Below are positions 1 through 64,000 of a DNA stretch of 64,000 nt, piece by piece (positions within the stretch are counted from its first letter, which is position 1; every line of letters starts with the position of its first letter). Origin of the DNA: Bacillota bacterium (GTDB taxonomy: Bacteria > Bacillota > Clostridia > Christensenellales > UMGS416). The position numbers were made by a program, and so were the translations under genes. Where the stretch lies: the NCBI GenBank assembly GCA_023410875.1, contig JAEYPH010000043.1, positions 19,096 through 83,095 of the forward strand, read 5' to 3'. The notes under the pieces were generated by a model, which was not told where the DNA came from, searched no databases, and was given only the letters and a program-made list of their open reading frames with translations.

Positions 1-1648
1 GCGTCAGGGTGTCCAGGTTGTCGTCCAGCACAGCCTTCATCTCATGGGAGAGCTGGATCACCTGGGCGATGAGCAGCCGCTGGGAGCACGGCTGCGCGCC
101 GGACAGCGCCGCGCGGTACTTCTCATACCACAGGCGCTCGTGGGCGGCGTGCTGATCCAGGATCAGCAGGCTGTCGCCGTGCTGGACCAGCATAAAGGTG
201 TCAAACACCTGGCCGATGACCCGCAGCGCCGGCGCAGTGGAAAAGGCGGCCTGCTGCTCCACCTGGGAGGCGACGTTGGGTATGCTGGGGCGCTGCTGCA
301 GCGGCATGTCTGCCAGCGCGGAGCTGGGGCGGCCGGTCAGCAGGCTCACGTGGCCGGCAAAGCGGCTGACCGTATGCTCCAGCGTTTCCGGCGGCGGCGA
401 CACCTGGCCTACAGCGGGCCTTGCTTCTGCTGACAGAAAATCGGGCTTTCGCGTCAGGGTTCCAGCGGCGTGCGCAACGGCGGAAGGGGCTGGCTCCCTT
501 TCAACAATAGTAACCGACTGCTCGGGCTGCGGCGCTTTGGTGTTCAGGCGTGTCTCGACGACTGGGGGTGCCCATTCCTGTTCAACGGCAGGCTCGTTGG
601 GTTTGTCATTGGGCTCTGTGGGCTCCGGCGCGGGGAAGGCCCACGATATGGGCTCCCGTGTGTGCTGCGCCAGTGCCTTGGACACGGCAATTTCAATAAG
701 CTGGCGTACCTGGTGCTCATTGGCAAAGCGCACCTGCAGCTTATTCGGGTGCACGTTGACGTCCACCTCGCCGAAGGGCAGCGTAAGACTCATCACGTAG
801 CCCGGAAAGCGCCGGGAATCGGCCAGGCCGCCCACCAAGCGCTCCACGATGGCGCTGACTGCCCCGTGGGTCACGGCGCGGCCATTGACAACCAGCAGCT
901 GCGCGCCGCGGTTGCCCCGGGCCACCGACGGCGGGAAGAGGAACCCTTCCACGCCCAGGTTGCCGATGTGCTGGCGCACAGGAATGAGCCCGGCGGTAAT
1001 GTCGCGGCCATGGACGGTGTAGATGGCGCTCTTCAGGCTGCCGTCGCCGGCGCTGTGATAGGTAACCTTACCGTTGCTGATGAACTTCAGCGATACCTGG
1101 GGGTTGCTCAGGATCAGCCGGGACATCACGCTGCCAACATAGCCGGCTTCTACCGATGGCTTGGCCAGGAACTTGAGCCTTGCCGGCGTGTTGTAGAAAA
1201 GGTCCGCCACGACGATCGTCGTGCCGTCGGGGCAGCCGAACTCACTGTGGTTCACAGCCTTGCCGCCATGCATGATGAAGCGCATGCCGGCGCTCTGCTC
1301 GGCGGGCTTGGTCGTGAGCTCCAGGCGGCTCACGGCGGCGATGCTATAGAGCGCCTCGCCGCGAAAGCCCATGTGAGAAATGGCGTAAAGATCGTCCAGC
1401 GTGGCAATCTTGCTGGTGGCGTGGCGCTCGAAGGCCAGAGGCACCTCGGCGGCAGGGATACCGCAGCCGTTGTCGGTCACGCGGATGCGCTGTATGCCGC
1501 CTTCCTGTATCTCTACGGTCACAAAGGTACTGCCGGCGTCAATGGCGTTCTCCACCAGTTCCTTGACAACCGAAGACGGCCGCTCGACGACTTCGCCGGC
1601 GGCTATTTTCTGCGCGATGCTCTCTTCCAACAGGCGGATGGGGGCCAT
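1..1648 (-). CDS. mutL: DNA mismatch repair protein MutL (3' end cut by window edge)
   Basis: Absent from the ORF track because it runs off the left edge. Minus-strand ATG at 1648 follows an AAGGAG RBS and gives MAPIRLLEESIAQKIAAGEVVERPSSVVKELVENAIDAG (GHKL N-terminus). Downstream in frame I read EVDVNVHPNKLQVRF and GQVFDTFMLVQHGDSLLILDQHAAHERLWYEK. The frame stays open to position 2. It lies 22 nt downstream of mutS. Confidence 0.9.
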   Translation of the reverse strand, partial: MAPIRLLEESIAQKIAAGEVVERPSSVVKELVENAIDAGSTFVTVEIQEGGIQRIRVTDNGCGIPAAEVPLAFERHATSKIATLDDLYAISHMGFRGEALYSIAAVSRLELTTKPAEQSAGMRFIMHGGKAVNHSEFGCPDGTTIVVADLFYNTPARLKFLAKPSVEAGYVGSVMSRLILSNPQVSLKFISNGKVTYHSAGDGSLKSAIYTVHGRDITAGLIPVRQHIGNLGVEGFLFPPSVARGNRGAQLLVVNGRAVTHGAVSAIVERLVGGLADSRRFPGYVMSLTLPFGEVDVNVHPNKLQVRFANEHQVRQLIEIAVSKALAQHTREPISWAFPAPEPTEPNDKPNEPAVEQEWAPPVVETRLNTKAPQPEQSVTIVEREPAPSAVAHAAGTLTRKPDFLSAEARPAVGQVSPPPETLEHTVSRFAGHVSLLTGRPSSALADMPLQQRPSIPNVASQVEQQAAFSTAPALRVIGQVFDTFMLVQHGDSLLILDQHAAHERLWYEKYRAALSGAQPCSQRLLIAQVIQLSHEMKAVLDDNLDTLT

Positions 1649-1670
1649 ACTTCTCCTTAGCTTTGTCTGC

Positions 1671-4295
1671 TTAGCTGCTCTTCTCCATGCGCTGCTTGAG
1701 ACGGTTGAGCAGATACAGCGCGTCGATGGGCGTCGTCGTCGTGATGTCCAGGTTGCGTATCTCGTCCAGCAGGCCGGCGTAGGGCACCGTGTCCATGAAG
1801 TTCAATTGCACTTGTGCGGTCTGGTCCTTGAGGTTGGCGGCGGTCTTCTCTACGTTGGCGCTGACGCGCTGCTTGTTGATGTCGGCAGCCTCCAGGCGTT
1901 TCAGAATCTCCCTGGAGCGGTCCAGCACCTCCTGGGGCAGGCCTGCCAGCCCGGCCACGTGGATGCCAAAGCTCTTGTCCGCGCCGCCGCGCACGATGCG
2001 CCGCAGGAACAGCACCTCGTCGCCCTGCTCCTTTACGCTGATGCAGTAGTTCTTGACGCCGGGCACTTTGTCTTCCAGCTCGGTCAGCTCGTGATAGTGG
2101 GTCGCGAACAGCGTCTTGGCCCCCACCCGCTCGGTGTTGCACAGGTATTCCACGACCGACCACGCGATGCTCAGGCCGTCGAAGGTGCTGGTGCCGCGGC
2201 CGATCTCATCCAGTATCACCAGCGAATGGCGCGTGGCCTTGTGCAGGATGGAGGCCATCTCGCTCATCTCCACCATGAACGTGCTCTGGCCCAGGAACAA
2301 GTCGTCGGAGGCGCCCACGCGGGTGAAGATTTTATCCAGGATGCAGATGGACGCCTTGCGGGCGGGCACGAAGCTGCCCATGTGGGCCAGTATCGCCATC
2401 ACGGCGACCTGGCGCAGATAGGTGCTCTTGCCGGCCATGTTGGGCCCGGTGATGATCAGGAAACGGTTGGCCGCCATGTCCAGCACCGTGTTGTTGGGCA
2501 CGAAGCTCTGGGAACCCAGCGCCCGCTCCACGACGGGGTGGCGTCCATCCACGATGTTGAGCACACCGTCGGTCGTGATGTCCGGGCGCACGAAGTTCTG
2601 GCGCAGGGCCACCCGGGCCAACGCCTGCAGCACGTCCAGCTGGGCCACGGCGCGGGCGCTGGCCTGCACCCGGGGGATCTGCTTTTCCAGCGCGTCGCGA
2701 ATTTCCTGGAACAGCGCCTGCTCCAACTTGACACTGCGTTCCTCGGCGTGCAGCACCGTGCTCTCCAACTCTTTGAGCTCCGGCGTGATGAAGCGCTCCG
2801 CGCCGGCCAGCGTCTGCTTGCGCGTGTAGCGGTAGGGCACCGAGCCCAGGTTGGATTTGGTAACCTCTATGAAGTAGCCGAACACCTTGTTGTAGCCGAT
2901 ACGCAGATTCTTGATGCCGGTGGCCTCGCGCTCGGAGGCCTCCATCTGGTTCATGATGGCCTGCCCGTTGGTGTAGGCGGCCCGCAGCGCGTCCAGCTCG
3001 GCGTGGTAGCCGTCGCGGATGATGCCACCATCGCGGATGCTCATGGGCGGGTTGTCGGCGATGGCGCTGTGCAGCAGCGCGCTCAGGTCGGCGCACGGGT
3101 CCATGCGCCCGTTGATGTCCGCGAGCAAGGCGCTGTGGCACACGGCCAGAGATTCCTTGACGGCGGGCAGCGTGGCCAGCGATTGGCCCAGCGCCTGACA
3201 GTCGCGGGCGTTCAGCGACGCGTAGGATACTTTGCTCAGGATGCGCTCGATGTCCTTGATAGCCGAAAGTTGGTCGGCCAGCGCGTCGCACAAGATCAGG
3301 TCACCTTTAAGCTCCTGCACGGCGTCCAGCCGGGCGTTGATGGCGACCGGCGACTGCAAGGGCAGCTCCAGCCAGTTCTTGAGCAGCCGCGCACCCATGG
3401 CCGTGGCAGTCTCATCCAGCAGCCACAGCAGTGAACCGCGGCGGGCCTGGCTGCGCAGCGTCTGCGTGAGCTCCAGGTTGCGCCGGGCGGCTGGGTCTAT
3501 GAACAGAAATTGCTGCAGCTCGTAGGCGGACGGCGGGTTCAGGTGGCTCAGCGCGTTTTTCTGGGTGGATTCCAGATAGCCCAGCATTGCCCCGGCGGCG
3601 CACAGCGCCGCGCCCTGCAGAGCGGACACCGCTGCCTCGCCAAAGCGGCCGCTCAAGGATCGCAACGCGGCGTCCGGCGCGAAGGCATCTTCCGGCAGCG
3701 CGGCGGAGGGCCAGCTTAAGAGCTTTCGGTAGGGGCTGTCCGACCCCACGGCCAGCAGCATGTCGGTGTTGACGAGAATCTCGCTGGGCCCCAGGCGCGT
3801 GAGCTCATCCAGCAGCGCGCTGGCGCGATCCTCCACGGCGGTCACGCGGAACTCGCCGGTGCTCACATCCACGGCGGCCAGGCCCACGATGCCGGCGTCC
3901 TTAAACAGGCTCACGATGTAGTTGGGCGCCTTCTCATCCAACATGGAGCTTTCGATGACGGTGCCCGGTGTGATGATGCGCACGACGTCGCGCTCCACGA
4001 GGCCGCTGGACTCGGCGGGATCGCTCATCTGCTCGCAGATGGCCACCTTGTAGCCCTTGGCCAGCAGGCGGTTCACGTATTGATCCACACTGTGGAAGGG
4101 CACGCCGCACATGGGCGCGCGCTCCTGCAGGCCGCAGTCGCGGCCGGTCAGCGTCAGCTCCAGCTCCCGCGAGGCCAGCACCGCGTCCTCAAAGAACATC
4201 TCGTAGAAGTCGCCCAGGCGGAAGAACAGCAGCGCGTCGGGGTACTGCTCCTTGAGCTGCATGTATTGCGCCATCATCGGCGACAGCTTTGCCAT
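1671..4295 (-). CDS. mutS: DNA mismatch repair protein MutS
   Basis: 874-aa ORF. N-terminus is MAKLSPMMAQYMQLKEQYPDALLFFRLGDFYEMFFEDA. Walker A is ITGPNMAGKSTYLRQ, followed by the DEIGRGTSTFDG motif. Confidence 0.97.
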   Translation of the reverse strand: MAKLSPMMAQYMQLKEQYPDALLFFRLGDFYEMFFEDAVLASRELELTLTGRDCGLQERAPMCGVPFHSVDQYVNRLLAKGYKVAICEQMSDPAESSGLVERDVVRIITPGTVIESSMLDEKAPNYIVSLFKDAGIVGLAAVDVSTGEFRVTAVEDRASALLDELTRLGPSEILVNTDMLLAVGSDSPYRKLLSWPSAALPEDAFAPDAALRSLSGRFGEAAVSALQGAALCAAGAMLGYLESTQKNALSHLNPPSAYELQQFLFIDPAARRNLELTQTLRSQARRGSLLWLLDETATAMGARLLKNWLELPLQSPVAINARLDAVQELKGDLILCDALADQLSAIKDIERILSKVSYASLNARDCQALGQSLATLPAVKESLAVCHSALLADINGRMDPCADLSALLHSAIADNPPMSIRDGGIIRDGYHAELDALRAAYTNGQAIMNQMEASEREATGIKNLRIGYNKVFGYFIEVTKSNLGSVPYRYTRKQTLAGAERFITPELKELESTVLHAEERSVKLEQALFQEIRDALEKQIPRVQASARAVAQLDVLQALARVALRQNFVRPDITTDGVLNIVDGRHPVVERALGSQSFVPNNTVLDMAANRFLIITGPNMAGKSTYLRQVAVMAILAHMGSFVPARKASICILDKIFTRVGASDDLFLGQSTFMVEMSEMASILHKATRHSLVILDEIGRGTSTFDGLSIAWSVVEYLCNTERVGAKTLFATHYHELTELEDKVPGVKNYCISVKEQGDEVLFLRRIVRGGADKSFGIHVAGLAGLPQEVLDRSREILKRLEAADINKQRVSANVEKTAANLKDQTAQVQLNFMDTVPYAGLLDEIRNLDITTTTPIDALYLLNRLKQRMEKSS

Positions 4296-4296
4296 G

Positions 4297-5700
4297 TTAC
4301 TCTCCCGCTTCGCCGGCGGCGATCTCGCCCACCAGCGTATTTGCCATCGACTTGGTGATCTTCACACTCCGGATGGAGCCGATCAGGCTGGCGTCGCCGT
4401 CGGCGCTGACCGTGCGACCGCTGCCGGTACGCCCGCTTATCTGTGTGGCGCGGCGGCGGCTGACCGTCTCGAAGAGCACGCTTTGCACGCTACCTACGGC
4501 CTGGGCATCCAGCTCGGCGCTGATGCGCGTCTGCAGTGCGTTGAGCCGCGCCAGGCGTTCACGCTTGATGTCGTCGGGGATCTGGTCTTCCATTTTGGCG
4601 GCGGCGGTGCCGGTGCGCCGGGAATACTTGAACGTGAACGCCGCGTTGAACCGTGAGCGCTCCACCAGTGCCAGCGTGGCCTGGAAGTCCTCCTCGGTCT
4701 CGCCGGGGAAGCCCACGATGAAATCCGACGACACGCCGATGCCCGGCACGGCGGCACGCAGCTTTTCCAGCAAGCCCAGATAGTGGGCTGCGGTGTAGCG
4801 GCGGTTCATGCGCGCAAGGATCGCGTCGCTGCCGCTCTGCACCGGCAGGTGGATCTGCGGGCATACGGCGCGGGAATGGGCCATGACCTCTATGAGCTCA
4901 TCGGACAGGTCCTTGGGGTGCGACGTCATAAAGCGCAGGCGCAAAAGCTCGGGCACTTCCTCCTCGATGCGTCGCAGCAGCTGCGGGAAGCGCAGGCTGC
5001 CGCCGTGGTAGGAATTCACGTTCTGGCCCAGCAGCGTGACCTCGCGCACGCCGGACGCCACAAGTTCCCGCACTTCCGCAATGATCACGTCGGGTTCGCG
5101 GCTCTTTTCCCGGCCCCGCACGTGAGGCACGATGCAATAAGAGCAGAAGTTGTCACAGCCGTACATGATCGTTGTCCACGCGCTCACGCTGGTCTTGCGC
5201 ACGGCAGGGATGCCCTCTACGATGTTCAGGCTGCCTTCGGCCACGCGGGCGAAGCCCTTGCCGCTGCTGGCGGCCTCCACGAGCATCTGGGGCAGCTCGT
5301 GCAGGTTGTGGGTGCCGAAGGCCAGGTTCACATGGCGCATTCTGGAGAGCAGCTTCTGGGCGGCCTTGTCCTGCTGCATCATGCAGCCGCACACGCCCAG
5401 CAGCAGATCGGGCTTCTCCCGCTTGATCGTGGCGATCTGGCCCAGGCGGCCGTAGACGCGGTTCTCGGCGTGCTCGCGCACACAGCATGTGTTCAGCAGG
5501 ATCAAGTCGGCGTCCTGCTCGCCCTGGGCCTGCTCCATGCCGATGGTCTGCAGCAATCCGGCCAGCCGCTCGCTGTCGTGGGCGTTCATCTGGCAGCCGT
5601 AGGTCTCGATATGATAGCGCTTGCCCCCCAGCACAGCGTGGGCCTGTTCGATCCAGGCCCCCTGGGCGGCATCGCGTTGGAAGTCCATGCTCGTATCCAA
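4297..5700 (-). CDS. miaB: tRNA (N6-isopentenyl-A37) methylthiotransferase MiaB
   Basis: 467-aa ORF. Has the YHIETYGCQMNAHDSE N-terminal cluster motif, the radical-SAM CDNFCSYC motif and a C-terminal TRAM-like region. The miaB-mutS-mutL order is classic. The start may be an internal Met. Confidence 0.9.
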   Translation of the reverse strand: MDTSMDFQRDAAQGAWIEQAHAVLGGKRYHIETYGCQMNAHDSERLAGLLQTIGMEQAQGEQDADLILLNTCCVREHAENRVYGRLGQIATIKREKPDLLLGVCGCMMQQDKAAQKLLSRMRHVNLAFGTHNLHELPQMLVEAASSGKGFARVAEGSLNIVEGIPAVRKTSVSAWTTIMYGCDNFCSYCIVPHVRGREKSREPDVIIAEVRELVASGVREVTLLGQNVNSYHGGSLRFPQLLRRIEEEVPELLRLRFMTSHPKDLSDELIEVMAHSRAVCPQIHLPVQSGSDAILARMNRRYTAAHYLGLLEKLRAAVPGIGVSSDFIVGFPGETEEDFQATLALVERSRFNAAFTFKYSRRTGTAAAKMEDQIPDDIKRERLARLNALQTRISAELDAQAVGSVQSVLFETVSRRRATQISGRTGSGRTVSADGDASLIGSIRSVKITKSMANTLVGEIAAGEAGE

Positions 5701-5955
5701 TGAAATCCCCTTGTTTGCGTCTGGGGAAGTGCTGAATAAAGCATGGCATCTGCCTTGATTGGTCTTTTTCCGCCCTGCTTCGTTGCCGTCAGCCGCCTAT
5801 GCTCTGCGGCATAAGCGACCTCCTCCGCCTGGCAGGACGAAAAAATACACTGCGCAATTCAGACGCCCCATTTATTCAGCGATTCCCTAGTACGCTAGTT
5901 CTTGTATCTTACCTATTATATCCATTCAGCATGTTGTATTCAAGGTGCGCATGCT

Positions 5956-6528
5956 TTAGTTCAGCTCGTCCAGCGTCAGGCTGAAGCTGGGCGCGAAGCG
6001 CTCCAGGAAGTGCCGCACCTCCGGCAGGTCCATGGCGTCCAGCTCCCGGCGTACGGACTGCGTGGCCTTCTCGAATTCGCGGTTGCCGGCCTTCAGCTCG
6101 TCCAGGCACTTCAAGTACGCGGCGATCTTGTCGGCGGCCTTGGCCAGGCGGTGTTCCGGACTGTCCTGCTGGAACAGCAGCGGCTCGTAATCGCTGCGCA
6201 GCTCCTCGGGCAGCATACTCAGCAGCTTGTGGTTGGCGACCTGCTCGATGTCCTTGTAAGCCTGCTTGATATGGGGGTTGAAGTATTTGATTGGCGTGGC
6301 CATGTCGCCGGTGATGACCTCGCTGGCCTCGTGGAACACCGCCAGTGTCGTGACACGCTGGGCGTCCACGTGTCCGCCGTAGTAGCGGTTGGAGATCGTC
6401 GCGAGGCCGTGGCCGATCATCGCGACCTGCAGGCTGTGCTCCTGTATGTTCTCCGGCTGCGTGTTGCGCATCAGCCCCCAGCGCAGGATGTATTTCATGC
6501 GGCCCAGATAGGCAAAAAAGTGGCTCAT
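5956..6528 (-). CDS. HD-domain phosphohydrolase, YfbR-like 5'-deoxynucleotidase
   Basis: Sequence MSHFFAYLGRMKYILRWGLMRNTQPENIQEHSLQVAMIGH...HEASEVITGDMATPIKY carries HD family motifs. I chose the start at Met22 of ORF 5956..6591 because a GGGAGG RBS precedes it. Confidence 0.75.
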   Translation of the reverse strand: MSHFFAYLGRMKYILRWGLMRNTQPENIQEHSLQVAMIGHGLATISNRYYGGHVDAQRVTTLAVFHEASEVITGDMATPIKYFNPHIKQAYKDIEQVANHKLLSMLPEELRSDYEPLLFQQDSPEHRLAKAADKIAAYLKCLDELKAGNREFEKATQSVRRELDAMDLPEVRHFLERFAPSFSLTLDELN

Positions 6529-6606
6529 GGCGAATCCTCCCTTGTTCTGACACATCTTGACACCCCCTATCATATCTGCTACCATACACACAATTCAATA
6601 ACAAAT

Positions 6607-6746
6607 CCGCTGGGGGGGTAGCCCGAAGGGCTGCTGAGAGGCGCTTACGCGCGACCCTTGGAACCTGTAAGTTCACACTTGCGTAGGGAAGCGGGCCTGA
6701 TTCAGGCTTCTGCTTCCCGTATGCCCAGAGCATACGGGTTTTCTTT
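6607..6746 (+). promoter_or_regulatory. TPP (THI-box) riboswitch with intrinsic terminator expression platform
   Basis: P1 is CCGC...GCGG. Conserved blocks are CTGAGA, ACCCTTGGAACCTG and GCGTAGGGAA. A terminator hairpin CCCGTATGC-CCAGA-GCATACGGG plus TTTTCTTT sits at 6716-6746, directly upstream of thiT. Confidence 0.85.
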
Positions 6747-6806
6747 ATGGGGAACGCTGAGCGTGCCGCTCTTTTTACCCTCCGCCGGCGGAGGAATGGA
6801 GTCATC

Positions 6807-7643
6807 ATGTTTTCCAACTTCGTCAATCCCCTGTCCGACCTGACCGGCGTGAGCTGGTACTCCTTCGCCGCAGTGGCCGTGCTGGTGCTGGCGGCGCTGG
6901 TGTTCATCCTGGCCAGCCGTCTGAAGGCGCTGCCCAAGATCGTGCTGGCTGTCGTGGCCACGGCCACGATGGTGTTCCTCGTGGCCTTGCTCTTCGCCAG
7001 CGCCGCCAGCTCGCTGGACCAGCCGCTGGAATGGAGCGGCGTTACGCTGAATGCGGCCGTGGCGCTGGTGTGCCTGGCGCTGTTGGTGGGGCTGTTCTTC
7101 GCGCTGCGCCGGCTGCAACTGGACACCCGCGCGCTGGTGGCGGCTTCGCTGTGCATCGCGCTGGGCTTCATTCTCTCCAACCTGAAGTTTTACCAGATGC
7201 CCCAGGGCGGCAGCATCACACCGGCCAGCATGCTGCCTGTCATGCTGTTCGCGTGGGCCTTCGGCCCCATCCCCGGCTTCGCCGCCGGCCTCGTGTATGG
7301 CGCGCTGCAGCTGCTGCAAGATTTCTATGTTGTGCACCCGGCGCAGCTGCTGCTGGATTACATCTTCGCCTTCACGGCGCTGGGCCTGGCCGGTTTCTTC
7401 CGCAAGAACCTGCTGTTGGGCGTTCTCGTGGCGGGGCTCACGCGCTTCGTGTTTCACTTCCTGTCCGGCGTCGTGTTCTTCGGTTCTTTCGCCGAGGATC
7501 AGAATGTGTTCGTGTACAGCCTGGTCTACAACGCCTCGGTCGTGCTGCCCGACACCGCCATCTGCCTGGTCATCGCGGCCATTCCGGGTTTCCGCCGCGC
7601 CATGGAGCGGGTGTTCAAGGCTTCGGCCACGGTCAAGGCATAA
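6807..7643 (+). CDS. thiT: Thiamine transporter ThiT family (ECF S-component-like) with N-terminal transmembrane extension
   Basis: The C-terminal about 180 aa resemble ThiT (KFYQMPQGGSITPASMLPVML..., GLAGFFRKN...FVFHFLSGVVFF...VYSLVYNASVVLPD). It follows the TPP riboswitch. Start MFSNFV is preceded by GGAGGA. Confidence 0.8.
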   Translation: MFSNFVNPLSDLTGVSWYSFAAVAVLVLAALVFILASRLKALPKIVLAVVATATMVFLVALLFASAASSLDQPLEWSGVTLNAAVALVCLALLVGLFFALRRLQLDTRALVAASLCIALGFILSNLKFYQMPQGGSITPASMLPVMLFAWAFGPIPGFAAGLVYGALQLLQDFYVVHPAQLLLDYIFAFTALGLAGFFRKNLLLGVLVAGLTRFVFHFLSGVVFFGSFAEDQNVFVYSLVYNASVVLPDTAICLVIAAIPGFRRAMERVFKASATVKA

Positions 7644-7679
7644 CCCAAGGAACCATAGCTGTTTCAACAGAAGGAAAAA

Positions 7680-7710
7680 CAAGGCTCCGCCGGTGCGGAG
7701 CCTTGTTTTT
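7680..7710. terminator. Bidirectional rho-independent terminator between thiT and pgi
   Basis: Hairpin CAAGGCTCCGC-CGGT-GCGGAGCCTTG is flanked by an A-run and TTTTT. Confidence 0.75.
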
Positions 7711-7719
7711 ATGCTTGGA

Positions 7720-9198
7720 TCAGAGGATGTACTTGTCCTTCTTGGGCGGGCGGGCGGCCAGCTCCGCGCGCTTGTCGTCGAAGCCCGGGCGGCCCAGCAG
7801 CGCGTAGGTTGCGTTCTTGCCTTCCTCCACACCGGGTTGGTCGAAGGCATCGATGCCCAGCAGTTCGCCGCACACGGCGGTCTGCACCTCGAAGAAGTGC
7901 AGCAGCTGGCCCACGGTGAAGGCGTTGACCTCCGGCAGCAGCACGGTCTGGTTGAGCTTGCCGGCCTTCACCAGCGCGTACTCGGTGGCGGCGCGCTCGC
8001 TCTGGATCAGCTCGTTGAGCGTATGGCCGCCCAGGAAGCTGACCGCGGGGATCTCCTCGAACCCGTGGGGGATCGCATAATCGCAGCGGTACTTCTCCAC
8101 GCCCAGGAACGTGATGACCTTGTCGAAGGGACCTTCGGTGTACAGCTGCACCTGGGAATGCTGGTCGGTGACGCCCAGGCTCTTGACCGGCGTCTGGCCC
8201 ACGTGCACGGTCTTGCCGCGCAGCGTGAACTTCTTGCCCAGGCTCTCGCCCCACAGCTGGGCATACCAATCGGCCATGTATTTCAGTGAATCGGCATAGG
8301 GCATCACGATCTGTACGTTCTTGTCCTTCTGCGTCATGGCGATGTAGGCCAATACGCCGGACATCCAGCCAGGGTTGCTCCACAAGTCTTCGACCTGGCA
8401 CAGTTCGTCCATATAGGCTGCACCAGCCAGCATTTCCTCGATGTCGATGTTGCACACCGCCGCCGGCAGCAGGCCCACCGGGCACAGCTCAGAGAAGCGC
8501 CCGCCTACGCCGTCGGGGATTACGAAGGTCTTAAGCTTGTACTGCTTGGCGATCTTAATGAGATAGCCCTTCTTGCGGTCGGTCGTCGCGATGATGTGCT
8601 TGGCCAGATGATCGGCGCCCAGCCGCTTGGTCAGCTCGTCGAACACGATCAGCAGTTGAGACATCGTCTCCGACGTGCTGCCGGATTTGGTGATGACGTT
8701 GAAGCAAGTCTTCTTGAGGTCGATGACATCCAGAAGGGCGGCCATGCGCTCGGGGTCGATGTTGTCTTCCACGAACAGGCGGGGGCCGCCACGGTTCTCA
8801 TCGTCCAAATCGTTGTAGTGCAGATGGTTGAGCGCCTGTTGCACTGCGATGGGGCCCAGGGCCGAGCCGCCGATGCCCAGCACGACGAAGTTGTCAAAGG
8901 TGTCGCGCACGCGGCGGGCGGTGGCCAGGATGTCTTCCGCGACGGTCTTCTGGTTGTGGGGCAGCTTGGTCCATGCCATCATGCGGGAGGGTCTCCCCCA
9001 CTTGCCCTTGAGCGACTTGCGGGCCTTGTCGATCTGAGGCGTCAGCGCCTCGATGTCGGCCATGGAAATTGCCCCCACTTTGTTGCGGAACTTGACGGCC
9101 TGGGCGGTCTTATCTATGTACTCCTCCATCATGTGGTTGAAGTCATATTTGAGCCGCATGCTCTTCTTCCAGTCTTCGGTCTGCCAGCGATTCAACAT
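7720..9198 (-). CDS. pgi: Glucose-6-phosphate isomerase
   Basis: 492-aa ORF containing VVLGIGGSALGP, TKSGSTSET and DQHSQVQLYTEGP motifs. AAGGAG RBS lies 6 nt before the ATG at 9198. Confidence 0.93.
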   Translation of the reverse strand: MLNRWQTEDWKKSMRLKYDFNHMMEEYIDKTAQAVKFRNKVGAISMADIEALTPQIDKARKSLKGKWGRPSRMMAWTKLPHNQKTVAEDILATARRVRDTFDNFVVLGIGGSALGPIAVQQALNHLHYNDLDDENRGGPRLFVEDNIDPERMAALLDVIDLKKTCFNVITKSGSTSETMSQLLIVFDELTKRLGADHLAKHIIATTDRKKGYLIKIAKQYKLKTFVIPDGVGGRFSELCPVGLLPAAVCNIDIEEMLAGAAYMDELCQVEDLWSNPGWMSGVLAYIAMTQKDKNVQIVMPYADSLKYMADWYAQLWGESLGKKFTLRGKTVHVGQTPVKSLGVTDQHSQVQLYTEGPFDKVITFLGVEKYRCDYAIPHGFEEIPAVSFLGGHTLNELIQSERAATEYALVKAGKLNQTVLLPEVNAFTVGQLLHFFEVQTAVCGELLGIDAFDQPGVEEGKNATYALLGRPGFDDKRAELAARPPKKDKYIL

Positions 9199-9388
9199 AG
9201 TCTACTCCTTGAAAGCATTCAGCATATTATACAGTATTATGTAGAAAAACAAAAGGCTTCCTTGCTCCCATTCTAGTATGCAGAGGCCCATTTCATCCTA
9301 TTCGCGGGCCTTGCAATCGGTTTCCCGCCGGTCTTGCCGGCATGGCTCGTTGCACGGTTGCATATACATTTGCCGAGGTGTTTTGTAG

Positions 9389-9904
9389 ATGGTGCAAGGG
9401 GTTTCGCTGCGGCTGCTGCTGGCGACGGTGGCTATTTTGGCGGTGCTGCTGCTCGTGTCGCTGGCCGTGCCCGATAGCCTGATGGCATCGGCGCTGCTAC
9501 CCGGCCAACCCGCGGGCTCGCTGGTCGTCACCGTGCAGGATGGCTTCACCGAGCAGCCGCTGCAGGGCGCCATAGTCGTGATACCCGAAACCGGCGAGAG
9601 CGCCGTGACCGACGACAACGGCAAAACCACGGTGATGAACGCGCCCATCCTGCAGGACGCCAACGAGCAGGCCGTGCTGCCGATGAACTGGGGCGAGATC
9701 ACGCTGCTGATCTATCGCGACGGCTACATCGATGCGGCGATCTTTCATGTGAATATCTATGAAAACCAAACGCGCCAGGGGCCTACGGTGCTTCTGTTTC
9801 CGCTGGACGCCGAGGGCGCCAACGCGCCTTTCACATTGATCGAATCGCCCAATCGCCTGTGGGTGCAGCAGCTTTTGGCGAAATTCCGCCCATCTGCCGA
9901 TTGA
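9389..9904 (+). CDS. Hypothetical secreted protein with carboxypeptidase-regulatory-like beta domain
   Basis: Has an N-terminal signal/TM segment (LRLLLATVAILAVLLLVSLAV). This is followed by GSLVVTVQDGFTEQPLQGAIVVIPETGESAVTDDNGKT, typical of CarboxypepD_reg-like folds. Confidence 0.5.
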   Translation: MVQGVSLRLLLATVAILAVLLLVSLAVPDSLMASALLPGQPAGSLVVTVQDGFTEQPLQGAIVVIPETGESAVTDDNGKTTVMNAPILQDANEQAVLPMNWGEITLLIYRDGYIDAAIFHVNIYENQTRQGPTVLLFPLDAEGANAPFTLIESPNRLWVQQLLAKFRPSAD

Positions 9905-9984
9905 ATCGTTTGCCAGCAAATGTAACTTGTTCCTTCCAACAAAAATCGATATAATTGATTCTATCAAACTCTACCGAGGGCGAC

Positions 9985-10704
9985 ATGGCGAAGAGGCTTA
10001 AGGTCATCGCTTGCAAGGTCCTGATGCGCGAACTCTATTGGGTGGCCGCGCGCACGCCGAACATCGTGGACATCGCCTGGAAAAAGCAGGCGCTGCACAA
10101 CACGCCGGACTTGCTGCGCGCATCGGTGCAGGCTGCCATCGACGAGGCCGAGGCCGAGGAAGAGCAGTACGACGCCATCTTGCTGGGTTACGGCCTGTGC
10201 AGCAACGGCATCGTGGGCCTGACCAGCCGCAAGACACCGCTGGTTATCCCCCGCGGGCACGATTGCATCACTTTTTTGCTGGGCTCCAAGGAGCGGTACC
10301 GCGACATTTTCGACAGCTACAGCGGCGGCATCTACTGGTATTCGCCGGGATGGATCGAGCATTCGCTGCAGCCGGGCAAAGAGCGCTACGAACGCGCCTA
10401 TCAGGAATACGCCGACAAGTACGGCGAAGACAACGCCCAATACTTGATGGACATGGAACAAAACTGGATGAAGGAATACCGCTGCGCGCTGTACATCGAT
10501 TGGCCGGCGCTGCACCGGGACGACTATGACCGCTACACGCGGGAGTGCGCGGACTTCCTGAAGTGGGAATACCGCAGCGAGCAGGGAACGCCCGATCTGC
10601 TGCAGGATTTCATGGATGGCAACTGGTCAGATGACCGCTTCCTCATCGTGCAGCCCGGCCAGACGGTGCAACCGTCCTTTGAAGCCGGCGTGATAAGGGT
10701 GTAG
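9985..10704 (+). CDS. DUF1638 domain protein
   Basis: MAKRLKVIACKVLMRELY...ILLGYGLCSNGIVGL...IPRGHDCITFLLGS matches my memory of DUF1638. I used the internal Met11 of ORF 9955..10704. Confidence 0.65.
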   Translation: MAKRLKVIACKVLMRELYWVAARTPNIVDIAWKKQALHNTPDLLRASVQAAIDEAEAEEEQYDAILLGYGLCSNGIVGLTSRKTPLVIPRGHDCITFLLGSKERYRDIFDSYSGGIYWYSPGWIEHSLQPGKERYERAYQEYADKYGEDNAQYLMDMEQNWMKEYRCALYIDWPALHRDDYDRYTRECADFLKWEYRSEQGTPDLLQDFMDGNWSDDRFLIVQPGQTVQPSFEAGVIRV

Positions 10705-10706
10705 CC

Positions 10707-11867
10707 ATGAGCATTGTGCTTGGGAAAGGAAGAGTCAGAACCTTCAAAGCGCCACCCGAGCACTGGAGAAGGCAGCTGGTCAAGCTGCCGTGGCTGTTGC
10801 TGCTGCCGCTGGCGCAACTCTTTAAGGAGCTGGGCGACGCCCATCACGAAATCGTCGAGACTGTCTATTCCCGTGGCATCTACCCCGTTCTATCACAGAT
10901 CATCAACTTCGTGTTCAAATGGGTGCCAACATCGATGGCAGAGCTGATTCTGTACGGCGGCTCAGCGGGCATCGTCGTTTATGTGCTCGTGCAGCTGTGG
11001 CGCATCGCCGTGAAAAAGGAGCGGCTGCTGCGCGCTTTTCGCCTGGCCGTCAACCTTTCGCTGGTCGCCTGCTTGGGCTATTTCCTGTTCGTGGCACTGT
11101 GGGGGCTCAACTACTACCGCCAGCCGCTGGCGCAGACGCTGGATTACCCGGTGACGCCGCGCTCGCTCATCGAGCTCAAGGCGCTGTGCACCTCTCTGGC
11201 CGACGATGCCAACCGCCTGCGCGCGCAGGTGCCCGAGACCGAACGGGGCCATCTGAGCTTAACCGGCGGCAAGGCCGCGACGCTGAAAAAGGTGCCGGAA
11301 GCGTATCACGCGCTCAGCCAGAGCTATCCGCTGTTCTCCGCCCGCTATGGATCGCCCAAGCCGGTGCTCTTAAGCCGCCAAATGTCATACACAGAAACCC
11401 AGGGCATCTTCATCCCCTTCACGATGGAGCCCAACGTCAACACGGATATGCCCGACGCGTTCTTCGGCTCCACCGCCTGCCACGAGGAGGCGCATCTCTA
11501 CGGCTTTGCCCGCGAGGACGAGGCCAATTTCATCAGCTATCTGGCTTGCATGGCATCTGATGATCCGCAGTTGCAGTATTCCGGCACGCTGCTGGCGCTG
11601 GTGACCTCCATGAATGCCCTGTGCGGCCACAGCTCCGAGGCCTATTGGCAGATATCCGACACCTACAGCGACGGCGTGAAACGCGACCTGTGGAACCACG
11701 ACGCCTATTGGGATCAATTCAAAGGGCCGGTGGCAGAGGCATCCACCAGCATGAACAACACGTACTTAAAGAGCAACAAGCAAGCCGACGGCGTGATGAG
11801 CTATGGCCGCATGGTGGATCTGCTTCTGGCCATGCGGGCCAAGCACGTACAATTGGAAGGAAACTAG
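10707..11867 (+). CDS. DUF3810 family membrane protein (putative Zn-metalloprotease, HEEAH motif)
   Basis: 386-aa ORF with N-terminal TM helices. The GIFIPFTMEPNVN...ACHEEAHLYGFAREDEANFISYLAC block is characteristic of DUF3810. Confidence 0.7.
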   Translation: MSIVLGKGRVRTFKAPPEHWRRQLVKLPWLLLLPLAQLFKELGDAHHEIVETVYSRGIYPVLSQIINFVFKWVPTSMAELILYGGSAGIVVYVLVQLWRIAVKKERLLRAFRLAVNLSLVACLGYFLFVALWGLNYYRQPLAQTLDYPVTPRSLIELKALCTSLADDANRLRAQVPETERGHLSLTGGKAATLKKVPEAYHALSQSYPLFSARYGSPKPVLLSRQMSYTETQGIFIPFTMEPNVNTDMPDAFFGSTACHEEAHLYGFAREDEANFISYLACMASDDPQLQYSGTLLALVTSMNALCGHSSEAYWQISDTYSDGVKRDLWNHDAYWDQFKGPVAEASTSMNNTYLKSNKQADGVMSYGRMVDLLLAMRAKHVQLEGN

Positions 11868-11888
11868 AGACCCTCTTGAGAAACGACA

Positions 11889-11916
11889 AGAGCGCCCGGC
11901 ATCTGCCGGGCGCTCT
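11889..11916. terminator. Bidirectional terminator hairpin between the DUF3810 gene and hydA
   Basis: AGAGCGCCCGGC-ATCT-GCCGGGCGCTCT, a 12-bp GC-rich stem between convergent genes. The U-tracts are weak. Confidence 0.55.
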
Positions 11917-11929
11917 GCGTTGTACGGTT

Positions 11930-13681
11930 TTACTTCTTCTCATCCACAAGATACTTAATGCGCTTCTTGTAGTGGGTGTGCAGCAGCTCGTGCGCCTTGT
12001 GGCCGCCGGGCTCGCCCAGGAACTCCTTGTAAATCTTCGTGATGGAGGGGTTCTCGTGGCTCTTGCGCAGCGGCAGGCTCTCGTCCTCGGCATACACTGC
12101 CTTGGCACGTTCTTTACGTACGTCGGTGTGGAATTTCACCTCATCGCTGACCAGAGGCTGTCCGCCGCCGGTCACGCAGCCGCCGGGGCAGGCCATGATC
12201 TCGATGAAGTCGTACTGCTTCTCGCCGCTGCGGATGCTCTCCAGCAGCTTCTTGGCGTTGCCGGTGCCATGGGCCACGGCCACGCGCACGTCCAGATCGC
12301 CGAGCTTCACAGTGGCTTCCTTGATGCCCTGAGTGCCGCGGACCGACTCGAACTCCACCTTCTCCAGCGGCTTGCCGGTGACGACCTCGGCCACGGTGCG
12401 CAGCGCCGCTTCCATAACGCCGCCGGTGGCGCCGAAGATGACGGCCGCGCCGGTGGAATCGCCGAAGATGTCGTCAAAGTTGCCGTCGGGCAGGCGCACA
12501 AAGTCGATGTTGGCCTGGCGGATCATGCGGGCCAGCTCGCGGGTCGTGATGGAGATGTCTACATCGGCGTAGCCGGTGGAGGAAAGCTCGGGCCGGGCGG
12601 CTTCGAACTTCTTGGCCGTGCAGGGCATCACGCTTACGACGACGATGTCCGCCGGGTCGATGCCGTTCATTTCGGCATAGTAGCTCTTGAGCACTGCGCC
12701 GGTCATCTGCTGGGGGCTCTTGCACGTGGAAAGGTTGTCCAGAAAATCCGGGAAGAAATGCTCGGCGTATTTGACCCAGCCGGGGCTGCAGCTGGTGATC
12801 AGCGGCAGCTTGCCGCCTTCCTTGATCCTGTGCAGCAGTTCGGTGCCCTCTTCCATGATGGTCAGGTCCGCGCCGAAATCGGTGTCGAACACCTTGTCAA
12901 AGCCCAGGCGGCGCAGCGCTGTGGCCATCTTGCCGGTCACACGGCTGCCCATGGGCATGCCGAATTCCTCGCCCAGCGCCACGCGTACGGCCGGCGCCGT
13001 CTCCACCAACACATGCTTGTTGGGGTCCGAGAGCGCCTCCCACACGCTGGCGGTGTCGTCCTTCTCGTAAATGGCTCCTACCGGGCAGGCCTGGATGCAC
13101 TGGCCGCAGTTGATGCAGGGCACCTCGCCCAGGCTCTTCTCGAAAGCTGGGGCCACGATCGTATCGAAGCCGCGCTCGGTGGCGCCGATGACGCTGACCT
13201 GCTGGATATCCTGACACGCGGCGATGCAGCGGCGGCACAGCACGCACTTGTTGGCGTCGCGCACGATGGACGGCGAGGAAGTGTCCTTCTTATAATTTTT
13301 GGAGGCGCCGGTGAAGTGCAGCTCTTCCACGCCCAGCTCGCTGGACAGGCGCTGCAGCTCGCACTTGCCGCTGCGGATGCAGGTCAGACAGGTCTTCTCA
13401 TGGTTGGAGAGAATGAGCTCCAGGTTGGTCTTGCGGGCCTGCTTGACCAGCGGCGTGTTGGTCTTGACGTCCATACCGTTTTCCGCCGGGAGCATGCAGG
13501 AGGCCATGATGCGGTTGCCCAGCGCCACGACGCAGATGCGGCAAGCGCCGGTGCAGCTGACATCCTTCAGATAGCACAGCGTGGGGATATAAACGCCGAT
13601 CTGGCGCGCGGCCTCCAGCACGGTGGTGCCGCGGGGCACCTCCACCTTGATGCCGTCTATTGTCAAAGTTACGTTTTCCAT
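11930..13681 (-). CDS. hydA: [FeFe]-hydrogenase catalytic subunit HydA (group A, HydABC type)
   Basis: 583 aa. It has an N-terminal 2Fe-2S and 4Fe-4S ferredoxin region (TLCYLKDVSCTGACRICVV, CIRSGKCELQ, CVLCRRCIAAC, CINCGQCIQAC). H-cluster motifs are TSCSPGW (L1 variant), MPCTAKKFE (L2) and EIMACPGGCVTGGGQP (L3). Confidence 0.93.
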   Translation of the reverse strand: MENVTLTIDGIKVEVPRGTTVLEAARQIGVYIPTLCYLKDVSCTGACRICVVALGNRIMASCMLPAENGMDVKTNTPLVKQARKTNLELILSNHEKTCLTCIRSGKCELQRLSSELGVEELHFTGASKNYKKDTSSPSIVRDANKCVLCRRCIAACQDIQQVSVIGATERGFDTIVAPAFEKSLGEVPCINCGQCIQACPVGAIYEKDDTASVWEALSDPNKHVLVETAPAVRVALGEEFGMPMGSRVTGKMATALRRLGFDKVFDTDFGADLTIMEEGTELLHRIKEGGKLPLITSCSPGWVKYAEHFFPDFLDNLSTCKSPQQMTGAVLKSYYAEMNGIDPADIVVVSVMPCTAKKFEAARPELSSTGYADVDISITTRELARMIRQANIDFVRLPDGNFDDIFGDSTGAAVIFGATGGVMEAALRTVAEVVTGKPLEKVEFESVRGTQGIKEATVKLGDLDVRVAVAHGTGNAKKLLESIRSGEKQYDFIEIMACPGGCVTGGGQPLVSDEVKFHTDVRKERAKAVYAEDESLPLRKSHENPSITKIYKEFLGEPGGHKAHELLHTHYKKRIKYLVDEKK

Positions 13682-13696
13682 CGGTCACACGCTCCC

Positions 13697-15487
13697 TTAC
13701 TTCTTCGAAATGGCCTTGAACCGGCAGGCGTCCATGCACGCGCCGCACTTGATGCACTTGCTCTGGTCGATCAGGTGCTTGGCCTTGCGCTCGCCGGAAA
13801 TGGCGTTGGTCGGGCAGTTGCGCGCGCACAGACCGCAGCCGATGCACTTGTCGTCGATCACAAAGCTCAGCAGAGCCTTGCAATGGCCGGCAGGGCAGCG
13901 CTTCTCGCGGATGTGGGCCTCGTACTCGCCGCGGAAATACTTGATCGTGGACAGCACCGGGTTGGGCGCGGTCATGCCTAGATTGCACAGCGCGGTCTTC
14001 TGTATACTCTGACCCAGCGCTTCCAGCGCTTCAATGTCGCCTTCCTTGCCGCGGCCTTCCACGATGCGCTCCAGAATCTCCAACATGCGCTTGGTGCCGA
14101 TGCGGCACGGCACGCACTTGCCGCAGCTCTCGTCCACGGTGAAATCCAGGAAGAAGCGGGCGATGTCCACCATGCAGGTGTCCTCGTCCATGACGATCAG
14201 ACCGCCGGAGCCCATCATGGAGCCGATGGCCATCAGCGATTCATAATCGATGGGTGTGTCCAGATACTGCGGCGGGATGCAGCCGCCGGAAGGACCGCCG
14301 GTCTGCGCGGCCTTGAACTTCTTGCCGCCGGGGATGCCGCCGCCGATCTCATAGATGATCTCGCGCAGCGTGGTGCCCATGGGCACTTCCACGAGGCCGG
14401 TGTTGACGATCTTGCCGCCCAACGCGAAAACCTTGGTGCCCTTGGATTTCTCGGTGCCGATGGACGCGAACCACTGGGGACCGTTGATGATGATCTGCGG
14501 GATGTTGGCCAGCGTCTCCACGTTGTTGATGACCGTGGGCTTGCCGAACACACCCTTGTTGGCCGGGAACGGCGGCTTGGGCCGCGGCTCGCCGCGATGG
14601 CCTTCGATGGAGGCCAGCAGCGCGGTTTCTTCACCGCACACGAAGGCACCGGCGCCCAGGCGCAGGTCGATGTCAAAGTTGAAGCCCGTGCCGAAAATGT
14701 CCGTTCCCAACAGGCCGTACTCGCGGGCCTGCTTGATCGCGATGTTCAGGCGCTGCACAGCGATCGGGTACTCGGCACGCACGTAGATATAACCCTGGTC
14801 GGCGCCGATGCAATAGCCGGCGATGGCCATGGCTTCCAGCACGGCGTGGGGGTCGCCTTCCAGTACGGAACGGTCCATGAAGGCGCCGGGGTCGCCTTCG
14901 TCGGCGTTGCATACGACGTACTTTTTATCGCTGACAGGCTTGCTGGCGAATTCCCACTTCTGCCCGCAGGAGAAGCCCGCGCCTCCGCGGCCGCGCAGGC
15001 CGGATTCCTTCATAAGGTCGATGACCTGCTTGGGCGTCATCTCGGTGAGCACTTTTGCCAGCGCCTTGTAGCCGTCCAGTGCGATGTATTCCTCGATGTT
15101 CTCCGGATCGATCACGCCGCAGTTGCGCAGCGCAATGCGCATCTGCTTGCGATAAAAGCCGATGTCATCCAGCGAGTTGGCCTCGTGGGTCGCGGCTACG
15201 TCCTTATAAATCAGGCGATCGACCAGGCGACCCTTGATCAGGTGCTCCTCGACGATTTCGTCCACGTCATCCACTTTGACTTTGCTGTAGAAAGCGCCCT
15301 CGGGATACACGATGACGACCGGGCCGCTCTCGCACAGGCCGAAGCAGCCGGTGCGCACGATCTTGACCTCGTCCTGCAAGTTCTTTTCCTTGATCAATGC
15401 CTCAAAACGGTTGTGAATATACAGCGAGCTGGCCGACGTGCAGCCCGTGCCGCCGCATACCAGCACATGTGCCCTGTGAAATACCAT
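13697..15487 (-). CDS. hydB: NADH-binding flavoprotein subunit HydB (NuoF-like)
   Basis: 596 aa. N-terminal thioredoxin-like 2Fe-2S region (HVLVCGGTGC). NuoF core with GRGGAGFSCGQKW, ADEGDPGAF and ESCGKCVPCR. C-terminal 2x[4Fe-4S] region (CIGCGLCARNCP, CIKCGACMDAC). Confidence 0.93.
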   Translation of the reverse strand: MVFHRAHVLVCGGTGCTSASSLYIHNRFEALIKEKNLQDEVKIVRTGCFGLCESGPVVIVYPEGAFYSKVKVDDVDEIVEEHLIKGRLVDRLIYKDVAATHEANSLDDIGFYRKQMRIALRNCGVIDPENIEEYIALDGYKALAKVLTEMTPKQVIDLMKESGLRGRGGAGFSCGQKWEFASKPVSDKKYVVCNADEGDPGAFMDRSVLEGDPHAVLEAMAIAGYCIGADQGYIYVRAEYPIAVQRLNIAIKQAREYGLLGTDIFGTGFNFDIDLRLGAGAFVCGEETALLASIEGHRGEPRPKPPFPANKGVFGKPTVINNVETLANIPQIIINGPQWFASIGTEKSKGTKVFALGGKIVNTGLVEVPMGTTLREIIYEIGGGIPGGKKFKAAQTGGPSGGCIPPQYLDTPIDYESLMAIGSMMGSGGLIVMDEDTCMVDIARFFLDFTVDESCGKCVPCRIGTKRMLEILERIVEGRGKEGDIEALEALGQSIQKTALCNLGMTAPNPVLSTIKYFRGEYEAHIREKRCPAGHCKALLSFVIDDKCIGCGLCARNCPTNAISGERKAKHLIDQSKCIKCGACMDACRFKAISKK

Positions 15488-15513
15488 AGTCCTTCCCCCT
15501 ATCCTGCGCTTGC

Positions 15514-15894
15514 TTACGCTTTTACTTCTTCATAATGGCCGATCGTGTATTCGCGCACCGGCTTGCCGTTGACGATGTGCTCCGCGACGATGCGCGACAC
15601 CATCTCCGGGCCGACCTTCACATAGGTCACCTTGTCCTCGCCGGGGCGGTAAACCTCCACGATGGGCTCCAGGCGGCACACGCCGATGCAGCCGGTCTGT
15701 GACACGGTCACGTCGGCCAGGCTGCGCTTGGCCACTTCGTCCATCATCGCCAGCAGCACAGGGCGTGCGCCGGCGGCGATGCCGCATGTGGCCATGCCCA
15801 CGACGATGCGGGTGCCGGTGCCGCGGTCACGGCGGATGTTGACGGTTTCCAGAGCTCTTTTGCGGATGGCTTCCAGTTCCTGTACGCTCTTCAT
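15514..15894 (-). CDS. Thioredoxin-like [2Fe-2S] ferredoxin (HydD/HndB-like small subunit)
   Basis: MKSVQELEAIRKRA...IVVGMATCGIAAGA...SQTGCIGVCRLEPIV. Its start at 15894 overlaps the upstream stop in an ATGA arrangement. Confidence 0.75.
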   Translation of the reverse strand: MKSVQELEAIRKRALETVNIRRDRGTGTRIVVGMATCGIAAGARPVLLAMMDEVAKRSLADVTVSQTGCIGVCRLEPIVEVYRPGEDKVTYVKVGPEMVSRIVAEHIVNGKPVREYTIGHYEEVKA

Positions 15895-16445
15895 GCTTGC
15901 GATCCTCCATGCAAATCGTTCTCGCCTTCCAACAGGCACTCTTTGATCCATTGGGCCACTTCCGGCAGATCCAGCGGCACATCGCCCAGCGCTGTGCGGA
16001 TATCTTCAGTGCTAAACTCGAATTTGCGGCCATTCACGCTGTGGTTCAGGCGGAAGTCCAGTTCCGGGTTGGCGCTCACCAGCAGAAACACCGTGGCTGC
16101 CAGGTCTCCCAGGGGCCGGCGGTCGATGTGCCCCAGACGGTAGCTGCCCTCCAGCGTGGTTCCTTGCCCTGGCTGTGAGCTTAGCCGAAAGGCGCCGCCG
16201 CATTGCAGGCAGCCTTCGCGGAACATCGGGATGCCCAGGCCCACCTTCCTCGTGCTGCGGCTGGTCACAAACGGGTCCTGCACCCGCTGGGCCTGTTCGA
16301 CGCTCATACCGCAGCCGTCATCGGCAATGCGCACCGTGAGCAAGTCTTCTGCGCTGCTCTCCTCCACATCGATACGGATGTGCCGCGCGCCGGCGGTGAT
16401 GGCGTTCTGCGCCAGGTCGAGGATGTGCAGCGATATCTCGGTCAT
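15891..16445 (-). CDS. Stand-alone GHKL (histidine-kinase-like) ATPase domain protein embedded in the hydrogenase operon
   Basis: Has an N-box (HILDLAQNAITAG), a G1 box (DDGCGM) and a G2 box (KVGLGIPM). There is no DHp/phospho-acceptor His domain and no TM segment. Confidence 0.75.
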   Translation of the reverse strand: MTEISLHILDLAQNAITAGARHIRIDVEESSAEDLLTVRIADDGCGMSVEQAQRVQDPFVTSRSTRKVGLGIPMFREGCLQCGGAFRLSSQPGQGTTLEGSYRLGHIDRRPLGDLAATVFLLVSANPELDFRLNHSVNGRKFEFSTEDIRTALGDVPLDLPEVAQWIKECLLEGENDLHGGSQA

Positions 16446-16448
16446 GCC

Positions 16449-16922
16449 TTACTTGTATTTGGCGAGAATGCCCGGCACCTCGTCAGCGGTCAGTCGTCCG
16501 TAGACGTCGTCACCCACCATGAGCACCGGAGCCAGACCGCAGCAGCCCAGGCAGCGGGTCTGCAGCAGCGTGAACTTGCCGTCGGGCGTCGTTTTGCCGG
16601 GCTTCACCTTCAACTCCTGAGCCAGGCGGTCCAGTACCTTTTCGGAACCCTTGACGTAGCAGGCCGTGCCCATGCACACGCTGATGACGTGCTCGCCGTT
16701 GCCTTCCAGCGTGAACTGTGAGTAGAAAGTCGCCACGCCGTAAATTTCGGTCAGCGGGATGTTCAGGCCTTCGGAAATGCGCACCTGCACCTCGATGGGC
16801 AGGAAGCCGAAAATCTCCTGAGCCGCCTGCATGACCGGCATCAACGGGCCATCGGTGTGCTGATAGCTTGCGATGACCGCGTCAAGCTTGTCGAATTTTT
16901 CTTTTTCCTTGCGAACGTCCAT
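16449..16922 (-). CDS. hydC: NuoE-like [2Fe-2S] subunit HydC
   Basis: 157 aa. Sequence ...SVCMGTACYVKGSEKVL...LQTRCLGCCGLAPVLMV shows the thioredoxin-like NuoE Cys pattern. It is the first gene of the hyd structural operon. Confidence 0.9.
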   Translation of the reverse strand: MDVRKEKEKFDKLDAVIASYQHTDGPLMPVMQAAQEIFGFLPIEVQVRISEGLNIPLTEIYGVATFYSQFTLEGNGEHVISVCMGTACYVKGSEKVLDRLAQELKVKPGKTTPDGKFTLLQTRCLGCCGLAPVLMVGDDVYGRLTADEVPGILAKYK

Positions 16923-16973
16923 TCCAGGTCCCCCTTCTATGTTTGGAAGCTTTTCCGAACAATATGAACGGGC

Positions 16974-16991
16974 TTGTTAATTTCTTAACAT
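16974..16991. promoter_or_regulatory. Candidate Rex (redox-sensing repressor) operator upstream of hydC
   Basis: TTGTTAATTTCTTAACAT matches the clostridial Rex consensus TTGTTAA-N4-TTAACAA at 17 of 18 positions. It lies 52-69 nt upstream of the hydC start and just downstream of a TGTTAAAAT extended -10 (minus strand, 17004-17012). Confidence 0.5.
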
Positions 16992-17143
16992 TCCCGCTTT
17001 GTTATTTTAACATATTACGCGTTTATTTGCACCTGTTTTTTGCACAAGTTCGATAAAAGTTTCACGAGCAGAAACTGTGAAGTTCCACTAAAAAATGTAC
17101 CGGAATCACAATTTCGAGTAAAATGGTCGGCTTTAGCGGCCAA

Positions 17144-17833
17144 TCAGGACTGCCGCAGCAGTTCGTTCAATATGTCTGGTATGCTGGCTGTGGCCGTACA
17201 AAGCGGAAAGCCGAACTCCAAAATGTCTTGCAACCGATGAGCATCGGACGAACGAATAGGACGGTACTGTGGATCAAGTTCGGGTTTTTGCGTAACCTCC
17301 ATAACCCGCGCGTGCAGACCCGGCGGAATGAAGCCCAGATTGGCCAGCAAGCTGCTTTCACCGCGGTCGATGTGGGCGGGAACCAGCACGCCGCCGCGGG
17401 CCTTGGCCTCGCGCTCTACCGCCTCCAGCGGCAGCGCCACCGCCTGCAGCAGCCAGCGCGGGCATTCCCCCGCCGGCGCGTCGTCGGCGTCCACGATGAT
17501 CTGCCGGCCAAAAAAATCCGAACGATTGCGCACGAAACTTTGGTTCTGCTCCAGCAGCACGCAGAAATCCTGTAGCGCATCCAGAGCCGGGAAATAGCAT
17601 AGCGCGTGGATTTCCTCCTGCGTGGTGACCTCCACGCCGGGCAGAAACAACAGGCCGAAATCGGAACAGGCCTGAGCACAAACCCCGCTGTTGGCACAGG
17701 CGTTGTGGTCGGTCACGGAAATGGCGTCCAAACCCCGCAGGCTGGCCATCGCGGCGATGTTGTATGGGGTCATGTCGTCGTCGGCACAGGGCGAAAGGCA
17801 GGAGTGGATGTGCAAATCCACGTGGAGCGTCAT
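17144..17833 (-). CDS. PHP-domain phosphoesterase
   Basis: MTLHVDLHIHSCLSPCADDDMTPYNIAAMASLRGLDAISVTDHN is a canonical PHP N-terminus. It overlaps the upstream DRTGG gene by 4 nt. Confidence 0.8.
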   Translation of the reverse strand: MTLHVDLHIHSCLSPCADDDMTPYNIAAMASLRGLDAISVTDHNACANSGVCAQACSDFGLLFLPGVEVTTQEEIHALCYFPALDALQDFCVLLEQNQSFVRNRSDFFGRQIIVDADDAPAGECPRWLLQAVALPLEAVEREAKARGGVLVPAHIDRGESSLLANLGFIPPGLHARVMEVTQKPELDPQYRPIRSSDAHRLQDILEFGFPLCTATASIPDILNELLRQS

Positions 17834-18168
17834 TTCCCGATCCCCAATGCGTACAGCATACCGCTGAGCTCATAACCTGAGCGTGGCGAACAGAGCACCG
17901 CGATGCCCTCGTCGGCGGCCTTCTTGAGCACGTCCGGGGGCATGGCGCAACCCTCGGCCAGAAGGATACAGGCGAACTCGTGCAGCGAGGCCACCGCGAC
18001 GACGTTCATATGGGTCTGCACGGTGATCCATGCCATGCCGGCGCTACCGCGGGCCATCACCCAGCTCAGCAGATCGCAGCATATGCCGCCGGTGATGGGC
18101 CGGTCGGTGGGAGCGTCAGGCGTTAACAGCGTAAATTCACCGGTGTCGAAAAGTTCCTTGAGCGTCAT
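17830..18168 (-). CDS. DRTGG domain protein
   Basis: 112 aa. ...ITGGICCDLLSWVMARGSAGMAWITVQTHMNVVAVASLHEFACILLAEG...GIAVLCSP resembles the DRTGG small regulatory fold found next to sensory hydrogenases. Confidence 0.7.
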   Translation of the reverse strand: MTLKELFDTGEFTLLTPDAPTDRPITGGICCDLLSWVMARGSAGMAWITVQTHMNVVAVASLHEFACILLAEGCAMPPDVLKKAADEGIAVLCSPRSGYELSGMLYALGIGK

Positions 18169-18177
18169 GGGTCCTCC

Positions 18178-19461
18178 CTATTGCATATCGCTCAGGTCTT
18201 TCATTTGCCGAGCGAGGTTGTTTACTTTTTCCTTGAGCTTGAAGATGCAATCCAGTTCCACCGCCTGACCCTTTACAATGTCCTCGGCCAGCGCACGGCA
18301 CGTGGGTGCGCCGCAGGATCCGCAATCCAGTCCTTTGAAGCCCTCGGTCAGGCGCTCGATGTGTTCCATCATCTCCATGGCCCGCCCGATGTCGTCGTCC
18401 AGCTTGAGTACCGGCTGCTCGGGCAGCGAGCGTGTAAAGGCAATATCCATGTCCGGCGTTTCCGGCCGGGCCGGCTTCGTGCTCTGCTGCATCTTCTCCA
18501 CCAGGCGGCGGATGCGGTTCTTGGCCACATAGGCGTTTTCAAAGGTCAGAGCGCCGCCCACGCAGCCGCCCTGGCAGGCCAGGCCCTCGAAGAACTGCAG
18601 GTCGGAAAGCTTGTTGTCCTCTATTTGCTCCAGCACGCGGATGACGTTGTGGATGCCGTCCACGGCCAGCGCGTTGTCGCAGCCCACAGCCGTGCTCTCG
18701 CCGCCGGAATTGGCCCAGCCGATGCCGGCGAAGCTGGCGCGGTCGCCCTGGAATTCCTCTCCGGGATGGCGCATCTGGCCGCTCAGCAGGCCGTAGATTT
18801 CCAGAATGGAGATTGCCCCGTCCACATTGGATTTTTCCAGACCCAACGGATTGCGTATGCTGGTCATCTTGGCTGGGCACGGCGTCAGGAAGAACGCGCC
18901 GATCTGCTCGATGGGCACGCCCCTCTCCTTGGAAAACTGTTCCTTGGCCAGTTTGGCTGCGACCTCCACCGGGGCCAGCAGGTCCACAACGTTGGGCAGC
19001 AGGTCGGGAAAGCGCACCTGGATCAGCCGTACGACCGCCGGGCACGCCGAGGAGATCAGCGGCAACGGGTGGTCATGGTCGCTCACAAGCAGCTTGCGCA
19101 TCTGGGCGCTCACGATGTCGGCGCCGCGGGCTACTTCATACACCCAGTCGAAGCCCATGGCCACCAGCCCGCCCAAAAGCGAGCCGATGGAGTTCAGGTT
19201 TTTGAACTGGCCATAGAGCGAGGGCGCCGGCAGAGCGATCTTGTATGGGAAGGATGAGATGACGCTGATGTTGTCCGTTGTGGCGATCTTCGCGTGATAG
19301 GGGCATGTGCGGATGCACTCGCCGCAATCCACGCACCGCTCGGCGATGATGTGGGCCTTGCCGCCCCGTACGCGGATGGCCTCGGTGGGGCAGCGCTTGA
19401 GGCAATTGGTGCATCCTTTGCATTTTTCGCTGTCCAGCGTCACACTGTGGAAATACTTCAT
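18178..19461 (-). CDS. Putative sensory [FeFe]-hydrogenase-like protein (HydS-like, group C type, no PAS domain)
   Basis: N-terminal 2x[4Fe-4S] region (CKGCTNCLKRCP, CVDCGECIRTCP). Degenerate H-cluster motifs are ISSACPAV, LTPCPAKMTS and FEGLACQGGCVGG. A C-terminal CGSCGAPTC-x16-C motif is present. Start MKYFHS (Met19 of the ORF) is preceded by GGTGAGG. Confidence 0.85.
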   Translation of the reverse strand: MKYFHSVTLDSEKCKGCTNCLKRCPTEAIRVRGGKAHIIAERCVDCGECIRTCPYHAKIATTDNISVISSFPYKIALPAPSLYGQFKNLNSIGSLLGGLVAMGFDWVYEVARGADIVSAQMRKLLVSDHDHPLPLISSACPAVVRLIQVRFPDLLPNVVDLLAPVEVAAKLAKEQFSKERGVPIEQIGAFFLTPCPAKMTSIRNPLGLEKSNVDGAISILEIYGLLSGQMRHPGEEFQGDRASFAGIGWANSGGESTAVGCDNALAVDGIHNVIRVLEQIEDNKLSDLQFFEGLACQGGCVGGALTFENAYVAKNRIRRLVEKMQQSTKPARPETPDMDIAFTRSLPEQPVLKLDDDIGRAMEMMEHIERLTEGFKGLDCGSCGAPTCRALAEDIVKGQAVELDCIFKLKEKVNNLARQMKDLSDMQ

Positions 19462-19572
19462 AACCTCACCTTGTTGCATCCAGAATACAATGTTGTACAT
19501 TCTAATGCAACTCAAACAAGCTTTGAGGCTGTCGGGCTAGATGCATAAAGTGCAAACTTCAGATAGCTGGTA

Positions 19573-19727
19573 AGGATTTCGCGCCTTTCTTGGCGCGACC
19601 TGCGCACCATCTCGCCGGCATCCAGCCGGCTGAAGCGGCAAAGCCGCTTCCGATGGTGCTGGGCTGCGGCGCATCCTGCGCAAGGGCCAAAGGGCTTTCC
19701 GATCGCCCTTTGGAAACCTTCGGCCTC
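19573..19727 (-). repeat. Structured intergenic repeat, copy A (core 19687-19724)
   Basis: The reverse complement carries the invariant core GCCGAAGGTTTCCAAAGGGCGATCGGAAAGCCCTTTGG and the 3' block GCGAAATCC that are shared with copies B, C and D. It lies between the GHKL ATPase gene and the HydS-like gene. Confidence 0.85.
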
Positions 19728-19780
19728 TATCTGATTATTATTTATGCAATCATGCCATTAACACAACAGCCCTTATATCC

Positions 19781-20209
19781 TTAGCGCAGCGGAAAGCGCA
19801 TGGTGACCGTGGTCCCCTGCGCTCCGGTCTGCAGCTCAAATTCGCCGGCGCACCGAGCCATATTGGGCAAGCCCATGCCCGCGCCGAAGCCCAGCTCCCG
19901 CACGCTGTCCGGCGCTGTGGAAAAGCCCTCGGTCATCGCCTGCTCCACATCGGTGATGCCCGGTCCGCTGTCCGAGGCGATCAGCGTGATGCGGTCGCGG
20001 CTGACCGACAGCGTCAGCTGCCCGCCGTGGCTGTGGATGATGATGTTGAGCTCTGCCTCGTAACTGGCAATGGAGATGCGCCGTACCATCTGTGTTTCGA
20101 TGCCCAACCGTTTGAGCACATCCTTGATGGCGGCGGACGCATCGCCGGCGGCGTTGAAATCGCCGGCGACCACCGGATAGCGTTCGATCAGGCTGCCCTC
20201 ACTGCCCAT
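19781..20209 (-). CDS. GHKL ATPase / anti-sigma-factor-like Ser kinase domain protein (RsbW/SpoIIAB-like)
   Basis: MGSEGSLIERYPV...ASYEAELNIIIHS...DSGPGITDVEQA...GFGAGMGLPNM shows HATPase_c-type N, G1 and G2 boxes. I used the internal Met24 of ORF 19781..20278, which overlaps the upstream DRTGG gene by 11 nt. Confidence 0.7.
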   Translation of the reverse strand: MGSEGSLIERYPVVAGDFNAAGDASAAIKDVLKRLGIETQMVRRISIASYEAELNIIIHSHGGQLTLSVSRDRITLIASDSGPGITDVEQAMTEGFSTAPDSVRELGFGAGMGLPNMARCAGEFELQTGAQGTTVTMRFPLR

Positions 20210-20558
20210 TTCCCCTGCCTTCTCCGCGAAGGCCGTTGTTGTAGAGTATGCCGCAGGCGGTGAACAGCGTGTGTTCACACCGCATCACGGCGATCCCTCG
20301 TTCCCCGGCCATCTGCAGGATTTCATCACTTGGTATTTTCCCGCGGACGAAAACGATCAAGGTCAGGTCCAGCATTTCCGCTGTGCGCACCACGTGGGGG
20401 TTCGTAAGGCCGGTCAGCAGGCAGGTCTTGTCGCTCACGCTGGCCAGCACGTCGCTCATCAGATCGCTGCCGCAGGCGGAGCGGACTTCGTGATCCAGCT
20501 TGTCCTCCCCGCACAGCAGCTCGGCGTCCAAAAGGGGAATCATGTCCTTGACCTTCAT
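20199..20558 (-). CDS. DRTGG domain protein
   Basis: 119 aa. ...GSDLMSDVLASVSDKTCLLTGLTNPHVVRTAEMLDLTLIVFVRGKIPSDEILQMAGERGIAVM. It is the first gene of the regulatory cluster. Confidence 0.7.
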   Translation of the reverse strand: MKVKDMIPLLDAELLCGEDKLDHEVRSACGSDLMSDVLASVSDKTCLLTGLTNPHVVRTAEMLDLTLIVFVRGKIPSDEILQMAGERGIAVMRCEHTLFTACGILYNNGLRGEGRGNGQ

Positions 20559-20580
20559 CTTTCGTCCTCTATATCGGAAA

Positions 20581-21477
20581 TTAAGTACTCTTCAATTTCT
20601 GCTCCAATTTGAGCAGTATTTCTATGATATTATATTTTAACCCGGAAAGCAACGCCGCCGAATCACCGCCGCCGGCTTGCGCCAGAGCGTTCAAATTGCT
20701 GGCGCTTTCGGTGAGCGCCTCATGCAGCTTGACAATCTGCGGTGTGCTCGGGTGCCCCAGCGCCTGGGTCAGCGCGTCGTCGGTCTCGGTGAACTTGCGG
20801 GCACTGGCGCTGATGACGGCCAGATAGTCGTCCGCGCTCCCCTGCTTTGCCTGTGCCTTCTTCTGCGTGTCGATCAGCACGACGATCTGGCTTTGCATCA
20901 CGAGCAAGGCGCTGCGGATTGTGGCGATCTGCTCCTTTGTGGCGGTAACCCTCCAGGTGATGCCGCTGACCTCCACCTTGAGCATGCTGGCGTCGGCGAC
21001 TGAGCCGTTCTTGTATTGGTCGCGCACGGCCTTGGCATCGGCCTGCCCATAATACACCGAATCCACAACGCGGAACTGATCGCCGTCGCGCAGGATGTAG
21101 CCGGAGGCGCCGGAGGGCTTCATCTGGTCGGCCAGCGCCCGGGCGTTCTCTTCCTTGTTGAACACGCCCAGCTGCACACCATACAGCGTGATCGGGTTCA
21201 GCTTGATCTCCTCGGTGCCGCTGCCGGATACCGCTGTCACGGTTGCTGTGGCGGAAGCCGAAGCCGACGGCGTCGGCGACAGCGTAACGGCCGGGGTTGT
21301 TTTCATGGCCGACGGCGAGGGCGAGGCGGTACCGTCGCCAAAGAGGATGGAGCCGATGTCCAGCGCCTGGAAAACATAGATGAACAACGCGACCACCACC
21401 AGCAGCAATACGATGGAAGCCACGCCAGCCGAGTCGTTCTGCTTCTTCTTACCACGGGCACTTCTTCTTCGGCGCAT
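20581..21477 (-). CDS. SPOR-domain membrane-anchored protein
   Basis: Basic N-terminus (MRRRRSARGKKK) plus one TM helix, then a Ser/Thr/Pro/Ala-rich (low-complexity) linker. The SPOR-like block is YGVQLGVFNKEENARALADQMKPSGASGYILRDGDQFRVV, followed by a helical C-terminal half. Confidence 0.65.
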   Translation of the reverse strand: MRRRRSARGKKKQNDSAGVASIVLLLVVVALFIYVFQALDIGSILFGDGTASPSPSAMKTTPAVTLSPTPSASASATATVTAVSGSGTEEIKLNPITLYGVQLGVFNKEENARALADQMKPSGASGYILRDGDQFRVVDSVYYGQADAKAVRDQYKNGSVADASMLKVEVSGITWRVTATKEQIATIRSALLVMQSQIVVLIDTQKKAQAKQGSADDYLAVISASARKFTETDDALTQALGHPSTPQIVKLHEALTESASNLNALAQAGGGDSAALLSGLKYNIIEILLKLEQKLKST

Positions 21478-21557
21478 TGTACATTCCTCCAGCAAGGTGT
21501 TATGATACAGGATATTCATCGAACCGGTATTTATGTATTCATACAGGAGGAATTTAT

Positions 21558-22391
21558 ATGTACCAGCCGGAGGCAGTGCGCGCTTTCTATGACAGCTACG
21601 GTCAGCGCGAATGGCGCCGTCTGGATTCCTCAGCTTATTCGCGGCTTATATATCACAACCACATGGCGTTTCTGCAAGGGTATTTGAAAGAAGGCGTTCG
21701 CGTGCTGGACGCCGGATGCGGCGGCGGGCGTTTCTCCATCCCGGCGGCGCAGGCCGGCTGCCTCGTCACGTGCCTGGATCTGTCCGGCGAGCAGGTGGAC
21801 ATCGCCCGACAGAACATGCAGGATGCGGGCCTCATGGCCCGCGCGCAGGGCTTCGTGCAGGCGGATGTAGCCGACCTGCGGGAATTGACCAACGAATCCT
21901 TCGACGTCGTAATCTGCTTCGGCGCGGTTCTCAACTATCTGGGTGATCGTGCCGGCGACGCCATCCGCGAGCTGGCCCGCGTGGCTCGGCCCGGCGGCAC
22001 ACTGTTTTTCAGCGTAAACAGCCTGTTCGGCATCCTGCGCTCCACGGCAGCCAACGATGGCGTGGGCTTCTGGGGCCGTCCGGACTATTGGAGGATCGAC
22101 GAAGTGACCGCTTCCGGCGATCTGCCCGGGCATGAGGCCATAGAGCACCCGCCGCGGCACTTCTACCGGGCGGCGGAATTCCGGGCGCTGCTGGAGAGCT
22201 GCGGCCTGTGCAATGTCGCCCTGGGCGCAGCGCCTTCCATACTGAGCGGCCTGCGCCAACAGGCCGAGGCGCTGGAAGCCGACCCGGTGGCGTGGGCCGC
22301 CGTGCTGCGGGCCGAGGACGCGGCCTTCCGCCTGGAGCACATGGCCGATGCCGGCGAATTCCTGTTAGCCAGGGGAACCGTGCCGGATTGA
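21558..22391 (+). CDS. Class I SAM-dependent methyltransferase
   Basis: Start MYQPEAV follows an AGGAGG RBS. Motif I is VLDAGCGGGRFS and the post-I motif is VTCLDLS. Confidence 0.8.
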   Translation: MYQPEAVRAFYDSYGQREWRRLDSSAYSRLIYHNHMAFLQGYLKEGVRVLDAGCGGGRFSIPAAQAGCLVTCLDLSGEQVDIARQNMQDAGLMARAQGFVQADVADLRELTNESFDVVICFGAVLNYLGDRAGDAIRELARVARPGGTLFFSVNSLFGILRSTAANDGVGFWGRPDYWRIDEVTASGDLPGHEAIEHPPRHFYRAAEFRALLESCGLCNVALGAAPSILSGLRQQAEALEADPVAWAAVLRAEDAAFRLEHMADAGEFLLARGTVPD

Positions 22392-22457
22392 GGAGGTCTG
22401 TACATAGATATTCGGATTGCGACCGAGGAATACCTGGACGACTGCCTGGCGCTGGCG

Positions 22458-22862
22458 ATGAAGCTGTGGCCGGATGGCGAGCCCTGTGAGCGGATGGATG
22501 CCTTGCTGAAGGACATCCGTTCTGAGGATTGGGCGTGCCTGCTGTGCCATGACGGGGATCACGCTGTCGGGTTCACGGAACTTTCGCTGCGCAAGGACTA
22601 TGTGGAAGGCTGCGACAGCGGCCCGGTGGGCTATCTGGAAGGCGTGTATGTGCTGCCGGAATACCGCCGCCGGGGCGTGGCCAAGGCGCTGCTGGCCTTC
22701 GCCGAGCAGTGGGCCGCGGGCAAGGGCTGCACCCAGATGGCGTCGGATTGTGAGCTCACCAATGACGACAGCCTGCGCTTCCACCTGGGCAGCGGCTTCA
22801 CCGAGGCCAACCGCATCATCTGCTTCGTCAAGGATATCGACCCCAGAGCGGGCAAAGCATAG
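22458..22862 (+). CDS. GNAT N-acetyltransferase, AAC(6')-I-like
   Basis: VGYLEGVYVLPEYRRRGVAKALLAFAEQWAAGKGCTQMASDCELTNDDSLRFHLGSGFTE resembles aminoglycoside 6'-N-acetyltransferases. The conserved N-terminal segment (IRIATEEYLDDCLALA) lies in frame upstream of the first ATG, so the true start is probably near 22404 (see findings). Confidence 0.75.
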   Translation: MKLWPDGEPCERMDALLKDIRSEDWACLLCHDGDHAVGFTELSLRKDYVEGCDSGPVGYLEGVYVLPEYRRRGVAKALLAFAEQWAAGKGCTQMASDCELTNDDSLRFHLGSGFTEANRIICFVKDIDPRAGKA

Positions 22863-22878
22863 AGTTGAGGAGCCGGCC

Positions 22879-23655
22879 ATGAGAGAAACCATCGACACCA
22901 TGCCCCTGTGGGACGCCTTCCGCCAGAGCGGGCAATGCCCGTTCTGTTTTTTGAAGAACCACCTGCAGGCGCTGTATCTGGATATGTATCTGGGCGATTC
23001 AGTCATGGAGCCCGACGTGCGCGTACAGACCAACCGCAGCTTCTTCTGCCGCGAGCACACCAAGCTGCTCTATGAGCAGAAGGTCAGCAAGCTGGGCCTG
23101 GCACTGATGACCCACACCCATCTGCTGGAGGTGCAGCGTCAGGCGCTCTCACAGATGGACGCCATCGAAAAGAGCATTCGCGACAGCGCGCCGCTGCTCA
23201 AACGCCTGGGCGCGGCCAAAGACATCAACGCCCAGCTGGCCGAGGCCGCCGCGACGGTGGAGCGTCGGGAACAGGAGTGTGTGATCTGCGCCCGTATGCA
23301 AAGCCATATGACGCGATACCATGAAACAGCTCAGCATATGTGGACCCATGACAGCGCTTTCCGGGAGCTGTTCAACAACAGCCAGGGCTTCTGCCTGCCC
23401 CACTGGTCGGCGCAGTTAAAGGCCGCTCAGGGTACGCTGCTGGCCGGTGGGGACAGGGATTTTATCCTGAAACTCAACGAGATCGAAAAAAGGTCGCTGA
23501 CCAAGATGGCCGACGACCTGGAATGGTTCACGAAGAAGTTCGACTACCGCAACGCCAACGCGCCCTGGAAGGATTCCAAGGACGCTGTGCCCCGGGCGCT
23601 CAACATGCTCAAGGGCTATACCGTGCCGTCTGACGGCGGTTCCTCCGAGGGCTGA
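22879..23655 (+). CDS. Cys-rich hypothetical protein (DUF6062-like; two CxxC...C/H pairs)
   Basis: Start MRETIDT follows a GAGGAG RBS. Motifs are CPFC...CREH and CVIC...CLPH. The family name is from memory and tentative. The upstream part of ORF 22549..23655 overlaps the GNAT gene and was discarded. Confidence 0.55.
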   Translation: MRETIDTMPLWDAFRQSGQCPFCFLKNHLQALYLDMYLGDSVMEPDVRVQTNRSFFCREHTKLLYEQKVSKLGLALMTHTHLLEVQRQALSQMDAIEKSIRDSAPLLKRLGAAKDINAQLAEAAATVERREQECVICARMQSHMTRYHETAQHMWTHDSAFRELFNNSQGFCLPHWSAQLKAAQGTLLAGGDRDFILKLNEIEKRSLTKMADDLEWFTKKFDYRNANAPWKDSKDAVPRALNMLKGYTVPSDGGSSEG

Positions 23656-24098
23656 TACTGCTCGAAGCGGATACCCGACTCCTGAACCAGCGTGAGGGTG
23701 AAATCATCAGGATACGGATTGGCGTATACGAGTCGCTCAATACCCGCATTGATGATGAGCCGCATGCAGATGGAGCATGGTTGATGCGTGCTGTAAAGTG
23801 TCGCGCCTTCGATTGCGATGCCCATACGCGCCGCCTGTATGATGGCGTTTTGCTCGGCGTGGATGGCGTAGCACAGCTGTCCCTGCTGCCCGGACGGGAT
23901 GCCCAAGCGGCGACGCATACACTCGCCTCGTTCCTTGCAGGGAACCACGCCAACAGGCGCGCCGTTGTAGCCCGTGGCTACGATCCGCTTGTTCTTAACG
24001 ATGACCGCCCCCATCTGGCGGCTGGGCTGGTAGCAGCTGGACCATGTGCCGACCATCGCGGCCATGTCCATAAAACGTTTATCCCATTTGTCAAACAT
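23616..24098 (-). CDS. dCMP deaminase (ComEB-like cytidine/deoxycytidylate deaminase)
   Basis: Start MFDKWDKRFM. The zinc motifs HAEQNAI and PCSICMRLIINAG are present. I used the internal Met37 of ORF 23616..24206. Confidence 0.85.
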   Translation of the reverse strand: MFDKWDKRFMDMAAMVGTWSSCYQPSRQMGAVIVKNKRIVATGYNGAPVGVVPCKERGECMRRRLGIPSGQQGQLCYAIHAEQNAIIQAARMGIAIEGATLYSTHQPCSICMRLIINAGIERLVYANPYPDDFTLTLVQESGIRFEQYQPSEEPPSDGTV

Positions 24099-24237
24099 GC
24101 AACACTCCGATATGCCTTTATTCTGATATTTTAGCGGATTTTCGTCATGATGCAAGGGGTAGTTTTCTTTTGAGCCCCCAGGCCGCCGGAATTGCCAGTT
24201 GTTCACAGAATATTAAAAAAAACCGGCTACTTCCCTG

Positions 24238-24266
24238 TTGATTTTCCGAGGATGAACCGTTATCAT
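24238..24266 (+). promoter_or_regulatory. SigA-type promoter of groESL
   Basis: TTGATT, then a 17-nt spacer, then TATCAT, immediately upstream of the CIRCE element. Confidence 0.6.
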
Positions 24267-24269
24267 TAG

Positions 24270-26267
<1,998 letters not shown>

Positions 26268-26315
26268 GATAATTCGGACGGGGGACACGTCCCCCGCCGA
26301 GCCACCCCCTTTTGG

Positions 26316-26343
26316 TCGCCCGCGATGCTTGCATCGCGGGCGA
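26316..26343 (+). terminator. Probable groEL terminator hairpin
   Basis: TCGCCCGCGAT-GCTTGC-ATCGCGGGCGA, followed by TTGCTAT. The U-tract is weak. Confidence 0.45.
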
Positions 26344-26438
26344 TTGCTATGCGCTTATCCGCCGTTAGCCGCCCGCCGCTCATGTCGCCGGGCGGCTGAC
26401 CGTTTCATCTCCCTGTGCTTGCGGCGCATGGTGCGATG

Positions 26439-26620
26439 GACCGCTGCGGCGGGGCTTTTACGACTGCCTCTTCCCTGCTGCCGTTTGCCTAGGCCGGATA
26501 AACCGGCCGTCAGCGTCAGGCTTCCGGTTATCGCTCGCTTATCATTTATTAATTGGGTGCCGAAGGTTTCCAAAGGGCGATCGGAAAGCCCTTTGGTTGC
26601 ACCCGCAGGTGCGAAATCCT
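26439..26620 (+). repeat. Structured intergenic repeat, copy B (core 26559-26596; extended module shared with copy C)
   Basis: Contains GGGTGCCGAAGGTTTCCAAAGGGCGATCGGAAAGCCCTTTGGTTGCACCCGCAGGTGCGAAATCC. Upstream blocks GACCGCTGCGGCGGGG, CCGTTTGCCT and CAGGCTTCCG are also present in copy C. Confidence 0.85.
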
Positions 26621-26624
26621 GCTA

Positions 26625-26660
26625 AAAGGCCCTCTGCCAATATCTCGGCAGAGGGCCTTT
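26625..26660. terminator. Bidirectional terminator (efp / groEL region)
   Basis: AAAGGCCCTCTGCC-AATATCTC-GGCAGAGGGCCTTT. On the minus strand it is followed by TTTTAG, and it lies 17 nt after the efp stop. Confidence 0.75.
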
Positions 26661-26676
26661 GTAAACGAATTGTGGG

Positions 26677-27234
26677 TTAGGCTCTTTCCATGTACTCACC
26701 GGTACGGGTGTCAATGCGCAGCTTTTCCCCGGTGTTAATGAAGAGAGGAACCATGACCGTGTAGCCGGTCTCCAGCTTTGCGGGCTTCAGGGTGTTGGTG
26801 GCGGTGTCGCCCTTGAAGCCGGGCTCGGTCTCCACAACTTTGAGCTCCACAAAGTTCGGCGGCTGCACCGAGAAGGGCTTGCCCTTGAAGAAGCGGATCG
26901 TCACACTCATGTTCTCCACGAGGTAAGGCAGCGCCTCCTCGATCTGATCCTTTGTCAGCTGCAGCTGTTCGAAGTTCTCGTTGTCCATGAAGTGATAGAA
27001 CTCGCCGTCCTCATAAAGGTACTGCATGTCCTTGGTTTCGATCATGGCTCTGGGCATCTTGTCCGTGGGGTTGAAGGTGCGCTCCAGCACCGCGCCGGTG
27101 ATGACGTTCTTGATCTTCGTGCGCACAAAGGCCGCACCCTTGCCGGGCTTCACATGCTGGAAATCGACGATGACAAACACGTTGTTTTCGATCTCGATGG
27201 TCAGACCCTTTTTAAAATCGCTGGCATTGATCAT
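26677..27234 (-). CDS. efp: Elongation factor P
   Basis: 185 aa. [44 protein letters not shown]. Confidence 0.97.
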
Positions 27235-27246
27235 TGGTGTCCTCCG

Positions 27247-28323
27247 CTAAAGTATGATGAGATTTTTGTCAGATTTAAAAAGGCTCACCCAACCGGAATC
27301 GGTAATCAGACAGGTGTCCTCAATCCTCACGCCGCCAACGCCGGGCAGATAGATGCCGGGCTCCACGGTGATGGCCATGCCGCTCTGAAGCGTTGCCGTG
27401 CTCTTGGGACTCAGTCGCGGGCTTTCGTGGATCTCCAGGCCAAGGCTGTGGCCCAAGCCATGGCCGAAGTTGCTGCCGTATCCGTAAGCCGCGATCAGGT
27501 CGCGGGCCACAGCGTCCACGGCGCGGCAATCGGCGCCGGGGCGCAGCGCCTCGGCGGCCTTGGCCTGTGCCTCCCGCACGATGTTGTATACTTCCTGCAT
27601 CGTGTCCGAAGGGCGGCCCAACGCGAAGGTGCGCGTCATGTCGGCCTTGTAACCCTGGTATTCTGCGCCGAAATCCAGCGTCACCATGTCGCCCTGGCGC
27701 ATGACGCGCTCGCTGGGCACGGCGTGGGGCATGGATCCGTTTTCGCCGGTGGCCACGATGAAATCGAAGCTGGGGCCGGCTTTAAAGCGTCGGGCCATGT
27801 CGTAAATGAGCTCGGTGACAAGGTCGCGCTCGGTTATGCCCGGGCGGGCGATGTCCAGCGCGCGGGTGAACACGGCGTCGGTGATCTCGCAGGCGCGCCT
27901 GAGTGCAGCGATCTCGGCCTCATCCTTGATTTCGCGTAGCTTGGCGCCGATGCCCTGGGAGCTGACCAGCGCCCGGCCTTGCAGAGCCTGCTCGATGGCG
28001 CGCAGTTCGGCCACGGTCAGGTGGTCGTCCTCATAGGCCAGCGTTGCGGCGGTATCGGCCAGCGAAGCCAGCGTGGTCATAAAGCCGTCGAAGCCGCGCT
28101 CCAGGATATCGAACCCCTCGGATTGGCGGTGCGCCTGCTCGGTGTAGCGCGAATCTGTCACGATGACCTGGGCCGAGGAGCTGAAGTACGCGTATCCTTC
28201 GCCGGTGAAGCCGGTGAGATAGCGGATGTTCTGCGGCTTATGCACGACGATGGCGTCGGCTCCCAGGCCCGGCAAGGCCTCCAGCAGCCTGTCCACGCGA
28301 TGTTTCATAGGCGTGTCCTCCAA
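27247..28323 (-). CDS. pepP: Xaa-Pro aminopeptidase (M24B family)
   Basis: Has a creatinase-like N-terminal domain plus the M24 metal ligands (DFGAEYQGYKADMTRT, HGLGHSLGLEIHE, VEPGIY, EDT). The efp-adjacent arrangement is typical. The start may be Met6 (28308). Confidence 0.88.
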   Translation of the reverse strand: MEDTPMKHRVDRLLEALPGLGADAIVVHKPQNIRYLTGFTGEGYAYFSSSAQVIVTDSRYTEQAHRQSEGFDILERGFDGFMTTLASLADTAATLAYEDDHLTVAELRAIEQALQGRALVSSQGIGAKLREIKDEAEIAALRRACEITDAVFTRALDIARPGITERDLVTELIYDMARRFKAGPSFDFIVATGENGSMPHAVPSERVMRQGDMVTLDFGAEYQGYKADMTRTFALGRPSDTMQEVYNIVREAQAKAAEALRPGADCRAVDAVARDLIAAYGYGSNFGHGLGHSLGLEIHESPRLSPKSTATLQSGMAITVEPGIYLPGVGGVRIEDTCLITDSGWVSLFKSDKNLIIL

Positions 28324-28370
28324 GACTTACTCAGAGTAGTATAACACAGAATTACCGGTTGGAACAAGCT

Positions 28371-29249
28371 TCAACCGCCGGAGATTGGCGGATTTGCGCG
28401 GATTTCTTCGTATATTTGCTTCATCCGCAGCGCGTCCGCGGCCATCATGTTCTTGGATTCGCAGATGACCACAGGCGCAAGACCCCGCTCGGAAAGCACC
28501 TGCGCCAGCGGCTCGAAGAACGGCCCGTACACCGTGTCTTCGAAGGTTAGATGCCGCACCTCGCCGGACTTGCCGTACTCAATGTGGCTGAAATGGATGT
28601 GAAACCGCCGGGCCGCCTGCTCGCCCAACGCGCCCTCGATGGCGTCTGTGATGCGCCGGAAATCATCGGCGGTCTTAAGCGTGCCCTGCGTCAGCGCGTT
28701 GATGTGGCCGAAGTCCACCGCCGGCAGCAGCCGTTGCCGGTCGATGGAGCAGATCTGCAGGATCTCGTCCACGGTGCCCTGCTGGTTGAGCTTACCCATT
28801 GTCTCCGGGCACAGCAGCACATCCGGCGCGTCGGAAAGCTCGTCCAGCAGACGCTCGACCTCCCCCATCGTCAGCCGCAGCGCCTGGGCGCGGTCCAGCC
28901 CAGCCACGGAGCCGGGGTGGAACACGACGCGCGTGGCCCCCATCTGAAGTGCCGTGCGCACGCTCCCGATGATGTAGTTGCGAGACTTATCCCGCTGCTC
29001 CTCGCCGGGGCTGCACAGGTTGATGTAATAGGGCGCGTGTACGGACATCGCGATGTCATGAGCCGCCACCTGCTCGCCCAGCAGGCGCGCCTTCTCGTCG
29101 CCGATGTTGATGCCGCGGCCAAAGGAATACTCATAGGCGGACAGCCCCATGGCGCGCAGCCACGCGGGCATCTGATAGCTGTGCTTGAAGCCCTGCTCAT
29201 AAAAGGGTTCCGATATGCCCGAGGGGCCGAACCGAATGTGCTCACTCAC
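28371..29249 (-). CDS. Endonuclease IV-like TIM-barrel protein (AP endonuclease family 2)
   Basis: Blocks HAPYYINLCSP, VVFHPGS, LLCPETMGK, DFGHINA and HIHFSHIEY parallel the Nfo metal-binding blocks. A GTG at 29249 (VSEHIRFGPSG) overlaps the yqeG stop and is the likelier start. The ORF track begins at 29300. Confidence 0.7.
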   Translation of the reverse strand: MSEHIRFGPSGISEPFYEQGFKHSYQMPAWLRAMGLSAYEYSFGRGINIGDEKARLLGEQVAAHDIAMSVHAPYYINLCSPGEEQRDKSRNYIIGSVRTALQMGATRVVFHPGSVAGLDRAQALRLTMGEVERLLDELSDAPDVLLCPETMGKLNQQGTVDEILQICSIDRQRLLPAVDFGHINALTQGTLKTADDFRRITDAIEGALGEQAARRFHIHFSHIEYGKSGEVRHLTFEDTVYGPFFEPLAQVLSERGLAPVVICESKNMMAADALRMKQIYEEIRANPPISGG

Positions 29250-29754
29250 CGCTGCGCTGTGCCTCTGTGATGACGGTCGTCTGGCCGGTGCGCCGCTCAA
29301 AGCGGCGCATGAACCGGGTCCATTTGTGCTCCCGCTGGGAAAGCGGTTTCACGAGGATCGTGCGAATGCCCATCAGATTCGCCCCAAGAATGTCGGTAAA
29401 GATCTGATCGCCAACCAGTACGCATTGATTGCGATGGGCGTCAACGGTGCGAAGTGCCCGCAGATAACCGCCAAGGAAGGGTTTGCAGGCGTTCCAAACA
29501 CCCTTCACCTGCAGCATGCCGGCCAGGCGCTCGATGCGCCAGCGGTGGTTGTTGGAAATGATGCAGATCTTGTAGCCCAGTGCCTTGGCAGATTCCACCC
29601 AAGAGCGGGTCCTGTCCTCGATGTCGAAAGTGTGCCAGGGAACCACGGTGTTGTCCATGTCCAGCAGCAGCGTGTCCATGCCCTGCAGGCGCAGGGATTC
29701 CAGGTCGATTGCGGACACATGCTCCACCTTGCACCAAGGCTCCAACAGCTTCAT
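29242..29754 (-). CDS. yqeG: YqeG-family HAD-IIIA phosphatase
   Basis: LLLDMDNTVVPW...ICIISNN...GVWNACKPF...VLVGDQIFTDILGANLMGIRTILVKPL. Confidence 0.85.
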   Translation of the reverse strand: MKLLEPWCKVEHVSAIDLESLRLQGMDTLLLDMDNTVVPWHTFDIEDRTRSWVESAKALGYKICIISNNHRWRIERLAGMLQVKGVWNACKPFLGGYLRALRTVDAHRNQCVLVGDQIFTDILGANLMGIRTILVKPLSQREHKWTRFMRRFERRTGQTTVITEAQRSGE

Positions 29755-29806
29755 AGGCTCCCCTTTGAGCGTTACTTTGCGCCGCTACGCAAGCGCGCAT
29801 ACATTA

Positions 29807-29835
29807 AATGATAGTAAATGCGCGGTAAATTGTCA
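29807..29835 (-). promoter_or_regulatory. SigA-type promoter upstream of yqeG
   Basis: Minus strand reads TTGACA, a 17-nt spacer, then TATCAT. It lies about 50 nt upstream of the yqeG ATG. Confidence 0.5.
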
Positions 29836-29881
29836 AACGATTCATAACCTTGACCGATGGAAATCAACAACTCAAATCAGC

Positions 29882-32245
29882 TCAATTCCACTGCCAAAAT
29901 TGTTTTACGCTGCGCTCAACTTCTCTGCTGCCGGCGCAGCGCCGCACCGGCTTCCACCATTCGGGCGTCAGCTCGTCGTATTTCTGCCAGCCGAAGCGGC
30001 GGTCCAGCAGCAGCGCCACGCCGCGGTCGTCGCCGCTGCGGATGAGCCGCCCCACCGCTTGCAGCACGCGGCCCATGCCGGGTATCGTGTAGGCATAGTC
30101 ATAGCCCGGTTCGTTGCGCTCGTCGTGGTACTGCTGGATCAGGCTGCGCTCCAGGCTGATCTGCGGGATGCCCACGCCCACGATCGCCACACCGATGACG
30201 CGCTCTCCGGTCAGGTCAATGCCCTCGCCGAAGATGCCCCCCATGACAGCGAAGGCCGCCATGCCGCCCTCATGCTCGCCGTCGAAATAGGCCAGAAACG
30301 CCGCGCGCTCCCGCTCGCTCATGCCCGACGCTTGCATCGGTGCGAAGACCTGTGGATTGCGCTCAGAAAACAACTGATGGGCCTTGGCCATGTATTGATA
30401 GGATGGGAAGAAGACCAGATAGTTGCCCACTCTGCCGCCGACGAAGGCGCTCAGCGCGTCCACCAGAGCGCTCAGCGACCCGTCGCGGCGGGCGTAGGTC
30501 GTGTCGATGGGCGCCATGCTGACCTGCAGATTCTCGTGGGGGTAAGGTGAGGGCAGCATCAGGAAGCTGGCCTCGGCGCTGCCGCCAATCAGCCGGGCGT
30601 AGTAGCCGAAGGGTGTCAGCGTGGCCGAATAGAACACCGCGCCGTGCACGCGCTCCATGACCTCGCGCAGTTCTTTTGAAGGGTCCAGGCAGCGCAGGTT
30701 CAGTTCCAGCGCGTCCTCCCGGCGGCGCAGGATCACCCGGTAGCACTCGTCGAAGCGCTCGGCCACGGCCAGGAAGGTCCGCACCATGAAATAAAGGTTC
30801 AGGAGCTCGTCGCTGGCCTCGGAGGCCTGGGCCATCAGCACCGGCTCGGCGCAGGCCAGTGCCTCCTGGGCCGCGTCCACGATGGATTTGGGCGGCGAGG
30901 GCAGCGGCACTTCCTCGTTGCCATGCAGCTCCTCCCGTTGGGCCAGCAAGGCGTCCAGCAGCGCTTGTGTCGCGGCGGCCAGGTCGTCCATCGCGGCGTC
31001 GAAGCTCATCAGCGGCAGCGAGCGCAGGAAAACCCCGCAGGTCATCTCGTCCAGCACGGCGCTGAACATGTCGCGGGCGCGGTCTATGAGGTTGTGGGCC
31101 TCGTCCACCAGCAGCTGATAGTCGCCGCCACGGTCGAAGAAGCGTTGGTAGCGCACCCGCGGGTCAAAGACGTTGTTGTAGTCGCAGATCACGACGTCGC
31201 AGATTTCCGCCAGGAACAGCGACAGCTCATGGGGGCATAGGTTGTGCCTGTGCGCCAGCCTCTCCACGAACGCGGTGTCCATGTGGCCGATGGGCGGCGC
31301 CTCATCCAGCGCGCCCCACAGCCGGTCATAGAAGCCCGCCGCCCGGGGGCAGAACTCCGGGTTGCACGGCGTGCCCTCGGGCATCGGGCACAGCTTGTCC
31401 TTGGCGCTCATCGTGATGCTCCGCAGCGGGAAACCTTTGCCGATCAGCCGTATCAGTGCCTCTTCGGCGATGCGCTTGACCGGGTTGCGGGCGGTCAGGT
31501 AGAAGAGCTTTTCACAGTGGCCGTCGGCCATGGCCTTCACCGCCGGGAACAGCGCCCCCATGGTCTTGCCGATGCCCGTAGGCGCGCACACGTACAGCAG
31601 GTCGCCGCTGCGCACGTGGTCGTACACGGCCTCGATCATTTCTTTCTGGCCTGGGCGGATGTCGGTAAAGGGGAAGCCCATGGCGCGGATGGCCTCGGCG
31701 CTTTCACGCAGGCGTTTGGCCTCGCGGTCGGCGCCGGTCAGCCAGCGCTGGCACAAGTCCTGCAGCCACTCCTGCAGTTCCGCAGCCGCATAGCGGCGGG
31801 GGTAGCGCGCCGTGGCCTCGCTGCCCAGTTGCACGTAAACGAGCTCTATGGTGATTTCCGCAAGCCCGTTCTGAAGGCTGTAGATGGCGCCATAGCACTT
31901 GGCCTGGGCCCAGTGCACCGGCACACCATCAAAATCCGGCCGCAGCACGCCGCGCACGGATTTGATCTCCTCTATCGTCACGCTGTCGCCGTCGGTGATC
32001 AGACCGTCGATGCGCCCGAACAGCTGCAGCGCCGTGAGCTCGCCGTCGAAGGCGGCGTTCACAGACACCTCGGAGCGATAGTTGTCGCCGCGGTCGGCCT
32101 GCACGCGCTTATGGATGCGGGTGCCCTCCACGGCGCGCAGCGGCGAAGAGGCCGACGCCGAGAGGTCGCCCTCCAGAAACATTCCCTCGACGAACTCCCG
32201 TATGGACAGCCGGGTGATCTTCTTTTGCATACCGTTTTCTGTCAT
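29882..32245 (-). CDS. DinG/XPD-like ATP-dependent helicase with N-terminal PD-(D/E)XK-like nuclease region
   Basis: 787 aa. Walker A is VCAPTGIGKT. The Fe-S Cys cluster is CPMPEGTPCNPEFCPRAAGFYDRL, followed by DEAHNL. C-terminal helicase motifs are FGEGIDLTG and QAVGRLIRS. Confidence 0.8.
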   Translation of the reverse strand: MTENGMQKKITRLSIREFVEGMFLEGDLSASASSPLRAVEGTRIHKRVQADRGDNYRSEVSVNAAFDGELTALQLFGRIDGLITDGDSVTIEEIKSVRGVLRPDFDGVPVHWAQAKCYGAIYSLQNGLAEITIELVYVQLGSEATARYPRRYAAAELQEWLQDLCQRWLTGADREAKRLRESAEAIRAMGFPFTDIRPGQKEMIEAVYDHVRSGDLLYVCAPTGIGKTMGALFPAVKAMADGHCEKLFYLTARNPVKRIAEEALIRLIGKGFPLRSITMSAKDKLCPMPEGTPCNPEFCPRAAGFYDRLWGALDEAPPIGHMDTAFVERLAHRHNLCPHELSLFLAEICDVVICDYNNVFDPRVRYQRFFDRGGDYQLLVDEAHNLIDRARDMFSAVLDEMTCGVFLRSLPLMSFDAAMDDLAAATQALLDALLAQREELHGNEEVPLPSPPKSIVDAAQEALACAEPVLMAQASEASDELLNLYFMVRTFLAVAERFDECYRVILRRREDALELNLRCLDPSKELREVMERVHGAVFYSATLTPFGYYARLIGGSAEASFLMLPSPYPHENLQVSMAPIDTTYARRDGSLSALVDALSAFVGGRVGNYLVFFPSYQYMAKAHQLFSERNPQVFAPMQASGMSERERAAFLAYFDGEHEGGMAAFAVMGGIFGEGIDLTGERVIGVAIVGVGIPQISLERSLIQQYHDERNEPGYDYAYTIPGMGRVLQAVGRLIRSGDDRGVALLLDRRFGWQKYDELTPEWWKPVRRCAGSREVERSVKQFWQWN

Positions 32246-32299
32246 CGCGATATTATAACACCGGGGAAGGGCAGTGAACAGGCGAACAAAGGCTGTAGC

Positions 32300-35200
32300 T
32301 TAGAAGACCCGCACCTCCTGCTGGATGGACAGCAGGTACAAATAGGCCTCCCCCACCGTCGCGCCGGTGATTTGTATCAATGCCTTGGCGTAGACGTCCA
32401 GCTGGGGACGGTAGAACGTCGCGATGTCCTCGGCAGTGTGGGCATCGTCCACGCGGTTGGTCTTGTAGTCCAGCAGCACCCAGTGGTCGCCCTCGCGGAA
32501 GCAGCAGTCGATGATGCCCTGCACGAGGATGGATTCCCGGCTGGTTTCCGCGACCAGCGCGCCGTCGCGCTCCCGGGTGAACACCTCCGACGCCGGCAGT
32601 GAAAGGTTGAAGGGCAGCTCCCGCAGCACCTGCGGCGAGCGCAGGATGCGCGCGGCGATGCCGCTGCGCAGGAAGCCCGTAATCCACCTGAGATCGATGA
32701 CCTGGGACGCCTGCTCAGGCAGCAGACCGCGCTCCTCCAGCGCCGCGACGACGCCGGGCACGGCCTCGGGCTTCGTGTCAAAGGGGATCAGCTGCAGCAC
32801 CGTGTGGGCGAAGGTGCCCCGGTCGGTGGCGCTGTAGCTGGTTTTCTCCTCCAAAAACGCCGGCTTGCGACGGATCTCCGGCGCGGGGATGGGGCCGCGC
32901 CAGTTGCGCTGCTTATCCAGCAGCGACGTGGCCGACACCTTGCCCGGCAGCGCCGAGCCGTCGCCATAGGAATACTGCCAATCGTAAGCCTCATGCAGCT
33001 CGTCGGATACCCGCACATCCTCCAGCTGATCCATCAGGCCGCGCAGCGCCGCAGCCCGGTCCGCCCGCTGGGGCCGGTCGGCGGCGATGCTCTGGGCCGG
33101 CACCACATGGCACGCCCAGGCTGGCGCGGGGAGCGCCGGCGGCCGGTGGTCCAGCGCGTCGCGCAGCGGCCCTTCGCAGCGCACAGCCATGGAGCCGATC
33201 CAATCCAGCCAGCTGCGGCCCCGATCCCGCAGCATGGTCGGGGAAAGCGGCATGGCCCATCCCGGCAGCTTCTTGGAGAGGTCATGCATGGTGCCCACGA
33301 GGATCAGCCGCTCCCGAGCCCGGGTCAGCGCCACATACAGCATGCGCATCTCCTCGCTCAGCGTGTCCGCGAGGCCGCGCACGGCAATGGCCTCGTGGGC
33401 CATCGTGTTGCCGCGGGTGCGCCGCTCGCGGTTCAGGCAGCGGGGCCCTAGGCCCAGCTGGCCGTGCAGCAGTATGTCCTCGCGGGTATCCATCAGATTG
33501 ATTCTCTTGCCCAGATTGCCGACAATGACAACCGGAAACTCCAGCCCCTTGGATTTGTGCACGCTCATGATCGTCACAGCGCCCAGCGCTTGCCCGCTGC
33601 GGCTGGTGCGGGCCCCTCCGGCCTCCAGCCGTTCCAGGCTCTGCAGAAAATCATAGAGCCCCGCCGCATAGCCTCGGGCCAGCGTGGCCAGCGTACGAAG
33701 GTTGGCCTGGCGAGCCTCGCCGTCGGGCAAAGTGCCCGCATATTCCAGAAAGCCCGTGTCATCGTAGATGCGGTACAGCAGCTTCTCGATGTCGGCGTGG
33801 CGGGCATAGGCGCGCCAGAAGGACACCTTGTGCAAGAAGTCCTTCAGCCGGTCGGCCAGGTCGCCGGTCTCCCGGGCGCTATAGCGCTCCACCGCCGAGG
33901 CGAAGGAGCCGTCGGGATACAGGCCGCGCACCTCCACGAGGTCGTGGAGCGCGAAGTTGCCCAGCGCCGAATACAGGCTGCTCAGCAGCTCATAATCCCG
34001 CGCGCCGTTGTCCACCAGCCGCAGCAGGTTGACGGCCAGCTGCACCTCCAGCTCCTCGCAGAAGCTGCTCTCGGCCTCGGTGTACACCGGTATGCCGGCC
34101 CTGCGCAGCACTTCTGCATAGACGGGAGCCACATTGCGGATGGCCCGCAGTAGCACGGTGATGTCGCCATAGCTCGCCGGGCGGAAAAGCCCGGTCTTGC
34201 CGTTCCAAATCTGTGAACCCACCGCGCGCTTGATCTCGCCGGCCACCACGGTGGCCTCGCGCTCCAATTGTATCAGTTCCTCCAGCCGGGTCAGCTCCTC
34301 CTCGCCGCGGCCTGCGTTGTCTATGAGGATCAGCCGGTTGGCCTCCGGCAGCGCCACCGGCGGCTGCGGCGCGCCCAGCACCAGCCGCTCCGCCGGGCCA
34401 TAGGCCACGTCGCCCAGCCGCTCGCTCATCAGGTGCTCAAAGAGGAAGTTGACCAAGTTCACGACTGCTGCGCTGCTGCGGAAGTTGGCCGACAGGTCGA
34501 TGCGGCGCTCGGCGGCGTTCTCCTCATAGGAGCTTTGCGCCAGCCGGTCGATGAACAGCCGGGGCTCCGCCGAGCGGAAGCGGTAGATGCTCTGCTTGAC
34601 GTCCCCCACGCAGAAGAACGCGCCCGGCATGCTGACGCGACGCAGGATCGCGTCCTGTATGGGGCTGATGTCCTGGTATTCATCCACAAACACACGGGGA
34701 TAGGCGCTGCGAACGTCCTCGCATACGGCATCGTCGGCCAGCACCGCCAGCGCCAGATGCTCCAGGTCGGAGAAGTCCAGTATGTTCTGCGCGCGCTTTT
34801 CCGCCGTATAGGCGGTGTCGAAGGCAAGCGTCAAATCCCGCAGCGCTGCCATCTGCGTGGCCATGGCGGCGGTGTTGGAGGCCAGCGCGTCGGGGTCCGC
34901 CACCAGGGGGTTCTTGGCTTTCATGTTGGCGATGGTGTTTTTGGCGTGATCCCGCAGTTCCTTGGCGGCTTCGCTGAGCGCGGTCTTTTCCGCCGCCTTC
35001 ATGGCGGGCATGCGGCCGAAGCTCGCGCTGTTCAGCACCGCGCACAGCGCGCTCAATCCGCCGGAGGCCAAAGCGGCCCGCAGTGCCTCTATCGTGGCCT
35101 GGTCCTCCCGGAAGCGCTCCAGATAGCGCGCGGGGCCTTGGGGCAAGTTTGCCAGCTCCATGGCCTCGGCGATGGATGCCGTCGCCAGATCCAGCTCCTC

Positions 35201-35839
35201 GGCCAGTGCTTCCAACAGCACCGCCAGCCAGGGCGTGTCCGCCGCATCGACAAAGGTAAACATGGCCACCTTGCCGTCCAACCAGCGCTGCCAGTGGGGG
35301 TGGTTGCGCGCCGCGCGGTACACGCGGGTTACCAGCTTTTCCAGACCGCTGCCGTCGTTGCCGCCCCAGCAGTCGGCCAGCTCCAAAAAGGGGGCTTCGC
35401 CCCGTTCAAAGGCCTCATCTATGGTGTCGCTCAGGGCCTGGGCGAACAGCGCGTCGGTGACGGCCTGCTCCTCGGTGCGAAAGCCCGGCTCCAGCGCGAT
35501 GATGTGGCCGTAGCGGCCCAGCAGCACCGAGCAGAAGCCGTGCAGCGTGCCGATCTGTGCACGGTCCACCCGCAAGGCTTGGGCGCGCAGGCGCTTGTTG
35601 TCGCGGTCCTCGGCCATCGCCTGTTCCAGCCGCGCCACGATGCGCGTGCGCATCTCCGCGGCGGCGGCGCGGGTGAAGGTGCAGATCAGCATGCGGTCGA
35701 TGTCTGCGCCGTCTTGCAGGATCAGGCTGCAGATGCGCTCCACGAGTACGGCCGTCTTGCCGCTGCCCGCGGCGGCGCTCACGACCAGGTTGCTGCCCCG
35801 GGCAGTGATAACGTTATTCTGCGCTTCCGTCCAACGCAT
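32300..35839 (-). CDS. addA: Helicase-nuclease AddAB, subunit AddA
   Basis: 1179 aa. MRWTEAQNNVITARGSNLVVSAAAGSGKTAVLVERI shows the UvrD-like motifs. The C-terminal RecB-type nuclease region is GIIDCCF...LLDYKTN. Confidence 0.95.
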   Translation of the reverse strand: MRWTEAQNNVITARGSNLVVSAAAGSGKTAVLVERICSLILQDGADIDRMLICTFTRAAAAEMRTRIVARLEQAMAEDRDNKRLRAQALRVDRAQIGTLHGFCSVLLGRYGHIIALEPGFRTEEQAVTDALFAQALSDTIDEAFERGEAPFLELADCWGGNDGSGLEKLVTRVYRAARNHPHWQRWLDGKVAMFTFVDAADTPWLAVLLEALAEELDLATASIAEAMELANLPQGPARYLERFREDQATIEALRAALASGGLSALCAVLNSASFGRMPAMKAAEKTALSEAAKELRDHAKNTIANMKAKNPLVADPDALASNTAAMATQMAALRDLTLAFDTAYTAEKRAQNILDFSDLEHLALAVLADDAVCEDVRSAYPRVFVDEYQDISPIQDAILRRVSMPGAFFCVGDVKQSIYRFRSAEPRLFIDRLAQSSYEENAAERRIDLSANFRSSAAVVNLVNFLFEHLMSERLGDVAYGPAERLVLGAPQPPVALPEANRLILIDNAGRGEEELTRLEELIQLEREATVVAGEIKRAVGSQIWNGKTGLFRPASYGDITVLLRAIRNVAPVYAEVLRRAGIPVYTEAESSFCEELEVQLAVNLLRLVDNGARDYELLSSLYSALGNFALHDLVEVRGLYPDGSFASAVERYSARETGDLADRLKDFLHKVSFWRAYARHADIEKLLYRIYDDTGFLEYAGTLPDGEARQANLRTLATLARGYAAGLYDFLQSLERLEAGGARTSRSGQALGAVTIMSVHKSKGLEFPVVIVGNLGKRINLMDTREDILLHGQLGLGPRCLNRERRTRGNTMAHEAIAVRGLADTLSEEMRMLYVALTRARERLILVGTMHDLSKKLPGWAMPLSPTMLRDRGRSWLDWIGSMAVRCEGPLRDALDHRPPALPAPAWACHVVPAQSIAADRPQRADRAAALRGLMDQLEDVRVSDELHEAYDWQYSYGDGSALPGKVSATSLLDKQRNWRGPIPAPEIRRKPAFLEEKTSYSATDRGTFAHTVLQLIPFDTKPEAVPGVVAALEERGLLPEQASQVIDLRWITGFLRSGIAARILRSPQVLRELPFNLSLPASEVFTRERDGALVAETSRESILVQGIIDCCFREGDHWVLLDYKTNRVDDAHTAEDIATFYRPQLDVYAKALIQITGATVGEAYLYLLSIQQEVRVF

Positions 35840-38800
35840 CGTCTGCCCTCCCCTTGATTCTCTCGTCGATCTTCAGCATCGCCTCATCCTTTGTCAGCAG
35901 CTCCCGATACTTCTTGGGGTCTGCCAGCTCGAAGCGGCACAACGCGCCGTAGGCGCAGCTCTCGCAGGCGATGCTCTTGCCAGCCCGCCACGGCCGCGTG
36001 GCCACGCAGCCCCGGCGCATCTCCCCCACCGCCCGGGCGGCATGTTCGGCCACCATGTCCAGCACGGCCTTGCCCACCGGCGGCTCCAGCAGGCCGCTAC
36101 CCCGCTGCGTGTTAAAGTTGTAAAGCAGCGAACGCCCATTCTCCGTGGCATTGTCCATGGCCGCGGGGATGCCGTCGGCGTTCAGGCACCAGCCCTTCAG
36201 TCGCAGCTTCTCGCGGCGCTGGGCGTCGGGCTCACCCTCATCCACCCAGGGGTCTATGAGCGGGAAGATATAGGCCGCCGCCGGCACCGCCGGGCGGCCT
36301 TTTACGCCGCCCCACACGCCGCACAGCGCCCACAGGTATAGCCACGTCTGCACGTTGAGGCCGTTGACGGCCTTGGCCACGTCGATGTCGTAGGCGCCGC
36401 TCTTGTAGTCGATAACCCGCAGCAGATCGGCCCCCTCGCCGCGCAGCACATCCAGCCGGTCGATGCGGCCCTGCAGGAAGGCTTGGCGGTCCTCCGTGGG
36501 CAGTGCCGCCGCCGGGATGCCGCCGCGGCCAAAGCGCACCTCCTGCGAATAGGGCACAAAGGCTCCCTGGGCCATCTGGGCGGCGAAGGTCTCGGCGGCC
36601 AAAGCGCACACGCGCTGCAGGTTGGCGCCGGTCCAGCGCAGGCGGGCGTCGCTCTGCAGCAGCCCGTATTGGAACTCCTGGGCAAGTGCTGTGGTCTGGG
36701 CCCGCATCAGCGCCGGTGCCTGCTCCTTGAGCGCGGCGGCGTCGCCGCACAGCGGCAGCGCCTGCCGGGCGAAGCCTTCCAGCGCCGCATGCAGAAAGAT
36801 GCCGGCAACAGCGCGCTCCAGCCCCCGCTGCCGCCATTCCTCGGGCCTCAGGCCGAAATCCACGAAGTGGCGGAACGGGCACGCGTGGAAGCTCTCCAAC
36901 TGGCTGGCCGTCACCGAAGCGGCGTTCAGCGTGAGCGCCGCCGCAGGCAGGTACTCCGCCTCCTCGCCATCCTGCAGCTCCCGCAGCAGGCGCTGGACCC
37001 GCTCGGCGTAGCCAGGTGATTCCAGATACCACCTGAGCCGCTCCAGCTGGCCGGCAGTGGGCCGCAGGCCCTCGGCGATGGCCCGCAGCCGCGCCGGCAG
37101 CCGCGGGTACTCCGCCGCCGCGGAGGGCGTGGCATCCCGCAGGTCGGCTGCCGCCACGATGTCCTCGGGTTGCAGGTTCAACAGCTGCGCCATGCGCCGG
37201 AAGGTCGCGTCGGGCTCGGCCTCCGCGCCGGCGGCGGTGCTGGCGGCATAGCTCACATACAGGCTGGCGGAGCCCTTGGTCACGGTCTTATAGAGCTCAA
37301 AGCGCCGCTGGGCGTCCTTGACCTGAGAGCTCTGGCCGGCGTTCACGCCCAGCGTCAGCAGCGTGTCCAGGTCGCGCTCGGAGAGGATACCCCCTTCGGC
37401 CTTGGGCTCCAGCATGCCCTCACCTGCGCCCAGGATCAGCATGTGCCGCACGTCCCCCAGCCGCACGCGGCCCAGGTTGCCGGCCTGCACCTGGTCCACA
37501 CCGGTGGGCAGTATGCCGACCTCCATAGAGGCAAAGCCGCTCTGCAGGATCGCGTGCAGCTGACCAGCATCCAGAGGCTGGTCGTCGATGATCAGGCTCA
37601 GCTGGTCCAGCACGTCCAGTATCGCATTCCACACGCGTTCGGTCACTGCGGCCTCTTCCAACAGGCCGGTGCGCTTGAGGATGGCCGCCTGCTCGTCCAG
37701 CGCCTCGTCTAAGCGCAGGCCTTCCAGCACAGCATAGACGGCCCGAGCCCAGCGGTCCGCTGTGGCGGTGCGCCCGCCGGCGTGCTTCTGCAACGCGGCG
37801 GCCAGGTCATGCACCGCGCGGCGCATGCGGTTGAGCGCCGGCAGGTCATATTCCCCCTGCCCCTTTACCCAATCCCGCGACCACGCGCGCATGCCCCGGG
37901 GCGCGAAAGCGGTCAGATAGACCTCCAGAATATCCTCGTCGGCGGGGTGGAACTTCAGACACCCGGTCTTGACCAGCCGCAGCACGTCGGCGTTGCGGAA
38001 CTGCTGCTCCAGCACCTTGATGAGGCTCAGCACAAAGCGCACCGCCGGATGGCGCAGCACCTCCCGCCGCCGGTCGATGAACACGGGGATGTCATATTGC
38101 CCGAAGACCCGCTCAATCAGCGGCCCGTAGGCCCGGGGGTCGGCGCATTGCACGGCGAACTGCCGCCAGTGCAGGCTGCTGTCGGCGCGGGTCTTGCCCA
38201 GTATCCACGCCGCAGCGGCCTCCACCTCTTCCACGGCGTCTTCGGCGCGGCACAGCATTACGTCGCCCTGCCATTGGGCGCTGTCGGCCGGGTGGGCGAA
38301 CAGCGTGTGCTCCAGGTGGGCGATGTCCGGCGGCATAGGCTGCATGCGGTCGTCGCGGCGCAGGCGGACCCATTGCACCGCTGCACCCATGTCTCTGACC
38401 AGCTCGGTCAGCCGCGCCACGTTGTCGCGGCTGCAGTGGAACAGTTCGCCGTCGGCTGCGTCCTCGGTATCAAAATCCTGCGTGAGCGTGACCACGCCGC
38501 CCACGGCCAGCAGTTGCTGTATCATGCGGCACTGCTGGGGGCTCAGGTAATCGAAGCCATCGAAATAGAACGGACAGCCCTGCAAAAAGCCTGCCTCGGA
38601 AATGCGCTCGATGAAGCGGTTGAAACGGCTGTCCTCGTCGGTGAAGCGCCGGGAGGCCAGGTAATCGTCATATTGGCGGCTGATGGCGGCGATGTCCTCG
38701 GCTTTGGCCCGCAATGTGCCGGTGAGTCCTGCGGTCTTGGCCAGCAGGTCGTCGGCGGTCACGTCGAACTGGCGGAAGCCCCGCAGCAGCTGCACCATCT

Positions 38801-39158
38801 GGGCGGAAAAGCCCGGATAGCCCAGCACAGAGCGGAAGGCTTTGAGTTCGTCGGCGATGGGCAGAGAGGCTTGCCGCAGCGCCATGGCCAGGCCGCTGTC
38901 ATCTATCACGGCGCTTCTATCCTGGGACACCTGGGCGAACACATCGCTGGCAAGCTTGGCGGGGCTCACAACCCGTGCCTGCATGATGCCCCTGGCCTGC
39001 AGATGGGCGATGAGCGCCTGCTCGGCCTGCAGCGTGGCCTGCTCGGGCACCACGAGGTACACAGGCTTGTCGCTGCGGGCGATGTCCTGCTTGATGTGCT
39101 CATAGACCCATGTGGATTTGCCGCAGGCCCCCCGCCCGGCCACAATGCGCAGTTGCAA
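35814..39158 (-). CDS. addB: Helicase-nuclease AddAB, subunit AddB
   Basis: 1114 aa. N-terminus is MQLRIVAGRGACGKST. The C-terminal nuclease/Fe-S region is IDYKSG...CESCAYGALCRF. The start codon is TTG at 39158 after an AAGGAGACGG RBS. It overlaps addA by 26 nt. Confidence 0.93.
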   Translation of the reverse strand: MQLRIVAGRGACGKSTWVYEHIKQDIARSDKPVYLVVPEQATLQAEQALIAHLQARGIMQARVVSPAKLASDVFAQVSQDRSAVIDDSGLAMALRQASLPIADELKAFRSVLGYPGFSAQMVQLLRGFRQFDVTADDLLAKTAGLTGTLRAKAEDIAAISRQYDDYLASRRFTDEDSRFNRFIERISEAGFLQGCPFYFDGFDYLSPQQCRMIQQLLAVGGVVTLTQDFDTEDAADGELFHCSRDNVARLTELVRDMGAAVQWVRLRRDDRMQPMPPDIAHLEHTLFAHPADSAQWQGDVMLCRAEDAVEEVEAAAAWILGKTRADSSLHWRQFAVQCADPRAYGPLIERVFGQYDIPVFIDRRREVLRHPAVRFVLSLIKVLEQQFRNADVLRLVKTGCLKFHPADEDILEVYLTAFAPRGMRAWSRDWVKGQGEYDLPALNRMRRAVHDLAAALQKHAGGRTATADRWARAVYAVLEGLRLDEALDEQAAILKRTGLLEEAAVTERVWNAILDVLDQLSLIIDDQPLDAGQLHAILQSGFASMEVGILPTGVDQVQAGNLGRVRLGDVRHMLILGAGEGMLEPKAEGGILSERDLDTLLTLGVNAGQSSQVKDAQRRFELYKTVTKGSASLYVSYAASTAAGAEAEPDATFRRMAQLLNLQPEDIVAAADLRDATPSAAAEYPRLPARLRAIAEGLRPTAGQLERLRWYLESPGYAERVQRLLRELQDGEEAEYLPAAALTLNAASVTASQLESFHACPFRHFVDFGLRPEEWRQRGLERAVAGIFLHAALEGFARQALPLCGDAAALKEQAPALMRAQTTALAQEFQYGLLQSDARLRWTGANLQRVCALAAETFAAQMAQGAFVPYSQEVRFGRGGIPAAALPTEDRQAFLQGRIDRLDVLRGEGADLLRVIDYKSGAYDIDVAKAVNGLNVQTWLYLWALCGVWGGVKGRPAVPAAAYIFPLIDPWVDEGEPDAQRREKLRLKGWCLNADGIPAAMDNATENGRSLLYNFNTQRGSGLLEPPVGKAVLDMVAEHAARAVGEMRRGCVATRPWRAGKSIACESCAYGALCRFELADPKKYRELLTKDEAMLKIDERIKGRADDALDGSAE

Positions 39159-39251
39159 GGCTCCGTCTCCTTATGCTTCCATATAGAGACATGATAACAC
39201 ATATGATGTGCCGTTTCATGCTTTCTACATTATGCTCTGGTACTTTGGGGT

Positions 39252-39569
39252 GGGGTTTCGCATCAGCGGATGCGACCAAAGGGCTTTCCGGTCGCCCTTT
39301 GGAAACCTTCGGCACCCATTTTTGGAAGGGGTAATCTAAATGCTTGTGTAGTGCAAGGGTCTGCCTTCGCTGCGGTGTCCAATAAACCCTCACCCGCACC
39401 CTCCCTCAAAGGGGGAGGGACTATTTTGTATATTACCCCTCCCCCTTTGGGGGAGGGGTTGGGGGTGAGGGTTTACGCGGACGGAAGCCTGTTGCCGACG
39501 ACGGTTCACCCGGCGGAGGCAAACGGTTAATGAGAAAGAATCGCTCGGAAAGACCCCGCCGCAGCGGTC
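39252..39569 (-). repeat. Structured intergenic repeat, copy C (core 39276-39313; extended, with internal insertion)
   Basis: The reverse complement carries GGGTGCCGAAGGTTTCCAAAGGGCGACCGGAAAGCCCTTTGGTCGCATCCGCTGATGCGAAACCCC plus the upstream blocks shared with copy B. It is interrupted by the 39384-39474 palindrome. Confidence 0.85.
39384..39474. repeat. Nested G/C-tract palindrome (three-helix cruciform/cloverleaf potential)
   Basis: Outer arms are AAACCCTCACCC and GGGTGAGGGTTT. They enclose two hairpins: CCCTCCC-TCAAAGG-GGGAGGG and CCCCTCCCCC-TTT-GGGGGAGGGG. Confidence 0.8.
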
Positions 39570-39608
39570 TTCGTTCTTGAAAAGTAGGTATGAGACGAAC
39601 ACCAAAAG

Positions 39609-39638
39609 GCCCGCCGGCGACGGTTATCGCCGGCGGGC
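39609..39638 (-). terminator. Rho-independent terminator (second of two downstream of the 39860..40516 gene)
   Basis: GCCCGCCGGCGA-(6 nt)-TCGCCGGCGGGC, followed on the minus strand by CTTTTGG. Confidence 0.65.
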
Positions 39639-39700
39639 AAACAAACGCAAAGGACAAGCCGTCTGAATCGCCGGCAATCCCGCAGATCGCCGGCGAATAA

Positions 39701-39736
39701 AACACACCGGCGATGCGTAAGCGTCGCCGGTGTGTT
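39701..39736. terminator. Rho-independent terminator (bidirectional shape) downstream of the 39860..40516 gene
   Basis: AACACACCGGCGA-(10 nt)-TCGCCGGTGTGTT. The minus strand is followed by TTATTCG and the plus strand by TTGG. Confidence 0.65.
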
Positions 39737-39859
39737 TTGGGGAGAGGAGAATTTGAAGGAAGAACGATGCGTAAGACCCCGGGTGCAGTGCCTTCGACCG
39801 CTCCGCCGCTTCCTGCACTCTCATCGTTGCCATCTTTACCAGAGTTTATACATGGATTT

Positions 39860-40516
39860 TTATCTGCGGGTGGGTTTTTTTCGCATCTGCGCCTTTTTCT
39901 TGTCATCTTGCACGCGTTGGGCTTTTCGGCTCTTGTTGCGCTCGATGATAACCTCCATGCGCGCCTGCTGCACAGGCCCGTTGCGATAGCCCAGGCCCGC
40001 CACCGCCGAATAGATCAGCGGGAACAGCAGAAACAGCCATGGCAGCGAATTCGGGAATGACTCAAACACCTGCAGATACATGACGTTCCAGCCGCGGAGG
40101 ATGGGAACGAGCACAGCATCGATCGTGCTGCCGGCCATGCCCGCAAAACCCGCTACCAGCGCCAGCACGAAGAAGGGCGACTGCGCCGCGAAGCCCGCCG
40201 CGAAGCCCAGCCATCCCATATACTGGATCTTATCATCCGGAGTGGGGATATATCCCTCCTGCGCCATCTTGCGCTTGAGGAACTTGTCCTTCTGCACGTC
40301 CTTCTGGCCCACGCCGGTCGTATCAAACCACACGATGACCAGCATGATCACGGCGAATATCGCCGTGATGAACCATTGATACAGCGCGACATCCTTCAGA
40401 AAGCCGGTCAGCGGCAGCATCACAAACAGCGCGACCAGCATGACAAGCAGATTGGCCGACAGCAGCCGCACCGCAAGAGTAGCAATTCGTTTGGCCATGT
40501 TTTTATTTTCCCCCAT
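39860..40516 (-). CDS. Hypothetical polytopic membrane protein with Lys/Arg-rich C-terminal tail
   Basis: 218 aa with about 5 predicted TM helices. The C-terminus is ERNKSRKAQRVQDDKKKAQMRKKPTRR. I recognise no family. Confidence 0.55.
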   Translation of the reverse strand: MGENKNMAKRIATLAVRLLSANLLVMLVALFVMLPLTGFLKDVALYQWFITAIFAVIMLVIVWFDTTGVGQKDVQKDKFLKRKMAQEGYIPTPDDKIQYMGWLGFAAGFAAQSPFFVLALVAGFAGMAGSTIDAVLVPILRGWNVMYLQVFESFPNSLPWLFLLFPLIYSAVAGLGYRNGPVQQARMEVIIERNKSRKAQRVQDDKKKAQMRKKPTRR

Positions 40517-41090
40517 CCTGACAATTCAGTAAGGCATCCTCTGTGGCAATCCAGTGCACGGGAACGTCATAGGTCCGGTGGCACGCGTCGGGCACCAGCT
40601 GCAGTGCGTAGGCCGGCGCGATCAGCGCGCTGCGGTCCCGGTAGCCGGCCAGCAGCCGGTCATAGTAGCCCTTGCCGTAGCCAATGCGCCAACCCTGGCG
40701 GTCATAGGCCACGCCGGGCACCAGTATCACGTCGATGGGCTGACCGGCGCAGTCCGGCCCATCGGCGCAGGGCTCCATCAGGCCGAAGACGCCGGGGGCC
40801 ACGTCGCGCTCCAGGTCCTCCACGGGCAGCAATTGCAGCGTACAATTGGGTGCGCAGCGTGGCAGCAAACAGCGCCGTCCGTCCTCAAGCGCCTGCCGCA
40901 GCAGCGGCAGCACATCCACCTCGCAACGGGTGGGCATGTAGAACAGCACAGTGCGAGCGGTGTGCCAGGCCGGCATGGCCCGGATGCGTCCAGCGATGGC
41001 CGCTGACTTTTGTGACCGCTTTTCTTCGGGCATCGCCCGTCGTGCAGAAAGCACTTGTGCGCGAATGGCGGCCTTTTCCGGCTCAGGCAT
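40503..41090 (-). CDS. 5-formyltetrahydrofolate cyclo-ligase
   Basis: 195 aa. ...VLFYMPTRCEVDVLPLL...ILVPGVAYDRQGWRIGYGKGYYDRLL are the MTHFS family signature blocks. Confidence 0.85.
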   Translation of the reverse strand: MPEPEKAAIRAQVLSARRAMPEEKRSQKSAAIAGRIRAMPAWHTARTVLFYMPTRCEVDVLPLLRQALEDGRRCLLPRCAPNCTLQLLPVEDLERDVAPGVFGLMEPCADGPDCAGQPIDVILVPGVAYDRQGWRIGYGKGYYDRLLAGYRDRSALIAPAYALQLVPDACHRTYDVPVHWIATEDALLNCQDGGK

Positions 41091-42192
41091 CGATGTATTC
41101 GCGCTTGACGCGTTCGCCGATGTTCGTGATGATCTCGTAGTTGATCGTGTCGGTCAGGTCGGCCAGCTCCTCGGCGGTGATCTGCTCGTCACCCTGACGG
41201 CCCAGCATCACAGCTTCGTCACCGGTGGTCACACCGGGGATGTCGGTCACGTCGGCCATCAGGTGGTCCATGCACACGCGGCCCACGACCGGCGCACGCC
41301 GCCCGCCGATGAGCACATGGGAGCGGTTGCCCAGGCTGCGGCGGTAGCCGTCGGCATAGCCCACGGGCAGTGTCGCGATGAGGCGGTCGCCGTGGGCGGT
41401 CCAGATACGGCCGTAGCTCACGGTCTCGCCATCGGGCACGGTTTTGACCTGCACGACGTTGGTCTTCCACTCCAGCGCCGGGCGCAATGCGTCCGGGTGC
41501 TCCCCGTTGGGGTGCAGGCCGTACATCGCGATGCCCACGCGCACCATGTCCAGATGGGCGAAGGGGCAATCCAGCGCGCCGCCGGAATTGCTGATGTGGG
41601 TCGTGGGATGGAAGCCGTTGGCGTGCAGCTGCTCCATAGCCCGCTGAAAGCGCTCGTATTGTGCGATCGTGAAACTCTTGTCGGGGATCTCCGACACGGC
41701 AAAATGGCTGAAGGCCCCGGCGATGTGCACCGAGGGCGATCCTTTGACGCAATCCAGCAGCCGCTGTAGTTCTTCGCCGGGGCGCACGCCCAGGCGGTTC
41801 ATGCCGGTCTCGATCTTCAGGTGGATGGACACCTTCTTGCCGATCTGCTCGCAGCGGGCCTGCAGCGCCTCGATCATCTCGCAGGAATACACGGTCTGCA
41901 GCAGGTCGTATTCCACGGCGATGTTGGCTTGCTGGGGCAATGTGCCGCCCAGCACGAGGATGGGGATTGTAACGCCGGTCTTGCGCAGCTCAGCGCCCTC
42001 CACGGCCATGGCAACACCCAGGCAGGCAGCGCCGCCCTGTATGGCCGCGTGGGCCACCGGGCCTAGGCCGTGGCCGTAGGCGTTGGCCTTCACGACAGCC
42101 AATATGCCGGTCTGCTCGGGCAGCATAGCCTTGATGGCGCGCAGATTTTGTTTGATGGCGCCCAGGTCCACGATGGTTCGCGTAATATTCAT
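41083..42192 (-). CDS. alr: Alanine racemase
   Basis: 369 aa. PLP-lysine motif is VVKANAYGHG. The C-terminal block is VGYADGYRRSL...GRVCMD. Confidence 0.95.
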   Translation of the reverse strand: MNITRTIVDLGAIKQNLRAIKAMLPEQTGILAVVKANAYGHGLGPVAHAAIQGGAACLGVAMAVEGAELRKTGVTIPILVLGGTLPQQANIAVEYDLLQTVYSCEMIEALQARCEQIGKKVSIHLKIETGMNRLGVRPGEELQRLLDCVKGSPSVHIAGAFSHFAVSEIPDKSFTIAQYERFQRAMEQLHANGFHPTTHISNSGGALDCPFAHLDMVRVGIAMYGLHPNGEHPDALRPALEWKTNVVQVKTVPDGETVSYGRIWTAHGDRLIATLPVGYADGYRRSLGNRSHVLIGGRRAPVVGRVCMDHLMADVTDIPGVTTGDEAVMLGRQGDEQITAEELADLTDTINYEIITNIGERVKREYIDA

Positions 42193-42611
42193 ACCAACTC
42201 GTCCTGATGAAGCAGCTTCATGCCGGCGTTTTCCAGACAGGCCACGGCCGCAGGCGCGTCATCCACCTTCAGCAGGATCAGCGCGCTCTGGGTGGGCTTG
42301 CGCACGAAGGAGTACAGATATTCCACACCGACGCCAGCCTCGTTGAGGGCGGCCAGCGCGTCGGCCAGGCCGCCGGGGTGGTCCGGCACGGCGATGGCCA
42401 GCAACTCCGTCAGGTTGACGGTATAGCCCTCAGCGCGCAATGCCGCGAGAGCCTTGTCATAATCGGTAACGATGGCGCGCAGGATGCCGAAGCTGGTCGT
42501 GTCGGCGATGGACAGATGCTGCAGGTCCACGCCGGCCTCGCCCAGCACGCGGGTCACATGGGCCAGGCGGCCCTTGGAATTCTCGATGAAAACGGAGAGC
42601 TGCTTTACCAT
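42189..42611 (-). CDS. ACT-domain protein (tandem ACT; paaK/ior-associated)
   Basis: MVKQLSVFIENSKGRLAHVTRVLGEAGVDLQHLSIADTTSFGILRAIV. An AGGAGG RBS precedes it. I used the internal Met11 of ORF 42189..42641. Confidence 0.8.
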   Translation of the reverse strand: MVKQLSVFIENSKGRLAHVTRVLGEAGVDLQHLSIADTTSFGILRAIVTDYDKALAALRAEGYTVNLTELLAIAVPDHPGGLADALAALNEAGVGVEYLYSFVRKPTQSALILLKVDDAPAAVACLENAGMKLLHQDELV

Positions 42612-42653
42612 GGCTGTACCTCCTGTGTCAAAGGTTTCCATGTCTGTTTCAGT

Positions 42654-43958
42654 TTAGGAATCGGCGTTTCGCTTGTCAAGCACTCTTTTGGCTTTGCCCT
42701 GGCTGCGCTCGATGGTCTTGGGTTCTACGAGCTTCACGGTCACGTTCACGCCCAGCACCGATTCGATGTCGGCTGTGATACGGGCGCGGGCTTCCTCGAT
42801 CTGGCGCACGGTGTCGGAGAACAGCCGCTCGGACATCTCCACCCACACCTCCAGCACGTCCATGTTGTTGACGCGGTCCACGACGATCAGATAGTGGGGC
42901 TCCACGTCGGCGTAGTTGGCCAGCACGCTCTCCACCTGGGTCGGGAACACGTTGACGCCGCGTATGATCAGCATGTCGTCGGAGCGGCCCAGGATGCGGC
43001 CCATGCGCACATGGGTGCGCCCGCAGGGGCACGGAGACTCGTCCAGGTAGGTCAGGTCCCTCGTGCGGTACCGGATCATCGGTATACCTTCTTTGGTGAT
43101 CGTCGTGAACACGAGCTCGCCCTTTTCGCCGGGGGCCACGGGCTGCAGCGTCATTGGGTCCACGATCTCGGGGATGAAGTGGTCCTCGAAGATATGCAGG
43201 CCGTTCTGCTGCTGGCATTCGATGGCCACGCCGGGGCCGATGATCTCGCTCAAGCCGTAGATATCCATGGCGCGGATGCCCAGACGCTGCTCGATCTGCC
43301 GGCGCATGCCCTCGGTCCAAGGCTCGGCGCCAAACACGCCGGTGCGCAGCTTGAGCTCGCTCAAGTCGATGCCTTCCTCGGCCAGCGCCTCGGCCAGGAA
43401 CAACGCGTAGCTGGGCGTGCAGGCCAGCAGCGTCGTGCCGAAGTCCTTCATCAGCATGACCTGCCGCTTGGTGTTGCCGCCGGAAATCGGGATCACCGTG
43501 GCCCCCAGCCGCTCGGCGCCGTAGTGCACGCCCAGGCCGCCGGTGAAAAGGCCGTAGCCGTAAGCGATCTGTATGACGCTGTGCTTGTCCGCACCAGCGG
43601 CCATGAGGCACCGGGCGATGAGCTCGCTCCACGTGGCGATGTCGCCCTGAGTGTAGCCCACGACGGTGGGCTTGCCGGTGGTGCCCGAAGACGCGTGGAT
43701 GCGCACGATCTCGCTCTGGGGCACGGCGAACAGGCCGAACGGGTAGTTGTCGCGCAGGTCCTGCTTGGTTGTAAAGGGCAGGCGGCTCAGGTCGGCAAGC
43801 GTGCGGATGTCGCCGGGCAGCACGCCGGCGCGCTGCATGCGGGCGCGGTAGAAGGGAACATTCTGATAGACGTGGTTGACGGTGCGCTGCAGCCGGTCCA
43901 GCTTGAGCCGCTCCAGCTCCTCGCGATCCATGCACTCGTAGGTGCTATTCCACACCAT
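42654..43958 (-). CDS. paaK: Phenylacetate-CoA ligase family (PaaK-like), copy 1
   Basis: 434 aa. ...[20 protein letters not shown]...[17 protein letters not shown]...[11 protein letters not shown]... Confidence 0.9.
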
Positions 43959-44532
43959 CGGTCCCCCGCCTCCCCTCCTGGAACGCCTTGAGGTTGACGT
44001 CCAGCAGCTTGGCCGGCACGCTGCAGGTGATGGCGTCCAGCCACAGCGCCTCGTCGATATCCATGCTGCGGCTCAGAAGCCCCAGCATCACCGTGTTGAC
44101 GGCCTTTGTGTTGCCGGCGCGCTGGGCCAGCGCCAGCGCGTCGATGGCCTGCACATGGGCGTCGCGGGCCGCAAGCGCAGCGACGACGTCCTGCGGGTAG
44201 GGCTGCTTGCCCATGATGACCGGCATGGGCAGGATGCGCTGGGTGTTGAGCAGGATGGCGCCGCCGGGCCGCACGTTGGGCGCGTAACGCAGCGCTTCCA
44301 GCTGCTCAAAGGCCAGCAGCACGTCGGCCTCGCCGGCCTCTATGATCGGCGTGTGCACGGTGTCGGCCATCTTGACATAGGTTACGACCGAACCGCCGCG
44401 CTGGGCCATGCCGTGCACTTCGGATACTTTGATGTCGCAGCCGGCCGCTTGGGCCAGCGCGCCTAGCACGCGGCTGGCCAGCAATGTACCCTGGCCGCCC
44501 ACGCCGGCGATGAGGATGTTCCAGCTCTTCAT
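43945..44532 (-). CDS. iorB: Indolepyruvate:ferredoxin oxidoreductase subunit beta
   Basis: [24 protein letters not shown]...[19 protein letters not shown] used the internal Met50 of ORF 43945..44679, which lies 2 nt after the iorA stop. Confidence 0.9.
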
Positions 44533-44534
44533 GT

Positions 44535-46262
44535 TCAGCCTTCCTCCTTCCCGATGGCACCAAAGGGACACACCGAGGCGCACAGACCGCAACCGTTGCA
44601 CAGCTCGGCGTTGATCGCTACGCCGCCGGTGGCCGTGGATTCGATGGCCGGGCAGCCCAGGCGCATGCAGCGCTTGCATTTACGGCACACCTCGGAGTTC
44701 ACGCGGTAGCGCGGCTTTTTTTGCAGGCCGGGCAGCAGCGCGCAGGGGCTGCGGAAGATGACGACCGAGGGGCCCTGGAAGGCCAGCGAATCCTTGAGCG
44801 CAGCCTCGGAAGCCTTGATATCGAAGGGGTCCGCGACCTTTAAATCCTTGACGCCGATGCTGCGGCACAGGCCTTCCAAGTCCAGTATCGCGGCGTCGGC
44901 GCCTTTGAGCGTCTTGCCGGTGGCCGGGTTGTGCTGGTGGCCGGTCATCGCCGTGATGGAATTATCGAGGATCGCCACGGTGATGGCGCTGTCGTTGTAC
45001 ACGGCGTTGATGAGCCCGGTGATGCCGGAATGGATTAACGTGGAATCGCCCAGCACGGCCACAACCTTGCCGCTGCGGCCCCTGGCCTTCTCCATGCCAT
45101 GGGCCATGCCGATGGAGGCGCCCATGCACAGGCAGGAATCCATGGCCGCCAGCGGCTCCAGCGCCGAAAGCGTGTAGCAGCCGATGTCGCCGGTCACGGT
45201 CAGGCCCAGCTTGTTGAAGATATGGAACGTGCCGCGATGAGGGCAGCCGGGGCACAGCACCGGTGGGCGGATGGGCAGCTCATGGGCGGCAATCTCCGGC
45301 GCTGCTTGGCCGGCCAGTTTTTCCGCGACGATATGCGCGCCCAGCTCGCCCTGCACGCCGAAGAACTCCTTGCCCACGCACGGGATGCCGGCAGCCTTGA
45401 GCGCATCCTCCAGAAAGGACTCCAGCTCTTCGACGACGTAGAGCGTCTCATAGCCCTGGGCAAACTCCCGCAGCGCCTCCATGGGCAGCGGATACACGAG
45501 GCCCAGCTTGAACACATCGGCATCGGGCAGCGCGTCGCGCACATATTGATAGCTGATGCCGCTGGTGACGATGCCCATCTTGCCGCCCCGGCGCTCCACG
45601 CGGTTGATGTCCAGCGTGTTGGCGTCCTGCGACATCCGGTTCATGCGCGCTTCCACGACCAGATGGCGCTTGCGGGCCATGGCCGGCATCATGACGTTTT
45701 TCATAATGTCGCGCTTGTAGGGCTTCACGGCGTATGCCGCGCGCTCGCCAACCTCCGCCAGCGTGCGGGCGTGGGCCACGCGGGTCGTCAGCCGCAGGAT
45801 GACAGGCGTGTCATAGCGCTCGCTCAATTCATAGGCCAGCTTGGTGAACTGCAGGCACTCGTCGCTGTCCGCCGGTTCCAGCACCGGCACCAGCGCCGCC
45901 CGGGCAATGAGGCGGGTGTCCTGCTCGTTCTGGGATGAATTCATGCCGGGGTCGTCGGCCACGACGACGACCAGGCCGCCGTTCACGCCGCTGTAGGACG
46001 CGGTGAACAGCGGGTCCGCGGCCACATTGAGGCCCACGTGCTTCATAGCCGCTATGGCTCGGGCGCCGCCCATGCTGGCCCCCACGGCCACCTCCAGCGC
46101 GACCTTCTCGTTGGGCGCCCACTCAGCGTAGAGTTCGTCATACTTGGCCAAGTTCTCGGTGATCTCGGTGCTGGGCGTGCCCGGATAGGCCGACGCCACG
46201 GTGACGCCCGCCTCCCAAGCGCCCCGCGCCACTGCCTCGTTGCCCAGGTACAGTTGTTTCAA
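44535..46262 (-). CDS. iorA: Indolepyruvate:ferredoxin oxidoreductase subunit alpha
   Basis: 575 aa. N-terminus is MKQLYLGNEAVARGAWEAGV. The TPP motif region is GDIGCYTL...GDSTLIHSG. The C-terminal 2x[4Fe-4S] region is CRKCKRCMRLGCP, CNGCGLCASVCP. Confidence 0.93.
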   Translation of the reverse strand: MKQLYLGNEAVARGAWEAGVTVASAYPGTPSTEITENLAKYDELYAEWAPNEKVALEVAVGASMGGARAIAAMKHVGLNVAADPLFTASYSGVNGGLVVVVADDPGMNSSQNEQDTRLIARAALVPVLEPADSDECLQFTKLAYELSERYDTPVILRLTTRVAHARTLAEVGERAAYAVKPYKRDIMKNVMMPAMARKRHLVVEARMNRMSQDANTLDINRVERRGGKMGIVTSGISYQYVRDALPDADVFKLGLVYPLPMEALREFAQGYETLYVVEELESFLEDALKAAGIPCVGKEFFGVQGELGAHIVAEKLAGQAAPEIAAHELPIRPPVLCPGCPHRGTFHIFNKLGLTVTGDIGCYTLSALEPLAAMDSCLCMGASIGMAHGMEKARGRSGKVVAVLGDSTLIHSGITGLINAVYNDSAITVAILDNSITAMTGHQHNPATGKTLKGADAAILDLEGLCRSIGVKDLKVADPFDIKASEAALKDSLAFQGPSVVIFRSPCALLPGLQKKPRYRVNSEVCRKCKRCMRLGCPAIESTATGGVAINAELCNGCGLCASVCPFGAIGKEEG

Positions 46263-46282
46263 AAGCCTTCCCTACCCTTCCT

Positions 46283-47584
46283 CTATCCTTTGCGCAAGTC
46301 TGTCACTCGTTTTGCCTTGCCCTCGAAGCGCTTGAGAGTTTGCGGCTCCACCAGGCGCACCCTGGCGTCCACCAGCAGCGCTGTGCGCAGCTGTTTGCGG
46401 ATGCGCTCGGTCAGCCGCTCCAGTTCGCCGTAACGCTCCAGCAAGGAGGCATCCAGCAGTTCCACGAGCACTTCCATCTCGTCCAGCGCGTCCTCGCGGC
46501 GCACGATGATCTCATAGTGCGGCCCTACTTCCTTTACGCCGTGCAGCACTTCCTCCACTTGCGTGGGGAACACGTTGACGCCGCGGATGATCAGCATATC
46601 GTCGTTGCGGCCCTGCACCTTGGCCATGCGCACCAGCGTCCGCCCGCAGCGGCACGGCGTTTCGTCCAGCGCGGTCAGATCGCGGGTGCGGTAGCGCAGG
46701 ATGGGCAGCGCCTGCTTGGTCATGGCCGTGAGCACCAGCTCGCCGGGCTGCCCCGGCGGCAGCGGCTGGCCGCTGGCAGGGTCTATGATCTCCGGCAGGA
46801 AATGGTCTTCGTTGATGTGCAGGCCGGCGCGCTCGGTGCATTCGCCGCTGACGCCTGGACCCACGATCTCCGAAAGGCCATAGTTCTCGGTGCACAGCAG
46901 GCCCAGCTTGCTCTCCAGCTCCGCACGCAGCTTGTCGCTGTGGCCCTCGCCGCCAAAGAGACCCACCCGCAGCTTCAAGTCCCTCTTAGGGTCCAGCCCC
47001 GCGCGCTCGGCGGCCTCGGCCAGATAGAGCGCATAGCTGGGCGTACTGACCAGCACCGTGGTGCCAAAATCCTTTAGGAACAGCAGCTGCCGCTCGGTGT
47101 TGCCGCTGGAGGCCGGTATCACCGTGCAGCCGACCTTCGTTAGCCCGTCGTGCAGGCCAAAGGCGCCGGTGAACATGCCGTAGCCAAAGGCGATCTGGGC
47201 GATGTCCTCGTGGGTAACGCCGGCCATGCAGGCCAGACGGGCCACGCAGTCGCTCCAGGTCTGCAGGTCACGCCGGGTGTAGCCCACCACGGTGGGCTGG
47301 CCGGTGGTGCCGGAGCTGGCGTGCAGGCGCACAACCTGTGCCATGGGCACCTGGAACATGCCGAAAGGATAGCCACGACGCAGGTCCTCCTTTGTCGTGA
47401 AGGGGATCAGCCGCGCATCCTCCAAAGTTCGGATGTGCCGAGGTTTCAAACCCACTTCATCGAACTTGCGGCGGTAGAGCTCGCTGTGTTCGTAGGCGGC
47501 GTTCACCGCCCGCTTCAGCCTGCGCAACTGGAGCTCCCGCAGCTGCGGACGAGCCATGGTTTCCGTCTTGCCATCCCAGATCAT
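46283..47584 (-). CDS. paaK: Phenylacetate-CoA ligase family (PaaK-like), copy 2
   Basis: 433 aa, a paralog of 42654..43958. ...IPFTTKEDLRRGYPFGMFQV...[17 protein letters not shown]... Confidence 0.9.
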   Translation of the reverse strand: MIWDGKTETMARPQLRELQLRRLKRAVNAAYEHSELYRRKFDEVGLKPRHIRTLEDARLIPFTTKEDLRRGYPFGMFQVPMAQVVRLHASSGTTGQPTVVGYTRRDLQTWSDCVARLACMAGVTHEDIAQIAFGYGMFTGAFGLHDGLTKVGCTVIPASSGNTERQLLFLKDFGTTVLVSTPSYALYLAEAAERAGLDPKRDLKLRVGLFGGEGHSDKLRAELESKLGLLCTENYGLSEIVGPGVSGECTERAGLHINEDHFLPEIIDPASGQPLPPGQPGELVLTAMTKQALPILRYRTRDLTALDETPCRCGRTLVRMAKVQGRNDDMLIIRGVNVFPTQVEEVLHGVKEVGPHYEIIVRREDALDEMEVLVELLDASLLERYGELERLTERIRKQLRTALLVDARVRLVEPQTLKRFEGKAKRVTDLRKG

Positions 47585-47735
47585 GTCGTTTCTCCTCTAC
47601 CTTGCTACCGTACTTCACTTTGCCGGAACGCCCGACAAATTAGTTGCATTATAACGCAAATTGCATGTCATTGGAACATGTAATGACGAGCAACGGCCGG
47701 GTAGACTCACAGCAGACCCGGCAAAACGGGTTTCA

Positions 47736-47764
47736 TTGACAAGGTACATCCCTTGGGCTATCAT
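47736..47764 (+). promoter_or_regulatory. SigA-type promoter upstream of the GT2 gene
   Basis: TTGACA, a 17-nt spacer, then TATCAT. It lies about 37 nt upstream of the ATG at 47801. Confidence 0.5.
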
Positions 47765-47800
47765 GGATGCGGCCCAAGAGGAAAAAAGGAGCAATCCCGT

Positions 47801-48826
47801 ATGAATGTGGTAGTCCTCATCCCCTCGCTGAACCCCGACGAATCGCTGCTGCAGGTTGTGCGCAACATCCGCGAACAAGGCTTTGAACGGTTCGTGATCG
47901 TAGACGACGGCAGCAAACCCATGTGCCGCGGCGTTTTTGACGCGCTGGAGGCCGAAGGGTGCGCCGTGGTGCGCCACGCGGTCAACTTGGGCAAGGGCCG
48001 GGCGCTCAAGACCGGTTTCAACCACATCCTGCAGTACATGGGCGACGCCCAGGGCGTGGTAACCTGTGACGCCGACGGGCAGCACCAGCCCCAGGACATC
48101 GCCGCCGTGGCCCGGGCGCTGGGAGAACATGGCGACAAGGTTATCCTGGGCGCCCGGCTGTTTTTCGAGGCCAAGGTGCCGCTGCCCAACCTGCTGGGCA
48201 ACACGATCACGCGCTTTGTGTTCTGGCTGCTGACCGGCCTGCGCTACGGCGACACCCAGAGCGGTCTGCGGGCATTCCCAATGGCTGCACTGCCGGCTAT
48301 GATGGCCGTAGCAGGCGAACGCTTCGAGTATGAAAACGTGATGCTGCTGGCCTTTCGCGAAAACGGCCTGGATTACGCCGAGCTGCCCATCCGCGCCGTG
48401 TACGCGGCTGAGGGCAAGCAGGCCACCCATTTCAACAAGGCCGTGGACAGCGTGCGCATCTATAAGAAACTACTGGGTTTCGCCGCCGCGCCGATCTTCG
48501 GTGCGTTCTTCTCGCTGATGCTGTTCATGGTGCTCAGCCTTGCTTGGGGCTCTGTGCCGGCCTGCCTGGCGCTGGCGGCTGTGGCCTCCGTGGCTGGCTG
48601 GCTCACGATATGGCTGGCCGCGCCGGCCCGCCGAGTTTTGCATGCTGTGGCGGTGACATTGGTCAGCGTGGTGGCATTGTGCGCGCTGTATCTGCTCTTC
48701 ACCGTGGCGCTGGCGCTGCCGCCCATCGGCGCGTTCATATTGTCCGGCTTGCTCAGTGCGCCGCTGGGATACAGCCTGTGGCTTGGCAGCCGGTCTCCGC
48801 GAAAACCCATGCGTACGAAACTCTAA
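47801..48826 (+). CDS. Family 2 glycosyltransferase with C-terminal transmembrane region
   Basis: MNVVVLIPSLNPDESLLQVV...VIVDDGS...DADGQH...GDTQSGLRAF, followed by 3-4 TM helices. An AGGAG RBS precedes it. I used the internal Met17 of ORF 47753..48826. Confidence 0.8.
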   Translation: MNVVVLIPSLNPDESLLQVVRNIREQGFERFVIVDDGSKPMCRGVFDALEAEGCAVVRHAVNLGKGRALKTGFNHILQYMGDAQGVVTCDADGQHQPQDIAAVARALGEHGDKVILGARLFFEAKVPLPNLLGNTITRFVFWLLTGLRYGDTQSGLRAFPMAALPAMMAVAGERFEYENVMLLAFRENGLDYAELPIRAVYAAEGKQATHFNKAVDSVRIYKKLLGFAAAPIFGAFFSLMLFMVLSLAWGSVPACLALAAVASVAGWLTIWLAAPARRVLHAVAVTLVSVVALCALYLLFTVALALPPIGAFILSGLLSAPLGYSLWLGSRSPRKPMRTKL

Positions 48827-48840
48827 AAATAATAAAAGAA

Positions 48841-48870
48841 AAGAGGATGAACCGGTCGGTTCATCCTCTT
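48841..48870. terminator. Bidirectional terminator between the GT2 gene and mreB
   Basis: AAGAGGATGAACC-GGTC-GGTTCATCCTCTT is flanked by A-rich and T-rich tracts. Confidence 0.75.
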
Positions 48871-48882
48871 TTCTTTTATGCT

Positions 48883-49917
48883 TTAGTATTTGTTGACCGT
48901 GTAATCCCGGAAGGCCTGATAGTTCGTGTTGTTCAGGTTGTCCACTTCCTCCAGCGACTTGCCCGTGCCGATGGCCACGCAGGAGATGGCGTCCTCGGCC
49001 ACATAGCACGGCACCCGGGTGTGCTGCTGGATGCGGATGTCCAGCCCGTAGAGCAGAGCGCCGCCGCCGGTCATCACGATGCCGTGGTCGTAGATGTCGG
49101 CGGAGAGCTCCGGCGGTGTGCGTTCCAGCACGCTGTGCACGGCCTCCAGAATGCTCTGCACCGGCTCCTCCAGTGCCTCGATCATCTCGTCGGCGCTGAT
49201 CGTCAGCGTCTTGGGCAGGCCGGAGATCAGATTACGACCGGTGACTTCCATATACTGGGGCTCCTTGCGCTGATAGGCGGAGCCGATGTTGATCTTCATG
49301 TCCTCGGCGGTTCGTTCGCCGATGAGCAGGTTGTGCTTCTTGCGCATGTAGCGCACGATGGCGTCGTCGAACTTGTCGCCGGCCACCTTGATGGATTCGG
49401 ACACGACCGAGCCGCCCAAGGAGATGACGGCGATGTCGGTGGTGCCGCCGCCGATGTCCACAACCATGCTGCCGTAGGGTCGGCTGATGTCGATGCCCGC
49501 GCCGATGGCAGCGGCGATGGGTTCCTCAATGAGGAAGGTCTTGCGGGCGCCGGCATCCAGCGTGGCCTCGCGCACGGAGCGCTTCTCCACTTCGGTGACG
49601 CCGCTGGGCACGCACACCATGACCCGGGGCTTAAAGAACAGACGTCGGCCCACAACCTTGTTGAGGAAGTGGCGCAGCATCATCTCGGTGTAGCCGTAAT
49701 CGGATATGACGCCGTCGCGCAGCGGGCGAATCGCAACGATGTTGCCGGGGGTGCGTCCGAGCATCTTGCGAGCGTCCTCACCCACGGCCAGCATGCGGCC
49801 TGTGTTCTTGTCTATCGCGACGACCGACGGCTCCCGCAGAACGATGCCCCTGCCCCGGACATACACCAGGACACTCGCGGTGCCAAGATCAATACCGATA
49901 TCCTGATTGCCCCACAT
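48883..49917 (-). CDS. mreB: Rod-shape-determining actin homolog MreB/Mbl
   Basis: MWGNQDIGIDLGTASVLVYVRGRGIVLREPSVVA...DIGGGTTDIAV... I chose the start at Met29 of the ORF because the predicted promoter (49989-50017) lies downstream of the ORF-track start at 50001. Confidence 0.93.
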   Translation of the reverse strand: MWGNQDIGIDLGTASVLVYVRGRGIVLREPSVVAIDKNTGRMLAVGEDARKMLGRTPGNIVAIRPLRDGVISDYGYTEMMLRHFLNKVVGRRLFFKPRVMVCVPSGVTEVEKRSVREATLDAGARKTFLIEEPIAAAIGAGIDISRPYGSMVVDIGGGTTDIAVISLGGSVVSESIKVAGDKFDDAIVRYMRKKHNLLIGERTAEDMKINIGSAYQRKEPQYMEVTGRNLISGLPKTLTISADEMIEALEEPVQSILEAVHSVLERTPPELSADIYDHGIVMTGGGALLYGLDIRIQQHTRVPCYVAEDAISCVAIGTGKSLEEVDNLNNTNYQAFRDYTVNKY

Positions 49918-49988
49918 GCACAACCCTCGTTTCTTCACGCTGTATACAACATGATGTAGATAAACATAGTTTCTGACTCTATTTCTAT

Positions 49989-50017
49989 ATTTTAAACGCA
50001 ATCCCTGTTAGCGTCAA
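49989..50017 (-). promoter_or_regulatory. SigA-type promoter upstream of mreB
   Basis: Minus strand reads TTGACG, a 17-nt spacer, then TAAAAT. Confidence 0.5.
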
Positions 50018-50082
50018 TGACAAATTGATCTGTGAACAAACCTATTGTTCCCAAATGGCTACCATGTTATTCCATATATAAC

Positions 50083-50114
50083 AGAGAGAGCGGACCCGTG
50101 GGTCCGCTCTCTCT
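50083..50114 (-). terminator. rny terminator
   Basis: AGAGAGAGCGGACC-(4 nt)-GGTCCGCTCTCTCT, 15 nt after the rny stop. The minus strand is followed by GTTATATAT. Confidence 0.65.
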
Positions 50115-50128
50115 GGCTGCTAGGCTTT

Positions 50129-51676
50129 CTACTTGGCGAACTCCACAGAGCGCAGTTCGCGAATGACGTTGACCTTGATCTGGCCGGGGTATTCCATCTC
50201 GGCTTCGATCTTTTTGGCGATGTCCTTGGCCATGAGGATGGTGCCCTCGTCGGTGACATCCTCGGGCTTTACGATGATACGGACCTCGCGGCCGGCCTGG
50301 ATCGCAAAGGAACGCTCGACCCCGTTGAAGGAGTTGGCGATTTCCTCGAGCTTCTGCAGGCGCTTTATGTAGTTCTCCAGCGTCTCGCGGCGGGCGCCGG
50401 GGCGGGCGCCGGAGATGGCATCGGCCGCCTGCACGAGGATGGCTTCCACGGTCTGTGGCTCGATGTCGTTGTGGTGGGCCTGGATGCAGTGGATGATGTC
50501 CTTGTTCTCGCGGTAACGCTTGGCCAGATCGGTACCGATCTGGGCATGGGTACCCTCGATTTCGTGGTCCACGGCCTTGCCGATGTCGTGCAGCAGGCCC
50601 GCGCGCTTGGCGAGGCGCACGTCGGCGCCCAGCTCGCTGGCCATCAGGCCGGCCAGATGGGCGACCTCGATGGAATGCTTAAGCACGTTCTGTCCGTAGC
50701 TGGTGCGGTACTTGAGCCGGCCCAGCAGCCGGTGCAATTCCTGGTGCAGACCATGCACGCCCACTTCGAACACGGCGGCGTCACCGGCCTCGCGGATGAT
50801 GTTTTCGACCTCGCGCTTGGCCTTGGCGACCATCTCCTCGATGCGCGCCGGGTGGATGCGGCCATCGGTGATCAGCTTCTCCAGCGTGATGCGGGCAACT
50901 TCGCGGCGCACCGGGTCAAAGCCGGATAGGATGACCGCCTCGGGCGTGTCGTCGATGATGAAATCGATGCCGGTGGCCGTCTCCAACGTCTTGATGTTGC
51001 GGCCCTCGCGGCCGATGATGCGGCCTTTCATCTCGTCGTTGGGCAAAGCCACTACGCTGACGGTGGTGTCCGCCACGTGGTCGGCGGCGCATCGCTGTAT
51101 TGCTAGGCCTACAATGTTGCGCGCCTTTTTATCGGCTTCTTCCTTGGCGGCATTCTCGATGTCGCGGACCATAATGGCCGCCTCATGACGGGTGTCATGC
51201 TCGACCTTCTGCAGAAGGATGGCGTGCGCCTCCTCCTGCGACAGACCGGAAATGCGCTCCAGCTCATCGAGCTCCTTTTTGTGCAGTTCCTCGGTCTTGT
51301 CGGCGATGGCCTGGATGTCTTCTTTGGCCTTGTTCAGCTTTTCTTCCTTGGCTTCCAGGCTGGCGGTCTTGCGGTCGATGTTGTCTTCCTTCTGGGCGAG
51401 CCTGCGCTCCACGCGCTGCATTTCCGAGCGGCGGTTGCGCAACTCCTTGTCGCATTCGTTCTTCAACTGGAAAACTTCGTCCTTGGCCTCCAGCAGCGCT
51501 TCCTTCTTCAGGGCCTCTGCCTCGGCACGGGAATCTTCCAGCACTTTTTTGGCCACTTCGTCAGCTTTGCCTATTTTCGCTTCGGCAAGAGACTTTCTAT
51601 AGAAATAGCCGGCAATCAAGCCCACGGCCAAAGCCACTGCGCCGATTGCGATTATTGGTATGATATATTGTCCCAC
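50129..51676 (-). CDS. rny: Ribonuclease Y
   Basis: 515 aa. N-terminal TM helix, then a coiled coil, a KH domain ([13 protein letters not shown]) and an HD domain ([10 protein letters not shown]...LLHDIGKA). The start codon is GTG. Confidence 0.96.
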
Positions 51677-51781
51677 TTTCTACCTTACACCTCCTTTTTC
51701 ATAAAATAAACCGAGACAAGCTCGGTTTTTAGACTAATCTCACAAGTTTGGAGCATAAAACCATGAATGCCTAGCGTTTCT

Positions 51782-51810
51782 ATTGTATAAGACAAACCAC
51801 CGCCTGTCAA
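51782..51810 (-). promoter_or_regulatory. SigA-type promoter for rny
   Basis: Minus strand reads TTGACA, a 17-nt spacer, then TACAAT. It lies about 100 nt upstream of the rny start, inside the loop of the recA terminator hairpin. Confidence 0.5.
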
Positions 51811-51836
51811 GCAACGACTGCCTTGAAAAGCGGTGG
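51797..51836 (-). terminator. Possible recA terminator hairpin
   Basis: CCACCGC-(26 nt)-GCGGTGG, followed on the minus strand by TTTGTCTT. The loop is long, so confidence is modest. Confidence 0.35.
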
Positions 51837-51858
51837 AAATATACCCTTTTGCTTTTAT

Positions 51859-52863
51859 TTATGCTTCGGCGGCTGCGCTCAACAGCGCGGCGCGCAGCTT
51901 GGCCTCTATCTCGTTGCACACCTCGGCGTTGCTCTCCAGATACTGGCGGGCGCCTTCCCTGCCCTGGCCGATGCGGGTTTCTCCATAGGAGAACCACGCA
52001 CCGCTCTTGCGCACGATCTCCTGTTCCACCGCCATGTCCAGTATCGTGCCCTCTCGGGAGACGCCGCGGCCATAGAGGATGTCGAATTCGGCGTTCTTGA
52101 AGGGCGGCGCCATTTTGTTTTTGACGACCTTGATCTTGGTGCGGTTGCCGATCATCTCATCGCCCTTCTTGAGCGTCTCAGAACGGCGCACGTCCAGGCG
52201 GACGGAGGCGTAAAATTTCAACGCTCGACCACCGGGTGTGGTTTCCGGGTTGCCGAACATGATGCCCACTTTTTCGCGCAGCTGGTTGGTGAATACCATC
52301 ACAGTGCTGGACTTGCTGATGGCGCCGGCCAGCTTGCGCAGCGCCTGGGCCATCAGGCGGGCTTGCAGGCCCACGTGGGAATCGCCCATCTCACCGTCGA
52401 TCTCCGCCCGGGGAACCAGCGCCGCCACCGAATCCACCACGATGATATCGATGGCGTTGCTGCGGATCAGTGCGTCGGCGATCTCCAGCGCCTGCTCGCC
52501 GGTGTCCGGCTGAGAGACATAGAGATTGTCCACATCCACGCCCAAGTTGCGGGCGTAGACCGGGTCCAGCGCGTGTTCGGCATCGATGAAGGCGGCCATA
52601 CCGCCACGCTTCTGTGTCTCGGCGATCATGTGCAGCGTGATCGTCGTCTTACCGGAGGATTCCGGCCCGAAAACCTCTATGATGCGCCCCCGGGGGATGC
52701 CGCCGATGCCCAGCGCCACGTCCAGCGCCAGACAGCCCGTGGGGATCACCTCCACGTCCAGCGTGTTGGTGTCGCCGAGCTTCATGATGGAGCCCTTGCC
52801 GAAGCGTTTTTCGATCTGGCCCAGAGCCAGTTCCAATGCCTTTGCCTTGTCCGTGGTTGTCAT
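51859..52863 (-). CDS. recA: Recombinase RecA
   Basis: [31 protein letters not shown]...GPESSGKTT... Start at Met11 of the ORF follows a GGGAGGA RBS. The ORF-track start at 52893 would leave only about 11 nt of leader downstream of the predicted TSS (about 52904), with no room for an RBS. Confidence 0.97.
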
Positions 52864-52910
52864 GCTTTTGTCCTCCCGCTTCGGCGCGTTCATCCGTATT
52901 CTTCTGTATA

Positions 52911-52939
52911 ATTCTAGTATATACGGGTACGAAATGCAA
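52911..52939 (-). promoter_or_regulatory. SigA-type promoter for recA
   Basis: Minus strand reads TTGCAT, a 17-nt spacer, then TAGAAT. A degenerate LexA-like box overlaps the -35 (see findings). Confidence 0.5.
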
Positions 52940-52961
52940 ACATTTTTTCGCCCTTGTGCCT

Positions 52962-54206
52962 TTAATGGTCGCTTAGAACGGCCTGGCGCAGCATGTCCAG
53001 CGCGTTCAGGCAGGTCACGTGGCGCACGAAGGCGCGTTCGCGGTTGGCAAGCAGCAGGCGTCGCACCTGCACCTCGCCGTCGCGGCGAGCCAGAGCGATG
53101 TACACCAGGCCCACGGGCTTCTCGGCGGTGCCGCCGTCAGGCCCGGCGATGCCTGTCGTGGAGAGGGCGTAATCCGATGAAAACAGCCGGAGGCATCCGG
53201 AGGCCATTTCACGGGCCGTTTCTTCGCTGACGGCGCCGTGCTCCCGCAGCGTGTCCTCGCTTACACCCAATGTATTGCGCTTCACATCGTTGCTGTAGGC
53301 CACAACGGAACCCAGGAACATCGCCGAACAGCCAGAAATATCCACGATGTCTGAAGCCAGCATGCCGCCGGTGCAGCTCTCCGCCGTGCTCAGTGTAAGG
53401 CTGCACTCGGCAAGCAGGCGCACAACCGTCTCGGCCAGCGAACTCCAGCGGTCGGTATACAGGAACTTCCCGACCCTGTCCAGTATCTGCGCTTGCACCG
53501 GCTCCACCAGTGCCGCCGCCTGTTCCTCGGTGGGCGCGCTGGCCGTCACGCGCAGCATCACCTCGCCCGTGGAGCAATAGGGCGCGATGGTCGGGTTGCT
53601 CTGGGCCTCCATGATATCCTTGATGCGGTGCTCCAGCTCCGATTCGCCGATGCCAAAGAACCGCAGATGTACCGTGTGGAAATGACTGTTGACACGGCGC
53701 TGCAGATAGGGCACGACCTCATGGTCGAAGATCCACGTGAGCTCCCTGGGCGGCCCGGGCAGTATGATGACGGCTTTGCCGCCGGTCTCCACGATGCAGG
53801 CCGGCGCGGTGCCGCGCTCGTTGCGCAGCACGGTGCTGCCCTGGGGGAACCACGCCTGGCGCTCGTTGTTGGGCGTCATGAGCCGGTTGAAGCGCGTGAA
53901 CCACGCGCGCAGCGTCTCCAGCGATTCCACGTGCAGCGCCATCTTCAACCCCAGCGCTTCCGCGATGGTCTCCTTGGTCAGGTCGTCCATCGTGGGCCCC
54001 AGGCCGCCGGTCGTGATCACGATGTCGCTGCGGCCCAGCGCCGTCAGAAAGGTCTCCCGCAGCCTCTGGGGGTTGTCACCGATGGTCGTATGGCGGTACA
54101 CGCCGATGCCCAGGCGGCTCAATCCTTGCGAGAGGTATTGCGCGTCGGTGTTGACGACCTGGCCCATCAGCAGCTCCGTGCCGATGCACAGGATTTCCGC
54201 TATCAT
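52962..54206 (-). CDS. cinA: Competence/damage-inducible protein CinA (MoCF-binding plus PncC-like NMN deamidase)
   Basis: 414 aa. [34 protein letters not shown]...TAESCTGG... It sits upstream of recA, as in many Firmicutes. Confidence 0.92.
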
Positions 54207-54210
54207 TGGT

Positions 54211-54759
54211 TTATCCCTCCGTGGAGAAGGCTCTCTTGTTGACGACGAAATAATCGATGGTGGACCACACGGTGAACACCAGCGCCGCGCCTATGGCGAT
54301 CTGCGGCAGCCACAGCGCGTCCAGCCACTGGAAGGCCGGCAGGCCATGCAGCAGATAGAGGATCACGGCCACATCCTGCAGCACGGTCTTGGTCTTGCCC
54401 AGCCAGCTGGCCGAGATGATTTCGCCCTTGTCCGCGGCCACGATGCGGAACCCGCTGATCAGGATCTCTCGGCCGATGATGACGATGACGATCCACGAAG
54501 GCAGCTGTTTCTGCTCCACGAGTACGATGAGCGCCGCCAACACCAGCAGTTTGTCAGCGATGGGGTCGAACACCTTGCCGAACACGGTGACCTTCTTCTC
54601 CCGCCGGGCGATGTAGCCGTCCAGAATATCGGTCAGCGACGCCAGCAGGAACAGACCTGCCGCCACGAGCATGGAGTAAGGAAAGTTCCAGTACAGAAAG
54701 ACCAGGAACACCGGTATGATCAGCATCCGCATCACGGTCAGGCGGTTTGCCCAGTTCAT
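54211..54759 (-). CDS. pgsA: CDP-diacylglycerol-glycerol-3-phosphate 3-phosphatidyltransferase
   Basis: 182 aa. [18 protein letters not shown]...SLTDILDGYIARR...FGKVFDPIADKLLV carries the CDP-alcohol phosphatidyltransferase motif. Confidence 0.93.
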   Translation of the reverse strand: MNWANRLTVMRMLIIPVFLVFLYWNFPYSMLVAAGLFLLASLTDILDGYIARREKKVTVFGKVFDPIADKLLVLAALIVLVEQKQLPSWIVIVIIGREILISGFRIVAADKGEIISASWLGKTKTVLQDVAVILYLLHGLPAFQWLDALWLPQIAIGAALVFTVWSTIDYFVVNKRAFSTEG

Positions 54760-56078
54760 AGTACCACCCCCCGTAGATCATATTCGGTGGAACCGGTGAT
54801 TCGTACCCGCAATAGGGAGCCTACAAGGTCAGTGCTGCCGCCGGACACGGTGGTAACGCCGTCGATATCCGGCGCCTGGGCCTCGGTGCGGCACACGAGG
54901 TCGCCGTTCTCATCCACGCCATCTGCCAGCGCCAGGCGCTCGCTGCCCACCTGGGCGGCCAGCAGCGCCGCAGAAATCTCCTGCTGGGCCATCATGAGCC
55001 GGTGGCGGCGGCGCTCGGATGTGCGCTTGGGCACCCGGGGCTTCATCTTATAGGCCGGCGTGCCTTCTTCAGGGCTGTAGACGAAAGCCCCCATGTTCTC
55101 AAAACGGGCGTCCTGGGCAAAGCGCAGCAGGTTTTCGAACTGCTCGTCGGTCTCGCCGGGGAAACCCACGATGAACGTCGTGCGCAGCGCGATGTCGTAC
55201 TTGGAACGGATTTTCTCAATCAGCGCGCGGATTTGGCCTTCGGTGCTGCGGCGGTTCATGGCGCGCAGGATGCCGTCATCGATGTGCTGCAGCGGGATGT
55301 CCAGATAGCGGGCCAGTTTCGGGTGGGTGCCCACGAGCTCCAGCAGCTCGTCGGTCACCAGCTCCGGATAGCAATACAGCAGCCGGATGCGCTCCACGCC
55401 CTTCACGCCGGTCAGGCTTTGGACCAGAGGCACCAGTCCGGCATCAGCGCCTAGGTCCATGCCGTAGCGCGTGGTGTCCTGGGCAATCAGGATCAGCTCC
55501 TTGGCCCCCTGGCGGGTCAGGATCTCCGCCTCCTGCACAATGCTCTTGGGGTCGCGGCTGCGGTAGGGGCCGCGGATCGCCGGTATCGCGCAATAGGCGC
55601 AGCGGTTGCTGCACCCTTCGGCGATCTTCAGATACGCATAGTGCTTGGGCGTTGATATGGCGCGGCCGGGGATGAACGGCGAAGCCGGGTCCGGCGAGCA
55701 GGACAGCACGCGGTCGCCGGTGGCGCCCTCCACGAGAGCCACGATGCGACCGTAGTCGTTCACGCCGATCATCAGGTCCACCTCGGGGATGGCGTCAAAG
55801 AGCTGCTTGTTGTAGCGTTGGCTCAGGCAGCCGGACACGATGAGCCGCTGGCAGGAGCCGGTCTTTTTGTATTCGGCCATCTCCAGTATGGCGTCCACCG
55901 ATTCGTCCTTGGCGTCCTTGATAAAGCCGCACGTGTTCACGATGATGGCGTCGGCTACCGAGGGGTCGCCCACGATGTCATGGCCGGCCTCCCGCAGCAA
56001 GTAGATCATGACTTCGGCGTCCACGTCGTTTTTGGGGCAACCCAACAGCTTAAAGGCTATTTTCATGCTTTGTTTCAA
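54756..56078 (-). CDS. rimO: Ribosomal protein S12 methylthiotransferase RimO
   Basis: 440 aa. N-terminal motif is [13 protein letters not shown]. The radical-SAM motif is [15 protein letters not shown]-terminal TRAM domain is present. Confidence 0.92.
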
Positions 56079-58570
56079 CCTCGGTATTGTTCGATGGTGG
56101 CGGATGCGTCGGCCCGGGTCTTCAGGATGTCGCGGGGTTTGCTGCCGGTAGAGGGGCTCACGACGCCCAGCTCCTCCAGCTCGTCCACGAGCCTCGCCGC
56201 CCGGGCATAGCCGACCTTGAGCTTGCGCTGCACCATGGAGATGCTGGCCTGGCCGGTGTCGTACACGACGTTCATCGCGTCCATCAGCAGCGCGTCGTAC
56301 TGGCGCTCGGAGTACTCATCATCGCCGCCGTCTTCAGCAGAGGCGGAGCCTCCTCCTCTGCCCTTCTTCGTGGGCAGCTCAAAGCTATTGACGTTGCTGA
56401 GCACCTCGGTGTCATATTCGGCGGCTTTGTACTGCTGTTTGATGAACTCCACGACCTTCTCGACCTCGTTCTCGGACACATAAGCGCCCTGCACGCGCAG
56501 CGGCTTGCTGGCGCCGGAGGGGTCGAAGAGCATGTCCCCGCGTCCCAGCAGCTTTTCCGCACCGGCCATATCGAGGATCGTGCGGCTGTCCACCTGGGAA
56601 CTCACGGCGAAGGCGATGCGCGAGGGAATGTTGGCCTTGATGACGCCGGTGATGACATCCACCGACGGGCGCTGTGTGGCGATGACAAGATGCATGCCGG
56701 CGGCGCGAGCCATCTGGGCCAGGCGGCAGATGGAGTCCTCCACTTCGTTGGGGGCCACCATCATCAGGTCCGCCAGCTCGTCCACGACGATCATGATCTG
56801 GGGCAGGCGTTCGCCGTCTTCCTCGCCCTCCACGATCTGGTTGTAGCGGTGGATGTCGCGGGCGCCCTTATCGGCCAGCAGCTCATAGCGGCGCACCATC
56901 TCCTGCACCGCCCAGTTCAGCGCGCCGGCGGCCTTCTTGGGGTCGCTGACCACGGGGATCAGCAGGTGCGGTATGCCATTGTACACTTTGAGCTCCACGA
57001 TCTTGGGGTCGATCATGATCATGCGCACCTGCTCGGGGGACGCCTTGTAGAGGATGCTCACGATCAGCGAGTTGATGCACACGCTCTTGCCCGAGCCGGT
57101 GGAGCCGGCGATCATCATGTGGGGCATCTTGGCCACGTCGGCCACGATGTTCTTGCCGGCGATGTCCTTGCCCAGGCAGAAGGTCATCGGCGCTTCGGCC
57201 TTTTGGAACTCGGGGCTTTCCAGCACGTCTCGCAGCTTGACCATGGAAATGACAGCGTTGGGCACCTCGATGCCGATGGCGGCCTTGCCGGGGATGGGCG
57301 CCTCGATGCGCACGCCTTGGGCAGCCATGTTCAGCGCGATGTCGTTGGACAGGTTGACGATGCGGCTGATCTTGACGCCGGCGGCGGGCTGCAGCTCGTA
57401 GCGGGTGATGGCCGGGCCGCGGCACACGTTGATAACCTTGGAACTCACGCCGAAGCTCATCAGCGTCTCCTCCAGCAGCGCCGCGCCGCGGTTGATTTCC
57501 TCGGCGCTGTTATCGGTGGTCTTGGGCGATTTGGTCAGCAGATTCACAGGAGGGATCACGTAGGGCGGCGGCTCCGCCTCGGCGGTGGCAATGGCCGCCG
57601 TCACCGGAGCGGCGGGTTTTTCGGCGGGCCTCCCGGGAGCATGGGCCGCGGCATTGCGATCATGGCCGTGATCCCGCTCCTCGGGTTCCGGCTCCGGTTC
57701 CGGTTCGTCATGCTCAAATATGCTGGCTTGCTGGAAGCTGCCGCTCAATGGCTGGGGCTCCTCCATGACCCGGGGAATCCCCCGCGTCTGCTCCCCCACC
57801 GCCTCTGGCATGGGCTGGAACATCGAGGCGTTGAGCAGGTCCACGTCGGCCGCGGCGTCGGCAGGCTTTCTGCCGGTGGCCAGGTTGTCCACATACAGCC
57901 GCTGCCCGCGGCGGGCCTGCGCCTGCGCGCGCTCCTGGCGCTGTTCCTGCCGCTGCTCTTGCCGTTGCTCCTGCCGTTCGGTCATCACCGCCACGGTGTC
58001 GCGCACGTTGTCGCGCACATTCTCACCCAGGCGGCGCAGGCTCAGCCGCGTCATGATGAGCACGATGACCAGCAGGAACGCGATCAGGAATATAATTGCA
58101 CCTGCAAAACCAACTAAGTAGTGGAGTGGATAGGCGACCATGGCGCCCAGCGCTCCGCCGGTGCCGGGCATCGTGCGGGCAAGGTCGAAAGAAGTGGCCA
58201 CGAAGCTCAGAAAGCTCTTGCTGTCCAGCCTGGGCAGATAGTACATGTGCAGCAGCGCCAGCGCCAGCGCGGCGAACACCGTCCACACCATCACGGGGAA
58301 CCACTTGATCGCCTCATGGCCGGCGACGATGATGACGACGCCCAGAGCCGTGATGAGAATCGGCAGCGCGTAGGCCGCCACGCCGAACACACCGAACAGC
58401 GCCTGTTTGATGCCGTGGCCCACCACACCGATGGATTCCGTGAACAAGCCGACGAACATAAAAACACCCAGCGCCATCAGGATGAGGCCGGATACTTCGA
58501 AGCGCTTATGCCGCGCCGCCTTGGGCGTCGCTTTCTTCTTTCGTTTTTTGGGAGCCACAGCATCCTCCAT
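56075..58570 (-). CDS. ftsK: DNA translocase FtsK/SpoIIIE
   Basis: 831 aa. N-terminal TM helices, then a low-complexity linker, then the motor domain ([26 protein letters not shown]). The C-terminal gamma winged-helix is [24 protein letters not shown]. Confidence 0.93.
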
Positions 58571-58634
58571 GCAAAGGATACAATATTATACCATATATGC
58601 CGGGTGCAAACAACGCGACGCACAAGACGTGTTG

Positions 58635-59600
58635 CTACGAACCCGTATTTTCCGCCAGCAACTGATCCAGCAGCGCGTCGATCTCCTCCATGCGGTTCAG
58701 CGCGTTGAGCCGGAAGCGCCAGCGAGCTGCGCCCGGCACGCCCTTGATGTACCACGAGAGCTGCTTGCGCATCTCCTGCACGGCCACGGCCTCACCCTTG
58801 AGCGCGCACAGCTCGGCGCTGTGGCGGCGGGCCACCGCCAGCCGCTGCGCCAGGGTCTTCGGCCCCATTTGCTCGCCGCGAAGGGCACAGAGGATTTCCT
58901 CGAAGATCCATGGGTTGCCCTGGGCTGCCCTGCCAACCATCACGGCGTCGCAGCCGGTGTGGCGCAGCAGGGCCAAGGCATCGTCGCCGCAGGCCACGTC
59001 GCCGTTGCCGATCACCGGCACGCTGAGCGCCCGCTTGACCTGGGCGATGATGTCCCAATCGGCGCGGCCGCTGTAGAACTGCTCGCGGGTGCGCCCGTGC
59101 ACGGCCACGGCGGCAGCCCCGGCATCCTGCATGCGCAGCGCAAAGTCCACGGCGTTGATGTGCTGGTCGTCCCACCCCTTGCGTATTTTCACAGTAACGG
59201 GCTTCCCTATGTTCTTTGCCAGCGTGGATACGATCTGCGCCGCCCATTGGGGCTGCTGCATCAGCGCGCTGCCCTGGCCGGCCTTCACGATCTTGGTCAC
59301 AGGGCAGCCCATGTTCACATCCACGATGTCATATTCCGCGCCGAACCTCAGCGCCATGTCCGCCATCACCTGGGGCTCGTTGCCGAAGAGCTGCATGGCT
59401 CTGGGCCCGGCCACACCGGCGCCGGCCAGCAGCGCCTGCGAGCGGTCCGGCGAATAGAGCAGGCCCTTGGCGCTGACCATCTCGGTGTATGTTAGGGCCG
59501 CTCCCAGTTCTGCGCAGATCCGCCGGAAAGGTAGGTCGGTAACGCCCGCCATGGGCGCCAGCAGCGCACCCTGCGGAATTTCGATGCCGCCTATTCTCAT
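58635..59600 (-). CDS. dusB: tRNA-dihydrouridine synthase (DusB-like)
   Basis: 321 aa. ...LAPMAGVTDLPFRRIC...DVNMGCPV...TVKIRKGWD...AVAVHGRTR... Confidence 0.9.
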   Translation of the reverse strand: MRIGGIEIPQGALLAPMAGVTDLPFRRICAELGAALTYTEMVSAKGLLYSPDRSQALLAGAGVAGPRAMQLFGNEPQVMADMALRFGAEYDIVDVNMGCPVTKIVKAGQGSALMQQPQWAAQIVSTLAKNIGKPVTVKIRKGWDDQHINAVDFALRMQDAGAAAVAVHGRTREQFYSGRADWDIIAQVKRALSVPVIGNGDVACGDDALALLRHTGCDAVMVGRAAQGNPWIFEEILCALRGEQMGPKTLAQRLAVARRHSAELCALKGEAVAVQEMRKQLSWYIKGVPGAARWRFRLNALNRMEEIDALLDQLLAENTGS

Positions 59601-59604
59601 CGTG

Positions 59605-60237
59605 TCACGAAGCTTCCGGTGAGGCTTCCGCTTCCGGCGCGGGAGTGGGCGTCGTGATCAGACCCGGCGTGGGGCTGGGCGTGGGCAGCGGCGTTGCCGT
59701 GATGAAATAGGTGGGCTCCGGCGTGCGCGTAGGGTCGGGCAGCAGCGTCTCCAACTGCTTGACCTCAAAGATGCGCCACGCGCCATCCACCTGGCGGCAG
59801 GTGAGCTGATAGCGGGTCTTGGGCCACTGGGGGCTGATGATCACGTCGGATTCGGCGTCGTCGCCGTTGCTGGAGGTATACTTGAAATCCGGTATGCTCT
59901 CCACAACAGTGACCATGGCAGTGTCCTCCCAGGGCTTGCACCACAGAGATTCCACGGTCAGCTTGTAGTTGAAGTCAGAGATGATAAAGTCGGAATAAGC
60001 CGTGGTGTCCGGCGCCTCGTTCTTCAGATATGACTGGGCAAAATACTTGGAAAGGTCAATGTCCTCGCCGGGAGTCAGCACCGAGCCGGCGCGGGCCTTC
60101 ATGCCATCGGTCACGATGACGTACACATTGGCCGAATCCATGGCCACGAAGAACGTCACAACGAGAATGGCGAACACCGACACCGCGATGCCGGCGACCT
60201 TTGCGATGTACCAAACCAGTCTGAGCGTGTATTTCAT
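59605..60237 (-). CDS. Hypothetical membrane-anchored protein with Pro/Thr-rich C-terminal tail
   Basis: 210 aa. One N-terminal TM helix (AGIAVSVFAILVVTFFVAM), a globular domain, and the tail TPLPTPSPTPGLITTPTPAPEAEASPEAS. It lies 4 nt downstream of dusB. Confidence 0.55.
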   Translation of the reverse strand: MKYTLRLVWYIAKVAGIAVSVFAILVVTFFVAMDSANVYVIVTDGMKARAGSVLTPGEDIDLSKYFAQSYLKNEAPDTTAYSDFIISDFNYKLTVESLWCKPWEDTAMVTVVESIPDFKYTSSNGDDAESDVIISPQWPKTRYQLTCRQVDGAWRIFEVKQLETLLPDPTRTPEPTYFITATPLPTPSPTPGLITTPTPAPEAEASPEAS

Positions 60238-60476
60238 GAAATTCCGGTTCCTTCCACAGCCGAGTATTTTAATGGTTTATCTCATGATCTTTTTTAGTAT
60301 ACACCATTTTCTCTCATTCTGCATACAGCACACCGGGGCCATCGGATGTTTGCCTTGCCTTGACGCTTATTTGACATATCTTGTTGTTATTTCTGCGTAT
60401 GCTCTCTGCCAAGATGTCTTTATGATATACTCATCCCGATTTACCGCCACAATCCCAAAGAACGCGAGGTGTGCGA

Positions 60477-61471
60477 TGACTTCCAGAGAGCGTTTCCGCA
60501 GAGTGTTGAACTTTGAAGGCGGGATGGACCGCCTGCCCATGGTGGAATGGGCCGCGTGGTGGGACACCACGATGGACAACTGGGTGGCCCAGGGGCTGCC
60601 GGCAATGGAATTTCAGCAGTCCATGGAGCACTTCGGGCTGGACCCGATGATGGTCATCTATGCCAGGGCGGCCGACGGCGGCATGCCCTCCCCCGCCTAC
60701 CACGGCGGCCCCATCATTGGCACCGAGCGAAGCTATGACGACGTACTGCCCCATCTGTACAACGACGCCAGGATAGAGGACATCCTGAACCAGTGCCGCG
60801 AATACAAGGAGCGCCACGAGCGCGGCGACATCCTGCTGCGCGTATGGTTGGACGGTTTTTTCTGGTTTCCACGCACGCTCTTCGGCATCGAGCCGCACCT
60901 CTACGCATTTTATGATAAACCGGAACTCATGCACCGCATGAACAGCGACCTGGCGGATTTTAACATCCGCGCCATCGACGCCGTGTGCTCGGTGCTGCAG
61001 CCGGACATGGTGGGTTTCGCCGAGGACATGAGCTACAACCACGGTCCCATGCTGTCAGAGGCGCTGTTCGACGAATTCCTGCTGCCCTACTACCGGCGGG
61101 TGATCCCGGAGATCCAGAAGCACGGCGTCAAGGTGTTCATCGACAGCGACGGCGACATCACGACGATGGTGCCGTGGATGCAGCGCGCCGGCATTGAGGG
61201 CGTCTATCCGCTGGAGCGGCAGGCCGGTGTGGACCTGAACGCCATACGGGAGGCATATCCGCGCTTCCTGATGCTGGGCGGCTATGACAAGATGGTGATG
61301 CCCCATGGCGAGCCGGCCATGCGCGCGGAGTTCGAGCGCCTGCTGCCCGTGATGCGCTCCGGCGGCTACATCCCCTCGGTGGACCACCAGACGCCGCCGG
61401 GGGTCACGCTGGAGAACTATTGGATTTACATGAAGCTCTTCAAGGAGTATGCGCAAAAGGCTGCTTTCTGA
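60477..61471 (+). CDS. Uroporphyrinogen decarboxylase (URO-D) family protein, MtaA-like
   Basis: Start is MTSRERFRRVLNFEGGMDRLPMVEW. The block ...GFAEDMSYNHGPMLSEALFDEFLLPYYRRVIP...FIDSDGDITTMVPWMQRAGIEGVYPLE is present. I used an internal Met of ORF 60002..61471, because the upstream part is AT-rich promoter sequence. Confidence 0.7.
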
Positions 61472-61490
61472 TCACCTTGGAACATGAAAT

Positions 61491-61521
61491 GAAGCCCGTT
61501 CTTCAATCGAGAACGGGCTTC
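61491..61521 (+). terminator. Rho-independent terminator of the URO-D family gene
   Basis: GAAGCCCGTTCT-TCAATCG-AGAACGGGCTTC, followed by TGTGCATTT. Confidence 0.7.
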
Positions 61522-61637
61522 TGTGCATTTGCGAAGGGTTCAGGCTAGGCTTCCCCTGGAGGGGAAGCTGTCGCCGCAGGCGACTGATGAGGTGTACACC
61601 CCGCTTTATGTAGACACCTTGAACAGGGGCTGTTGTG

Positions 61638-61782
61638 GAAGAATTTCGCGCCCTTCGTTGCGCTTTGCGCAACTATCGGTTTGCTCTCACATCGGCTAAA
61701 GCCGACGTTGCCGCAAGCCGGGGCATGGCCTGCAGGCGCGACCAAAGGGCTTTCCGGTCGCCCTTTGGAAACCTTCGGCCCC
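61638..61782 (-). repeat. Structured intergenic repeat, copy D (core 61742-61779)
   Basis: The reverse complement carries GGGGCCGAAGGTTTCCAAAGGGCGACCGGAAAGCCCTTTGG, then TCGCGCC-(82 nt)-GGCGCGA, then AATTC. It starts about 20 nt after the GH2 stop. Confidence 0.85.
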
Positions 61783-61800
61783 ATCTGTATGATCTAGCGA

Positions 61801-64000
61801 CTATTCAGCCTGAAGAACCAACCGCGCGCTCTGCAATCCTTCTGCGCTAACAGTCAGTGTAACCGCTCCCGGCTGGCCCAAGCTCTTGAGCGCGCACACC
61901 GCCGTGCCCTCAAAGGCGCTGCGGCAGTTGCCTGTGTAGGGTTCGCGGGAGACCGGGTCGTTGGTGCCCACGGCGGCCAGCGTGCCCGCGCCGCTGGCGG
62001 TGAAGTACAGCATGTTGCCGGCATAGGGCACCGGCTGCCCCTGCGCGTCCACAACCGTGGCCGTTGCATAGGCCAACCCCTGCCAGCCCGCCTCCATCTG
62101 GGCGCGGTCGGCGTCCAGGCGGATGGCCGCGGGCGCGCCGCAGGTCTGCAACGCGTCTTCCGACACCGCCTTGCCGCCCACATAGGCCACAGCCTTTACG
62201 CTGCCCGGCGCGTAAACGGTCTCAAAACTGGCGATGTTGCGCGCGGCGGAGCCGGCGGGCTGGCGGCCCAGCGACACGCCATTGACGATCAGATCCACCT
62301 CGTCGGCGTCGCTGTAGACGTCGATATAGGTTTTGTATCCTTCGGCGCCGGGCCAGCTCCAGCTGTGGTGCACATCGCTCCAGCCCCAGTAGTTGTAGCT
62401 GGGCTTGACGCCCTTGGCGTTGGGCCGGTGCACGGCAATCCACGGCGCTTGGCGGTGGCCCCAGAGGATTTGCCGGTAGTAGGACTGGGGCCGGGGCCGG
62501 CACAGGATGTCCAGATCGCCGCAATTGGCCAGATGCCACGGAAAGCCCAGGCCGTGGGTGCGGCCATCCTCGTCGGGCAGGAAGGAATGGCCGATGCCCG
62601 CCTCACCGATGTAGTCCATGCTGGTCCACACGCAGTCGCCGATGACCCGGGGATCAGCCAAAGTGGCCTGCCAGGTCTCCCATGCCTCGCCGGCGATGGT
62701 CTCAGTGCCCAGTATGAAGCGGTCCGGGAAGCGCTGCAGATCCTCCTCGTAGCGCCGCCACAGATAATTATAACCCACGACGTCCAGCGGCGCGGCAAAG
62801 GGCGCACTGCTCTCGCCCCACTCCCCCTCCGGGTATTCAAAGGCGCCGCACAGCGCGTTGGAGACAAAGCGCGTGCCGTCCAGCTCCCGCACGGCGTCGG
62901 CCAGGCGGCGGGCCAGCTCATAGCCGCCGGAGCGGCCGAAGCGCTCGGTGATCTCGTTGCCGGTGGACCAGAAGGCGATGCTGGGGTGGTTGCGATCCCG
63001 CAACACCATGGATGTCAGGTCCCGCTGCCACCAGTCCTCAAAGTACAGATGATAATCGTAGGGTGTCTTGCCCATGCGCCAGCAGTCGAAGGCCTCGTCC
63101 ATGACGACCAGGCCGATGCGATCACAGGCGTCCAGGAAATCCACCGACGGCGGGTTGTGGGCGCAGCGCACGGCGTTGTATCCGGCGTCCTTGAGAGCGC
63201 GGGCCTTGCGCTCCTCGGCAGCTCGCCACGCGGCGGAACCCAGAATGCCGCAGTCGTGGTGCACGCAGCCGCCCTTGAGCTTGAGCGGTTTGCCGTTGAG
63301 CAGGAAGCCCTGGTCCTTGTCCAGCGCGATGGTGCGGATGCCGACTGTCGTTTCCACCGCGTCCGCCACCGCGCCGTCCGCCAGCAGCTCGCTGCGCAGC
63401 GTATAGAGGTTGGGGGCATCCACATCCCATAGAAGGGGCTGCGCGACGGCCAACTCCTGCACGTTGCGGCCCTCGGCCTGGGCCTCACAGGTGGCCACCG
63501 CCGCGCCGGAAGCGTCCAGCAGCGAGTGCCGCAGCAGGCCCGCGCCGCACAGTTGGGTTTCTACTCGCAACAGGGCGCGTTGCTCAGTTGCCTCCACCGT
63601 GGAGGCAAAGACCCCCCAGGGTGCGATGTGCGCGCCTTCGGCGACGAGCAGCCACACCGGGCGGTACAGGCCGCTGCCGGAATACCAGCGGGAATTGGGC
63701 AGCGCGTTGTTGTGCACGCGAATCTGCAACTCGTTGGGCGCGTCCTCCAGCAGCCAAGGCGTCAGGTCCGCGTGGAAGGATGTGTAGCCGTAGGGGTGGA
63801 AGGCCGCCAGGTTGCCGTTGACGAACACCTCGGTGTTCATGTAGGCGCCCTCGACCTCCAGCACCGCCTTGCCGGGCTTGCCGGCGGGCAGCGTCTTGCG
63901 ATAGACGCCGCTGCCGCCCTGGAAGAAGCCGCCCTTGTCCAGCATGCGGCTGTCGGCGGTGCGCGGCTGGCCGATGGAAAAGTCGTGGGGCAAATCGACG
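61801..64000 (-). CDS. Glycoside hydrolase family 2 (beta-galactosidase/beta-glucuronidase-like), 5' end outside window
   Basis: The frame is open to the window edge (..VDLPHDFSI, the typical GH2 sugar-binding domain start). ...NAVRCAHNPPS...WSTGNE carries the catalytic acid/base NE motif. The ORF-track start at 63993 is an internal TTG. Confidence 0.85.
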   Translation of the reverse strand, partial: VDLPHDFSIGQPRTADSRMLDKGGFFQGGSGVYRKTLPAGKPGKAVLEVEGAYMNTEVFVNGNLAAFHPYGYTSFHADLTPWLLEDAPNELQIRVHNNALPNSRWYSGSGLYRPVWLLVAEGAHIAPWGVFASTVEATEQRALLRVETQLCGAGLLRHSLLDASGAAVATCEAQAEGRNVQELAVAQPLLWDVDAPNLYTLRSELLADGAVADAVETTVGIRTIALDKDQGFLLNGKPLKLKGGCVHHDCGILGSAAWRAAEERKARALKDAGYNAVRCAHNPPSVDFLDACDRIGLVVMDEAFDCWRMGKTPYDYHLYFEDWWQRDLTSMVLRDRNHPSIAFWSTGNEITERFGRSGGYELARRLADAVRELDGTRFVSNALCGAFEYPEGEWGESSAPFAAPLDVVGYNYLWRRYEEDLQRFPDRFILGTETIAGEAWETWQATLADPRVIGDCVWTSMDYIGEAGIGHSFLPDEDGRTHGLGFPWHLANCGDLDILCRPRPQSYYRQILWGHRQAPWIAVHRPNAKGVKPSYNYWGWSDVHHSWSWPGAEGYKTYIDVYSDADEVDLIVNGVSLGRQPAGSAARNIASFETVYAPGSVKAVAYVGGKAVSEDALQTCGAPAAIRLDADRAQMEAGWQGLAYATATVVDAQGQPVPYAGNMLYFTASGAGTLAAVGTNDPVSREPYTGNCRSAFEGTAVCALKSLGQPGAVTLTVSAEGLQSARLVLQAE

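Follow-up and report, generated by a model that had tools for sequence, protein, structure and literature searches.

Introduction

Putative sensory [FeFe] hydrogenases of group D (M2e) are defined by a C-terminal Cx2Cx4Cx16C cluster motif, the lack of a PAS domain, the absence of Cys299, the substitution of M353 by Ser/Thr and the replacement of M497, which is Leu in TamHydS (PMC8163306). TamHydS, the described member from Thermoanaerobacter mathranii, catalyses reversible H+/H2 conversion at low rates and with high H2 affinity (PMC8163306), and its C-terminal cluster stays unreduced under 1 atm H2 (PMC13104023). Only two neighbours are named in the TamHydS literature, an 'HK-like ATPase' and an 'AraC regulator' (PMC8163306, PMC13104023), and the interaction partners of HydS are stated to be unknown in the field (PMC13104023). 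H2 sensing by HydS is a hypothesis taken from this literature.

Here, a locus encoding such a protein was analysed in a stretch of 64,000 nucleotides from a Bacillota bacterium (GCA_023410875.1 JAEYPH010000043.1:19096-83095), referred to as the window. The locus is an ordinary, typical copy of a very widespread, biochemically unexplained cassette. We consider it fairly probable that its five genes, together with a second GHKL ATPase gene (GHKL2), form the conserved accessory cassette that goes with a putative H2-sensing hydrogenase of group D (M2e), and that this cassette most likely controls the adjacent NADH-linked HydABCD enzyme. Gene fusions in related loci point to which neighbours are the signalling partners of the sensor-type hydrogenase.

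Gene organization of the locus

All five open reading frames of the cluster annotated initially were found on the minus strand at positions 17144-20558, in the order DRTGG1, GHKL1, HydS-like, DRTGG2 and PHP, and were confirmed by Pfam. The cassette lies directly upstream of hydC-GHKL2-hydD-hydB-hydA. DRTGG1 (20199-20558), a small stand-alone DRTGG protein of 119 aa, overlaps GHKL1 (19781-20209; 142 aa from its own ATG) by 11 nt, and DRTGG2 (17830-18168; 112 aa) overlaps the gene of the PHP-family metal-dependent phosphoesterase (17144-17833; 229 aa) by 4 nt. The 4-11 nt overlaps described for the cluster were thus found at these junctions, but not between HydS (18178-19461; 427 aa) and DRTGG2, which are separated by a 9-nt spacer. 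The gap between GHKL1 and HydS (19462-19780) is indeed filled by a hairpin-rich repeat copy. At approximately 320 nt it is unusually long, the median in 78 related loci being 35 nt and only 10 of these exceeding 100 nt. The repeat gave no match in Rfam and is an insertion outside the conserved cassette.

Using Pfam at E<=0.01, no HTH, receiver, PAS, HisKA or STAS domain was detected in any protein of the cassette or the hyd operon. This agrees with the initial annotation, in which no DNA-binding, receiver, PAS or His phospho-acceptor domain was seen; no canonical transcription factor is hidden within the cluster. Two-component hallmarks are likewise absent by Pfam, GHKL1 and GHKL2 consisting of an ATPase domain only and the cluster containing no Response_reg domain. 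The window's own DRTGG and PHP matches fall just under the Pfam gathering scores, whereas those of orthologues lie above them.

Downstream, hydC (16449-16922, minus strand) encodes a NuoE-like [2Fe-2S] subunit (2Fe-2S_thioredx, E 1e-50; NuoE/HoxE models). It is followed 3 nt past its stop codon by GHKL2 (15891-16445, minus strand; 184 aa), which overlaps the start of hydD. The genes hydD, hydB and hydA (11930-15894, minus strand) encode the remaining subunits of a group A6 [FeFe] hydrogenase of the NADH-dependent or bifurcating type. HydA scored 933 bits on NF040763 (cut-off 765), HydB carries Complex1_51K and NADH_4Fe-4S domains and HydD is a thioredoxin-like [2Fe-2S] protein according to Pfam.

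Classification of the HydS protein

In HydS, Pfam detected Fe_hyd_lg_C (E 7e-31), two Fer4 domains and a C-terminal FeS domain (E 2e-10) with the cluster motif Cx2Cx4Cx16C (CGSCGAPTCRALAEDIVKGQAVELDC). Alignment to solved hydrogenases identified the active-site motifs SSACP, TPCPAK and GLACQGGCVGG. The cysteines in SSACP, TPCPAK and LACQGGC align with those of the solved enzymes and are invariant in 20 homologues, so that all four H-cluster cysteines are kept. Neither the proton-relay cysteine nor the two framing methionines have been retained, their replacements being Ala in SSACP (Cys299), Thr in TPCPAK (M353) and Leu in GLACQGG (M497). Maturases HydG and HydF are encoded in the genome.

A catalytic group A or B enzyme was rejected. 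HydS scored under the cut-offs of both NCBIfam models used, for group A and group B1 (TIGR02512, 111 bits versus 406; TIGR04105, 169 versus 450), and the canonical TSCCP, MPCxxK and ExMACxxGC motifs are all substituted. Pfam (E<=0.01) found no PAS domain in HydS, and the PAS domain that follows the C-terminal FeS domain in group C sensory hydrogenases is missing. The hydrogenase-like protein is therefore of the putative sensory kind, as annotated, although the group C label had to be exchanged: by its motifs and domain architecture, which agree with the M2e definition (PMC8163306), HydS is assigned to group D (M2e, TamHydS type) as a putative sensor.

DRTGG proteins and GHKL1

DRTGG1 matched Pfam DRTGG with an E-value of 4e-5, and its profile matched the DRTGG domain of the CBS-pyrophosphatase 3L2B/3L31 (E 5e-5) and AF_1212 (2IOJ). 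DRTGG2 (Pfam DRTGG, E 7e-4) is a diverged paralogue, aligned with DRTGG1 by hhalign at 99.6% probability. NCBI names the homologues of DRTGG2 AraC, yet the only domains found in them were PF07085 (DRTGG) and PF02603 (Hpr_kinase_N), or none. An AraC family regulator was rejected for DRTGG2 itself, since this protein of 112 aa matches DRTGG only and lacks an AraC-type HTH. HTH_18 matches in two Thermoanaerobacteraceae genomes fell outside the contigs presumed to carry the module. The 'AraC regulator' reported beside TamHydS is very probably a misnamed, HTH-less DRTGG2.

GHKL1 is a SpoIIAB/RsbW-like stand-alone protein of the GHKL ATPase or Ser-kinase type (HATPase_c_2, E 2e-10). It matched the spoIIAB model TIGR01925 with E 2e-11, at 44 bits versus a cut-off of 135, and its profile matched SpoIIAB (1TIL/1L0O/1TH8; E 6e-11, full length) and RsbW (6M36). 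Across 68 orthologues, the residues of its N, G1 and G2 boxes do not vary (E51, N55, D80-G82-G84, G107-G113), and the catalytic residues of GHKL2 and the PHP protein are similarly invariant across orthologues.

These features raise the alternative of phospho-dependent partner switching, in which GHKL1 would act as a Ser/Thr kinase on a DRTGG protein in a STAS-like role, the PHP protein would be the opposing phosphatase and GHKL1 would hold a sigma factor or regulator encoded elsewhere. GHKL1 is most similar, along its entire length, to SpoIIAB and RsbW, and its ATP-binding boxes are intact, both of which fit such a circuit. So does the D-x-[LM]-S-x-V motif common to both DRTGG paralogues, the serine of which is invariant or nearly so, and databases name DRTGG1-GHKL1 fusions 'anti-sigma regulatory factor / RsbT'. 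We nevertheless regard this circuit, suggested in the initial annotation, as unlikely: its classic components are missing here, no STAS, PP2C/SpoIIE or sigma domain being found in the cluster proteins by Pfam (E<=0.01), and the covalent DRTGG-GHKL1 fusion seen in many lineages would be unusual for a kinase-substrate pair that exchanges partners.

The PHP phosphoesterase

The properties of the PHP protein (Pfam PHP, E 1.5e-5) also speak against partner switching. Its fold was confirmed by a structural model (pLDDT 96.7) and Foldseek. The trinuclear metal site of the PHP superfamily has its predicted His/Asp/Glu ligands in place (H8, H10, D42, H43, E68, H76, H154, D197 and H199), all of them invariant in 66 orthologues. 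The top Foldseek matches were EndoQ (5ZB8/7K30), BAD_1165 (3O0F), RNase AM (7UG9/9ETK) and Cv1693 (2YB1), the top 50 also including PsfC and Pol III PHP domains; by sequence, 2YB1 and 3E0F were matched. A CpsB/YwqE-type protein-tyrosine phosphatase was rejected, as the closest structural and sequence relatives lie elsewhere and no PHP protein phosphatase of this type was among the top 50 Foldseek matches. The modelled fold is nearest to EndoQ, RNase AM and pAp phosphatase. The protein thus resembles phosphodiesterases acting on nucleotides or nucleic acids (EndoQ, RNase AM), which weakens the kinase-plus-phosphatase idea. Furthermore, the fusions found join PHP to GHKL2, not to GHKL1.

Conservation and gene fusions

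Conservation of the neighbourhood with hyd genes was strong. Of 65 HydS-anchored loci that could be evaluated, 60 contained the full set of five genes; hydC-GHKL2 followed directly downstream in 39 of these 65, approximately 40% of the cassettes having no hydCDBA directly after them. An even sample of 301 Bacillota genomes yielded a PHP orthologue in 103. From the genomes with such an orthologue a set of 100 PHP-anchored loci was taken, in which HydS was adjacent in 96 and GHKL2 in 97.

Fusions reveal three pairings among the cassette proteins: DRTGG1-GHKL1, HydS-DRTGG2 and PHP-GHKL2. Fusion of DRTGG1 to GHKL1 was seen in 7 of the 100 loci; among proteins it recurs in at least 120 clusters, with identities as low as 42%, and DRTGG1 is likely a regulatory partner of GHKL1. 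Three loci (L126, L135 and L139) carry DRTGG2 as an extension of the HydS C-terminus, which may reflect one event since all are from a single bacterial family; DRTGG2 is likely a direct partner of this C-terminus. PHP and GHKL2 are fused in 6 of the 100 loci, a combination that recurs among profile-search matches, and these fusions mark PHP as the partner of GHKL2. The initial pairing of GHKL1, as a kinase, with the PHP phosphoesterase is not borne out by the fusions.

GHKL2 (HATPase_c, E 4e-15, and HATPase_c_3 in Pfam; model pLDDT 90.5) matched histidine-kinase CA domains in Foldseek over its N-terminal ~100 residues, and its alignments to MutL/PMS2/Topo VI-B spanned about 190 columns. The stand-alone GHKL ATPase reported in the hyd operon is thus present, but it is the sixth member of the cassette: it comes directly after PHP or is fused to it in 28 of the 100 PHP-anchored loci, and it stays with the cassette where hydCDBA is divergent or absent.

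Its position between hydC and hydD, a GHKL2-HydD fusion in one locus and the alignment of its model to MutL and Topo VI-B, both GHL ATPases, would also suit a cassette that is no sensor. HydS would then be a slow real hydrogenase or an electron-input module, and the ATPases and PHP would maintain or assemble HydABCD or gate its activity, with no flow of H2 information. While the reversible catalysis of TamHydS (PMC8163306) is compatible with this, its low rates and high H2 affinity count against it. HydS is, moreover, replaced by a CBS pair, a typical ligand-sensing module, in three loci (L119, L170 and L181) that carry a CBS-CBS-GHKL1 fusion instead. HydA exceeded the cut-off of the same A6 model in 203 of the 301 sampled genomes versus 103 with the cassette PHP; many HydA-bearing genomes have no cassette, so that it is not needed to make the HydABCD enzyme. 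A role outside sensing was accordingly given very little probability.

In the favoured reading, an accessory cassette of a putative H2 sensor, H2 binding would cause a conformational change in HydS. This change would be read by DRTGG2, placed right after the C-terminal [4Fe-4S] domain like the PAS domain of group C. A redox relay through this domain is unlikely, because the cluster of TamHydS is not reduced by 1 atm H2; any role of the domain would be conformational. DRTGG2 would pair with its paralogue DRTGG1, which may gate the ATP-dependent, SpoIIAB-like GHKL1, and the PHP-GHKL2 pair would serve as an effector or reset arm. Output could occur at the protein level on HydABCD or via a trans-encoded regulator, rather than through a DNA-binding protein of the cassette. 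Counting against this reading are the roughly 40% of HydS-anchored cassettes that lack hydCDBA immediately behind them, the many HydA-bearing genomes in the sample without a cassette PHP, and the restriction of HydS-DRTGG2 fusions to one family.

The hyd leader and Rex

After the PHP gene, hydC is preceded by a leader of 221 nt. It contains a candidate Rex-like operator at 16974-16991 (minus strand, ATGTTAAGAAATTAACAA), fitting TTGTTAA-N4-TTAACAA at 13 of the 14 specified positions. Sites with at least 12 of 14 positions occurred in 14 of 42 PHP-hydC spacers versus 3 of 410 random 250-nt pieces. From the sequence, hydCDBA is predicted to be transcribed here from its own leader with a Rex-like operator.

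The cassette might therefore act through Rex, modulating this NADH-sensing repressor, for example by binding, in which case H2 pressure and NADH/NAD+ would jointly set hydCDBA transcription. The enrichment of Rex-like boxes in PHP-hydC spacers, including the one in the window, is in line with this, as is the proximity of rex to the cassette (within 7 kb) in 24 of the 100 loci. Wherever DRTGG1 and GHKL1 are fused in the genome sample (seven loci), rex immediately precedes the fusion gene. In L083, where genes were called, rex overlaps the start of the DRTGG1-GHKL1 fusion gene by 4 nt. On the other hand, 76 of the 100 loci have no nearby rex, and the single rex gene of the present genome is on another contig, with none in the window. 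Co-location may simply reflect shared regulation of hyd genes. To our knowledge, Rex in known systems binds NADH alone and needs no partner, which also counts against a link of this kind, and we hold it to be improbable.

Comparison with known systems

The closest counterpart is TamHydS (PMC8163306, PMC13104023), which has the same two [4Fe-4S] clusters, H-domain and C-terminal Cx2Cx4Cx16C motif, no PAS domain and the same active-site losses (C299 lost, M353 to Ser/Thr, M497 to Leu). Like HydS of the window, TamHydS is encoded ahead of a multimeric group A hydrogenase, with a histidine-kinase-like ATPase as neighbour. HydS of the window has roughly 55% identity to the Thermoanaerobacteraceae copies, and no essential difference was found at the locus level; the window also has the repeat insertion between GHKL1 and HydS.

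Like the group C HydS proteins (TmHydS, R. albus HydS, Thermoanaerobacterium HfsB), HydS combines an H-domain with a crippled proton path and a C-terminal FeS domain, has a signalling domain coming after the latter and is encoded next to catalytic hydrogenase genes. In group C this domain is PAS, with Ser/Thr kinase/phosphatase or HisKA neighbours, whereas HydS of the window has no PAS and the position after the FeS domain is taken by DRTGG2 as a separate gene. In L139, fused DRTGG2 occupies residues 471-571; a neighbouring group C1 gene, which carries PAS, HisKA and HATPase_c, has its PAS domain at 376-488. The transducers differ as well, being DRTGG, SpoIIAB-like GHKL, PHP and a GHL-like ATPase in the cassette, and PP2C or HisKA in group C.

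The likeness to SpoIIAB-SpoIIAA-SpoIIE and RsbW-RsbV-RsbU modules lies in GHKL1, a stand-alone protein of ~140 aa for which SpoIIAB is the best match of known structure; in contrast to those modules, the locus has no STAS antagonist, PP2C or sigma factor, and the partner domain is DRTGG, often covalently fused. HoxBC-HoxJ-HoxA of Cupriavidus necator follows the same proposed logic, a low-activity hydrogenase serving as H2 sensor for catalytic hydrogenase genes (PMC5707799), but its metal site and proteins are unrelated, and HoxJ (PAS and histidine kinase) and HoxA (DNA-binding response regulator) have no counterpart here. Finally, the best solved relative of DRTGG1 is the CBS-DRTGG insert of family II pyrophosphatase (3L2B/3L31), and CBS and DRTGG likewise appear together in the variant cassette without HydS. 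In the pyrophosphatase, DRTGG is part of a regulatory insert within the enzyme, whereas in the cassette it stands alone or is joined to a GHKL ATPase or to HydS.

Organization of the cassette in the window

The cluster of five genes described in the initial annotation (17144-20558, minus strand) was confirmed, while its interpretation there was supported in part. All domains named at that stage (DRTGG, GHKL, HydS-like and PHP) were matched by Pfam. Matches of the window's DRTGG and PHP proteins were slightly below the Pfam gathering scores, with orthologues scoring above them, and the PHP fold was further backed by a structure model (pLDDT 96.7) and structural matches. Following the order of transcription, a SPOR-domain gene (20581-21519) comes first, followed by DRTGG1 (20199-20558), GHKL1 (19781-20209), a hairpin-rich spacer of about 320 nt (19462-19780), the HydS-like [FeFe] hydrogenase gene (HydS, 18178-19461), DRTGG2 (17830-18168) and PHP (17144-17833), all on the minus strand. 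On the same strand and 3' of PHP, a 221-nt leader precedes hydC, GHKL2, hydD, hydB and hydA. The single-strand arrangement with overlaps of 4-11 nt holds for DRTGG1/GHKL1, where the ATG of GHKL1 overlaps the DRTGG1 stop by 11 nt, and for DRTGG2/PHP (4 nt), but HydS and DRTGG2 are separated by a 9-nt gap.

The GHKL1-HydS spacer is filled by one copy of a repeat family made of GC-rich hairpins, and is long compared with the family median of 35 nt for this gap. Rfam yielded no meaningful match over 16800-20800, the spacer repeat included, and a promoter and terminator scan of the minus strand within the cluster gave nothing convincing; operon structure was deduced from gene spacing only. The gene for the SPOR-domain membrane protein stops 22 nt short of DRTGG1. 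Its synteny is kept in 18 of the 80 loci collected with HydS, and joint transcription with the cassette is therefore possible.

Classification of HydS and of the downstream hydrogenase

Following alignment to solved [FeFe] hydrogenases, HydS was found to carry SSACP over TSCCP, TPCPAK over MPCxxK and GLACQGGC over ExMACxxGC, and therefore retains all four cysteines holding the H-cluster. The proton-relay cysteine is replaced by Ala, M353 by Thr and M497 by Leu. The C-terminus carries a Cx2Cx4Cx16C motif (Pfam FeS domain) and a PAS domain is absent. The M2e subclass, or group D, was defined for TamHydS of Thermoanaerobacter mathranii and is kept separate from the PAS-bearing group C (PMC8163306); judged from its sequence, HydS fits this definition exactly. 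Its earlier assignment to group C should thus read group D, given the M2e motifs and the missing PAS domain. Nor does it classify as a catalytic group A or B enzyme, as it scored far under the NCBIfam cut-offs for groups A and B1. The H-cluster can be built, since the genome codes for HydG and HydF, plus four further Fe_hyd_lg_C genes.

HydA reached 933 bits on the NCBIfam model of NADH-dependent group A6 [FeFe] hydrogenases (cut-off 765), and the subunit set (hydC, hydD, hydB, hydA), in which hydC is followed by a GHKL gene, was seen again in most related loci. At 12776-12796, HydA reads TSCSPGW in place of the textbook TSCCPGW. This was rejected as the sign of a broken enzyme, because the A6 model is passed and the variant is the norm of the clade (38/38 HydA proteins from HydS-anchored loci, among them that of the window, and 56/60 from PHP-anchored loci).

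Conservation across genomes

A HydS profile, run over a single genome of each species, picked up 80 loci. Of the 65 loci having enough flanking DNA, 60 carry all five genes in unchanged order, one more carries them with DRTGG1 and GHKL1 fused, and in 39 hydC-GHKL2 directly follows the cassette. For a sample independent of HydS, a PHP profile was run against 301 evenly drawn Bacillota genomes. PHP orthologues, one each, were present in 103. About a third of these genomes, those of gut and rumen Clostridia among them, carry the cassette. Using family HMMs, HydS was found adjoining PHP in 96 of 100 PHP-anchored loci and GHKL2 in 97; as the sampled genomes are mutually related, these and the other figures are counts, not statistics. 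The neighbourhood, which the initial annotation had proposed to check, is conserved, and within the family of group D HydS cassettes the window locus is ordinary. HydA-model scores exceeded the cut-off in 203 of the same 301 genomes, against 103 with PHP; the enzyme therefore does not require the cassette, which is accessory to it.

A more distant cassette, sharing 46% identity with the query (a DRTGG-GHKL fusion), was seen on two JGI metagenome contigs (L081/L082). It comes after genes of heterodisulfide-reductase type and a cluster for multihaem cytochromes, in the order PHP-GHKL2-hydC.

Sensor replacement and fusions of DRTGG1, DRTGG2 and GHKL1

HydS is absent from three loci belonging to three families, in which GHKL1 has two N-terminal CBS domains and DRTGG1, DRTGG2, PHP and GHKL2 are kept in place. 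At one of these, the cassette still lies upstream of hydC, hydD, hydB and hydA.

DRTGG1 and GHKL1 form a single protein in 7/100 loci (two families). At least 120 protein clusters, with identities as low as 42%, contain the same fusion under the database name "anti-sigma regulatory factor/RsbT". Among solved structures, GHKL1 is closest to SpoIIAB (E 6e-11 over the full length) and RsbW, both retrieved by profile search only, a single-sequence search of the PDB having given no match; its ATP-binding residues are invariant. DRTGG1 and DRTGG2 are paralogous over their full length (hhalign 99.6%) and share a D-x-[LM]-S-x-V motif, with the R-T of the DRTGG name motif lost in DRTGG2, whose profile has no significant solved relative.

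In three loci, all of one family, HydS and DRTGG2 are joined into a single polypeptide of 570-579 aa, with DRTGG starting about 40 residues past the FeS domain. The neighbouring group C1 hydrogenase at such a locus instead has PAS about 20 residues past its own FeS domain. Within this Bacillota family (loci L139, L126 and L135), the group C1 gene lies about 3 kb upstream of the group D cassette with the HydS-DRTGG2 fusion; at L139 it spans 12517-14673 and codes for Fe_hyd_lg_C, FeS, PAS, HisKA and HATPase_c domains. Loci of this type thus hold two different putative H2 sensors at one place.

PHP and the sixth gene

GHKL2 had been described as a third stand-alone ATPase within the structural operon. 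A GHKL gene is indeed present there, but it belongs with PHP in a six-gene cassette, as adjacency and fusion argue. Among the 100 PHP-anchored loci, the next gene after PHP is hydC in 69 and GHKL2 directly in 22, and PHP and GHKL2 form a single protein of 425-447 aa in six, all of which have a divergent hydCDBA without a GHKL gene. When a library of 1.8 billion proteins was searched for relatives of GHKL2, three such fusions ranked within the best 150. In the GHKL2 model (pLDDT 90.5), the first ~100 residues match histidine-kinase CA domains, and the model aligns with MutL, PMS2 and Topo VI-B ATPase fragments over about 190 columns. Separately, a single 310-aa protein (L121, a related locus, 8363-9292) fuses GHKL2 to HydD, the only fusion seen that physically joins the cassette to a hydrogenase subunit.

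All metal ligands of PHP are invariant. The closest structures are EndoQ (TM 0.69-0.73), BAD_1165 phosphoesterase, RNase AM, pAp phosphatase Cv1693 and Pol III PHP domains, and a CpsB/YwqE-type protein phosphatase was absent among the top 50 structural matches. These likenesses weaken the proposal that ATPase/kinase and phosphoesterase work as a partner-switching pair, with PHP as the protein phosphatase; on the modelled fold, a nucleotide or nucleic acid is the more likely substrate, rather than a phosphoprotein. Cysteines at PHP residue 16 (LSPC, beside the HxH metal motif) and DRTGG1 residue 29 (ACGSD) are strictly or nearly invariant and may act as additional metal ligands or as sites sensitive to redox state.

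Transcriptional control

As reported initially, DNA-binding, receiver, PAS and His phospho-acceptor domains are missing: Pfam searches of all proteins (E<=0.01) detected no HTH, receiver, PAS, HisKA or STAS domain. A transcription factor hidden or overlooked in the cassette was rejected, there being no HTH in any of its proteins, as was a DNA-binding role for the C-terminal half of GHKL2, which matches MutL/Topo VI-B-type folds. Many homologues of the 112-aa DRTGG2 are named "AraC" regulator by NCBI. Only DRTGG or Hpr_kinase_N domains were detected in them, and in two cassette-bearing Thermoanaerobacteraceae genomes true AraC HTH matches are on contigs other than those taken, by length or record name, to hold the cassette. 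Judged from these relatives, the "AraC regulator" reported beside TamHydS is very probably an annotation artefact, which removes a false lead.

The hydC leader of the window contains a Rex-like box, ATGTTAAGAAATTAACAA, matched at 13/14 positions; such a box is absent upstream of DRTGG1 in the window. Boxes of at least 12/14 were found in 14/42 PHP-hydC spacers versus 3/410 random pieces. The rex gene lies within 7 kb of the cassette in 24/100 loci and, in 7/7 fusion loci of the genome sample, immediately 5' of the gene for the DRTGG1-GHKL1 fusion; at the related locus L083 its 3' end overlaps the start of that gene by 4 nt. The window's genome has a single rex, on another contig. On sequence grounds, Rex is a better candidate than AraC for transcriptional control.

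Candidate signalling partners and comparison with TamHydS

Group D [FeFe] hydrogenases are presumed H2 sensors and have been intensely studied by spectroscopy. Control of H2 production shapes the fermentation balance of gut and rumen Clostridia, and hyd mutations shift the ethanol yield of biofuel thermophiles. The value of the locus lies in the family-wide question of how a group D sensor signals. Comparison of about 180 related loci resulted in concrete, testable partners, the fusions giving specific candidates: the HydS C-terminus would pair with DRTGG2, the SpoIIAB-like ATPase with DRTGG1, and PHP with GHKL2. We tentatively propose, as a possible rather than a likely scheme, a new signalling architecture in which a plug-in sensor (group D hydrogenase or CBS pair) would act through the paralogous DRTGG adaptor pair on the SpoIIAB-like ATPase, with the PHP phosphodiesterase, coupled to the MutL-like GHKL ATPase, as effector. 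The NADH-linked hydrogenase would then be controlled post-translationally or at the RNA/nucleotide level, without a dedicated DNA-binding protein.

A full-text literature search found no paper in which sensory hydrogenases are tied to DRTGG or PHP proteins. For TamHydS, partner identification was called critical and still needed in a 2026 study (April; PMC13104023). According to the same study, the C-terminal cluster of TamHydS is not reduced by H2 (PMC13104023), and a conformational relay is therefore favoured over a redox relay.

Follow-up and report, generated by a model that had tools for sequence, protein, structure and literature searches.

A 38-nt sequence that recurs without change in four gaps between genes of a single contig raises the question of what is being repeated there: an unannotated structured RNA, a MITE-like element, or something else. 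We addressed this question in the window (the whole 64,000-nt stretch of DNA that was analysed) and in related sequences from genomes, metagenomes and phages. A sequence-only reading had left the first two options open, folding every copy as a three-way junction and placing it always in the sense orientation of the gene upstream.

Four copies in the window and the family around them

The core, GCCGAAGGTTTCCAAAGGGCGAYCGGAAAGCCCTTTGG, occurs exactly at 26559-26596 on the plus strand (copy B) and, as had been read from the letters, at 19687-19724 (copy A), 39276-39313 (copy C) and 61742-61779 (copy D) on the minus strand. Permitting up to 3 mismatches uncovered no fifth match in the window, and no match appeared in 100 shuffles of the window, where the chance expectation is 0. 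A covariance model built from relatives and trained on 97 short-form copies returned from the window the four copies and nothing else, with scores of 87 bits for copy B, 84.8 for copy C, 63.9 for copy D and 53.8 for copy A.

Copy B is a short form covering 26553..26621 on the plus strand; the range first given for it started at 26439 and took in about 120 nt upstream of the repeat. Its parts, named here after the fold discussed below, are a G-rich 5' lead (about 26553 to 26559), the trinucleotide CCG as the 5' strand of the predicted pseudoknot stem S1 (26560-26562), the linker L1, AAGGTTT (26563-26569), hairpin 1 or P2 (26570-26578 with 26588-26596) around the loop GATCGGAAA (26579-26587), in which CGG at 26582-26584 would be the S1 3' strand, hairpin 2 or P3 (26597-26603 with 26608-26614, loop CGCA), and the tail AATCCTG (26615-26621). 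Copy C (39252..39318, minus strand) is likewise a short form, with the S1 5' strand at 39312-39310, L1 at 39309-39303, P2 formed by 39302-39294 and 39284-39276 around a loop at 39293-39285, P3 formed by 39275-39269 and 39264-39258 around the loop CGCT, and the tail AACCCC at 39257-39252.

The other two copies are long forms on the minus strand. Copy A (19572..19729) has its S1 5' strand at 19723-19721, L1 at 19720-19714 and P2 at 19713-19705 with 19695-19687 (loop 19704-19696), followed by an insert of about 88 nt between the two hairpins (19686-19599), P3 at 19598-19592 with 19585-19579 (loop AAGAAA) and the tail AATCCTT at 19578-19572; an 8-bp inverted repeat, TCAGATAG/CTATCTGA, immediately flanks the element on its outside. 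In copy D (61639..61784), the S1 5' strand lies at 61778-61776, L1 at 61775-61769 and P2 at 61768-61760 with 61750-61742 (loop 61759-61751), and P3 (61741-61735 with 61652-61646) encloses a structured insert of 82 nt before the tail AATTCTT (61645-61639). Re-reading all four loci confirmed both large inserts, the one in copy A between the hairpins and the one in copy D inside the hairpin-2 loop, as well as the hairpin-2 sequences and 3' tails that had been quoted earlier.

Covariance-model searches agree with the earlier reading, which had not recognised the core as an Rfam family. With Rfam 15 at gathering scores, the only match in the whole window was a TPP riboswitch at 6602-6706; at E<=10, nothing relevant was found in 26400-26700, and no Rfam match overlapped the element in 20 metagenome loci. 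We also found no description of the motif in the literature, one possibly relevant 2026 preprint lying outside that scope.

We collected the family with three pattern scans, which biases it toward those patterns, and all counts given here are among the matches listed; since the copies are related by descent, the counts do not represent independent events. The scan of a genome collection with the pattern GAAGGTTTCCAAAGGGC-N9-GCCCTTTGG found at least 108 stretches, with 136 copies among the matches listed. Many of the listed genomes have several copies each, some of them in tandem, and many copies lie at contig ends. The titled genome records among these matches are labelled Clostridia, Clostridiales, Christensenellales/Christensenellaceae, Ca. 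Limiplasma and Ca. Egerieenecus, with a few exceptions labelled Bacillota, Eubacteriales, Oscillospiraceae or Lachnospiraceae. More than 100 stretches each came from gut and rumen metagenomes, scanned with the variant loop-stem GGGGCGANCGSAAAGCCCC, and from phage contigs, scanned with GGGCGANCGSAAAGCCC. The phage contigs are real phages, with domain matches to terminase, portal, major head and baseplate genes, and they carry 3-4 copies of the element between structural genes. Run on 746 kb of related loci, the covariance model gave 175 matches, including diverged variants. A plasmid collection contained no match to the element. In the phage GenBank collection, matches occurred only in unannotated faecal contigs. 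The window genome is close to GCA_023393195.1, and exact matching of EF-P retrieved near-identical genomes only. The window copies belong, as ordinary members, to a large and undescribed family of short repeats that Christensenellales-type Clostridia and their phages carry.

Hairpins, a predicted pseudoknot and the linker

Pairing was counted in 147 distinct aligned copies. Across all predicted pairs, 17 of 25 had changed on both sides (8.6 expected), and 0 of 500 shuffles reached the observed values; the predicted structure was paired at 91.5%, compared to 29-57% for slid structures. Compensatory change maintains hairpin 1, a stem already proposed from the letters (99.7% paired, 6 of 9 pairs changed on both sides; for example, CCAAAGGGC/GCCCUUUGG is replaced by CCAGGGGGC/GCCCCCUGG, GCAGGGGGC, GGAGGGGGC or GUCAGGGGC), and equally maintains hairpin 2 (93% paired, 7 of 7 pairs changed on both sides). 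On this covariation hairpin 2 is a GC hairpin, and an optional one: together with the tail it is wholly missing from many metagenome and phage subfamilies.

The closing helix that was to complete the three-way junction, AAGGUUUC with GAAA-YCUU, fared differently. It is 72-76% paired, its outer A-U pairs are present in about 50% of copies, and copies with GGGGU in place of GGUUU in the 5' strand still have AAAYCC as the 3' tail. Since many subfamilies have neither hairpin 2 nor the tail, the three-way junction is not the conserved unit. Pairing of the GGG in the 5' flank with the CCC of the 3' tail, as an outer helix, was ruled out as well, since the two do not covary. Nearest-neighbour folding returns only the two hairpins, with both strands alike (z -2.4 to -3.2). 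Conservation starts about 7 nt before CCG, and information content upstream of -7 is near zero across the family; copies of the window clade have an A/T-rich 5' flank with ...A-A/G-A-T-G-G at its end.

Several other identities were considered and rejected. A hammerhead ribozyme of type III layout would have a CUGANGA box between hairpins 1 and 2, which is absent, and there was no Rfam ribozyme match. A coding reading (ATG GGG CCG AAG...) is contradicted by a frame that differs among copies and by the covarying stems. The GGA of a CsrA-type loop motif is lost in the CGC loop variant, and a G-quadruplex was set aside because the standard type contains only GG runs.

The conserved unit appears from the covariation to be an H-type pseudoknot of about 40 nt. 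The (C/G)CG at the 5' end pairs with CG(G/C) in the hairpin-1 loop, and where the loop has CGC, the 5' side has GCG. The variable S1 pair (position -2 with loop position 6) was C-G in 251, G-C in 61, U-G in 3 and another combination in 2 of 317 listed instances, and both S1 variants are present within one genome (L047). The parts follow one another in the order S1 5' strand, L1, S2 5' strand, GA-N, S1 3' strand, AAA, S2 3' strand. This order is that of a classical H-type pseudoknot, in which L1 would run along the major groove of S2, that is, of hairpin 1.

Counting away from the loop, each base of the 7-nt linker AAGGUUU mirrors a base of the hairpin-1 purine strand: G stands opposite G-C pairs, and A-U pairs face U or A. 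This code fits 376 of 405 cells (92.8%) in 87 distinct strings among the listed copies; moving the register by one lowers the fit to 67-73%, and moving it by two lowers it to about 49%. Opposite G, the linker base is G 303 times, A 7, U 6 and C 1; opposite A, it is U 62 times, A 11, G 4 and C 2. The combinations of linker and hairpin-1 5' strand are AAGGUUU with CCAAAGGGC, AAGGGGU with C(C/A)AGGGGGC, AAGGGUU with UCAGGGGC, AAGGGGGU with CUGGGGGGC, AAGGU with CCAGGGC, AAGGAGU with CCAGAGGGC, and AAGG(A/U)GG with ..GGAGGGC. In 8 distinct strings, AAGG[A or U]GG is the linker of a stem whose purine strand, starting at the loop, reads CGGGAGG. Linker length also tracks hairpin-1 length (for instance, a 7-bp stem goes with 5 nt and a 9-bp stem with 7 nt), and in the mirror register the linker has the direction of the pyrimidine strand and opposes that of the purine strand. 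The linker is probably a third strand in the major groove of hairpin 1, forming G.G-C, U.A-U and A.A-U triples, and the AAA after the S1 3' strand would cross the minor groove of S1.

The linker could instead engage in Watson-Crick pairing, either through a helix between its G-run and the C-run of the hairpin-1 3' strand (a two-state switch) or through a closing helix with the tail. Its G-run does have n-1 bases per n G-C pairs of the stem, as a G-run/C-run helix would also need, and the minimum-free-energy fold of copy C includes a 4-bp closing helix, GGUU/AACC. However, the linker keeps a mirrored register and runs in the same direction as the pyrimidine strand, not antiparallel to it; AAGGAGU opposite CCAGAGGGC and AAGG[U]GG opposite ..GGAGGGC would be mismatched in it; and A-U pairs are matched in the linker by U or A, never by their complement. 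The tail, for its part, does not covary with the linker and is missing from many subfamilies. Four linkers with the U variant break the Watson-Crick alternative while satisfying the triplex code, and we consider the Watson-Crick arrangements improbable.

The triplex code fits the strand that the sequence-only reading had chosen, not its complement. That reading had also argued for RNA from G-U pairs tolerated on this strand alone, an argument that did not survive counting: G-U and A-C are balanced in hairpin 2 (17 vs 15) and stand at 1 vs 2 in hairpin 1. An A-rich L3, here AAA over a 3-bp GC S1, is typical of RNA H-type pseudoknots. To our knowledge, continuous antiparallel purine-motif triplexes are documented for DNA, RNA strands being reported as excluded, and we know of no precedent for a continuous purine-motif triplex in RNA. 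The folding molecule could be either RNA or transient single-stranded DNA. It is tempting to see here a new natural class of fold, a compact H-type pseudoknot in which the first loop and the pseudoknot's own stem make up a continuous antiparallel purine-motif triplex, present in hundreds of copies in gut Clostridia and phages and read by a dedicated protein; we put this forward tentatively, as a suggestion that is more doubtful than probable.

Placement, orientation and copying

Within the window, the neighbours of the four copies are unrelated housekeeping genes that form no regulon. Copy A has a HATPase_c gene on its 5' side and, on the same strand, an Fe-hydrogenase-like gene on the other; copy B lies between the convergent groEL and efp, copy C between a 218-aa ORF upstream and addB downstream, and copy D between the convergent GH2 gene and a URO-D-like gene, with a terminator-like hairpin downstream of the copy. 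A consensus scan places copy C 3' of a strong terminator-like hairpin of the 218-aa ORF (13-bp stem and T-rich tail), and the copy lies 5' of a promoter-like site of addB. At 26624..26660, in the gap that separates copy B from efp, there is a hairpin flanked by AAAA and TTT (GGCCCTCTGCC...GGCAGAGGGCC), which looks like a bidirectional terminator and forms context outside the repeat; it is kept in the related locus L018, and a strict terminator scan did not flag it. Given this terminator-like hairpin, copy B would be transcribable from groEL and not from efp. A search for sigma-70-like promoters turned up none 5' of the four copies on the strand of the element; its matches near them are limited to one lying downstream of copy C and two at copy D on the other strand.

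The claim that copies are always sense to the upstream gene holds for all four in the window, in part automatically, as copies B and D sit in convergent gaps. It does not extend beyond the window. We called genes with a self-trained ORF caller, which recovered groES/groEL and other window genes, and checked 10 flanking genes against Pfam at six antisense (<E<) loci, which confirmed both flanks in L093, L039, L082 and L102 and one flank each in L031 and L049. Among the exact-core copies listed, 23 were sense and 18 antisense in co-directional gaps, 33 lay in convergent and 4 in divergent gaps. For the metagenome copies listed, the corresponding numbers were 25 sense, 36 antisense, 16 convergent and 9 divergent; for the phage copies listed, they were 23 sense, 37 antisense and none in either convergent or divergent gaps. 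The pattern in the window is therefore unrepresentative of the whole family, and the occurrence of both orientations relative to transcription, which the sequence-only reading had itself named as a refutation, essentially counts as one for a 3'-UTR RNA. Individual subtypes do lean one way: among the listed copies, AUAGGGGC was sense 10:0 in co-directional contexts (with 2 further copies in convergent ones), and AAGGGGGC was sense to antisense 8:25 in co-directional contexts. Some phage contigs (L233, L260 and L305) contain antisense copies only. Distances to stop and start codons are broad and not fixed.

Regarding a mobile origin, we found no target-site duplications and no excess of flanking direct repeats. 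General terminal inverted repeats were not detected either: complementarity of the flanks was marginal (-16.5 vs -14.8 kcal/mol in the control), and the flanks do not covary. The earlier MITE-like alternative stands in part, in that a REP-like repeat fits better than an RNA, while the hallmarks of MITEs (target-site duplications and general terminal inverted repeats) are lacking. One subfamily of about 200 nt (L001 type) does have long terminal inverted repeats and a T-run, and its flanks are non-orthologous. The fetched loci share no recurring neighbour protein family, no HUH/Y1-like ORF was found in about 1.5 Mb of fetched genome and metagenome loci, and no transposase lies between inverted copies. 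We captured no empty site or insertion polymorphism, and where the window at 50.0 kb was set against L089, the two were too diverged to be of use.

Most copies are solitary. Among listed copies adjacent within 200 nt, 35 arrangements are tandem, 14 head-to-head and 8 tail-to-tail, and the inverted doublets often place an AAAGGG type beside an AGGGGG type. Tandem arrays have periods of 41-141 nt (41 nt in L202), and some copies abut stop codons. Hairpin 2 is itself tandemly repeated in L024 and L089, and its sequences are largely genome-specific, which suggests bursts of copying or gene conversion. The long form of copy D recurs over 141 nt at 92% identity in another genome locus (L106), at a non-orthologous site between unrelated genes; this recurrence and the ~200-nt subfamily in non-orthologous flanks point to dispersal. 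Copy B, by comparison, occupies the same position between groEL and efp in the related locus L018, where groEL is 96.6% identical. There, the pseudoknot core is 100% identical, the spacer around it has diverged and contains indels, and hairpin 2 shows one compensatory replacement (A-U to G-C) and one change from C-G to U-G. This retention points to selection or gene conversion at the groEL-efp site, rather than to junk.

Known systems and competing explanations

The REP, BIME and REPIN elements of Proteobacteria, which are associated with RAYT transposases, are short GC-rich hairpin repeats that occur in many copies and form lineage-specific families (PMC3733652, PMC3116915). They lie mainly between co-directional or convergent genes, 3' of coding regions, and have no target-site duplications; often they form inverted or tandem clusters with two alternating types (PMC3733652, PMC3116915). 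The REP palindrome carries an unpaired GTAG or CGTC tag at one end (PMC3733652). The family described here resembles them in its many extragenic copies, with 33 of the listed exact-core copies in convergent, 41 in co-directional and 4 in divergent gaps, and in its frequent inverted doublets (14 head-to-head, 8 tail-to-tail), although tandem arrangements (35) are commoner. It differs in that its consensus, GGGGNCCGAAGGTTTCCAAAGGGCGAYCGGAAAGCCCTTTGGTCGCGCC..AAAYCC, has neither GTAG nor CGTC, nor a complement of these, beside either stem. The unit is also larger (40-75 nt) and would form a pseudoknot with a linker-stem code rather than a simple imperfect palindrome. Finally, its hosts are Clostridia and phages, and no RAYT-like gene was found in the ~1.5 Mb of genome and metagenome loci.

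Among Firmicutes, BOX of Streptococcus pneumoniae and bcr1 of the Bacillus cereus group are modular intergenic repeats whose structure is kept by compensatory changes. Our family is modular too, with a core, a variable and duplicable hairpin 2 and optional inserts, but it has no sequence similarity to either. In addition, bcr1 has a TTTAT target duplication, whereas no target duplication occurs here, and we know of no pseudoknot or triplex described for BOX or bcr1. The Correia elements of Neisseria are terminator-like MITEs. Only the ~200-nt L001-type subfamily resembles them, since its long terminal inverted repeats and T-run would form a terminator-like hairpin; the window copies lack conserved terminal inverted repeats and target-site duplications.

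With respect to the fold, the SAM-II riboswitch, the telomerase RNA pseudoknot, ENE elements and ToxI offer the closest likeness, being small H-type structures with a first loop along the major groove of the second stem and an A-rich third loop. In their U.A-U (and C+.G-C) Hoogsteen triples, the purine strand lies on the 3' side and the third strand runs parallel to it. In the present family, by contrast, the purines are on the 5' strand, the predicted code is G.G-C, U.A-U and A.A-U with an antiparallel third strand, and there is neither a fixed gene association nor an Rfam match. ToxI antitoxins of type III units are tandem repeats that phages mimic; a ToxI-like type III toxin-antitoxin system was rejected here, as the genes 3' of tandem arrays, read from their starts, begin like ordinary metabolic proteins and not like toxins. 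Intramolecular purine-motif DNA triplexes (G.GC/T.AT/A.AT, antiparallel), found in designed oligonucleotides or as H-DNA in homopurine mirror repeats, share the base code and the third-strand polarity relative to the purine strand; the difference is that the third strand here would lie inside a natural pseudoknot, beside a 3-bp helix.

We consider it about an even bet that the family consists of REP/BIME/REPIN-like, non-autonomous structured repeats with an unusual conserved fold. Such a family would multiply into dispersed, tandem and inverted copies, giving rise to genome-specific subfamilies, and its copies would settle in intergenic space in either orientation, with a clear preference for the 3' ends of genes in the exact-core genome set. 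The fold would be conserved because a putative trans-acting factor recognises one strand, as RNA or as transient single-stranded DNA. Several observations sit uneasily with this reading: no mobilising gene was found in the ~1.5 Mb of genome and metagenome loci, no empty site or insertion polymorphism was captured, copy B has been kept at the groEL-efp position in a related genome, the classical REP tag is absent, and some subfamilies show strong orientation preferences, of which a purely neutral repeat would show none. Since neither the REP tag nor the MITE traits were found, we file the family as working like a REP-type repeat and not as a member of a described one.

The main rival is a cis-acting RNA module in mRNAs that would affect stability, processing or termination, for instance as an exonuclease block or as a site for an RNase or RNA-binding protein, with phages copying a host signal. 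Copies A, B and D could be included in sense by read-through from the upstream gene, copy B lies just 5' of its terminator-like hairpin in a position conserved in L018, and copies in L202, L219 and L195 are directly 5' of an RBS and ATG. The ~200-nt subfamily, which consists of a long hairpin with a T-run behind it, is sense in all 11 cases where orientation was determined, the AUAGGGGC subtype is sense 10:0, and an AAA L3 with a 3-bp GC S1 is RNA-like. This explanation is favoured for copies A, B and D and in some subfamilies, but about half of the listed copies are antisense to both flanking genes and some phage contigs have antisense copies only, which contradicts it for the family at large. 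Copy C, moreover, follows a strong terminator-like hairpin and precedes a promoter-like site, stop and start distances are unfixed, G-U and A-C are balanced in hairpin 2, and the neighbours are unrelated; overall we regard a cis-acting module as rather unlikely. A riboswitch or other cis-regulatory leader was rejected, given that both orientations occur and the downstream genes are diverse. If the copies were instead independent small RNA genes, each would have its own promoter and yield a transcript of about 70 nt with its 5' end at or close to CCG. The window-clade 5' flank loosely resembles a -10 box 7-8 nt before CCG, and a terminator-like hairpin follows copy B, yet the four copies have no sigma-70-like promoter on the element strand, information upstream of -7 is about zero, and terminators do not follow the copies consistently. 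Tandem arrays and the placement of some copies right against stop codons also look un-gene-like, making small RNA genes a very improbable explanation.

On the REP-like reading or otherwise, the family is a widespread, unannotated structured element of gut and rumen Clostridia and their phages with a searchable sequence signature. In practical terms, the repeat breaks assemblies, leaving copies at contig ends, and can be mistaken for small RNA genes or 3'-UTR motifs. If the third-strand code were physically confirmed, it would provide a natural case of a triplex type known mainly from designed DNA. That hosts and phages share the element hints that a trans-acting factor may be common to them, and the fold, if it truly forms in single-stranded DNA, would be a structured DNA signal common to both.

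Sequence Context of the Copies in the Window

Immediately after the groEL stop codon, two GC-rich hairpins, CGGACGGGGGACACGTCCCCCGCCG and GGTCGCCCGCGATGCTTGCATCGCGGGCGATT, lie at window positions 26268-26350 (+). The related genome that also carries an element copy between groEL and efp (L018) has both hairpins with 100% identity, and the spacer 3' of them has diverged. They may represent the terminator of groEL or some other conserved structure in the 3' UTR.

A strong intrinsic-terminator-like hairpin at 39609-39638 (-), with a 13-bp stem (11/13 G-C) followed by CTTTTGG, separates the 218-aa ORF from copy C of the element (39252-39318, -), and copy C is therefore probably outside the 3' UTR of that ORF. 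A composite G/C-rich palindrome (...CCCTCACCCCCAACCCCTCCCCCAAAGGGGGAGGGG...CCCTCCCCCTTTGAGGGAGGGTGCGGGTGAGGG...) at ~39380-39480 also precedes copy C, at a distance of ~70 nt; it was scored as terminator-like on the + strand and represents a repeat or hairpin type different from the element.

Copy D (61639-61784, -), which lies beside the GH2 gene, carries a large insert, and this long form recurs in locus L106. In both genomes, the 10-nt string TTGGTTCTTC occurs ~45 nt upstream of the long-form copy (window 61815-61830, -; L106 ~3615-3630), and the flanking genes are unrelated. The match could be due to chance, or the string could be a 5' extension of the long form reaching into the end of the GH2 ORF.

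When the window was compared with Rfam, the only match was a TPP riboswitch (RF00059) at 6602-6706 (+), with 57.9 bits vs. a gathering score of 54.3, directly 5' of an ORF at 6747-7643.

Copies at Stop Codons and in Phage Contigs

Copies consisting of the pseudoknot module alone often lie right against the stop codon of an opposite-strand gene, as seen in six metagenome loci (L155, L195, L218, L146, L192, and L135), where the gap is -2 to 9 nt. For several such copies, the base of hairpin 1, when reverse complemented, is itself the TAA stop codon (...CCCCCTTA).

Five IMG/VR phage contigs (L325, L269, L260, L233, and L305) each contain 3-4 copies of the element, located between structural genes (e.g., those for terminase, portal, major head, and baseplate proteins). 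Orientation is uniform within each contig, with all copies sense in some contigs and all antisense in others.

Composite Elements, Arrays and Module Duplications

A composite element of ~200 nt was found in L001, L003, L009, L016, L041, L060, L070, L072, L088, L099, and other loci. Its long terminal inverted repeats (GCTGTCAGGMTAAGAA... / ...CCTGACAGC) are succeeded by a T-run, and the pseudoknot module occupies the apex together with a GGGGC hairpin. The flanks of these copies are non-orthologous, and the composite is sense to the upstream gene in all cases where this could be determined (11/11).

In genome SIG372 (L053, 1-2800), intergenic arrays of many small hairpins, NNNNGGGC-(AAA/AGC/GAA)-GCCCNNNN, are interspersed with element copies in both forward and inverted orientation, and a whole unit of ~280 nt is present three times. 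Another locus (L202, 1943-2061, -) has three pseudoknot units head-to-tail with a 41-nt period, directly 5' of the GGAG ribosome-binding site and ATG of a 245-aa gene (start MHNTFDETFTLKTRD). In L024 (~450-520) and L089 (~120-175), a single pseudoknot module is followed by a tandem duplication of the module comprising hairpin 2 and the tail (GCGCACCCGCAGGTGCGAAACTTGG), an arrangement reminiscent of boxB, the variable module of BOX elements.
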